From contig JALOTT010000001.1 in NCBI GenBank assembly GCA_025457745.1, positions 1 to 37,592 on the forward strand: a stretch of 37,592 nt of DNA, given 5' to 3'. This stretch comes from Verrucomicrobiota bacterium (GTDB lineage: Bacteria > Verrucomicrobiota > Verrucomicrobiia > Limisphaerales > JADLHS01). Position 1 is the stretch's first letter, and each line of letters starts with the position of its first letter. The notes below the pieces were generated by a model that made no database searches, had not been told where the DNA came from, and saw nothing but the letters and a program-made list of their open reading frames with translations. This document shows, piece after piece, positions 1 through 37,592 of the stretch. The position numbers and the translations under genes are program-made.

Positions 1-703
1 GGTGGAGCCGGCAAATGATCTTCAGCACCCTCCCACACCCGCCTCGCCGCAAACGACTCGGCAAGAAAACTTTGGGCCTAATCTAACCGCCATTCGCGTT
101 CACGCCGCTTCGACGTCCGAATTGCAGGCCACGGTGAAGCGACCTGAAGGTCGCGCGCCACTCACGCCAGACGATCATCGCGCCGCGATTGCCGCCGCCG
201 CGCAGGAGTTGAACGAATTGCGCGAACACTGGCTCAATCCGCCCGAATGGACGGAAACGCGCTACCTGGAATTTCCCGGCAGCGTGGGCGGCCCGTGGGA
301 TCGTTACATTGACAAAACGACCATTCGCGAGGTAGGGCGCGTCACTCCGTGCGCGCCGTCGTCCGCATCCAAAGAGCGGCGGGCAGAGGACTGCCCGCCC
401 TACCTGATCGGCACGGTGCGTTATCCGCGCCTGGCACCGCGCGACGCCGATTGCGCCGCCAAGCTGAAAAAACGCACGCTCACGAATCTTTACAACGAAC
501 GCCCCGCCTGGCTTGACCTCGCCCACAAGAAACTGGACGCCGCCGTGGCCGCCGCCTACGGTTGGCCAGCCAATCTCAGCGACGAACAGATTTTGGAACG
601 GCTGCTGGCCTTGAACCTGGAGCGCGCAGCAGAAGAAGAAAAGGCGGCAAAGGTGAAGAAGCCGCAAAAGACCCGCGAGAAGCACGCGGGCGAAGTGATA
701 TGA
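1..703 (+). CDS. C-terminal part of an MmeI-like type IIL/IIG restriction-modification DNA methyltransferase (5' end outside window), with palindromic in-frame insertions
   Basis: C-terminal signature [53 protein letters not shown] and [13 protein letters not shown], typical of MmeI-like proteins; frame open from the window edge. Confidence 0.8.
134..160. repeat. Probable right arm of a palindromic element inside the MmeI-like CDS (encodes VKRPEGRAP)
   Basis: GTGAAGCGACCTGAAGGTCGCGCGCCA contains the hairpin GCGACC-TGAA-GGTCGC; no left arm visible (may lie upstream of the window). Confidence 0.4.
330..405. repeat. REPIN-like element family A, in frame in the MmeI-like CDS ([24 protein letters not shown])
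   Basis: AGGTAGGGCG...CGCCCTACCT terminal inverted repeat; GTAG..CTAC span 332-403 = 72 bp; 330-358 is identical to intergenic 30752-30780. Confidence 0.92.
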
Positions 704-804
704 AGAAAGCCGAGACCGCCGTAAATAATAAGGGGCAGGCCATCGCCAAGTTGGCTGCCTTGCTTCCCGCCCACCTTGGTCGCGCCTTCAAAGGAACGCT
801 ATGA
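700..804 (+). pseudogene. 34-aa ORF resembling the extreme C-terminus of a type I RM specificity subunit HsdS (remnant or minigene)
   Basis: [34 protein letters not shown] resembles the HsdS terminal motif L.aLl.s.L.rAF.GeL; ATGA overlaps with both neighbours (700-703, 801-804). Confidence 0.45.
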
Positions 805-1277
805 GAAAACCAGTTGTCCGAAAGACCAAGCCCGGCAAGTCACAAGAGTTGAATTCTGACGCCCCACGCTGCGGGCTGTGCGGCAAACGCGGCGGACTCA
901 TCCGGACCGAGTGTTGTGGCCAGTGGATTTGCGACGACGAGGACAACTACGTGCTCTTCTCCTACGCACGAAACAGTTGCCATCGCAATCACCGCCGCTA
1001 CACGCTTTGCGCCTTCCACCACGGCGAAGGTCATCCTGGTGGCTGGCAGACCTGTCCCCAGTGCCGCGAGTCCTTTCCGACCGAGATTTACGTCTCGTAC
1101 GGCACGAATGAATACAACTTCGTGAAGCTGGAGAACCCGCCTGCGTACGAACCCACGCATTGTGGCGGCTGCGGCGTGGTGATCAAGTTGAGCGACGGAG
1201 GTTACTCTGAAGGGCCGAAAGGCATTTTGTGCGAGAAATGCACGCAGAAGGCGTTTCCGATTTCCAAACTGGACTGA
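801..1277 (+). CDS. Cys/His-rich hypothetical protein, probably multi-zinc-binding
   Basis: 158 aa with CGLC, ECCGQWIC, CHRNH, CAFHH, CPQC, CGGC and CEKC motifs; AAGGA upstream. Confidence 0.75.
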   Translation: MRKPVVRKTKPGKSQELNSDAPRCGLCGKRGGLIRTECCGQWICDDEDNYVLFSYARNSCHRNHRRYTLCAFHHGEGHPGGWQTCPQCRESFPTEIYVSYGTNEYNFVKLENPPAYEPTHCGGCGVVIKLSDGGYSEGPKGILCEKCTQKAFPISKLD

Positions 1278-1337
1278 GCACTTGCGACAAAGCATAAAAC
1301 GGAAGTCCATCGTCTGACTTCCGGGTTTGAATCTGGT

Positions 1338-1397
1338 GGTGGGGCGCGTTACTCCCTGCCTGCCGCGTTTGGCTCTCAGACGATTGCGAGCCCTGCC
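1338..1397. repeat. Degenerate intergenic copy of family A element
   Basis: GGTGGGGCGCGTTACTCCCTGCCTGCCG resembles GGTAGGGCGCGTCACTCCGTGCGCGCCG; ends in GCCCTGCC like the copy ending at 30827. Confidence 0.65.
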
Positions 1398-1660
1398 AAA
1401 CTTACCGTCGTGCTTTCGGCAATACCGTCGTACCGGTATAAACCGCGTTTTTTTGGCGCGGCAAGCTGCCCTTTCTTGCGACCAACCGACATTTTGCCAC
1501 ACGCAGCTTGACCTTTGGCGGCAAATCCGCATCCTATACATCCCGGCAGAACCCGCAGCGTCGCAGTCGCCGTCCCGCATCAGCGGGACAGCGTTTCCCG
1601 GTCGCATCCGTTGAGTGCGTCGGTTATTATGACGGGGTGAGGAAGTCGGTGACATTTGAT

Positions 1661-3493
1661 ATGCAGCACATCCGAAATATCGCGATCATCGCGCACGTTG
1701 ATCACGGCAAGACCACGCTCGTGGATTGCCTGCTCAAACAATCCGGCACCTTCCGCGCCAACCAGCACGAGTCGCAGGAGGAGCGGCTCATGGACTCGAT
1801 GGACCTGGAAAAGGAAAAGGGCATCACCATCCGCGCCAAGAACGCCGCGTTCAAATACAAGAATTACCACATCAACATCGTGGACACGCCCGGCCACGCG
1901 GATTTCGGCGGCGAAGTCGAGCGCATCATGAACATGATTGACGGCGTGCTGCTGGTGGTGGACGCCGCCGACGGCCCGCAGGCGCAGACGCGCTTCGTGC
2001 TGCGCAAGGCGCTGGAAGCCGGCGCGAAGCCCATCGTGGTCATCAACAAGATTGACCGCGACAACGTGAACCCGAAGAAAGTCCTCGACGAAGTGTTCGA
2101 GTTGTTCGAGTCGCTCAACGCCACCGACGAGCAACTCGATTTCCCGTTCATCTATTGCTCGGCCAAAGGCGGCTACGCCAAGACGGAACTCGAACACGTC
2201 AGCGGCACGATGGAGCCGCTCTTCGACGCCATCGTGAAACATATTCCGCCGCCGCGCGCGAAGGCGGGCGTCGGCTTCCAGGTGCTCGTTGCGAACCTGG
2301 ATTACAGCGATTACCTCGGCCGTATCGCTTTTGGAAAAATCTACGAAGGCAAGGTCAAGCTCGGCGACGAAGCCATCTGCCGCCACGGTCAAGGCCGGAT
2401 CACCAAGGGCAAGATCACCGCGATCTTCCACTTTGAAGGCATGAAGCGCATCGAGGTCCAGGAAGCCCACGCCGGCGACATTGTGGGGCTAACCGGCTTC
2501 GAGGACGTATTCATCGGCGAAACCATTTGCGATTCCGAAGCCCGCGCCGCGCTGCCGTACATCCCGATTGATCCGCCGACGATCCAGATGGAGTTCGCCG
2601 TCAACGACGGCCCGCTTGCCGGCAAGGACGGCAAGCTCGTCACCGCCCGCCACATTTGGGAACGGCTGGTGAAGGAGACGCGCACGAACGTCGCCCTCAA
2701 GATCAAACAAACGAACGACCCGAAAATCTTTGCCGTCAGCGGACGCGGCGAAATGCAGATCGCCATTCTCGTCGAGCAAATGCGTCGTGAAGGCCACGAA
2801 GTCCTCGTCTCCCGGCCCGAAGTGCTCTGGAAAAAGGACGCCAACGGCAACTCGTTGGAGCCGATTGAAAAACTGTTCGTGGAAGTTCCGAACGATTGTC
2901 TTGGCTCGGTCATGGAAAATCTTTCCAGTCGCAAGGCGCAAATCACGAACATGAACCACGTCGGCAATCAGGTTTCCGTGGAAGCCCTCGTGCCCATGCG
3001 CGGCCTGATCGGCTTCGAGACCGACCTCGTCAATACGACCAAGGGCATGGGCGTGATGAGCCATCTGTTTCATGAATACGGCCCGGATTGCGGTGAGATT
3101 GCGGCGCGCAAAAACGGCTCGCTCGTCAGCATGGAGGCGGGTGACGCGACGTCCTACGCGCTGAACATGGTGCAGGAACGCGGCCGGCTGATGGTCGAGC
3201 CCGGCGACGCGATTTACGTGGGCATGATCGTCGGCGAGAACGCCCGCGAGAACGACATTCCCGTGAACCCGGTCAAGGAAAAGCGATTGACCAACATGCG
3301 CTCACAAGGGGACGGCAAGGGCATTCAACTTAACTCGCCGCTCAAGCTCAGCCTCGAACGCGCGATCGAGTACATTGACGTGGACGAATACGTGGAAGCC
3401 ACGCCAAAAAATTTACGTCTGCGCAAAAAAATCCTCGATGAGAACCAGCGCAAGCGCTCCGAGAAATCCCGCGTGCTGAAGTTTGTGGAGTAA
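1661..3493 (+). CDS. typA: Translational GTPase TypA/BipA
   Basis: [49 protein letters not shown] and the C-terminal [11 protein letters not shown] motif; start placed at ATG 1661. Confidence 0.97.
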
Positions 3494-3545
3494 AAAAGGT
3501 GGAGCGCCGCAATCGCGGGCATCGCCTTGCTAAATCCTCGGCAAG

Positions 3546-4223
3546 CTACTTCTTCTTCGAATGTTCGGTGAGCCGCTTGACCAGTTCTAAAGCGCTGTCG
3601 GTCGCCTTCACCTTTTTGTCGAACAGGATGTCCTGCATGGACACGAATTGATCGTAATAAATTCGGTTGGCCTCATCGTCGGCCGAGATCGCGCCGCCTT
3701 TGATGGCCGCGCCGCCGTAGAGTCCCGCGCGGTCGTTATAGACGAGCACCGGATGTTCGGTGAGTGAGATTTTCCCTTCTTCACCTGCGCTGGCATCGCC
3801 GGCGGTGCCGCGCGCTTCGCCGGCGAAGTTGATCTTCGCATCGGTCAACATGCGCACAGCGTTGGTGTGCATGAGGAGAATCGCGTAAAAAACTTTTTCG
3901 CCGCCGACTTGAAGTCCCAGGCTGGCTTCGTTGGCGTGGACGAATGCCGCAGGACTCCAGTTCCCCGTCTTTAGGTCCCTGACCAACGCCACACCGCGGC
4001 CGCCTTGATAGGCGAAAATGAAGCCGGCCTTGGTGCAGTCCAGCAGGATGACGCCCTTGGCCTAGCGAAGCATGTCAGCGGGAACGCGCTTTCCCGGATT
4101 CGACTGCAGGGACTCGAATTTGGCTGTGAGCTTGTGGATTCGGTGGTCCAGTTCCGCTTTATCGAGCGCGAAGGTCGAGGTGGCGAAGCCCAGCAATAGT
4201 AAACCAAGGGTCAATGTTTTCAT
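3546..4223 (-). pseudogene. Lipid-binding SYLF/Ysc84-domain exported protein with one in-frame TAG at 4062-4064
   Basis: Signal peptide MKTLTLGLLLLGFATSTFA; the same frame reads VPADMLR*AKGVILLDCTKAGFIFAYQGGRGVALVRD..WSPAAF..SLGLQVGG..GLYGGAAIKGG..N..YY. Confidence 0.8.
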
Positions 4224-4338
4224 GAACAAATCATGACCCAGCAAACCGGTTTGCGCAAAGGTCAATGCCGGCTGCGGATGGAAATGATTGAACGCGAGCG
4301 CCAAGTCGCGCCCGGTGGGCGTCGAGCGTTGCTGCAAA

Positions 4339-4368
4339 GGCAGGGACGCGGTGGAACGCGTCCCTATC
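4339..4368. repeat. Single REP-like hairpin (may act as terminator of the DUF465 gene)
   Basis: AGGGACGCG-GTGGAA-CGCGTCCCT, 9-bp stem ending CCCTAT, close to the CCCTAC ends of the other elements. Confidence 0.6.
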
Positions 4369-4373
4369 AGTTC

Positions 4374-4649
4374 TTAGTTCGCCACGCCTGATCCCTGACA
4401 CGTAGGGCAGGGAGCGGGGGCGTGGCGGATGAGGTGATAGATGTAATCCTTCAACTTCGCCCGGCGCATCTTCAACTCCTCGGTTTCCTGGTCGGTGGCG
4501 AAGTCTATTTCTTCTTCGATGCGACAAATTTCGTCATCGAGCCGGTGGTATTCATCGTAGAGGTGGCGGAAGTGTTGGTCGCTCTTAAGCCGTTTGATGG
4601 TTTCGCGGTGTTCGGGAAACTCACGCAGGATGGGGTGATGCAGGTCCAT
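4374..4649 (-). CDS. DUF465/YdcH-family small coiled-coil protein
   Basis: EFPEHRETIKRLK.DQHFRHLYDEYHRLDDEI..IEE....ELKMRRAKLKD pattern. Confidence 0.85.
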   Translation of the reverse strand: MDLHHPILREFPEHRETIKRLKSDQHFRHLYDEYHRLDDEICRIEEEIDFATDQETEELKMRRAKLKDYIYHLIRHAPAPCPTCQGSGVAN

Positions 4650-4755
4650 GGGACATTCGCTCAGTTAAGTTGTTTTGTTACGGTCATCGTAGCCAAGGCC
4701 AGAAACATTAAAACGGGAGTTGCCCGCCGCCGCCAGTTTTTTCTTTCGATCCGCG

Positions 4756-7146
4756 TCATTTATTTCCCGGCGATCCGACGAATTCCATCCCGACCACGCA
4801 GACGTCGTCATCAAATTCATGGTTCGCGGCAAAATCCCGGACTTCGTTCAACACTTCATCGAACAATTGAGCCGCGGGTGATGGCAGCCGCTTCCGCACG
4901 GCGGTGGCGAGCTGGTCTTCGGTGTAAAGTTCCTGATTGGCGGCGTGAACCTCGTAAAGCCCATCGGTGAACAACATCACCAGGTCGTGCGGCGCGAGCG
5001 TCGCTTGGGAAGTCTGGTAATGCGCCTGCTCGAACAGGCCGAGCGCCGGCTGGTTTCTGCCCGAGGCATTCTTGAGCGTCTCAACTTTGCCCGCGCCGCG
5101 CCGGATGTGCAGCGGCTTGGGATGGCCGGCGTTGGCGTAACGCGCTTTGCCGGTGCTGGAATTGGCCACGAGGCAAAACGCCGTCGTCAACACCGGCGTG
5201 CCGGTATGTTTGAGGATGGCGAACAGTTCAGAGTTCAACTTGGTCATGAACCGACCCGGCTCGTGGGCCAACGGGCGAAGCCCCTCCACCAGCGCCCGGA
5301 TCATCGCCGTCACCAAAGCCGACCGCACGCCGTGCCCGGCCACGTCGCAGATGAACACCGCCGCCTCCGTGTCCGAGAGCGCCGTGACGCTGAAGAAATC
5401 CCCGCCCACCGTGCCGCTGGGATGATAGCGGTGCGTGAATTGAAACGCGCTTTCCGCCGGCGCGGCGTTGCGTGGGAAAGCCGGCAACTGCTGCGGCAGC
5501 ATGGCCAGTTGAATTTCCCGCGCCATCTTGAGGTCGTCCTCCATCACCGCGTTTTTCACGCGCAACTCCTCCTGACTGCGGGCGAGTTCGGCATTGGCCT
5601 GGTGAATTCGTTCCTCGGCCATTTTCTGCTCCGTGATGTCCCAGAACATTCCTTGCAGGCTTACCACTTTGCCGTTCGCGTCGAAAATGGGCATCTTCAA
5701 AACGTGAATGAACCGACGCTCGTGGCTTAGGAATTTGCTTTCCTCGATCTGCTCGAAGATTTTGCCGCCCCGGATGACCGACAAATCGTCCTGGTCGCGC
5801 TTTTCCGCGAGTTCCCGCGGCAGAAAATCGTAAATCGTCCGTCCGAGAATCTGATCCAGCGGGCGGTTCAGCATTTTACAGAACTGCGGATTGGCGAAGA
5901 TGTAGCGTCCCTGGAGGTCCTTGCGGAAAATGCACTGCGGCATCACCTCGACCAGGGAGTGGTAAAGCGCCTCGGAATTCCGAAGGTTTTCCTCCATCTG
6001 CCGCTCTTTGGTGATGTCCCAGAAAATCCCTTGCACGCCGATGGTCCAGCCGGTGGCGTCGTAAAGCGGCGTCTTGACCACCTGCACAAACATTTTTTCC
6101 CGGCCCGGCTCCTGATGCTCTTCGATCGTCTGAAACGCCTGGCCGGTTTCCATCACGCGCCGGTCGTCGTCGCGATATTTCCTGGCGAGTTCCTCGGGAA
6201 AAAAATCGAAATCCATCTTGCCGACAATCTCGTCCAGCTTCTTGCCCAAGAGATTACAAAAACGCTGGTTGGCGAAAATGAAGCAGCCCTGCGTGTCCTT
6301 GCGAAAGATGTTTTGGGGGATGGTTTCGACCAGCGAATGGTAAAGCGTCTCCGAATCGCGCAGGTTTTCTTCCGCCTGCCGGCGTTGCGTGATGTCCTCG
6401 ACCGTGCCCTCGTAGTAAAGCAACCGGCCGCCGGCGTCGCGGATGGCGCGGCAGTTTTCCGAAATCCAGATCATGCTGCCGTCCTTGCGGAAAACCTGAG
6501 ACTCGAAACCGGCGATCGTGTCGTGCTCCTGCATGATGCGGACGAATTCATCGCGCCGGCCCGGTTGCACGTAAAGCCGGCGGCCGATGTCCGTGACGCT
6601 CGTCATCAACTCCTCCGGCGTGGCATAGCCGTGGATGCGGGCCAGCGCCGCGTTGGCCATCAAATAGCGACCCTCGGGCGTGGTTTGGAAAATCCCCTCC
6701 GCCAGATGATCGAAGATTCCCCGATATTTTCCCTCGGCCGCCAGCAACGCCATGTCCGCTTCGTGCCGCTCGACGGTGTAACGGATCGAACGCAGCAGCC
6801 AGCTCGGAGTGAGCTGGCCCTTCACCAGATAATCCTGCGCGCCCGCGTGCACGGCTTCGAGGGACAGTGTTTCGTCGTCCGCCGCGCCGATCACGATCAC
6901 CGGCACGTGCGGCGCCTGTTCCTTCAGCAAGGAAATGTTCAGCAACCCCGCGCCATCCGGGAGAAAAAAATCGAGCAGCACCACCCCGAACGGATCCTGC
7001 ACGAGACGGGCAATGGCTTCGGCCAGCGAAGTGACAGTGACGACATCAGCCACGGTGTCGCGCGCCTGGTCGAGCATTCCACAGACGGTGCGGGCGAACG
7101 CGTCGTCGTTCTCGATGAGCAGGACCTTCAGTGGTTCTGTGGCCAT
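4756..7146 (-). CDS. Receiver-3xPAS-SpoIIE/PP2C (RsbU-like) phosphatase
   Basis: N-terminal receiver (VLLIENDD, LLDFFLPD, GAQDYLVK); three PAS/PAC repeats ending DIT; AREIQ, VGGDFF, DVAGHG, NAGHP, LFTDGL and DDVC motifs. Confidence 0.93.
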   Translation of the reverse strand: MATEPLKVLLIENDDAFARTVCGMLDQARDTVADVVTVTSLAEAIARLVQDPFGVVLLDFFLPDGAGLLNISLLKEQAPHVPVIVIGAADDETLSLEAVHAGAQDYLVKGQLTPSWLLRSIRYTVERHEADMALLAAEGKYRGIFDHLAEGIFQTTPEGRYLMANAALARIHGYATPEELMTSVTDIGRRLYVQPGRRDEFVRIMQEHDTIAGFESQVFRKDGSMIWISENCRAIRDAGGRLLYYEGTVEDITQRRQAEENLRDSETLYHSLVETIPQNIFRKDTQGCFIFANQRFCNLLGKKLDEIVGKMDFDFFPEELARKYRDDDRRVMETGQAFQTIEEHQEPGREKMFVQVVKTPLYDATGWTIGVQGIFWDITKERQMEENLRNSEALYHSLVEVMPQCIFRKDLQGRYIFANPQFCKMLNRPLDQILGRTIYDFLPRELAEKRDQDDLSVIRGGKIFEQIEESKFLSHERRFIHVLKMPIFDANGKVVSLQGMFWDITEQKMAEERIHQANAELARSQEELRVKNAVMEDDLKMAREIQLAMLPQQLPAFPRNAAPAESAFQFTHRYHPSGTVGGDFFSVTALSDTEAAVFICDVAGHGVRSALVTAMIRALVEGLRPLAHEPGRFMTKLNSELFAILKHTGTPVLTTAFCLVANSSTGKARYANAGHPKPLHIRRGAGKVETLKNASGRNQPALGLFEQAHYQTSQATLAPHDLVMLFTDGLYEVHAANQELYTEDQLATAVRKRLPSPAAQLFDEVLNEVRDFAANHEFDDDVCVVGMEFVGSPGNK

Positions 7147-7294
7147 GACTTGATCTGTTTTGCGACCGGACGATTCAAACGAATAATACATTCGCGCCCG
7201 GCCTTATTGAAACATGGCAGGCCTGCCGCGCGGTCGCAAGCCGTTTGACTTTGACGGCGCTTTGACAACCATCCAAGCAGCAGCCAGAATGGAA

Positions 7295-8096
7295 TTGTCC
7301 CCGGAAACGCCTTGGAGCAACAACCCCGAAATCACGGCGGACTATTGCGGTTACCTGCGTGACACGCTGGAGCGCGGTTTCGCTCACAACGGGAAAATGT
7401 TTTCGACCGGGCGTCGTCGGCATCCACCTTTTCACCAACGGTGCGGTGGGCGGTCTGATGACCACCCACCCGGTTGTGACCGTGCGCGATCCGTATTTGC
7501 AGCAGGACTACAAAGAACCTTCGCATGACAAATCCCGCGCCGTCGGATACCAACTCGCCGCGCGCGTCCTGCCCAGGCTCGCGGAAAACACCCCCGCGCC
7601 GGCGGACATTGCGCCGATCGGCATCCGCGCCCGCACCATCGAAATACCCGTGCACAACAAAACTGTTTCTCGCGGCGGCGTTGCTGGGGTTGATGGATCG
7701 CGGACACTCACATTGGAAAAAACGCGCACCGAAGTCGCGCTTATCACAATTGGTGAGGCCAGTATCGCCTGCGTGCCGGGCGAGATTTATCCGGAGATCG
7801 TCAATGGGGGAATCGAGCATCCGCCGGGCGCTGATTTCGACATCGAACCGCTGGAGGTGCCGCCGTTGCGCGAACTCATGCCCGGGCGGATCAAGTTCGT
7901 CTTCGGCCTGGCGAATGACGAGCTTGGCCACATGATTCCGAAGAGCGAATGGGACGTGAACCCGCCGTATCTCTACGGTGCGAAGGGTCACGCTTACGGC
8001 GAGATCAACTCCTGCGGTCCGGAAACGGGCCGCATCGTTCACGCAGCCCTCGCCGAACTATGCCGGGAAGTGAAGTCCGCCGGCAACGGCCGGTAG
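7295..8096 (+). pseudogene. N-terminally truncated, frameshifted remnant of a neutral-ceramidase-like hydrolase
   Basis: PETPWSNNPEITADYCGYLRD (frame of ORF 7214) continues in another frame near 7400 as GIHLFTNGAVGGLMT..VPGEIYPE..GLANDELGHMIP..YGEINSCGP. Confidence 0.6.
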
Positions 8097-8150
8097 GAAG
8101 CACCCAGAAGAATCGAACGAAACACTCGGGGCTTACCGTCCGGGCGAAAC

Positions 8151-11100
8151 TTATTTGAGTTGCAGATACGCCCGGCTGCCGGTGTTCTTCACGCCGCCCG
8201 GCTGGTTCTCGGTCAGAAAAATCCGTTCCGCCTCGGCTTTGCCGCTTTGGAGAATGTATTCACGCACAGCCTTGGCGCGGTCGGCGGCGAGGGTCGCGAG
8301 GTCGGCGTCGGTGACAACCATTGCATCCATCAAAGCTTGTGCCATCTCGTTCACGTCCGCAGCGGGGCGGGCTTCGCCACCGCCGGCCGGCGACGGCGTG
8401 GACGCAACGCCCGCGTCCACAATTTCCTTCCCCGGCTTCGGCGGGCGCAGCAGCGCGGCGGCACCTCTCGGCATCTCGGCCGGGCGTCGGGACGCGGTCG
8501 GCGGTATTTCTGCCGCAATGTTGGCGATTTGATTTGTCGTCGGTCGCGTCAACGCCATGTCGCCTTTCTCCAGCGCAGTGACGTAAAGGGTTGTCACCCA
8601 TTTGGCCCGATCTTCCGGCGCGAGGGTGATTTGTTCCGACGTCGCGGTCGCGCGCTCGGACTTGCGGAGGGACATCCATTGCTTCGTGCGCAGTTGCTGA
8701 TAGAGCCGGACCTGGCGCAAACCCTTGCGGTCGGCGTCCGGGTCCACGCTGCCCTCGATTTCGAGTTGCAACGCGGGCCGTTCGTAAAGGCCACTGGCCA
8801 GCGAATCGAGCTTGGACTTGCCGTCGGTCAGGAGCAGCGAACTGCCCGGAGGGAAATCCTGGTAGCTGATTTCCTCGCCCTTGCCGCCGAAGAGCGAACC
8901 GAGCACCGCGAACGGCGACGTGATAATTTTGGTGATGACGTTGAGAATCGCGCGGCCGATGACTTTGCCGAGCCGGAATTGCGGGTCGTCAAGGCTGCCT
9001 TCCACCGGCACGTCGAGTTCAATCCGGCCATTGCGGTCTTTCAGCACGGCCACGCCGAGTTTGACTGGCAGCTTGGTCGCGTCGGGGCTGTCAACCTTTT
9101 CGCCGAAAGTGAACTGGTCGAGAATGATCAGGTTCTTCGCCGCGAGCTTGCGGTCGCTGATCTTGTAGGCCAAATCCACCCCCAGCTTGCCCTTGGCGAT
9201 GCGATAGCCCGCAAACTTTCCCGAATACGGACTGGTTGGCGTCAAATCCGCGTCCTTCATCGTAATCTTCAAATCCATGGTCAGGTTCTTGCCGAGCGGA
9301 TTGATGGTGCCGGTGATTTCGACCGGGCCACCGTTGTCTACCTTGGCGTGCAGATTCACGTCCGCGTGCTGAAGCTCATCGGAGGAGAGCCTGGAAATCG
9401 TGCCGCCCAGTTGTTGAATCGCCATGTTGACCGCCGGGGTGATCGAACGGTCGGTGAGGCGCAATTGCGCGTTGGAAAATACCACGCTGCCGATGGAGAT
9501 CTTTGGCAGCGAACGGGCCGTCGGCGCGTTCGTTTCAGGAGCGGGAACTGAGGTGGCGACGGCGGTTTTGTTTGCGCGTTTGAATTTCGCCGGTTTCTCC
9601 GCCGCTGGCGCGGGCGCGTTCGTATTCTCGATGTGCAACGCCGCGAGCAAATTGATCGTGCCGTTGGTTTCAATCACGACGCGCGCGTAGGCGTCGTCCA
9701 CCGCGATTTCCTTGATGGTCACCGCGGGCGGATTCAGGTTTGCGTCCAGGCCGGACACGCGCACCGAACTCCACTTCAACAAGTCCTCCGCCAGCACGCC
9801 GTCCGCGCTCGCAAAATCATCCAGCCGTGCATCGCCTTGAAACGTCACTTCCGGCAGTCCGCTGGTGGCTGTGCGCAGGCGGAGCTTGCCGGTGAGGCTC
9901 AATTTGCTGTCGAGGATGAACACGTTGACCTTGGGCTCGAGATACGGGTCGAGCGGTTTCAATTCAAGTTTGTCCAACGTGATCTGAACGTCGGCGGTCG
10001 GCAGAGCGAACGACGTCTCGGCATCCACCTTGACTGTGCCGTTGGTGTTCCAACGCAATGTAAGCGTGGCGGTCAGGTTGGTGCCCGGCACGTTGGAAAT
10101 GTTCTTGGCGGTGAGTGAAATGTTGTCAAGTTCCAGCCGCGCCGGTCGGGAGTTCACGAGGTCTTCGAGGCTCACCGCGCCGTTGGTCAGATTCACCTCG
10201 CGAATGACGCCGTTCCAGGCGTTCGTGCTGCTCAAGAGCATGGCGACCGCATTGGTGACGGAACGCAACAGCAGGAGGATGCCGCCGGGCGCGTTGGTGG
10301 CTCCGTCGGCAGGTTTGGAAAGTTCAACCACGTTCAACGCCGCGTCGGCGTTGCGACGCAGCCGTAGTCTTCCGCCGTCGCTGGTGATTGAATTGATTTC
10401 CGCGGTGCGGGCCATCGCATCCACGCTCGCACCGGACACGGCAAATTCCGGCAACTCGACGATGTTCGTGCCGCTGCCCGGGTCGGCGAGCTTGAAGGAA
10501 TGTAGCGCGAACGCGGCGTTGGTCACGGACGCGACGCGGTTGCTGGCGCTGAGTTCAAAGCGGTACGTTGCCCCCACGTCCACCGTCCCGTCCTTGACGA
10601 CGAAGCGCACGAAGTCCTCGTAGAGCGGCGCGTATTTGGTGAGCGTGATGTTTTGCAGTGCGAACTCACCCTGTGAGCGCAGCGGGTCGAGGAAGAAATA
10701 TCCGCGCCACGCGAATTTCTCCCCGGCATCGGTCGTGCCATTGAAGGAATAGGGATTTCTGTTGTCCGGATCAGTGCGGAAATTCGTGAGCGTCACATCC
10801 AGCGGCCCAAACACGCGCGCGAACGGGGTGCGCGGCGTCAGGTCGGTGAAAGACGCCGTGGCGCCGCCGATCTGCAGCCGGCTGATACGAAGGGCGAGCG
10901 GTTTGGACGGCTTCGGCGGCGTTGCCGGTGTGTTGGTGGGCGTGAACTTCGTAATCAGGTCGGTAAAGTTCAGCGTGTAATCCTTGTTGACTTGCACACG
11001 CACGAAAGGTTTGGTCGTGCTGACTTCCTCGAACACCCACGGCTTGCCGAAGAACGAGGTGATCTGAAAATTCACACGAACCTCATCCCACGAAATGAAC

Positions 11101-11348
11101 GGTTCGCCGTCCTTGTCCTTGATGAGCAACCCGCGCACAGTGGCCGAGAGAACAAACGGATTGAGCCGCAACTTCTGGATCGAAACCTCCCGGTCAAGCT
11201 GTTTGGACAACTGCTTCACCGCCACGGCGCGGATGATGGGCGGCAAAATCAGGAAACCAATCAAGGTGTAGGCAAGCAACGCCCACCCGGCCCGGCGCAG
11301 CCATTTACGCCGACGCAGCGGAGGCGGAGTGAGAAATGAAGTGTTCAT
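8151..11348 (-). CDS. DUF748-domain (AsmA-like, beta-rich) envelope protein with OmpA-like C-terminal region
   Basis: N-terminal TM anchor, LNPFVLS, repeated beta segments, SPYSGKFAGYRI.KGKL, LPVKLGVAVLKDRNG.I.LDVPVEGSLDDPQF, RP.LQLEIEG, LAADRA..VR. Confidence 0.9.
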   Translation of the reverse strand: MNTSFLTPPPLRRRKWLRRAGWALLAYTLIGFLILPPIIRAVAVKQLSKQLDREVSIQKLRLNPFVLSATVRGLLIKDKDGEPFISWDEVRVNFQITSFFGKPWVFEEVSTTKPFVRVQVNKDYTLNFTDLITKFTPTNTPATPPKPSKPLALRISRLQIGGATASFTDLTPRTPFARVFGPLDVTLTNFRTDPDNRNPYSFNGTTDAGEKFAWRGYFFLDPLRSQGEFALQNITLTKYAPLYEDFVRFVVKDGTVDVGATYRFELSASNRVASVTNAAFALHSFKLADPGSGTNIVELPEFAVSGASVDAMARTAEINSITSDGGRLRLRRNADAALNVVELSKPADGATNAPGGILLLLRSVTNAVAMLLSSTNAWNGVIREVNLTNGAVSLEDLVNSRPARLELDNISLTAKNISNVPGTNLTATLTLRWNTNGTVKVDAETSFALPTADVQITLDKLELKPLDPYLEPKVNVFILDSKLSLTGKLRLRTATSGLPEVTFQGDARLDDFASADGVLAEDLLKWSSVRVSGLDANLNPPAVTIKEIAVDDAYARVVIETNGTINLLAALHIENTNAPAPAAEKPAKFKRANKTAVATSVPAPETNAPTARSLPKISIGSVVFSNAQLRLTDRSITPAVNMAIQQLGGTISRLSSDELQHADVNLHAKVDNGGPVEITGTINPLGKNLTMDLKITMKDADLTPTSPYSGKFAGYRIAKGKLGVDLAYKISDRKLAAKNLIILDQFTFGEKVDSPDATKLPVKLGVAVLKDRNGRIELDVPVEGSLDDPQFRLGKVIGRAILNVITKIITSPFAVLGSLFGGKGEEISYQDFPPGSSLLLTDGKSKLDSLASGLYERPALQLEIEGSVDPDADRKGLRQVRLYQQLRTKQWMSLRKSERATATSEQITLAPEDRAKWVTTLYVTALEKGDMALTRPTTNQIANIAAEIPPTASRRPAEMPRGAAALLRPPKPGKEIVDAGVASTPSPAGGGEARPAADVNEMAQALMDAMVVTDADLATLAADRAKAVREYILQSGKAEAERIFLTENQPGGVKNTGSRAYLQLK

Positions 11349-11424
11349 CGTTGATCCAGCGTTTGCCGGTATTGTTGCGTCAGTCGTGAGCCAACCGGAA
11401 GTCAATTCCTGAGTCAATGCAACG

Positions 11425-11615
11425 TGCGTTCGCGCCTTTGGGATGAAGATTCAGAATTTCCTCGATTCCGTCCCGCGCGAAAATGCGGTGGCTGCCCCGA
11501 ATGCGCATTTCTCAAACCCCATCCGGTGCAACAAATGACACAGCCCGTCAAAAGGAATGTTCGCGTCGGTGGGGCCGAGGAGGATTCGTTCCAGGAGTTT
11601 CGCGTGTTTGCTCCT
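11425..11615 (-). pseudogene. hicA: HicA-family toxin pseudogene (start lost, frameshift, truncated)
   Basis: Manual translation: (AGG)SKHAKLLERILLGPTDANIPFDGLCHLLHRMGFE / frameshift near 11510 / MRIRGSHRIFARDGIEEILNLHPKGANA; GSH motif present; not in the ORF track. Confidence 0.75.
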
Positions 11616-11633
11616 GGGTTGGCCGTGTCCGGC

Positions 11634-12746
11634 TTAAAACTGCTTCAAGAACCGCACGTCGTTTTCGTAGAAGAGGCGGATGTCGTTGATGCCATAACGG
11701 AGCATGGCGATGCGTTCGATGCCGAAGCCGAACGCCCAGCCGGTCCAGACTTCGGGATCGTAGCCGACGGTCTCGAACACCTGCGGATGCACCATGCCGC
11801 AGCCGGCGATCTCCAGCCAGTCCTTGCCCATCTTCTTTACGAGCGCGTTGGTGAAATCAATCTCGTAGCTCGGCTCGGTGTAGCTGAAGTAGTGCGGACG
11901 GAAACGAATCTTCACGTCGTCACCCATCAGTTCGCGGAAGACGAACTCGACCGTGCCCTTGAGGTCGCCGACAGTGACGTTCTTGTCCACGTAAAGCCCC
12001 TCAATCTGGTGGAAGGTGGGATTATGCGTGGCGTCGGCATTGTCGCGGCGATACACCCGGCCCGGCACGATGATGCGCACGGGCGGCGGCTGGGATTTCA
12101 TTACGCGGATCTGGACGGAGCTGGTGTGCGTTCGGAGCAGTAGCGGGGCAGGCGTCCCGCCTGCCGTAGTCCCACCGGCCGTGCCGGCTGGTGGTTGTTT
12201 GCCTTCAGGCGGGACGCCCGAAGCGACGGTGACAGGCGGGGACGCCTGCCCCACTACCGGCTTTGCCAGGTAGAACGTGTCTTGCATGTCGCGCGCGGGA
12301 TGATCGGCGGGGGTGTTGAGGGCATCGAAACAATGATACTCATCCTCAATCTCCGGTCCATCGGCGACAGCGAAACCGATCTTGCGGAATGCCCGCACGA
12401 TGTCTTCGGTGACTTGTGTGAGCGGATGAAGTTTGCCGAGCGTGCGGCGGCGTCCGGGCAGGCTGAAATCCGTCGGCTCTTTGGGCAGCGCGGCGGTCAG
12501 TTCAAGCTCTTCGCGGCGAGCCGCGAGCGCGGCTTCGAGTTCGATCTTGGCGGCGTTGATCAGTTTTCCGGCGGCGGGTCTTTCCTCTTTCGAGAGCGTG
12601 CCGAGCTGTTTCATCAGCGCGGTGAACTTGCCGTGCGGGCCGACCCACGCGCCTTTGGCATGGTCGAGCGCCGCGGGGTCGGGCGCGGCTTTGAGTTCCG
12701 CAAGCGCGGTTTGTTTGAGTGGTTCGATTTCGTTCAGCAAAGACAT
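11634..12746 (-). CDS. pheS: Phenylalanine--tRNA ligase alpha subunit with an about 39-aa palindrome-derived insertion
   Basis: HPL, FDALNTPADHPARDMQDTFY, LLRTHTSSVQIR, PGRVYRRD, FHQIEG, YFSYTEPS, GCGMVHP and AFGFGIERIAML motifs. Confidence 0.97.
   Translation of the reverse strand: MSLLNEIEPLKQTALAELKAAPDPAALDHAKGAWVGPHGKFTALMKQLGTLSKEERPAAGKLINAAKIELEAALAARREELELTAALPKEPTDFSLPGRRRTLGKLHPLTQVTEDIVRAFRKIGFAVADGPEIEDEYHCFDALNTPADHPARDMQDTFYLAKPVVGQASPPVTVASGVPPEGKQPPAGTAGGTTAGGTPAPLLLRTHTSSVQIRVMKSQPPPVRIIVPGRVYRRDNADATHNPTFHQIEGLYVDKNVTVGDLKGTVEFVFRELMGDDVKIRFRPHYFSYTEPSYEIDFTNALVKKMGKDWLEIAGCGMVHPQVFETVGYDPEVWTGWAFGFGIERIAMLRYGINDIRLFYENDVRFLKQF
12140..12257. repeat. Composite (nested) palindromic element in frame within pheS
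   Basis: Outer arms GTAGCGGGGCAGGCGTCCCGCCTG (12140-12163) and CAGGCGGGGACGCCTGCCCCACTAC (12233-12257); inner imperfect pair CCGTAGTCCCACCGGCCGTGCCGG...GGCGGGACGCCCGAAGCGACGG (12164-12229). Confidence 0.9.
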
Positions 12747-12754
12747 GCTGAGAT

Positions 12755-12785
12755 TTAGCCACAAAAAAGTACAAAAGGCACAAAG
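12755..12785. repeat. Solo arm of a 9-10-bp tandem-unit repeat (same architecture as the GxxExxY-flanking arms)
   Basis: TTAGC-CACAAAAAAG-TACAAAAGG-CACAAAG just upstream of the pheS start. Confidence 0.5.
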
Positions 12786-12996
12786 AAATTTTTGGGTGTC
12801 CCTTCTTTGACAGCTGTCGTGGAGCTTTCAAAACCGGTGTCTTCCTACCCGCCGCGGCAGGCTGGCCATTACCGATTTTAACGCGGAACTGGTATCAATT
12901 CTTGCACGCTTGAAAGCCGCAGGATCTGGAAATCCTGGTTGGTCGCGCGCGTTGAGAACGCTTGTTTCTCCCGCAACTCGCCTGCACACTGTCGTC

Positions 12997-13512
12997 ATGC
13001 AAGTGCAACTGGTTATGACAGTGATCGGCAAGGACCGCACGGGTCTCGTCGAATCGGTCGCCCGCCTCGTGGCCGACCACGGCGGCAACTGGCTGGAGAG
13101 CCGCATGTGCCGGCTGGGCGGCGAATTCGCCGGCATCCTGCGCGTGCAGGTTCCTGCCGACCGCCACGCCGCATTGGAAGCCGCCCTTTGCAAACTAACC
13201 GGGCTGGCCATCGTGGTGCGCCCGGACGAAGCCGGTCGCCCCGTGGAGCAACCGCAACTCGCCTCGCTCGAAGTTGTGGGCCAAGACCGACCCGGCATTT
13301 TGCGGGAGATGACCCGCGCCCTGGCCGCGCAAGGCGTCAACGTCGAGGAACTCGCCACCGAATGTATCAGTGCGCCCATGTCCGGCGAACAACTTTTTCA
13401 GGCGCGCGCCAAATTGCGGTTGCCCGCCGGCGTTACCGCGAACGCCCTGCGCCAATCCCTCGAACGCGCCGCGTCCGAGATCGGCGTGGAGTTCACGATC
13501 ACGCAAGTGTGA
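12997..13512 (+). CDS. gcvR: Tandem ACT-domain protein, GcvR-like
   Basis: LVMTVIGKDRTGLV..GGNWLESRM..LGGEFAG; second ACT domain GQDRPGI..GVNVEEL. Confidence 0.85.
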   Translation: MQVQLVMTVIGKDRTGLVESVARLVADHGGNWLESRMCRLGGEFAGILRVQVPADRHAALEAALCKLTGLAIVVRPDEAGRPVEQPQLASLEVVGQDRPGILREMTRALAAQGVNVEELATECISAPMSGEQLFQARAKLRLPAGVTANALRQSLERAASEIGVEFTITQV

Positions 13513-13685
13513 ACGACAAGGGCGAATCCTGCGCGAATATCCGCGCGGCCCAAACCCGGGTGGCATCGCGTCAGCGAGCGGCCAAAGTGAGGAATAGTTG
13601 TTAAAAAGCCAGGCGTCCACGCTGATCGCGTATTGTGGCGCATTGTGGCTTTTCAAACAGGCGGGGACGGTCACGTTCACACATC

Positions 13686-15797
13686 ATGGAACAAGCCCAA
13701 GCACAGGCGCTTTTGAAGCAGACGCTCGGCCCGAACGCGGAGTTCCGCGAGGGCCAGTGGGAGGCGATTGATCAGATTGCCAATCAGCGTCGCCGGCTGC
13801 TCGTGGTCCAACGCACCGGCTGGGGCAAGAGCATCGTCTATTTTCTCGCGGCGAAAATCCTTCGTGACGCCGGAGATGGACCGACGCTGCTCATCAGCCC
13901 GCTCCTGTCACTGATGCGCAACCAACTGCTCGCCACGGAAAAGCTCGGCGTGCGCGCGGCCACGATTCACAGCGAGAACGTGCAGGACTGGGGCGAGGTC
14001 GAAGCGGCGCTGGCGGGCAATCACCTCGACTTGCTCATGGTATCGCCGGAGCGGCTGGCCAATCCGGATTTCATGCAAAAGCTCTTGCCGCTCCTGCAAG
14101 GCCGCGTCGGATTGTTCGTCGTGGACGAGGCGCATTGCATCTCGGATTGGGGACACGATTTCCGCCCGGACTACCGTCGCATTTTGCAGGTGATGAAGTT
14201 ACTGCCACCCGGCGTCCCGGTGCTCTGCACGACCGCGACCGCCAACGACCGCGTGGTGCGCGACATTGAAACGCAGATTCCGCAACTCCAAGTCCTGCGC
14301 GGCCCGCTCGTGCGTTCATCGCTCCGGCTTTACAACGTCTGCCTCGCCCACCAATCCGACCGGCTGGCGTGGCTCGCGCATTTTCTGCCGCAACTGCCGG
14401 GCAACGGCATCGTATATTGTCTCACCATTCAGGACGCGCGCCGGGTCGCCGCGTGGTTGCAGCGAAACAACATCTCCGCCCGCGCCTATCACGCCGACCT
14501 CGAAGGCGCCGAGCGCGTCGCGACCGAGGGGCAATTACTCCACAACGAAGTCAAAGCGCTCGTCGCCACCGTCGCGCTCGGCATGGGTTTCGACAAACCC
14601 GATCTAGGTTTCGTCATTCACTTTCAGCGGCCTGGCTCGGTCGTTGCCTACTATCAACAGGTCGGTCGCGCCGGGCGCGCAATGGATTCTGCGTTTGGGA
14701 TTCTTCTCAGCGGCAGCGAGGACGACGAGATTTCGGATTACTTCATCCGCACCGCGTTCCCGCCGGTCGAAGTGCTGCAAGGCGTGCTGGCGGCGCTCGA
14801 AAAACGCGGGCCGCTGACGGTGGATGACATCGGCGCGGAACTGAACCAGGGCCGCGGCGCGATCGAGAAAGCGCTCAAGCTCCTCGAAGTGGATGGTGCG
14901 GTGACGCACGACAAACGCGGCTACTCGCGCACCGCAAATCCCTGGCAACCGGATGCGGCGCGCTTCGAGCAAGTCACGCGCTTACGGCGGGATGAAGTCG
15001 AGCAGATGCGCCGCTATGTCGAACATAAAGGTTGTTTGATGGAGTTTTTGGCGCGGGCGCTGGACGATCCGAACGCCGCGCCGTGCGGCAAGTGCATGAA
15101 TTGCACGAAACACACCGAACGGCGGATCGTGCCCGCGGAACTGACGCAAGCGGCGGTGGACTTCCTGCGCGGCGACGCGCTGGTGCTTGAGCCGCGTTTG
15201 CGCTGGCCCAAACCGTTGCTCGAAGAAATTCGATCCGCGCTGCCTACAGCCGTGGAGTTTGGCGACAAGGGCGCGCTGAAAACGACCATCCCGGAAAAAC
15301 TTCGCGCCGATACCGGACGCGTGCTGTGCATCTGGGGTGATTCCGGCTGGGGCGACGAAGTCGCGCGCGGCAAATACGAAGCGGGTCGGTTCAGCGACGC
15401 GCTGGTGGAAGCTTCCGCTGCGCTCGTGCGCGAAAAGTGGAAGCCCGCCCCGCCTCCCGGGTGGGTCACGGCTGTGCCCTCGGCACGGCGCGCGGAACTC
15501 GTCAACGGCTTTGCCCAGCGGCTGGCGTCGAAGCTCAATCTCCCCTTCGCACCCATTCTGCGCCGCGCCCGAGTCATCCGCCCGCAGAAAGAAATGCAGA
15601 ACGGCGTTCAGCAGGTGCGCAATCTACTTGGCGCATTCGCGATTGAGGGCACGCCGCGGCCAGGCGGGGTGCTGCTCGTGGATGATGTGGTGGATTCGGG
15701 ATGGACGCTGACGTTGCTGGCGGTACTATTGCGGCAACGCGGCAGCGGGCCGGTGTATCCGTTTGCGCTGGCGAAGGCCTCACCACGAGGCGGCTGA
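13686..15797 (+). CDS. RqlH-like RecQ helicase with C-terminal phosphoribosyltransferase domain
   Basis: QRTGWGKS, SPERL, DEAHCISDWGHDFRPDY, TATA, QVGRAGR, Zn Cys cluster CGKCMNC, and the PRTase loop VLLVDDVVDSGWTL. Confidence 0.92.
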   Translation: MEQAQAQALLKQTLGPNAEFREGQWEAIDQIANQRRRLLVVQRTGWGKSIVYFLAAKILRDAGDGPTLLISPLLSLMRNQLLATEKLGVRAATIHSENVQDWGEVEAALAGNHLDLLMVSPERLANPDFMQKLLPLLQGRVGLFVVDEAHCISDWGHDFRPDYRRILQVMKLLPPGVPVLCTTATANDRVVRDIETQIPQLQVLRGPLVRSSLRLYNVCLAHQSDRLAWLAHFLPQLPGNGIVYCLTIQDARRVAAWLQRNNISARAYHADLEGAERVATEGQLLHNEVKALVATVALGMGFDKPDLGFVIHFQRPGSVVAYYQQVGRAGRAMDSAFGILLSGSEDDEISDYFIRTAFPPVEVLQGVLAALEKRGPLTVDDIGAELNQGRGAIEKALKLLEVDGAVTHDKRGYSRTANPWQPDAARFEQVTRLRRDEVEQMRRYVEHKGCLMEFLARALDDPNAAPCGKCMNCTKHTERRIVPAELTQAAVDFLRGDALVLEPRLRWPKPLLEEIRSALPTAVEFGDKGALKTTIPEKLRADTGRVLCIWGDSGWGDEVARGKYEAGRFSDALVEASAALVREKWKPAPPPGWVTAVPSARRAELVNGFAQRLASKLNLPFAPILRRARVIRPQKEMQNGVQQVRNLLGAFAIEGTPRPGGVLLVDDVVDSGWTLTLLAVLLRQRGSGPVYPFALAKASPRGG

Positions 15798-15806
15798 AGA
15801 GTCTTG

Positions 15807-16829
15807 ATGAACGCACACGAATATCTCGGCGATGACGGGCAGGCAATGTTGCTGCTCTGCTCTTCGCTCGCAGTGCCAGCGACCGCGAAGGAGACGGTCC
15901 TGTCTCAGTTGAAACTGAGCGAATGGAATCAGCTTGAGCGCAAGATCCGCGAGTCTTCATTACGAAGCCCCGCCGCTCTGCTGGGACGAACGGCGGAGGA
16001 ACTTGCGAAGGCGCTTGCACTGCCGACCGACGAGGCCGAACGAATCGCCCGGCTGTTGGAATTCGCCGGCCAACTTTCAGCGGAACTCCAAAACCTGTTT
16101 GAGCACGGACTCTGGGCGGTGACGCGTGCGGACGAGCTTTACCCGGCGCATCTGCGAGACACATTGAAACATCAAGCGCCGACAGTGCTGTTCGGTGCTG
16201 GCAACATCCACTTACTGCAACGCGCCGGTGTCGCCGTTGTTGGCTCACGCAACATTGACGAAGCGGGCGCGGCGTTCGCGCGCGAGGTTGGCACAAAAGC
16301 CGTTTCAGCAAAATTACCAGTTGTTTCCGGTGGCGCGCGCGGCACGGACCGCATTGCGATGCAAGCGGCGCTCGAAGCCGGCGGCATTGCGTTCGGCGCG
16401 CTGGCAGACAGTTTGGAACGCACGACCCGTCAGGCCGACGTGCGCGAGTTCGTAAACGATGGGAAACTGGTCTTGCTCACGCCCTACGCGCCCACCGCCG
16501 GCTTCTCTGTTGGCGCGGCGATGGGACGGAACAAATTGATTTACGGCCTGGCGGAATTCGCCGTGGTGGTGAGCAGCGACCATCAAAGCGGCGGCACCTG
16601 GGCTGGCGCAGTGGAAGCGTTGAAAGCGAACTGGTGTCCCGTGCTGGTACGCGATGGCGACGCTGTGCCGCGCGGGAACAAAGAATTGCTCAAGGTCGGC
16701 GCGACGGCATTGCCAACGGTTGAATTGGCGGAAATCTCCGACCTGTCGGCTTGGATGACGCGACACACGGCGACCAAGCCGGTCGAGGCAGATCTGTTTG
16801 ACTTGGCGTTGCGCGAGCGTCCGAAGTAG
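15807..16829 (+). CDS. DprA/Smf-family protein (RqlI-like)
   Basis: YP..L, AVVGSRN, VVSGGARGTD, AMGRNKLIYGLA and SGGTWAGA motifs; starts 9 bp after the helicase stop. Confidence 0.9.
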   Translation: MNAHEYLGDDGQAMLLLCSSLAVPATAKETVLSQLKLSEWNQLERKIRESSLRSPAALLGRTAEELAKALALPTDEAERIARLLEFAGQLSAELQNLFEHGLWAVTRADELYPAHLRDTLKHQAPTVLFGAGNIHLLQRAGVAVVGSRNIDEAGAAFAREVGTKAVSAKLPVVSGGARGTDRIAMQAALEAGGIAFGALADSLERTTRQADVREFVNDGKLVLLTPYAPTAGFSVGAAMGRNKLIYGLAEFAVVVSSDHQSGGTWAGAVEALKANWCPVLVRDGDAVPRGNKELLKVGATALPTVELAEISDLSAWMTRHTATKPVEADLFDLALRERPK

Positions 16830-17255
16830 TCAACGCGCTTTTCGCCGGAGAGCGTCCTTGAACATCCAGTAGTGTCGCGCCAGCCGCTCCTTGTAGGCTT
16901 GGTCTTTCACCACGTCGCGGAATAGGTTCAAGAGGATGGGCGAGTGCCGCGATTGCGGATTCAGGGGATCAAGGGATGCCTCCATCACTTCTCGGGCATA
17001 CTCCTCCAGTCCAAGTTTCCGTTTGTAGAATTCCAGACCTTCCCAGCCGTAGTTGATAATGGTTAGCGTGTCGCCCGTGCTCCGGGCGACGACCTCGATC
17101 ATCACACGGCGGCAATCACAGTCCAACTCGTCGCAATACAATTCCAGCAAGGCGTAATCATCCGCCGGAAGATCAGCGACGCCAGCGGTGGTGATGGTAC
17201 GGGTTTCGCGCGTTCCCAACTCGGGAAAGCGGTGAATGAACGGCGACATTGGCAT
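16830..17255 (-). CDS. Hypothetical protein with ExYCxxxxCDCRR motif
   Basis: 141-aa ORF, ELYCDELDCDCRRVMI..INYGWE..LDPLNPQS; co-oriented with the upstream helicase operon. Confidence 0.75.
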   Translation of the reverse strand: MPMSPFIHRFPELGTRETRTITTAGVADLPADDYALLELYCDELDCDCRRVMIEVVARSTGDTLTIINYGWEGLEFYKRKLGLEEYAREVMEASLDPLNPQSRHSPILLNLFRDVVKDQAYKERLARHYWMFKDALRRKAR

Positions 17256-17287
17256 GGCGGGAGCAGTTGCTTAGGACATAAGCCAGC

Positions 17288-17653
17288 TTACGAAGACAGC
17301 ACTAGCTCGTGGACCGGATAACCGAGAATCCCCCGGACACTGCCGGAATCGTCGGCCACCTGGAAAAGCTCTCCGTTGATCTCGTAGCGCGCGTTCCATT
17401 CCACGCCGAACTGTTTGCGGTTTTCAGTGATCCCCAACGGGATCGTCTGGCCCTCGCGCGCGAGGCAGCGAGCCAGATGATCTTCAGGATCAAGCATCCA
17501 CGCGTCGCGATTGGCGCAGAAAAAGATGACGGGGCCGAGTCGTACCGCACGTGTGTCACCCCGTAACGCGCATTGTTGGATTCGGATCGCTTCCTGTGTG
17601 AAACTTGTCTTGTCCAGTTCGGCGATCCGGACATCGGTCTTGGATGTCGCCAT
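17288..17653 (-). CDS. Hypothetical protein
   Basis: 121-aa ORF starting 3 bp after the SNF2 stop with GGAG upstream. Confidence 0.65.
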   Translation of the reverse strand: MATSKTDVRIAELDKTSFTQEAIRIQQCALRGDTRAVRLGPVIFFCANRDAWMLDPEDHLARCLAREGQTIPLGITENRKQFGVEWNARYEINGELFQVADDSGSVRGILGYPVHELVLSS

Positions 17654-17656
17654 GAG

Positions 17657-20482
17657 TCAAAGCTCCTCCAAGCATTGAAGCACAGGTTGCCACGGATGAG
17701 CGACATCCGCCTGCAACGCGCGCAATGGCGTCAGCGCGTCCTTCCAGCAGTGCGACAATGGGGGCAGCAGTGCCTCTTCGAATGTCGGCGGTTCGGGCAT
17801 GCGGGCTTCGACGGCCAACGCACGACCCAGTGCAAGCGCCGCGTCCAACAATGCCGCGCGGGCTTCCTCGACCAGTTCGCCACCGCCGAGCAACCGCGCC
17901 ATCTTGAATTTGCGCGCCGCTTGGGTGCGATGCGTATCAGCTTTGGCGCGTTCCTCGGCGGAGAGCGGCGCGGGTGAATCAGCCTCCGGCTCCGGGAACA
18001 GCGGGCGGTTCGCGCGGGTCGTCACCGAAATCAATCCCGCCGCGGCCAGGCGCTCCAAGGCTTCGTGCGTGGCGCGATCCACTACTTCGAGTTGCACCGG
18101 CGCAAGCGGATCACTTTTGCCCGGGCCGAAAAAGTCCTGATGCAAATCGCTCAACCGTTCGCGCCATTGCGCCGCGTCGCGGTCCACGACGACGTAGAGT
18201 ACCGAGTGCGTGCCGGCGCTGGGATAGCGCTCTTCGCAGTGGAGCAACGCGCCGTTGATCCGCTCGCGGGCCTTGCGGGCGAAACCCAGCGGGCGGTCGG
18301 CGGGGAGCGAGGATTTCAGATTTGCGATTTCAGATTGCAGATCGCCGTCCGGCCCCGTCGCGGCGGGCTTGGCGACGACCAACTGCTCCAGCTTCGCCAG
18401 GAATGCCTGCCGACCGGTGCGCAGTCTGATCTCTTGGAGGTTGCCCTTGAGATCAAGCACGCCGTCGGAAAGCGCCTGCTTGTGCGCCAGTGTTTCGAGC
18501 ATCTTCTGTTCGATGGTTTTTTCGGAGACGAGGTTGATCACCGTCACCGGTTTGGTCTGGTGCTTGCGCCAGGCGCGGGCGATGCGCTGTTCGAGCTTCG
18601 CCGGGTTCCACGGCAGGTCGCAGTTGATGACGACGCTGGCGTTCTGGAGGTTCAGACCGGTGCTGCCGCTGTCGGTGCTGAGAAACACGCGGCAGGCGGG
18701 ATCGTTCTTGAAACAATTGATCTCGGCGCGCCGGCGGCGCTGCGGCACGGTGCCGGTGTGCCAGGCGAAGCCGAGGTCGAGCTTCTCACACAACTCGCGC
18801 ACCAGTTGGAGCATCCGCTCCCATTCGGAGAAGATGATGACCTTGGCGTCGTTCTCGCGACATTCCTCCAGAATCTTTTCCAACTCGCCGAGTTTCGGGC
18901 ACACCTTGTCTTCCGGGTCGAGGATGTAATTGGTGTCGCACGTCATCCGCATCATGTTCAAATGCCGCAGCAGCTTTTCCTGCTCTTGCTGCGTGAGTGG
19001 GCGGCGCTTGGCAAGGTGCGCCAGCCGGGCGACGACGCCCTCGTGGCCATCGTATTCGCCCTGCTGCTGCGGGCTGAGCGGGACGAAATGATTCCGGTCA
19101 GTGCGGTCGGGAAGTTCGGTTTCCACCTCGGCCTTGCGGCGGCGCAGCATGTGCGGCGCGATCCGTTCGTGGAGTTGTCGCAGGTTGCGGTAGCCGGCAG
19201 GCCGCCCGCGGTCGTCCAACTCGTAAAACTCGCGATTGAAACGGAACAACGGGCCGAGCACTGAGGGGTTGAGGAAATCCATCAGCGAATGAAGTTCGTC
19301 AATGCGGTTCTCGATGGGCGTGCCGGTGAGAACGAAGGCGTAACGGCTGCGAAGGCGTTTGATGGCCTGCGTGGTCTTGGTGCTCCAGTTCTTGATGCGC
19401 TGCGCCTCGTCGAGCACAATGATGTCCGGCTGGAGCCGCGCGTTGACTTCCAGCGCGTCGGCCAGCATCTGCTCGTAATTGACGATGGTGAAGAAGGGCG
19501 TCGCGCCTGTCTCTGATTGATTTTCAAGACCGGAAGAGCGAGACAGGCGTGACGCCTGTCCTACGTACGCTTTGAACCGCTGATGCCGCGCACCGAATAC
19601 AAGTTGCAGCGGCAAATCCGTGAAGCGCTGAATCTGCTCCTCCCACTCGGTCTTGAGCGACGCGGGTGTGACCACGAGCACGCGTCGCGCCTGACCCAGC
19701 CGATGCAGCAGCGCGCACGCGGCGATGGCCTGAATGGTTTTGCCCAGGCCCATTTCGTCCGCGAGCAGACCGCGTTCGGTGAAGGCCAGATGCAACATGC
19801 CTTCGCGTTGATACGGAAACAGCGGCACTTTGGTTTCGTGCGCCGGCCACTCGCCGCTGTGCACGCGCAATTCGTAATCGCGCCGCAATTGTTTGCGCTC
19901 CTCGGCCCGCTGCCGCAATTCCAGCCACGGCGCGACTTCCTGCGAAACGCGCAATTCGGGAAAATCCGCCTGCCGCAAGCGCTCCAGCGCCGCCACGGCA
20001 TCCTCCGGCGAGCCGTTTTTCAAAACGCCGCCGGCGTCGAACCATTCGCGCACGGCCTTCGGCAACGAGCCGCTGCCGTTGAGCAAACGCAGCGTGCCGC
20101 TTCCGGCATCCGGCACGAGATCCAGGCGATCCGAACCCTGCTTCGCCGCCGCTTGGAACAAACGCTTGAACCGCCGCTCCAGCAGCAACAGCACCGCCTC
20201 GACGTGCTTGCACGTGCCAAGCCCGTTGATGCGGAAATCCACGCAGTCGCAGGCGAACTGCCGCCCGGCCACGTCACGAATCTCGACCAAATACTTCAGC
20301 CCGCTACGCGACGCGACGCGAAAGTTGGAGAAGATGGGGTGGCGCGGGTCGGTGTTCGCGATGACGAACGCTTCGTCGCGCGCCCGTTGCCGGCGGCGAT
20401 TGATTTCGTCTTCGTCGGTGGTGCGCCAATTGTGGATCGAGGGAATGGTGACTGCGCTGGCGGCTTTAGTTTTCGTTGCCAT
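17657..20482 (-). CDS. SWIM zinc finger-SNF2 family helicase with two repeat-derived insertions
   Basis: CDCVDF...TCKH (SWIM); LADEMGLGKT, LDEAQRIKN, LTGTPIEN, GLNLQ and WNPAKLEQRIARAWR motifs. Confidence 0.93.
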   Translation of the reverse strand: MATKTKAASAVTIPSIHNWRTTDEDEINRRRQRARDEAFVIANTDPRHPIFSNFRVASRSGLKYLVEIRDVAGRQFACDCVDFRINGLGTCKHVEAVLLLLERRFKRLFQAAAKQGSDRLDLVPDAGSGTLRLLNGSGSLPKAVREWFDAGGVLKNGSPEDAVAALERLRQADFPELRVSQEVAPWLELRQRAEERKQLRRDYELRVHSGEWPAHETKVPLFPYQREGMLHLAFTERGLLADEMGLGKTIQAIAACALLHRLGQARRVLVVTPASLKTEWEEQIQRFTDLPLQLVFGARHQRFKAYVGQASRLSRSSGLENQSETGATPFFTIVNYEQMLADALEVNARLQPDIIVLDEAQRIKNWSTKTTQAIKRLRSRYAFVLTGTPIENRIDELHSLMDFLNPSVLGPLFRFNREFYELDDRGRPAGYRNLRQLHERIAPHMLRRRKAEVETELPDRTDRNHFVPLSPQQQGEYDGHEGVVARLAHLAKRRPLTQQEQEKLLRHLNMMRMTCDTNYILDPEDKVCPKLGELEKILEECRENDAKVIIFSEWERMLQLVRELCEKLDLGFAWHTGTVPQRRRRAEINCFKNDPACRVFLSTDSGSTGLNLQNASVVINCDLPWNPAKLEQRIARAWRKHQTKPVTVINLVSEKTIEQKMLETLAHKQALSDGVLDLKGNLQEIRLRTGRQAFLAKLEQLVVAKPAATGPDGDLQSEIANLKSSLPADRPLGFARKARERINGALLHCEERYPSAGTHSVLYVVVDRDAAQWRERLSDLHQDFFGPGKSDPLAPVQLEVVDRATHEALERLAAAGLISVTTRANRPLFPEPEADSPAPLSAEERAKADTHRTQAARKFKMARLLGGGELVEEARAALLDAALALGRALAVEARMPEPPTFEEALLPPLSHCWKDALTPLRALQADVAHPWQPVLQCLEEL
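18312..18342. repeat. 7-bp tandem repeat inside the SNF2 CDS (encodes LQSEIANLKS)
   Basis: GATTTCA GATTTGC GATTTCA GATTGCA GAT; AT-rich relative to the flanking codons. Confidence 0.7.
19491..19565. repeat. REPIN-like element family B, in frame in SNF2 (VGQASRLSRSSGLENQSETGATP)
   Basis: GGCGTCGCGCCTGTCTC ... GAGACAGGCGTGACGCCTGTCCTACG; arms nearly identical to those at 33703-33793. Confidence 0.9.
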
Positions 20483-20580
20483 CACACAATGATTGGCACG
20501 GCGGCGCAACCGTCAACGCTGAGTTGTTTGGGAATGTTCACCGGCTGTTCACCGCCTGCTGACAGCTTGTTGGCCGCGGC

Positions 20581-20603
20581 AGGAGCGCGAGCCGCCGAGT
20601 CCG
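20581..20603. repeat. Intergenic solo arm related to the element at 20918-20981
   Basis: AGGAGCGCGAGCCGCCGAGTCCG; its reverse complement shares CGGACTCGGCGG with 20967-20978. Confidence 0.5.
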
Positions 20604-20917
20604 TTCGGCGGGGAAGTGGTGTGTGCAAACGACGCGGCGGGAGTATGTTCCTGCCATGAAAATCACTTCCCCTCTCTTTGAAGCCTTCCTCAAATGCCCG
20701 AGCAAGTGCCATCTTCGTTCGCTGGGCGAAACCGGTTCTGGAAACGAATACGCTGAATGGGTTCGCGCTCAGGACGAATCCTATCGGCGCGAGGCAGCCC
20801 GGCGATTGCAGGAAGCCGTCCCGGAAACCGAACGTGTCGCTGCCCCACCCGGCATCGAGAGCTTCAAGACCGCCAAGTGGCGGTTGGCGGTGAATGTCGT
20901 CGCACAAACGCCGGACA

Positions 20918-20981
20918 GGAGCGCGGACAGCCTTGTCCGCGAGTCCCAGCCGGATGAAGAAACGCGCGGACTCGGCGGTCC
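20918..20981. repeat. GGAG-type palindromic element (right arm truncated), in frame
   Basis: GGAGCGCGGACAGCCTTGTCCGCGAGT ... ACGCGCGGACTCGGCGGTCC. Confidence 0.75.
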
Positions 20982-20994
20982 TCATCATGAAACT

Positions 20995-21066
20995 CGTAGC
21001 AGTGGACGTGAGTCCGCTCCATCTATTTCTCACGAAAGTCAGAGCCGACTCGCGTCGGCTGCTACG
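20995..21066. repeat. REPIN-like element family C, 72 bp, in frame (RSSGRESAPSISHESQSRLASAAT)
   Basis: CGTAGCAG...CTGCTACG termini; sister copy at 37073-37144. Confidence 0.92.
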
Positions 21067-21268
21067 AACTTGGAATCCCGCCTCCACGCCATCCAGCGGA
21101 TTCCGTCCGAGGGCCGGGGCAGACCCGCGCAATTCATCCCCATCCGCTTCATCTACCGCAACAAGCTCACCAAAGACGACAAGCTGCTGCTGGCGTTCGA
21201 CGCGCTGATGCTTTCCGAAATCCTCGGACGCGAGATCAGCTTCGGCAAAATCATCCACGGCGACCCGC

Positions 21269-21364
21269 GTAGCCGCGCTCGTGAGCGCGCGGACACACTT
21301 GCGGCGAACCCGTCGGAACAGCCAATCGTGCCGGAAGCTTCCGCGCTTTCACAAGCGCGGCTAC
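21269..21364. repeat. REPIN-like element family D, 96 bp, in frame (RSRARERADT...SALSQARLQ)
   Basis: GTAGCCGCGCTCGTGAGCGCGCGGA ... TCCGCGCTTTCACAAGCGCGGCTAC inverted arms. Confidence 0.9.
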
Positions 21365-21450
21365 AGCCACAGGTTTTGAAAGTGAAGACCTCGGCGCTGG
21401 CCGGCGAAGTGCGGAAGCGTCTCGAGAAAATGACCGCGCTGCTCGCCAGC

Positions 21451-21812
21451 CGGTAATAAACACCGTCCTTCGGTGACCGGAGCAATTCGTTCTCGAAGGT
21501 CCAATGTTCAAGGTCCGGCGAACTGTAAACCCGGTGACGGTTGTTGATGCTGAAGCCGGCGCTCTTTCCGTAGGCGGTGCCGTAAAGATAATAACGGCCT
21601 CCGAAGAATTGAAGGCAACCGTCGTGGGCGTCAATGATCTTGCCGGCCACGTCCCGCCGGGGTTCGGCGTTGTTGACGGTGGCCGTCCGAAAATTCTTCG
21701 ACTTCCCCGCCCCGTCTTGGGGTGAGCGCATTGACATGCACGAAGTTGTGAACGCCACCAGCAGGATGACGCACACGAGTCGAGGGCCGTGCGGCTTGGA
21801 AAAATTTGGCAT
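21451..21812 (-). pseudogene. N-terminal fragment of a secreted GH43-family glycoside hydrolase
   Basis: Hydrophobic signal, then RRDVAGKIIDAHDG, YYLYGT, VYSSPDL.HW, GVYYR; after that the frame reads the antisense of the opposing gene. Confidence 0.75.
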
Positions 21813-21914
21813 CACGAGTGGCAGCGATTCAGCCGGGCAATCCCCGAAGCGGAGAGCGCCAAGGTTCCGATGTCGAATACGAGCTTGGCCATGCGAACAG
21901 AGGGGAGACGGACG

Positions 21915-21966
21915 AAAAAACCAGGATGGGAAACCTGTCGCGTGGACCAAGCTTTCCATCCCGGTT
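21915..21966 (-). terminator. Rho-independent terminator after the small Lys-rich ORF
   Basis: Minus strand ACCGGGATGGAAAGCTTG..CAGGTTTCCCATCCTGGT stem (with G-U pairs) followed by a T run. Confidence 0.7.
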
Positions 21967-21977
21967 TGGTTATTGGA

Positions 21978-22019
21978 CTATTTCTTTTTCTTTCCTGCTT
22001 TTTTCTTCTTGGCTGCCAT
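21978..22019 (-). CDS. 13-aa lysine-rich peptide MAAKKKKAGKKKK
   Basis: ATG..TAG ORF with SD-like GGGGGTGA 5 nt upstream and a terminator 11 nt downstream. Confidence 0.55.
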   Translation of the reverse strand: MAAKKKKAGKKKK

Positions 22020-22053
22020 GCGAATCACCCCCATTCATTTTTGTTGGTTTATA

Positions 22054-22072
22054 TTGCATTTGGTTCATGCAA
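22054..22072. promoter_or_regulatory. Candidate operator TTGCAT-N7-ATGCAA upstream of the Lys-rich peptide
   Basis: Perfect 6-bp inverted repeat in an AT-rich intergenic region. Confidence 0.35.
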
Positions 22073-22175
22073 ATCAGTTATAGCTTTTCGAGCTTTTCCG
22101 GTTGTATGAAAAATAACCGCTCGCTGGCAATCATTATTTCTAGGAACTGGACGAAATGTTTTACCCGCCTTTTTT

Positions 22176-23399
22176 CTACGCGCCAAATTTGTCGAACATT
22201 TTTGCGTTGGCCTGCATGAGGCGGATCAAAAACTTCGCCTCGAATACGCCGAGCGAACCGGAGTTTGCGCCGGTCTCGGTGAAACGTTCCAGCTTGTCCG
22301 AGCCGCTCAACGCCGAGTGCAGCAATGCCGGCTGCGGATGCCACGAGTGGCCCTTCACCGCGCACGGTGTCGAGTGGTCGCCGGTGATGGCGAGCACATC
22401 CGGCTTCTTCCGCAGCAGAATCGGCAGCGCAGCGTCGAAGTCCTCGATGGCCTTTTTCTTTGCGGCAAAGTTGCCGTCTTCGCCGGCTTTGTCCGTGTAT
22501 TTATAGTGGATGAAAAAGAAGCCGAAGTTGTCGAACTCGGTCAAATAACGCTCGAACTGCTCGGCGATCGTCTGCGGGCCTTCGATCTTCTTCATGCCCA
22601 CGAGTTGCGCGAGGCCCTTGTACATCGGATATACCGCGAGGCACGCCGGCTTGAGTTTGTAGCGGTCCTCGAACAGCGGAATCTCCGGCTGATGCGCGAT
22701 GCCGCGCATGAGAAAGCCATTGGCCGGCTTTTCTTTTGCGATGATCGGCAGCGCCGCCTTGTAAAAATCCGCGATCAACTTCGCCATTTTCTTCTGCTTC
22801 GCGCTCTTGGGGTCGCGCGGTCTGACGGTCGGGATGACAAAACCTTCGCGGTTCGGGTCCGCGTCGGTCAACGGCCCTTCCAGCCCCTGCCCGCGGAAGA
22901 TAACGACAAAGCGATGTTCCTTGCCGGCCTTGATGATGACCTGGGTGTCGCCGATTTTTTTTACCTTGGCGGCAAGCATCGCGCAAAGCTTCTCGCACGT
23001 CTCGGTCGGAATGCGTCCGGCGCGGCGATCGGTGACGATGCCTTTGGGGTTAAGCGTAGCAAAATTGGCGCGCGCGCATACGTCACCCGGTTTCAGTTCC
23101 ACGCCGAGGCCGAGCGCCTCAATCACGCCGCGGCCCACCTGAAATTCCAGCGGGTCGTAACCAAAAAGTCCGAGATGCCCCGGCCCGCTTCCGGGCGTGA
23201 TGCCGGGCGCGACGGGAATCATGCGGCCCTGCGCGGAATTTCTGGCGAGCGCGTCGAGGTTTGGCGTCACGGCGGCTTCGAGCGGCGTGAGATAGCCTTG
23301 TTCGGGTGTGGCCAGATCGCCCAACCCGTCGAGCACGACGAGGGCGAGCTTGGCGTTGGTTTTCAGTGTCAGTTCGGAATATTGTGCGTCTAAATTCAT
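22176..23399 (-). CDS. apgM: 2,3-bisphosphoglycerate-independent phosphoglycerate mutase (ApgM type)
   Basis: VVLDGLGD, TPLEAA.TPNLD, PGSGPGHL.LFGYDP, DRRAGRI, TDKAGEDG and TGDHSTP...GHSWHP motifs. Confidence 0.93.
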   Translation of the reverse strand: MNLDAQYSELTLKTNAKLALVVLDGLGDLATPEQGYLTPLEAAVTPNLDALARNSAQGRMIPVAPGITPGSGPGHLGLFGYDPLEFQVGRGVIEALGLGVELKPGDVCARANFATLNPKGIVTDRRAGRIPTETCEKLCAMLAAKVKKIGDTQVIIKAGKEHRFVVIFRGQGLEGPLTDADPNREGFVIPTVRPRDPKSAKQKKMAKLIADFYKAALPIIAKEKPANGFLMRGIAHQPEIPLFEDRYKLKPACLAVYPMYKGLAQLVGMKKIEGPQTIAEQFERYLTEFDNFGFFFIHYKYTDKAGEDGNFAAKKKAIEDFDAALPILLRKKPDVLAITGDHSTPCAVKGHSWHPQPALLHSALSGSDKLERFTETGANSGSLGVFEAKFLIRLMQANAKMFDKFGA

Positions 23400-23520
23400 G
23401 GGAAAATCATGCGGCCAAGCGCGCCGCAGCGTCAATGGAAATGCGGGCGTGGTGAAGCGGACTTCAAGCCGGGTGTTAATCTGCCTTGCCTCGCCGGGTC
23501 GCTTGCCGTTTCCTTCTCAC

Positions 23521-23796
23521 ATGAAGCCGGGGCGAACACTTGTGGAACTGGGTGCAGAACGCTGCTCAGATGCCGAACTCTTGGCGATACTTCTCGGCAG
23601 TGGCGGACGGGGTTACTCGGCGCTCGATAGTGCCAACGCTCTGCTGGACAAATACGGCACCTTGGCGGGATTGATGAATCGTCCGCTGGATGAAATCGCA
23701 GAAATCAGAGGCGTCAAAGCTGTGCGTGCGATTCGGCTCGCCGCCGCGTATGAAGTCTGTCAAAGATTGTTGAAAGAAGTCGCACGCGACACTTGA
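23521..23796 (+). CDS. Stand-alone RadC/UPF0758 N-terminal (HhH-like) domain protein
   Basis: GAERCSDAELLAILLGSG, A..LL..YG.L, IRGVK..RA..L.AA.E; no JAB domain; TGATG overlap with the next gene. Confidence 0.8.
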   Translation: MKPGRTLVELGAERCSDAELLAILLGSGGRGYSALDSANALLDKYGTLAGLMNRPLDEIAEIRGVKAVRAIRLAAAYEVCQRLLKEVARDT

Positions 23797-26405
23797 TGAA
23801 AACCCGCGAACTGGCCCAAGCACGCATTGGCAAGGTGAAGCCGCCTGCTTTCGAGCACATCAACCGGCAGATTCCGCCAGAGCCGCACACGGCCATGTAT
23901 GTGTGGCACAAGTATTGGTCGCGCAAGACGTGGAACGTGGTCGGCGAACACATCAAGGCTTACACCAAGGCACATCAAATCGTTTTCGATCCGTTCGCCG
24001 GCAGCGGCGTGGTGGCCATCGAAGCCGCGCGCAACAAACGACGAGCCATCGTGTGCGACCTCAATCCGGTGGCGAGCCACATTGCGGAATTGACGCTGCG
24101 TCCGGTAAACACGCTAAAACTCCTGGAGGCATTCGAGCGCGTTCGTGAGCGCGTGCAGAAGCAGGTCGCCGAACTTTACACCGTTCACTGTTTGAAATGT
24201 GGCAAGCCCTTGATTGCGGATTGCTGTGTGCGCGAAGGCGATGAACTCGTCGAAGTGCGCTACAAAGGTTGTCCCCACTGCGAACATCGTTGCGAAACCG
24301 GCTGCAAGCCCAAGAAGAATGACCTTGAAGCGCTGGCTGAACTCGAAGGCAAGCGCATTAAAGAATGGTATCCGCGCAACAGGCTTTTTTATCCCGATGG
24401 TGAAGCATTCAAGGAAAAACAAAAATACGATTCACTCGACCAGCTATTCACGAAGCGCAACTTACGCGCGGTGGCGATGATTTATGAGGCCATCGAACAA
24501 GAGAGCAGCCCGCAGTTGAGGAAATTTCTGTTCGGCGCATTTACTTCGATGATTCACCTTTGCACGCGGATGATGCCGGTCGGCAATCCTGCGCCGTCCA
24601 ATCATTACACCCATTTCAGTTCTCCCGGCTGGACGCAGCACAGCTATTGGTCCGCGCCGCAGTTCATGGAACAGAATGTTTGGGAAAAATTTGAAGGCGC
24701 AGTGATCGGCCATCAGGGCATCATCAACGCCAAGAACGAAACCAACGAGCTTTTGAGAGACGTGAAAGTCACGGATGACTGGCGCAAAGTTCTTGATGGC
24801 GAAGCCGACATCGCGGTCGTCACGGATGATTGCGTCGAGTTGATGAAGAAAATGCCGGACGAGTGCGTGGACTACATGTTCACCGATCCGCCCTACGATG
24901 CGTCCATTCAGTACGGCGAACTTTCATATCTTTGGAACGCATGGCTGAAGGCGGATTATCGCTACACGGAAAACATTGTGACGCATGAAGTCATCCGCAA
25001 CGAGCGGCAGAAGAAACCGTTCGAGGTTTATCACTCCCTACTCAACAGTAGTTTTCAAGGTTTCTACCGCGTGTTGCGACCGGAGCGTTGTCTGACGCTG
25101 ACGTTTCACAATCCGACGTTCATGGTTCGTAACGCCACGGTACGCGCGGGTGTGTTCTCCGGCTTTGACTATGAACACATTCATCATCAGCCGCTCGGCC
25201 AGGTTTCCGCCAAGGCGATGATGCAACCGTTCGGCAGCGCGCAAGGAGACTTTTATCTGCGGTTTGTCAAAACCGCGCGCCCGTCGCGGCAGATGGAAGA
25301 AATCAGCGAAGATCGTTTTCGCCGCATCGTCATCGAGACTTGCCGCGAAGTCATCGCCAGGCGCGCTGAACCGACACCTTACACGATTCTCATCAATCAG
25401 GTTGATCCTAAACTAGCCAGGCTAGGACTGTTTGGCACGCTGCACACTGGCTTGGACGTGAAAGCCGTTCTCGAAGAAAGTGTGGGCAGAGAATTTGCCT
25501 TGGTTGAAGCAAAACTTGGCGGCGCGGCGGGCAAGCTCTGGTGGTTCGCGGACAGGGCTTTTGCCGCCCGGCTGGAAGCTATCCCTCTCACTGAACGGGT
25601 GGAAGAAACCGTGTTCCGTTGTCTGAATGAGAAAGGCCGCGTCACCTTCACTGAAGTTTGGGACACAGTCGCGCGCGAGTTCCCCAATTCGCTCACGTCG
25701 GACAGCACCAGCATCACTGAGGCATTGGAAATCTATGGCCGCAAGGTCGGCGGCGGAGCGTGGATGCTGAAGGAGGAAATCCGAATTCATTTGGATCGAC
25801 ATAGCGAGTTGATCGCCATCCTCGCGAAGATTGGAGTGGCGCGCGGACACGGCATCTGGATCGGCCAGCGGGAACAGCGCGAGTTGGCAAGCGGGCTTGT
25901 CGAGGAAGTCCGGTTGCGTGATCTGGTCACGGGGAAAGGAAAGCCCGCTGTTTTGAAGGGCGTGAAGAATCTCCGGCCCGTGCTCGACATGGACTTGCTT
26001 TGGCTCAAAGGCGATGAAGTTGTCCGCGCGTTTGAGGTGGAATGCACCACGACCATGACGAGCGGGCTTCAACGCGGCTCAAATCTTCCGACCGATGTGC
26101 CCAAAACCATGGTCATTCCCGAAGAGCGGGAAAATGACTTTGATCGAAAAATGAAGTCGCCGTTGTTCAGCGAGCATTTCGGCAAAGACAATTGGACGCT
26201 CGCCTATTTCAACACGCTCCGCGAAGCCTTCTCCAAGACCAAAGCCAAGACAGCCTTGGAATCCTTGTTCGGCAAAAAGAAAGCCACGAGCCGAGCCCGT
26301 TACGAGAGTAAGCCGGCGGAGAATCAAGCGCTTTTTGAACTTCCCGAAACGGGCCGGGCTACGGCGTCCGCTTACGTGATGAAGGATGACGGTGCGGGCG
26401 ATTAG
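23796..26405 (+). CDS. Amino-DNA methyltransferase with Zn-ribbon and C-terminal PD-(D/E)XK-like domain (putative RM fusion)
   Basis: HKYWSRK, motif I FDPFAGSG, CLKC/CPHC, motif IV TDPPY; C-terminal DLLW...AFEVE. Confidence 0.85.
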   Translation: MKTRELAQARIGKVKPPAFEHINRQIPPEPHTAMYVWHKYWSRKTWNVVGEHIKAYTKAHQIVFDPFAGSGVVAIEAARNKRRAIVCDLNPVASHIAELTLRPVNTLKLLEAFERVRERVQKQVAELYTVHCLKCGKPLIADCCVREGDELVEVRYKGCPHCEHRCETGCKPKKNDLEALAELEGKRIKEWYPRNRLFYPDGEAFKEKQKYDSLDQLFTKRNLRAVAMIYEAIEQESSPQLRKFLFGAFTSMIHLCTRMMPVGNPAPSNHYTHFSSPGWTQHSYWSAPQFMEQNVWEKFEGAVIGHQGIINAKNETNELLRDVKVTDDWRKVLDGEADIAVVTDDCVELMKKMPDECVDYMFTDPPYDASIQYGELSYLWNAWLKADYRYTENIVTHEVIRNERQKKPFEVYHSLLNSSFQGFYRVLRPERCLTLTFHNPTFMVRNATVRAGVFSGFDYEHIHHQPLGQVSAKAMMQPFGSAQGDFYLRFVKTARPSRQMEEISEDRFRRIVIETCREVIARRAEPTPYTILINQVDPKLARLGLFGTLHTGLDVKAVLEESVGREFALVEAKLGGAAGKLWWFADRAFAARLEAIPLTERVEETVFRCLNEKGRVTFTEVWDTVAREFPNSLTSDSTSITEALEIYGRKVGGGAWMLKEEIRIHLDRHSELIAILAKIGVARGHGIWIGQREQRELASGLVEEVRLRDLVTGKGKPAVLKGVKNLRPVLDMDLLWLKGDEVVRAFEVECTTTMTSGLQRGSNLPTDVPKTMVIPEERENDFDRKMKSPLFSEHFGKDNWTLAYFNTLREAFSKTKAKTALESLFGKKKATSRARYESKPAENQALFELPETGRATASAYVMKDDGAGD

Positions 26406-26409
26406 CCCA

Positions 26410-26633
26410 GGCTGTGGCTGGTGCGCTGCTTGCGGACGACTTTTTGGACGGGCGCCGTCAACATCGGACGGACCATTTCGGGACTGCTGGCGGGAATTGT
26501 TTTCGTGGACTGGCTTGCAGTCGTGCCGACAGCGCAATTTCCGCAAGTGCTGAACATCACGTTTTTGATTTTGGTTGGCGCGGCGCTGTTGTTTCAACGA
26601 TTCGTTCTGGCCACCCAGCCATTGGCCCTGTAA
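26410..26633 (+). pseudogene. C-terminal membrane fragment resembling a UbiA-family prenyltransferase
   Basis: LWLVRCLR...IGRTISGLLAGIVFVDWLAV...LLFQRFV.AT; no credible start. Confidence 0.4.
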
Positions 26634-26692
26634 TCCGGGCCAAGAAGGAAAGCTTGAACACGCAAGAAGTCTTAGTTAATTTCAATCTGGTT

Positions 26693-28363
26693 ATGACCAC
26701 CGAAGCGCCAGTCAAGTTGACGCACAACGAACAGATCAAAGCCGCGATTCCGACGCTCGCGGGCACGATCACTGCGACCATCGCGGACGAGAGTGCGGAT
26801 CACTTTTCGGAAGACGACAACCAGTTCCTCAAATTCCACGGTTGCTACCAGCAGGACGACCGCGATTTGCGCAAGACGGGCAAGAAATACATCATGATGA
26901 TCCGTGGGCGCATCCCCGGCGGCGTGATGGCACCGAAGCAATGGTGCGTGTTCGACAACCTCTCGACACAATACGGCAACGACACGCTCCGCATCACGAC
27001 GCGCCAGAGCATCCAGTTTCACGGCGTGGTGAAATCCGGTTTGCGTCCGGTGGTGAAAGCCATCAACGAATCGCTGCTCTCCACGCTCGCGGCCTGCGGC
27101 GACGTGAACCGCAACGTCCTCGCCCCGCCGATACCGGCCTACACGAAGGCGCGCCAACAGGTTTATGAGGATTGCGTGCGCGTGGCCGACGCATTGCGCC
27201 CGCAGACCAAGGCATATCACTCGATCTGGATTGATGGCGTGCAACTCAACAACGAAGCACCGGAAAACAAAGACTTCGTGGACCCGCTTTACGGCAAAAC
27301 CTGGCTGCCGCGAAAATTCAAGGTGGCGTTCGCGATTCCGCCCGTCAACGACGTGGACGTGCTGACGAATTGCCTCGGCCTCATCGCCATCGTGGAAAAT
27401 GACAGGCTCGTCGGCTACAATCTCGCGGTCGGCGGCGGTATGGGTCGCAATCACGGCAACGAGGCAACGTACCCACGACTGGCCGACGTGATTGGATTCT
27501 TCACGCCGGACAAAGTCCTGGACGTGGTGAAGGCCGTGCTCACGATTCACCGCGATTTCAGTGACCGCACTGACCGCAAACACGCCCGCCTCAAATACGT
27601 CGTGGCCGAGCGTGGCGTGGATTGGACGCGCGCCGAGGTCGAGCAACGCGCCGGCATCAAGTTCAGCCCCGTCCGCGCCTACAAGTTCACGACGATGAGC
27701 GACCCTTACGGCTGGCACAAAGCCGCGGACGGAAAATGGTTTTTCTCGTTGTTCGTCGAAACGGGCCGCGTCAAAGGCGCGCAGAAAACTGCGTTGCGTC
27801 AGGTCGCGGAAAAATTCCCCGCGATTGAATTCCGTTTGACCACAAACCAGAATGTCGTCCTCGCCAACGTCACCGAAACCGACAAAGCCGCCATCGCCGC
27901 GTTGCTCGCGTCGCACGGCCTGAAAACCGAGAATCAGGCGAGCGTGCTGCGCGCGGCGGCGATGGCTTGTCCCGCGCTGCCCACGTGCGGCCTCGCGCTG
28001 GCGGAGAGCGAGCGCATGTTGCCCGGCCTCGTGGATCGTATCGAAAAACTGTGCGCCGAAGTCGGACTTGCGGGCGAGGAAATCATCATCCGCTCAACCG
28101 GTTGCCCGAACGGCTGCGCGCGGCCTTACATGGCCGAACTCGCGTTCGTCGGCAAAGCGCCGGGACGCTACCAGGTCTGGCTCGGTGGCAACGTTTCAGG
28201 CACGCGGCTCAATCGGGTTTGGAAGGAAATCATGAAGGAAGCGGATTTGGAAACTGAATTACGCCCCTTGCTCGCGCGTTTTGCGAAGGAACGCCCCGCC
28301 GGCGAACGCTTTGGCGATTGGTGCAACCGGGTTTTTCTCAATGAAACCGCCGCCGCTGCTTAA
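26693..28363 (+). CDS. cysI: Assimilatory sulfite reductase hemoprotein (CysI/Sir)
   Basis: KFHGCYQQDDRD, RITTRQ, ACGDVNRN, LPRKFK, ACPALPTCGLA and TGCPNGC siroheme/Fe-S motifs. Confidence 0.95.
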   Translation: MTTEAPVKLTHNEQIKAAIPTLAGTITATIADESADHFSEDDNQFLKFHGCYQQDDRDLRKTGKKYIMMIRGRIPGGVMAPKQWCVFDNLSTQYGNDTLRITTRQSIQFHGVVKSGLRPVVKAINESLLSTLAACGDVNRNVLAPPIPAYTKARQQVYEDCVRVADALRPQTKAYHSIWIDGVQLNNEAPENKDFVDPLYGKTWLPRKFKVAFAIPPVNDVDVLTNCLGLIAIVENDRLVGYNLAVGGGMGRNHGNEATYPRLADVIGFFTPDKVLDVVKAVLTIHRDFSDRTDRKHARLKYVVAERGVDWTRAEVEQRAGIKFSPVRAYKFTTMSDPYGWHKAADGKWFFSLFVETGRVKGAQKTALRQVAEKFPAIEFRLTTNQNVVLANVTETDKAAIAALLASHGLKTENQASVLRAAAMACPALPTCGLALAESERMLPGLVDRIEKLCAEVGLAGEEIIIRSTGCPNGCARPYMAELAFVGKAPGRYQVWLGGNVSGTRLNRVWKEIMKEADLETELRPLLARFAKERPAGERFGDWCNRVFLNETAAAA

Positions 28364-28419
28364 CGGATTTGGGTCATTCCGACGGTCGCAAGCCCCACCG
28401 CAACGCGTCACCTCACACC

Positions 28420-28650
28420 ATGCCCAAAGAAAGACCCTACCGCAGCCTGATCAAAGCGATCTCGTGGCGTGTCACCGGCACGTTGGATACGATCCTGATT
28501 TCGTTCGTGATCACGGGCCAGGCCAGGTTTGCCTTCACCATCGGCTTTGTCGAATTGTTCACGAAGGTCTTTCTCTACTATGTCCATGAGCGGATTTGGG
28601 ACCGTCTGTCCTTTGGCAGAGTCAAGGGCAAGCAAGACTACGAAATCTAG
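28420..28650 (+). CDS. DUF2061 small membrane protein
   Basis: RSLIKAISWRVTGTLDT...K..LYYVHERIW. Confidence 0.9.
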   Translation: MPKERPYRSLIKAISWRVTGTLDTILISFVITGQARFAFTIGFVELFTKVFLYYVHERIWDRLSFGRVKGKQDYEI

Positions 28651-28666
28651 CCGGGGCCACCAACTC

Positions 28667-29338
28667 ATGAACTCCTGGACTCCAGAAACGATCTCCGCCG
28701 CCAACGCGGAGCTGCGCGACAAGTCCGCGCTGGACATCGTAAAGTGGGCCATCGTCCAAGCCAGAGGCCGCGCCATCGTCTCCACAAATTTCCGGCCTTA
28801 CGAAGCCGTCATCCTGCACCTCGCCACACAAGCGCAGCCCGACATCCCGGTACTTTGGGCCGACCACGGCTACAACCGCCCCGCGACCTACAAGCACGCG
28901 GAGCAGTTGAAAAAACAGCTTAAACTCAACCTCAAAGCCTACGTGCCAAGGATGACCGCCGCGCACTACGATGCGATTCACGGCGGCGCGCCCGCGCCCA
29001 CGCCGGAAAACGAGGAGCGCATCAAGGAGTTCAGCGCCGTGATGAAGCTCGAACCGTTTCAGCGCGGCATGAAGGAACTCGCGCCAACCATCTGGCTCAC
29101 CGCGCTCCGCAAGGTGCAGAACCCAAATCGCGCCAATCTCGACATCGTCGTCGCCGACGGCAATTTCAACACGATCAAGGTCAGCCCCGTCTTTTACCGG
29201 AGCGACGCGGACATGGAGAATTATCTCAAGCAACACAACCTGCCAAACGAGTGGGATTACTTCGACCTCGCGAAAGCCGATGAGAAGCGCGAGTGCGGCT
29301 TGCACGCGGCGTGGGGCGGGAAGGCCTTAGAAAATTAG
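28667..29338 (+). CDS. cysH: PAPS/APS reductase lacking the Fe-S cysteines
   Basis: WADHGY, KLEPF and C-terminal ECGLH motifs; sulfate-assimilation operon context. Confidence 0.9.
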   Translation: MNSWTPETISAANAELRDKSALDIVKWAIVQARGRAIVSTNFRPYEAVILHLATQAQPDIPVLWADHGYNRPATYKHAEQLKKQLKLNLKAYVPRMTAAHYDAIHGGAPAPTPENEERIKEFSAVMKLEPFQRGMKELAPTIWLTALRKVQNPNRANLDIVVADGNFNTIKVSPVFYRSDADMENYLKQHNLPNEWDYFDLAKADEKRECGLHAAWGGKALEN

Positions 29339-29775
29339 ACACGGATTTCACGGATTATCACGGATTCATTTATGCCAGAACTGCTTTATCGCGAGGAGAC
29401 GCGGCAACTCATCGGCTTTTGCATGGAAATTCATCGTGAATTGGGCAAGGGACATGATGAAGTCATCTACAAGGATGCGTTGGTGGTGGAATTGAGCCGG
29501 GCAAACATTCCGATCGCCCGCGAAAACAAATACGAAGTGAAATACAAGGGTGTGGTTCTCCCTCATTCCTATCGGGCGGACTTCGTGATCTGGAACAAAG
29601 TGTTGTTTGAAGCGAAAGCGGTAGAGGCGCTGACCGACGCCCACATCAAACAGGTTTTGAACTATCTGGCCGCGTCCAAGCTCCGGCTGGGATTGCTTGT
29701 TAATTTCGGCGCCGATTCACTAGAATGGAAGCGCGTCATTTTATGAATCCGTGTCAATCCGTGAAATCCGTGTCT
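29337..29775. mobile_element. Candidate minimal mobile unit: GxxExxY gene between 33-bp inverted repeats
   Basis: Left 29337-29369 AGACACGGATTTCACGGATTATCACGGATTCAT; the reverse complement of 29743-29775 matches at 31/33 positions. Confidence 0.7.
29372..29746 (+). CDS. GxxExxY protein (PD-(D/E)XK nuclease superfamily)
   Basis: HRELGKGHDEVIY, ADFVI..KVLFEAKA, QVLNYL and GLLVNFG motifs. Confidence 0.95.
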   Translation: MPELLYREETRQLIGFCMEIHRELGKGHDEVIYKDALVVELSRANIPIARENKYEVKYKGVVLPHSYRADFVIWNKVLFEAKAVEALTDAHIKQVLNYLAASKLRLGLLVNFGADSLEWKRVIL

Positions 29776-29777
29776 CA

Positions 29778-30713
29778 ATGAGTTCGTATCACCTGGATCA
29801 CCTGCAGTTTCTGGAGACGGAAGCGATTCACATCATGCGTGAAGTCGCCGGCGAATTTGAGCGCCCATCGCTCTTGTTTTCGGGCGGCAAGGATTCCATC
29901 TGCCTGCTACGCCTCGCGGAGAAGGCCTTTCGTCCGTCGGACATTCCGGTGCCGTTTCTCAACATCGAAACCGGCCACGAATTTCCCGAGTTGCTGGAAT
30001 TCCGTGATCGCCGCGCGAAAGAACTCGGCGCGAAGCTCATCGTTCGCACGGTGGAGGAAGCCATTGCCAAGGGCGCCGTTCCAGCGCCCGGCGAGGTCAG
30101 CCGCAACAAGCTTCAAATTCCCGCTTTGCTGGGCGCGATCGAGGAATTCCGGTTCGATTGTTGCATCGGCGGCGCGCGGCGCGATGAGGAAAAGGCCCGC
30201 GCTAAGGAACGGTTTTTCAGTCCGCGCGACAACTTCGGCCAGTGGGATCCTAAAACCCAACGGCCGGAAATCTGGAATCTTTACAATGCCCGGCTGAACA
30301 CCGGCGAAAACATGCGGGTGTTTCCGCTGTCGAACTGGACGGAAATGGACGTTTGGCAGTACATCAAGAAGGAAAACCTCGCCGTGCCGAGCATCTACTT
30401 CAGTCACGAGCGCGAGTGCTTCCGCCGCAATGGGCAATGGCTGCCGGTCCCGCCACCGCACACTAATTCGTCCAGGCCCGATCCTTACGACGGTGCGCGG
30501 CCGAAACCGAACGAGCAACGCGCCCAGCTTGTCGTCCGCGTGCGCACCATTGCCGACATGATCAGCACCGGCATGATCGAATCCCGCGCGGACAGCGTGG
30601 ACGACATCATTGTCGAAGTCGCCGCCGCGCGCGTAACTGAACGCGGCTCGCGCGCCGATGACAAAGCCAGCGAAGCGGCGATGGAAGACCGGAAGAAAGC
30701 CGGTTATTTTTAA
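29778..30713 (+). CDS. cysD: Sulfate adenylyltransferase subunit 2
   Basis: LFSGGKDS, GGARRDEEKARAKERFFS, WDPKTQRPE, RVFPLSNWTE and MEDRKKAGYF motifs. Confidence 0.96.
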   Translation: MSSYHLDHLQFLETEAIHIMREVAGEFERPSLLFSGGKDSICLLRLAEKAFRPSDIPVPFLNIETGHEFPELLEFRDRRAKELGAKLIVRTVEEAIAKGAVPAPGEVSRNKLQIPALLGAIEEFRFDCCIGGARRDEEKARAKERFFSPRDNFGQWDPKTQRPEIWNLYNARLNTGENMRVFPLSNWTEMDVWQYIKKENLAVPSIYFSHERECFRRNGQWLPVPPPHTNSSRPDPYDGARPKPNEQRAQLVVRVRTIADMISTGMIESRADSVDDIIVEVAAARVTERGSRADDKASEAAMEDRKKAGYF

Positions 30714-30864
30714 CCACTAATGGACACGAATATACACGAATCAATTTTTGCAGGTAGGGCGCGTCACTCCGTGCGCGCCGATCACACGAGACCAAACCCC
30801 GGCGCGCACGGAGTGACGCGCCCTGCCAAGAATAGTTCGCGTCCATTCGTGTTCATTCGTGGTT
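30712..30864. repeat. Gene-less inverted pair of 10-bp tandem-unit arms (GxxExxY-flank-like MITE) enclosing a family A element
   Basis: Left AACCACTAATGGACACGAATATACACGAAT (30712-30741); right arm 30835-30864, reverse complement AACCACGAATGAACACGAATGGACGCGAAC. Confidence 0.85.
30753..30827. repeat. REPIN-like element family A, intergenic copy
   Basis: GGTAGGGCGCGTCACTCCGTGCGCGCCG / CGGCGCGCACGGAGTGACGCGCCCTGCC, 28-bp arms with one mismatch. Confidence 0.95.
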
Positions 30865-30877
30865 GAGCTTATTTCCC

Positions 30878-32197
30878 ATGCCCCACACGCAACATCCCAT
30901 CGAAATTTTGAGGTTCAACACCTGTGGTTCGGTGGACGACGGCAAATCCACGCTCATTGGCCGTCTGCTCTACGACTCGAAATCGTTAATGGAAGACCAG
31001 CTTGAGACGTTGGAAAAATCCGCCGACATCACCGGTGGCGGCCAAATCAACCTCGCCAACCTGACCGACGGACTCCGCGCCGAGCGCGAGCAGGGCATCA
31101 CGATTGACGTGGCGTATCGTTACTTCGCCACGCCCCGCCGCAAATTCATCGTCGCCGACACGCCGGGCCACGTGCAATACACGCGCAACATGGTCACCGG
31201 CTCGTCCACCGCAAACCTCTCCGTCGTGCTCGTGGACGCGCGACAGGGCGTCATCGAGCAGAGCCGCCGCCACACGTTCATCGCGGCGACGCTCGGCATT
31301 CCTCACTTGGTCATCGCCGTCAACAAAATGGATTTGGTGGGTTGGGATCGGGAGCGATTTCTTGAAATACGCGACGACTTCGAGGCTTTCCTGCCACGCC
31401 TCGACATCTTCAAGGACGTGAAGTTCATTCCCATCAGCGCGCTTAACGGCGACAACGTCGTTGACCCCTCGGCGCACACGCCGTGGTATGAAGGCCCGAC
31501 GCTGCTCCGCCATCTGGAAAACGTGCACATCGCCAGCGACTGGAACATGAGCGCGTTCCGTTTTCCCGTGCAGTGGGTTAACCGCCCATACAATCCGACG
31601 AACCCGGAGCTTCACGACTTTCGCGGACTCAGCGGACAAATCGCGGGCGGCATCGTCAAAGTCGGACAAAAGGTTTTGGTGTTGCCCAGCAGCCTCAAGA
31701 CCACGGTGAAACAAATCTGGACGCTCGACGGCCCGCTGCCGGAAGCCTTCTGCCCGCAATCCGTCACGCTCGTGCTGGAACACGACCTCGACGTGAGCCG
31801 CGGCGACATGCTCATCGGCCCGGAAAACCTGCCGGGCATGAGCGCGGACTTGCAGGCGCGGATTTGCTGGATGCACCCCCGCGCGTTGCAGGCCGGTCGG
31901 AAATTCTTCCTCAAGCACACCACGCAGACCGTGCAAGCCGTCGTCACTCGCCTCGAAAACCGCGTGAACATTCATACCTTCGACCCCGAACCCGACCCGG
32001 CGGAACTGGCATTGAATGATCTGGGTGAAGTCCGCTTGAAGACCGCCAAGCCGCTGGTATTCGACGGCTATAACATCAACCGGCTCACGGGCGCGTTCAT
32101 TCTCATGGAGCAGGGCACGAACGCCACGGTCGCGGCGGGCATGCTCAATTCACCCAGCGAATTGGTGAAGCCCGAATACACTGACTTCGCCATCTAG
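30878..32197 (+). CDS. cysN: Sulfate adenylyltransferase subunit 1 (no fused CysC)
   Basis: CGSVDDGKSTLIGRLL, AEREQGITIDVAY, DTPGHVQYTRNM, NKMD and SALNGDNV motifs. Confidence 0.96.
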   Translation: MPHTQHPIEILRFNTCGSVDDGKSTLIGRLLYDSKSLMEDQLETLEKSADITGGGQINLANLTDGLRAEREQGITIDVAYRYFATPRRKFIVADTPGHVQYTRNMVTGSSTANLSVVLVDARQGVIEQSRRHTFIAATLGIPHLVIAVNKMDLVGWDRERFLEIRDDFEAFLPRLDIFKDVKFIPISALNGDNVVDPSAHTPWYEGPTLLRHLENVHIASDWNMSAFRFPVQWVNRPYNPTNPELHDFRGLSGQIAGGIVKVGQKVLVLPSSLKTTVKQIWTLDGPLPEAFCPQSVTLVLEHDLDVSRGDMLIGPENLPGMSADLQARICWMHPRALQAGRKFFLKHTTQTVQAVVTRLENRVNIHTFDPEPDPAELALNDLGEVRLKTAKPLVFDGYNINRLTGAFILMEQGTNATVAAGMLNSPSELVKPEYTDFAI

Positions 32198-32198
32198 A

Positions 32199-32276
32199 CC
32201 GGAGCGCGAGTTGTCCTCAACTCGCAGCACATTGGTTTTTTCGGGCCGCTGCGGATTGGGACAATCCGCGCTCCGG
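32199..32276. repeat. GGAG-type REPIN-like element, intergenic, 1 bp after the cysN stop
   Basis: CCGGAGCGCGAGTTGTCCTCAACTCGCAGC ... GCTGCGGATTGGGACAATCCGCGCTCCGG; each arm is itself a hairpin. Confidence 0.9.
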
Positions 32277-32313
32277 CACCAGCGCTGGGCTGCGCCATTC
32301 CAGCATTAATCGT

Positions 32314-32354
32314 TCGCGTACTCATTGACGTACGCGACGCTGGTTTCCTATGCT
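32314..32354 (+). promoter_or_regulatory. Candidate sigma70 promoter for nuoL with overlapping inverted repeat
   Basis: TTGACG (32325)-N18-TATGCT (32349); TCGCGTA/TACGCGA flanks the -35 box. Confidence 0.45.
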
Positions 32355-32385
32355 TTGCGCGTTTCCGCCGTGAATTTCACCTGGG

Positions 32386-34332
<1,947 letters not shown>

Positions 34333-34361
34333 CACCGATGACACACAACGTAATTCGACTT

Positions 34362-34507
34362 TCATTAGCACCTGGCTTTAGCCAGGTGTCTAATGCGGGC
34401 GGAGCGGAAAAACCGTTTCAACGGTTTCTTCGTGCGGGCAGCAAACCTTTGAAACGGTTTGCGCGTTACGTCGTCGCAAACACCCGGCTGAAGCCTGGTG
34501 CTAATGA
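34362..34507. repeat. 146-bp four-hairpin palindromic element, intergenic after nuoL
   Basis: TCATTAGCACCTGGCTTTAGCCAGGTG ... AAACCGTTTCAACGGTTT ... AAACCTTTGAAACGGTTT ... CACCCGGCTGAAGCCTGGTGCTAATGA. Confidence 0.9.
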
Positions 34508-34540
34508 GATAGGCGATGTGATAATCAATGGAGGCGTGGC

Positions 34541-34924
34541 GTGCTGATTGTCGGCCACAACTACACTCGTGATGAAATCGCCCAAGAGTTGGGCGGCAGC
34601 ACGATTGAATTTCTTCCGAGCGTCAATGGTCGCGTCGTGTGTGCCTGCTTGCGGACGGACCTCAATCCAGACGCGCCACGAATTATTTTGCCCGGGCACG
34701 GCCCACAAATTCAGGCGTCTGCTGAATCGCTTTGCGCTCAACACGGCGCTATCCGTGTCTTTATCAAGCGGCGGGTAAACGCTTGGGAGTATGTCGGCGA
34801 TTTCGAGGTCGAGCGATTCTCGCTCGATTCTCAAGAGATCACGAAACAGGAAACTCATGCTCAGAGAAGCGGAGAGCAAGGAATCAGCAGGATCATTTAC
34901 ATGAAGGAGGTTCTTAGGCCATGA
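34541..34924 (+). CDS. Hypothetical protein (possibly SRA/PUA-like fold)
   Basis: 127 aa with GGAGG before GTG; G..YTR.EI...LGG, DLNPDAP..IL and VFIK...WEYVG motifs; codon usage unlike the nuo genes. Confidence 0.65.
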   Translation: MLIVGHNYTRDEIAQELGGSTIEFLPSVNGRVVCACLRTDLNPDAPRIILPGHGPQIQASAESLCAQHGAIRVFIKRRVNAWEYVGDFEVERFSLDSQEITKQETHAQRSGEQGISRIIYMKEVLRP

Positions 34925-35514
34925 ATACACGCAACACGTTTCTAGTTGTCACGACCTCGCTCCTTTTTCTGGCAGGATGTGCGAACCCTCAGTTTACTCA
35001 GTATCGAAAAGAGTTTACGCCGACGAACTGGCGAACCGTAGCGATTCTGCCGTTTTCTGGTGATGCCCGTTTCACGACGATGGCAGCCGACACTTTTACG
35101 ATTAGGTTTTTGGGCATTAAGAGCCTGCGCGTCATTCAACCGTCTCAGACCGAAGTGTTCGTTAAGCGGTTGGGGATCGTCGCGACGCCAAATGGTTACG
35201 ATGTTTTGGAAGCCCAGCGCATCGCGAAGGAGATTGATGCGGATGTGATCATTATGGGCGTCGTGACCAGCCACAATGATGGGATGACGATGAATGGGTT
35301 TTGCACTGCAAAGGTCATTGACGCTGCTTCAGGTGAAATTATCGCGGCATGTCATTATCCAAGCGGGTTGCTTTTCGGCTATAGCGAGCACCAAGGCGTA
35401 GTTTCGGCGACGGACAGGGCGGCCAAGGAAATTCTTAGAATACTCAACGAGTTGGAAGCGAGAAACAAGTTAGTCCCTGCTAAGACAACAACCAGGGAGG
35501 AGAAGAGAATATGA
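34921..35514 (+). CDS. Lipoprotein, CsgG/GNA1162-like
   Basis: Lipobox LAGC; VAILPF, A.RIAKEIDADVIIMG.V and KVID..SGEII motifs; ATGA overlap with the upstream ORF. Confidence 0.75.
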   Translation: MNTRNTFLVVTTSLLFLAGCANPQFTQYRKEFTPTNWRTVAILPFSGDARFTTMAADTFTIRFLGIKSLRVIQPSQTEVFVKRLGIVATPNGYDVLEAQRIAKEIDADVIIMGVVTSHNDGMTMNGFCTAKVIDAASGEIIAACHYPSGLLFGYSEHQGVVSATDRAAKEILRILNELEARNKLVPAKTTTREEKRI

Positions 35515-35551
35515 ATATTTTCCAAGTCTCTGTGGCTAATTTGAAATTGTG

Positions 35552-37156
35552 ATGTCCATATTGACCTACATCTTCCTGCTTCCGTTGCTCGCCGCCATCG
35601 CGCTGGCGTTTGTGCCGCGCAACTTTGCCGTCATCATGCGCGCCGCGGCGGTGGGCGTGACGTTCGTCACGATGCTGCTCGCGTTGTTGATGTTCTGGCA
35701 GTTCAACGGCGCGACGGCGGACGCGAGCGGCTACAAGTTCGTCAGCACCATTCCCGGGCTCGGCGCGGAATCGCTCGGCATCGCCTGCAAGTTGGGCGTG
35801 GACGGCTTGAACGTCGGACTGGTCTTGATGGGCGCGATCGTCGCGTTCGCGGCGGCGTGCTGTTCGTTCGAGATCAAATCGCGCGAGAAGGAGTTTTATA
35901 TCCTGCTGCTCGTGATGACCGGCGGCATCCTCGGCGCGTTCATGTCGCTCGACTTGTTCTTCTTCTACTTCTTCCACGAACTCGCGCTCGTGCCGACGTT
36001 CATCATGATCGGCGTGTGGGGTCGCGGCGAGCGGAAGAACTACGCGACGTTCCAGATCACGCTCTATCTCAGCATTGGCGCGCTGCTGGCGCTCATCGGC
36101 CTGATCGCGCTTTACCTGCAAGTGCCGGTGGACCTGCGTGCTGCGGACAAAGTGGGATTCAGCATCCCAGCGCTGACGGAGTATTTCGCAGACCCGGCAC
36201 ACACAATGGCCGCGGGCGCGCAGTATTTCATCTTCCCGCTGCTGCTGTTCGGGTTTGGAATCCTCGTTTCGCTCTGGCCGTTCCATTCCTGGGCGGCGCT
36301 GGGCTACGGTTCTGCCCCAAGCGCAACGGCGATGTTGCACGCGGGCGTGCTGAAGAAGTTCGGGCTTTATGGTTTGATTCGCGTGGCGCTGCCGTTCATG
36401 CCGCAGGCGGCGCAAGGCTGGATGCAAATCCTCGCGTGGCTTTGCCTCGGCAACATTCTCTACGTCGGTTGGGTGGCGATGCGGCAGAAGAATCTGAACC
36501 TGCTGATCGGCAATTCCAGCGTGGCGCACATGGGCTTCGTCTTCCTCGGCATCGCGAGCCTGAACCTCATCGGGGTGACGGGAGCGGTCGTCATCATGGT
36601 GGCGCACGGCTTCCTTGCGGCGCTGACGTTTGGCTTGAGCGGCTACATCTACAACCAGACCGGCACGCTGGAGATGAACGAACTCGGCGGGCTGGCGAAG
36701 AAGCTGCGCTTCGTTGGGGTGGCGCTGACGATGGCGGCGATGGCCGGTTGCGGTCTGCCCGGCTTCCTGAATTTCGTGGGCGAAGTCACGGTGTTCTTCG
36801 GGGCATGGCAAGTGCCGGCGTTGCGTATCGTGACGGTGCTGGCAGTTTGGGGCGCGCTGATCATCGGCGCGGTTTACATGTTGCGGATGGCGCGAACAGT
36901 CCTGCATGGGCCGCTGCCAGAAAAGTGGTCGGGCCTCGTGGACGCGAGTCCTTGGCGCAAGCTGCCCTACGCGGTCTTGCTTGCGAGTTTGCTGGTGTTT
37001 GGCTTCTTCCCGAGTTTGCTGACGGAGAAGATCAAGCCGGAGGTGGAAAGGATTGTGAACATGGCGACGACTGGTGGCAGCGGACGTGAGTCCGCTCAAA
37101 CCTCCGTTGTGGAAAGTCAGAGCCTCCTCACGTCGGCTGCCACGAAATCAGAATGA
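35552..37156 (+). CDS. nuoM: NADH-quinone oxidoreductase subunit M with palindrome-derived C-terminal tail
   Basis: LGVDGL, DLFFFYFFHELALVP, PFHSW, LKKFG, SSVAHMG, MVAHG and GLPG..NFVGE motifs. Confidence 0.95.
   Translation: MSILTYIFLLPLLAAIALAFVPRNFAVIMRAAAVGVTFVTMLLALLMFWQFNGATADASGYKFVSTIPGLGAESLGIACKLGVDGLNVGLVLMGAIVAFAAACCSFEIKSREKEFYILLLVMTGGILGAFMSLDLFFFYFFHELALVPTFIMIGVWGRGERKNYATFQITLYLSIGALLALIGLIALYLQVPVDLRAADKVGFSIPALTEYFADPAHTMAAGAQYFIFPLLLFGFGILVSLWPFHSWAALGYGSAPSATAMLHAGVLKKFGLYGLIRVALPFMPQAAQGWMQILAWLCLGNILYVGWVAMRQKNLNLLIGNSSVAHMGFVFLGIASLNLIGVTGAVVIMVAHGFLAALTFGLSGYIYNQTGTLEMNELGGLAKKLRFVGVALTMAAMAGCGLPGFLNFVGEVTVFFGAWQVPALRIVTVLAVWGALIIGAVYMLRMARTVLHGPLPEKWSGLVDASPWRKLPYAVLLASLLVFGFFPSLLTEKIKPEVERIVNMATTGGSGRESAQTSVVESQSLLTSAATKSE
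37073..37144. repeat. REPIN-like element family C, 72 bp, in frame at the nuoM 3' end (GGSGRESAQTSVVESQSLLTSAAT)
   Basis: GTGGCAGCGGACGTGAG ... CTCACGTCGGCTGCCAC; same length and frame as the copy at 20995-21066. Confidence 0.92.
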
Positions 37157-37592
37157 ACCTTTCTTTGATGACATTGGAAATCTCGGTGGTGGCACTCGGC
37201 CTCGTGATGCTGCTGGCGGATTTGTGGCTGCCGGCGGAGCGCAAACGCGCGCTGGGTTACGCGGCAGCGGCGGCATTGGGACTCTTGTTCCTCAACAGCT
37301 TCACCGGCCATTGCAGTTGCGCCCTCAGCGGCGAGGCGTTCGGCGGGATGTTCGTGCAGGATGGGCTTTCGGTTTTCTTCAAGCGTTTCTTCCTGCTCGC
37401 AGCGGTTCTGGTGCTGATTCTGGCCGTGGAGTTCTCCGACCGCATCGCGGCGGGCGTCTCGGAGTATTACTCGCTCATCGTCTTCGCGCTGGCAGGAATG
37501 TTGTTCGCCGCGTCGTCAAACGACTTCCTGATGCTGTTCGTCTCCATCGAACTCATCACGATCACGTTCTACGTGCTGACGAGCTTTCAACG
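37153..37592 (+). CDS. nuoN: NADH-quinone oxidoreductase subunit N (partial, runs off window)
   Basis: ATGA overlap with nuoM; MNLSLMTLEISVVALGL...EYYSLIVFALAGMLFAASSNDFLMLFVSIELITITFYVL. Confidence 0.9.
   Translation, partial: MNLSLMTLEISVVALGLVMLLADLWLPAERKRALGYAAAAALGLLFLNSFTGHCSCALSGEAFGGMFVQDGLSVFFKRFFLLAAVLVLILAVEFSDRIAAGVSEYYSLIVFALAGMLFAASSNDFLMLFVSIELITITFYVLTSFQ

Follow-up and report, generated by a model that had tools for sequence, protein, structure and literature searches.

A GxxExxY gene enclosed by inverted arrays of phased repeats between cysH and cysD: a probable member of an IVS-like hairpin cassette family

In the REP/REPIN system, a single-copy RAYT (Y1 HUH) gene lies between inverted repeat units, gene-less doublets are far commoner than the gene, and the units are inherited vertically over long periods. 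MITEs, such as the Correia elements of Neisseria, are short and bounded by inverted repeats, lie at gene junctions, are co-transcribed, and can form RNA stems. The origin and mobility of the intervening sequences (IVSs) of 23S rRNA have, to our knowledge, been an open question since about 1990. Competing hypotheses on this question are listed in PMC4990558, and that paper describes for Coxiella burnetii an IVS of 428–444 nt with a 28-bp stem and an ORF in the loop, which is cut by RNase III; the ORF is reported there as decaying. Additionally, 23S_rRNA_IVP genes have been reported inside cas operons, e.g., between cmr3 and cmr2, and in the relevant part of PMC3936711 they are interpreted as cas-associated.

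The window analyzed here is a stretch of 37,592 nt from a Verrucomicrobiota genome (contig JALOTT010000001.1 of assembly GCA_025457745.1). It contains a 439-bp GxxExxY cassette wedged in sense orientation between cysH and cysD. The upstream host gene, cysH (PAPS/APS reductase; 28664–29338, plus strand; PF01507, 7.2e-25; PRK02090, 5.4e-39), has an open frame from 28529, and its start at 28664 was set from the point at which the alignments of its relatives begin. The left arm (29337–29369, plus strand; AGACACGGATTTCACGGATTATCACGGATTCAT, with the outer tip AGACAC) consists of three CACGGATT units beginning at 29340, 29349, and 29359, i.e., with spacings of 9 and 10. The right arm (29743–29775) carries three of the same units on the minus strand, which read as AATCCGTG on the plus strand and begin at 29746, 29756, and 29765, with spacings of 10 and 9. 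The arms are 33 nt each, lie 373 nt apart, and are complementary at 31 of 33 positions (94%), with both mismatches located in the spacer that separates the second unit from the third. The sole sizeable sense ORF between them (29372–29746, plus strand) is the cargo gene, GxxExxY/PDDEXK_3, of 124 aa. The left arm covers the last two bases of the cysH stop codon (TAG, 29336–29338), the cargo stop codon (TGA, 29744–29746) lies within the right arm, and the right arm stops at 29775, which leaves 2 nt ahead of the ATG of cysD at 29778 (sulfate adenylyltransferase subunit 2; 29778–30713, plus strand; NF003587, 9.9e-122). These coordinates agree with the initial annotation of this DNA, which had described a unit made up only of a gene and two arms, with three units per arm at 9–10 bp and with the arms overlapping the two stop codons. 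It had also seen no target-site duplication, and we likewise found no direct repeat outside the arms, either here or in the orthologues. No transposase (DDE, serine, or tyrosine) or recombinase was recognized in the unit, whose only ORF is that of the 124-aa PD-(D/E)XK protein.

A second hairpin element, gene-less and without an assigned strand, fills the gap between cysD and cysN (30714–30862). Its outer arms are at 30714–30741 (CCACTAATGGACACGAATATACACGAAT) and 30836–30862, and its loop holds a nested GC-rich palindromic repeat (30753–30780 and 30800–30827). Among 27 relatives, the length of the cysD–cysN gap ranged from −12 to 809 bp. The gene that follows, cysN (sulfate adenylyltransferase subunit 1; 30863–32197, plus strand; TIGR02034, 2.7e-161), starts at TTG 30863 or at the in-frame ATG 30878, and the alignments of its relatives begin at residues 3–11. 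A search of positions 28300–31000 against Rfam returned nothing relevant, with one chance miRNA match (E 0.43), and 15 further cassette loci in the same genome gave nothing at threshold.

GxxExxY/PDDEXK_3 is a very large family of no known function, with 11,788 clusters at 50% identity at E 0.001 or better. GxxExxY genes were present in 105 of the 201 Verrucomicrobiota genomes sampled, at 1–12 copies each. The cargo protein matched PF13366 (PDDEXK_3; E 1.4e-35, 122.6 bits against a curated cut-off of 22) and TIGR04256 (GxxExxY; E 2.7e-39, 134.1 bits against a curated cut-off of 35). It satisfies both the GxxExxY motif and the catalytic D...E-x-K of the PD-(D/E)XK enzymes: the residues G27-E30-Y33, D70, E80, and K82 are present and fall in columns that are nearly invariant in 51 sequences. 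The AlphaFold model of the protein (pLDDT 94.1) has a predicted PD-(D/E)XK fold, and the best matches in a fold search with this model were all PD-(D/E)XK nucleases, including Cas4 (4ic1, Z 8.0) and Hjc (Z 6.3). The fold given for this family in the initial annotation agrees with the catalytic residues and with the fold matches of the model. No match stands out, the best having Z 8.0, an rmsd of 3.6, and 99 aligned residues; a specific enzyme class is not assignable, as the fold matches are generic for PD-(D/E)XK proteins (Z ≤ 8.0). T7 endonuclease I was absent from the top 50 fold matches, and in a sequence search of solved structures it was the best match at a non-significant E of 0.23–0.39. 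Phage_endo_I was also matched by 6 of the 51 family members (best E 1.3e-5), a weak link.

We tested the flanks of other GxxExxY genes for inverted arms and found them to be present. In a sample of 30 genomes across Verrucomicrobiota, 23 of 30 GxxExxY loci had a flanking inverted match with a score of at least 15 (the other seven scored below 15), compared with 5 of 551 control ORFs, and four of these five were PF05635 (23S-rRNA-IVS protein) genes. The arms of PF05635 genes are often poorly complementary, and only 9 of 27 reached a score of at least 15. Every flank of a GxxExxY gene in the present genome that is not cut by a contig end has arms. Three other GxxExxY genes of this genome sit at contig ends (the assembly comprises 567 contigs). 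An inverted match with a score of at least 14 flanked 24 of the 3503 ORFs of the genome, and only 4 ORFs reached 28, the score of this element. In an unbiased scan of the same 3503 ORFs, arms made of unit arrays boxed only GxxExxY and PF05635 genes; the layout of arm, gene, and arm is specific to these two kinds of gene. An integron-cassette reading was rejected because the arms are inverted around every gene, instead of one site accompanying each cassette. In the literature searched, repeat arrays around GxxExxY genes are not described.

Both the spacing and the sequence of the units go with the cargo protein and not with the host. Around single-domain GxxExxY genes, 47 of 58 unit spacings were 8–10 nt and none was 7 nt. 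At 11 loci the GxxExxY protein has two domains, with no E-x-K motif in the C-terminal half (9/9); here, none of the 16 spacings was 8–10 nt and all were 15–25 nt (also given as 17–25 nt), although these loci may count as few independent events because the two-domain proteins may be one lineage. The spacings around PF05635 genes were 7 nt or a multiple of it in 38 of 64 cases in the phylum sample and in 27 of 28 cases in this genome. Like the correlations of spacing, those of unit type rest on related sequences. Unit type required 13 changes on the protein tree, compared with a mean of 21.1 after shuffling (0 of 200 shuffles were as low), and the changes needed on the protein tree were 18 for host family and 12 for unit type. 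Units of the form CAC[GA][GA]AA span five host families within one protein clade, which has 100% support. It had been proposed in the initial annotation that the protein may recognize these arms. Sequence comparison lends this indirect support, in that spacing scales with the architecture of the cargo and unit type tracks the protein lineage, and we infer that the protein probably binds the arms.

The reading that we consider the best overall, and somewhat more probable than its opposite, is that the unit is a member of an IVS-like family of hairpin cassettes whose protein binds its own arms. Membership in a hairpin cassette family and a true insertion are, as parts of this reading, highly probable. 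The 439-bp unit would then be an old copy, passed on vertically, of a family that is widespread and in which a small PD-(D/E)XK nuclease-fold gene lies between inverted arrays of phased short units. The cassette fits exactly from the stop of one operon gene to the start of the next. The protein may sit on its own arms side by side, with one domain per unit, on duplex nucleic acid, most simply DNA. The complex of protein and arms could bring about the insertion, excision, or upkeep of the cassette and of the gene-less hairpins derived from it, and the nuclease would act on paired or extruded arms; that the protein itself catalyzes movement is a more doubtful suggestion. In the operon transcript, the arms can close a 33-bp stem and so bring the cysH stop beside the cysD start, which would make the insertion harmless to the operon.

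The RNA fold of the locus also allows an alternative, which we consider unlikely, in which the element acts purely as an IVS at the RNA level: the arms would form a long double-stranded stem for cutting by RNase III, the insert would be released or inactivated, and the GxxExxY protein would be a passenger without contact with the arms. In the predicted fold of a 466-nt stretch, the arms pair and close the element (MFE −162.3 kcal/mol, z −3.83), and 0 of 100 shuffled sequences were as stable. No RNA run was found to contain the stretch. Moreover, the neighbors of GxxExxY cassettes are co-oriented and tightly abutting (upstream at 22 of 26 loci and downstream at 25 of 29, with median gaps of ∼11 and ∼21 nt), as expected if cassettes live on read-through transcripts. 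The occurrence of PF05635 cassettes at the same cysH–cysD junction in relatives and the likeness in size and layout of the Coxiella IVS, which is cut by RNase III (PMC4990558, in its account of that IVS), point in the same direction. In the 30 orthologous copies, however, it is the units, rather than the pairing, that are conserved: the units are near invariant, the spacer columns are unpaired in 17–26 of the 30 copies, the spacer mismatches are themselves conserved among orthologues, and covariation is weak. A generic RNase III stem requires complementarity but not a given sequence. The arm mismatches were examined for a sense-strand bias toward G-U, which would point to selection on the RNA, and gave no signal (33 vs. 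20, p 0.098; 14 vs. 16). Furthermore, a passenger protein predicts neither the dependence of spacing on cargo type and domain number nor that of unit type on protein lineage.

A second rival, which we regard as distinctly unlikely, is a domesticated resident gene: a single old entry that is now a host gene, e.g., a repair or defense nuclease, with arms that no longer move and that act as operators or regulatory arrays controlling either the gene itself or cysD. The history of this copy supports this rival. Using the single cargo protein as the query (the genomes were also searched by family), we collected the closest 80 relatives, which share 74–92% aa identity and whose flanks form 9 clusters on the upstream side and 9 on the downstream side. 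Of the 80, about 29 sit at cysH–cysD, in species-level genomes; their synonymous sites are saturated, while their arms have been conserved. The median dN/dS of GxxExxY was 0.058 (24 orthologue pairs, dS ∼1.6), below the 0.123 of cysH (16 pairs). The gene and the arm units are under strong purifying selection, and the copy is old, given these ∼29 of 80 syntenic relatives, the dN/dS of 0.06, and the near-invariant units. It appears not to have moved for a long time, and a domesticated gene would account for this equally well. The cargo protein, however, matched no defense family, and a search of the PADLOC defense families returned only Cas4b (E ∼0.02).

The surroundings of the copy argue against domestication. 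Relatives with an empty cysH–cysD junction were sought among the 29 related family genomes in which this junction could be assessed, and in 11 of them the junction is short, from −1 to 48 bp; by eye, five short junctions (L023, L030, L031, L033, and L018) carry remnants that resemble units. It is filled by GxxExxY with arms in four genomes, by a PF05635 gene in four, by a gene-less hairpin in nine, and by another filling of 146 bp in one; sister genomes hold at least four other kinds of occupant, and hairpins are nested inside hairpins at this junction (L019 and L025). The cassette is an insertion, and the cysH–cysD junction is a hot spot of turnover. The junction states are no more clustered on the cysD tree than shuffled labels; the tree is poorly resolved (5 of 27 inner branches are starred) and does not give the order of events, and a single gain followed by several losses is compatible with it. 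Outside cysH–cysD, the close relatives occupy about eight other contexts, where the units are the related CGCGAATT or CACGAATT. Of the 80 close relatives, only 42 have a simple inverted box (score of at least 14), 24 at the cys site and 18 of 56 at other loci, and the remainder have other arm layouts, e.g., a same-sense arm 3′ of the gene and then an inverted arm, or outward-pointing arms. A homing-endonuclease reading, in which the nuclease cuts the empty site, was dropped because close relatives occupy unrelated junctions. Contigs from four DNA runs contained joints from 29362 to 29745 and from 29366 to 29748, with 25–27 letters on each side and 16–18 foreign letters between; we rejected these as excision products and take them to be gene-less hairpins from different loci or different organisms. 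The candidate minimal mobile element of the initial annotation stands as a discrete insertion, as the short, hairpin-filled, and otherwise filled junctions and the ∼8 other contexts show, and arms recur around other GxxExxY genes (23/30). Recent mobility of this copy is unsupported in view of its saturated dS, its dN/dS, and its synteny with cysH–cysD, which is stable within a sub-clade, being shared by ∼29 of the 80 closest relatives. Such synteny is one of the two findings that together, according to the initial annotation, would refute its reading.

The numerous and nested gene-less arms, which also speak against domestication, bear on a third rival of the REP/RAYT type. Here, a tyrosine HUH (Y1) transposase encoded elsewhere would move the arrays in trans, and the GxxExxY gene would have landed in a repeat doublet. 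The genome contains 103 arms of at least two units (40 with three units), compared with 6 in a shuffled genome, and gene-less doublets far exceed gene copies: there are 12 short hairpin pairs, compared with one complete and two contig-cut copies with ACGRAT units that carry a gene. There are also 10 PF01797 (Y1_Tnp) matches in the genome. Nevertheless, the Y1 gene whose flanks were examined (C316) has another repeat on either side, a GC-rich palindrome, unit-array arms box no genes other than GxxExxY and PF05635 among the 3503 ORFs, and the spacing and sequence of the arms follow the enclosed protein, so that this rival appears very improbable. A chance inverted repeat or an assembly artifact, for which one could cite the fragmented assembly with its contig-end GxxExxY genes, can be dismissed: chance is excluded by the stable arm-closed RNA fold and by a score that only 4 of 3503 ORFs reach, and an artifact is refuted by independently assembled genomes that show the same cassette and arms at this junction; contigs of public runs also cover both borders.

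If the cys unit is a hairpin cassette with an arm-binding protein, a broader class may be considered. We tentatively suggest, as a possibility that we would not put at even chances, that the cassettes with GxxExxY and those with S23p (PF05635), among them the classical IVSs of 23S rRNA, belong as two branches to a single class of prokaryotic selfish elements that has not been described. A small protein would cover its own inverted arms in a phased array, each unit being occupied by one domain, and the repeat period of 7, ∼9, or ∼18 bp would be set by how wide the protein is. The resulting nucleoprotein hairpin or cruciform would insert at stop–start junctions and at the tips of rRNA helices without a conventional transposase. 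Both cargo families use the same kind of repeat-array hairpin at one operon junction. The class, if real, would account for how IVSs arose and would assign a function to a family of more than 11,000 protein clusters. Since arm periodicity depends on the cargo, the vague idea that the ORF is involved in mobility becomes testable, with a predicted stoichiometry and spacing. For genome annotation, the cassettes matter because they split operons, change the stop and start contexts of their neighbors, and break assemblies; three other GxxExxY loci of this genome lie at contig ends.

Among known systems, the PD-(D/E)XK nucleases (Cas4 4ic1, Hjc, type II restriction enzymes, and T7 endonuclease I) share with the cargo protein the fold and the catalytic E...D...E-x-K, whereas the cargo protein has no Fe-S cluster motif or extra domain. 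The cys cassette resembles REP/REPIN in having a gene between inverted units, far commoner gene-less doublets, and vertical inheritance, but its enzyme is of the PD-(D/E)XK and not the HUH type, its units are tandem and phased instead of single palindromes, and the gene within its arms belongs to PF13366, whereas the Y1 gene has another palindrome. With MITEs it shares inverted-repeat bounds at gene junctions, co-transcription, possible RNA stems, and gene-less forms of 80–200 bp, and it differs from them in lacking a target-site duplication, in having arms of repeated units, and in carrying a dedicated small gene in a subset of copies. The 23S_rRNA_IVP genes of cas operons are likewise small IVS-family genes wedged between two operon genes, although the cargo family differs and the relevant part of PMC3936711 does not mention arms. 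The ORF-bearing 23S rRNA IVSs of Coxiella burnetii and Leptospira (S23p/PF05635) differ in several respects. The cys cassette lies between two protein-coding genes and not in a 23S rRNA helix (no 23S gene was found in the assembly of this genome), its cargo is PF13366 with a PD-(D/E)XK fold and not the four-helix-bundle S23p/PF05635, its arms are phased unit arrays with conserved sequence and unpaired spacers, and its cargo is under strong purifying selection, in contrast to the Coxiella ORF, given as decaying in that part of PMC4990558. As far as the account in PMC4990558 extends, the likeness to these IVSs is otherwise close: a length of ∼430–440 nt with terminal inverted repeats and a stem of ∼28–33 bp, a single small ORF in the loop in sense with the host transcript, no transposase, and a sporadic distribution with vertical persistence. 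In four relatives of the present genome, PF05635 genes with the same layout occupy the cysH–cysD junction itself.

The window is contig C493 of an assembly of 567 contigs (4.37 Mb), and it contains a sulfate-assimilation cluster consisting of sulfite reductase (26414–28363), a DUF2061 gene (28369–28650), cysH (about 28664–29338), cysD (29778–30713), and cysN (starting at 30863 or 30878 and ending at 32197). Between cysH and cysD is an ORF of 124 aa (29372–29746) that matched PF13366 (PDDEXK_3, or GxxExxY; 1.4e-35) and TIGR04256 (2.7e-39). This gene, the cargo, is enclosed by two 33-nt arms (29337–29369 and 29743–29775) with a complementarity of 31/33; each arm consists of three CACGGATT units with spacings of 9 and 10 nt. 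Two bases of the cysH stop codon fall within the left arm, the right arm contains the cargo stop codon and terminates 2 nt short of the cysD ATG, and no direct repeat was found beside the arms. The initial annotation had proposed this 439-bp arm–gene–arm unit (29337–29775) as a candidate minimal mobile element, and its description was reproduced in all details. The unit is a real, non-chance feature, and specifically an old insertion of a hairpin cassette with a GxxExxY nuclease-fold gene.

For 30 genomes within the same family and order, the cysD region was retrieved and the four genes were located; the cysH–cysD junction could be assessed in 29 of them. The GxxExxY cassette with CACGGATT arms was present in four: the source genome, a genome of the same genus (92% amino acid identity), and genomes of two other genera (78% and 84%). 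Four more genomes had a different small gene, PF05635 (23S_rRNA_IVP, or S23p; E 4.6e-24 to 1.3e-27), nine had gene-less hairpins of 64–195 bp with CCACGGATG-, CGCAGATG-, ACAGATG-, or GGAGATAG-type units, some nested in one another, and one had another filling of 146 bp. Relatives with an empty junction, which the initial annotation had suggested looking for, were also found: cysH and cysD were separated by only −1 to 48 bp in 11 of the 29 genomes. The cassette is an insertion, and the cysH–cysD junction is a hot spot. In a nucleotide tree of cysD, all four cassette-bearing genomes fell in one clade of 15 (99% support) together with seven short, three hairpin, and one PF05635 junction, in a tree so poorly resolved that it does not fix the order of gains and losses. 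By eye, unit-like remnants (CCATCCTCCATCC, CGTGGTTAA, ACAGGGATTA, and GGAAGAT...CTATCTCC) were seen in the short junctions of loci L023, L030, L031, L033, L018, and L014; they may be footprints left by cassettes or hairpins since lost.

The neighboring cysD–cysN gap ranged from −12 to 809 bp among 27 genomes, with PF05635 cassettes in three genomes and toxin–antitoxin-like pairs (DUF6036, RHH) in others. An insert of ∼800 bp in three relatives (L024:2450–3234, L025:689–1240, and L012) carries a small antitoxin-like ORF followed by a gene for a DUF6036 nucleotidyltransferase-like protein, and no repeat arms were seen around these three inserts. The gap at L009 encodes an RHH protein. Such inserts look like toxin–antitoxin-type colonization of this junction.

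The arm-boxed layout is specific to two cargo families, GxxExxY and PF05635. Of 201 genomes sampled across the phylum, 105 contained PF13366 (1–12 matches each). When other GxxExxY genes were checked for inverted arms, as the initial annotation had advised, the flanking inverted match score was ≥ 15 at 23 of the 30 best-matching loci, each from a different genome, and most of the other loci had unit arrays on at least one side. The outer tip AACCAC or AACCGC is common to the phylum arms, with C[AG]C-NNNN units about every 9 nt. As a control, only 5 of 551 small ORFs of the source genome reached a score of 15; four were PF05635 genes, and the fifth was a Y1-transposase-like ORF with ordinary palindromic REPs. 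Among 3,503 testable ORFs of this genome, unit-array arms enclosed only GxxExxY and PF05635 genes. PF05635 itself occurred in 75 of 121 sampled genomes, and its arms were less complementary, with a score of 15 at 9 of 27 loci and of 12 at 16 of 27. Neighboring genes were usually co-oriented with the cassettes (upstream, 22/26; downstream, 25/29), at median gaps of about 11 nt upstream and about 21 nt downstream.

The arms also track the enclosed protein. Spacing was calculated as the distance between consecutive copies of the most repeated flank 6-mer. It was 8–10 nt in 47 of 58 cases of single-domain GxxExxY and 7 nt in none. For PF05635, 38 of 64 spacings across the phylum sample were 7 nt or a multiple thereof, as were 27 of 28 in the source genome. 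Tandem-fused, two-domain GxxExxY proteins (262–279 aa) were found at 11 loci (L193–L202 and C371:9246–10061 of the source genome), with a spacing of 15–25 nt in 16 of 16 cases, mostly 17–18 nt, and 8–10 nt in none. In all nine such proteins examined, E-x-K was kept in the N-terminal half and lost from the C-terminal half. At C371, a same-sense arm lies 3′ of the gene and an inverted arm farther downstream. When mapped onto a protein tree of the 30 phylum copies, unit type required 13 changes (minimum 10; shuffled mean 21.1), a value that none of 200 shuffles reached, and host family required 18 changes where unit type required 12. CAC[GA][GA]AA units were common to one clade (100% support) spanning five host families, and three unit types occurred within one host family. 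Since labels are shared among related sequences and each gene is physically linked to its arms, the association shows co-inheritance under selection rather than binding. A four-helix bundle is about 24 Å wide and a 125-residue domain about 30 Å, by rough estimates, and a core motif every ∼9 nt per domain would be the pattern expected of side-by-side binding along a duplex.

The cargo protein has the catalytic set G27-E30-Y33, D70, E80, and K82, and its AlphaFold model (pLDDT 94.1, pTM 0.85) has a PD-(D/E)XK fold. Among the nearest solved chains were Cas4 SSO0001 (Foldseek E 3.3e-5; VIA Z 8.0, rmsd 3.6, 99 residues aligned), restriction-enzyme nuclease domains, MGME1, and Hjc (Z 6.3), with no standout match. 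Of 51 GxxExxY family members, nine also matched HSDR_N_2, six Cas4, and six Phage_endo_I (best E 1.3e-5); profile comparison with T7 endonuclease I chains gave no significant match (E 0.23–0.39). The protein is therefore likely a nuclease. The cassette combines insertion at a stop–start junction, cargo-specific repeat arrays on either side, gene-less derivatives, and several colonized sites. For the mechanism, we infer that the protein probably binds the arms of its own cassette, with each domain occupying one unit. More tentatively, the protein–arm complex, probably on paired or extruded arms, may mediate the insertion, excision, or maintenance of the cassette, in which case the cuts would be made by the nuclease site.

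Over 30 orthologues, 81.7% of the arm cells were paired. The spacer columns between units were unpaired in 17, 20, 25, and 26 of the 30, and the unit columns hardly varied. Covariation was weak (22 cells changed on both sides vs. 15.6 in shuffles; 17 of 500 shuffles reached 22), and arm mismatches showed no sense-strand excess of G-U over A-C in close relatives (33 vs. 20, p = 0.098) or in the phylum sample (14 vs. 16). Thus, it is the unit sequence of both arms that is conserved, not full complementarity. The predicted RNA fold nevertheless closes the element via the arms (z −3.83) as three 8-bp helices with small internal loops between them. An RNA-only stem of the type of the intervening sequences (IVSs) of 23S rRNA, with the cargo as a passenger gene, is an unlikely explanation. 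In the mechanism favored above, the transcript stem may juxtapose the cysH stop and the cysD start, or be processed as in IVSs, and the operon would therefore tolerate the insert.

Scanning species-representative genomes yielded 118 relatives of the cargo protein, and the best 80 (74–92% identity) were analyzed further. The closest relatives were all from metagenome-assembled Verrucomicrobiota labeled Limisphaerales or Pedosphaera-like. Of the best 80, 27 shared the same junction by cysH/cysD adjacency, plus two in part, and 28–29 shared both flanks by flank clustering; the remaining 51 occupied about eight further contexts, with CGCGAATT or CACGAATT units. Some paralogous sites lacked a simple box (L127, L129, L134, L139, and L155 in one context; L132–L180 in a second): in one layout, a same-sense arm lies directly 3′ of the gene and is followed by an inverted arm, and in the other the gene-adjacent arms face outward, as if the gene sat between two hairpins. 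Among the cys-site orthologues, synonymous sites were saturated (median dS 1.6), the median dN/dS was 0.058 for the cargo (24 pairs) vs. 0.123 for cysH (16 pairs), and the units of both arms were near-invariant in the 30-sequence alignment. Both the gene and the units are under purifying selection. The "mobile element" of the initial annotation is thus correct as a description of the unit's past; the present copy, old and constrained, has long been stable in vertical inheritance. A domesticated resident gene whose arms serve as operator arrays would share this stability and constraint; set beside the several colonized sites, we consider it improbable, slightly more so than the RNA-only stem.

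The units form a wider repeat family. The source genome contains 103 arms with at least two C[AG]CG[AG]A[TA] units (six in a shuffled genome), 40 of them with three units. Twelve clear plus/minus arm pairs enclose only 17–116 nt, and are therefore gene-less hairpins. One such hairpin (30714–30862) fills the cysD–cysN gap, the next gap of the same operon. Nested in its loop is a different, GC-rich palindromic repeat (30753–30780 and 30800–30827; core AGGGCGCGTCACTCCGTGCGCGC) that recurs at 334–356 of the window; the core occurs 325 times on 155 contigs of the source genome (≤ 3 substitutions, both strands), and the metagenome contig depth over the palindrome is > 100 times that of its neighbors. 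PF13366 had six matches at five loci in this genome, with a unit array on every flank not cut by a contig end, and the unit varied between copies (CACGGATT, CACGGATG, CACGAATG, an 8-nt CGCAAAG type, and the 17-nt CCAACGGATGAAAAGTG). Contig ends truncate three of the genome's other GxxExxY genes (C248:1–291, C430:16–354, and C340:1–285), which suggests that short-read assemblies break at these cassettes or their arms. PF01797 (Y1_Tnp) had 10 matches in the genome, one of them (E 2.7e-6) in a 152-aa ORF at C316:13308–13766 between inverted copies of another palindrome (TGTAGCGGCGGTCTATGACCGCCGCA), which looks like an ordinary REP/RAYT system alongside the unit-array cassettes. Mobilization of the cassettes in trans by a Y1 transposase is very improbable.

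In the main texts searched, no description of GxxExxY genes with flanking repeat arrays was found. The closest described system is the ORF-bearing IVS of 23S rRNA, which is 428–444 nt long, has a 28-bp stem, contains an S23p ORF, and is excised by RNase III (PMC4990558). Its size, stem, and single ORF are common to the cys-site cassette, but the cassette lacks both the rRNA location and the S23p cargo that define the IVSs and is therefore not a member. S23p-family cassettes do occupy the same cysH–cysD junction in relatives. In other reports, 23S_rRNA_IVP genes are wedged in cas operons, in a passage that mentions no arms (PMC3936711), and CPR bacteria have such genes in insertions of their rRNA (PMC11270868). 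It is conceivable, although somewhat less likely than not, that these cassettes and the rRNA IVSs can all be explained by one class of protein-coated hairpin elements. As in REP/RAYT systems, one gene-bearing copy is accompanied by many doublets without a gene, but the enzyme fold is different.
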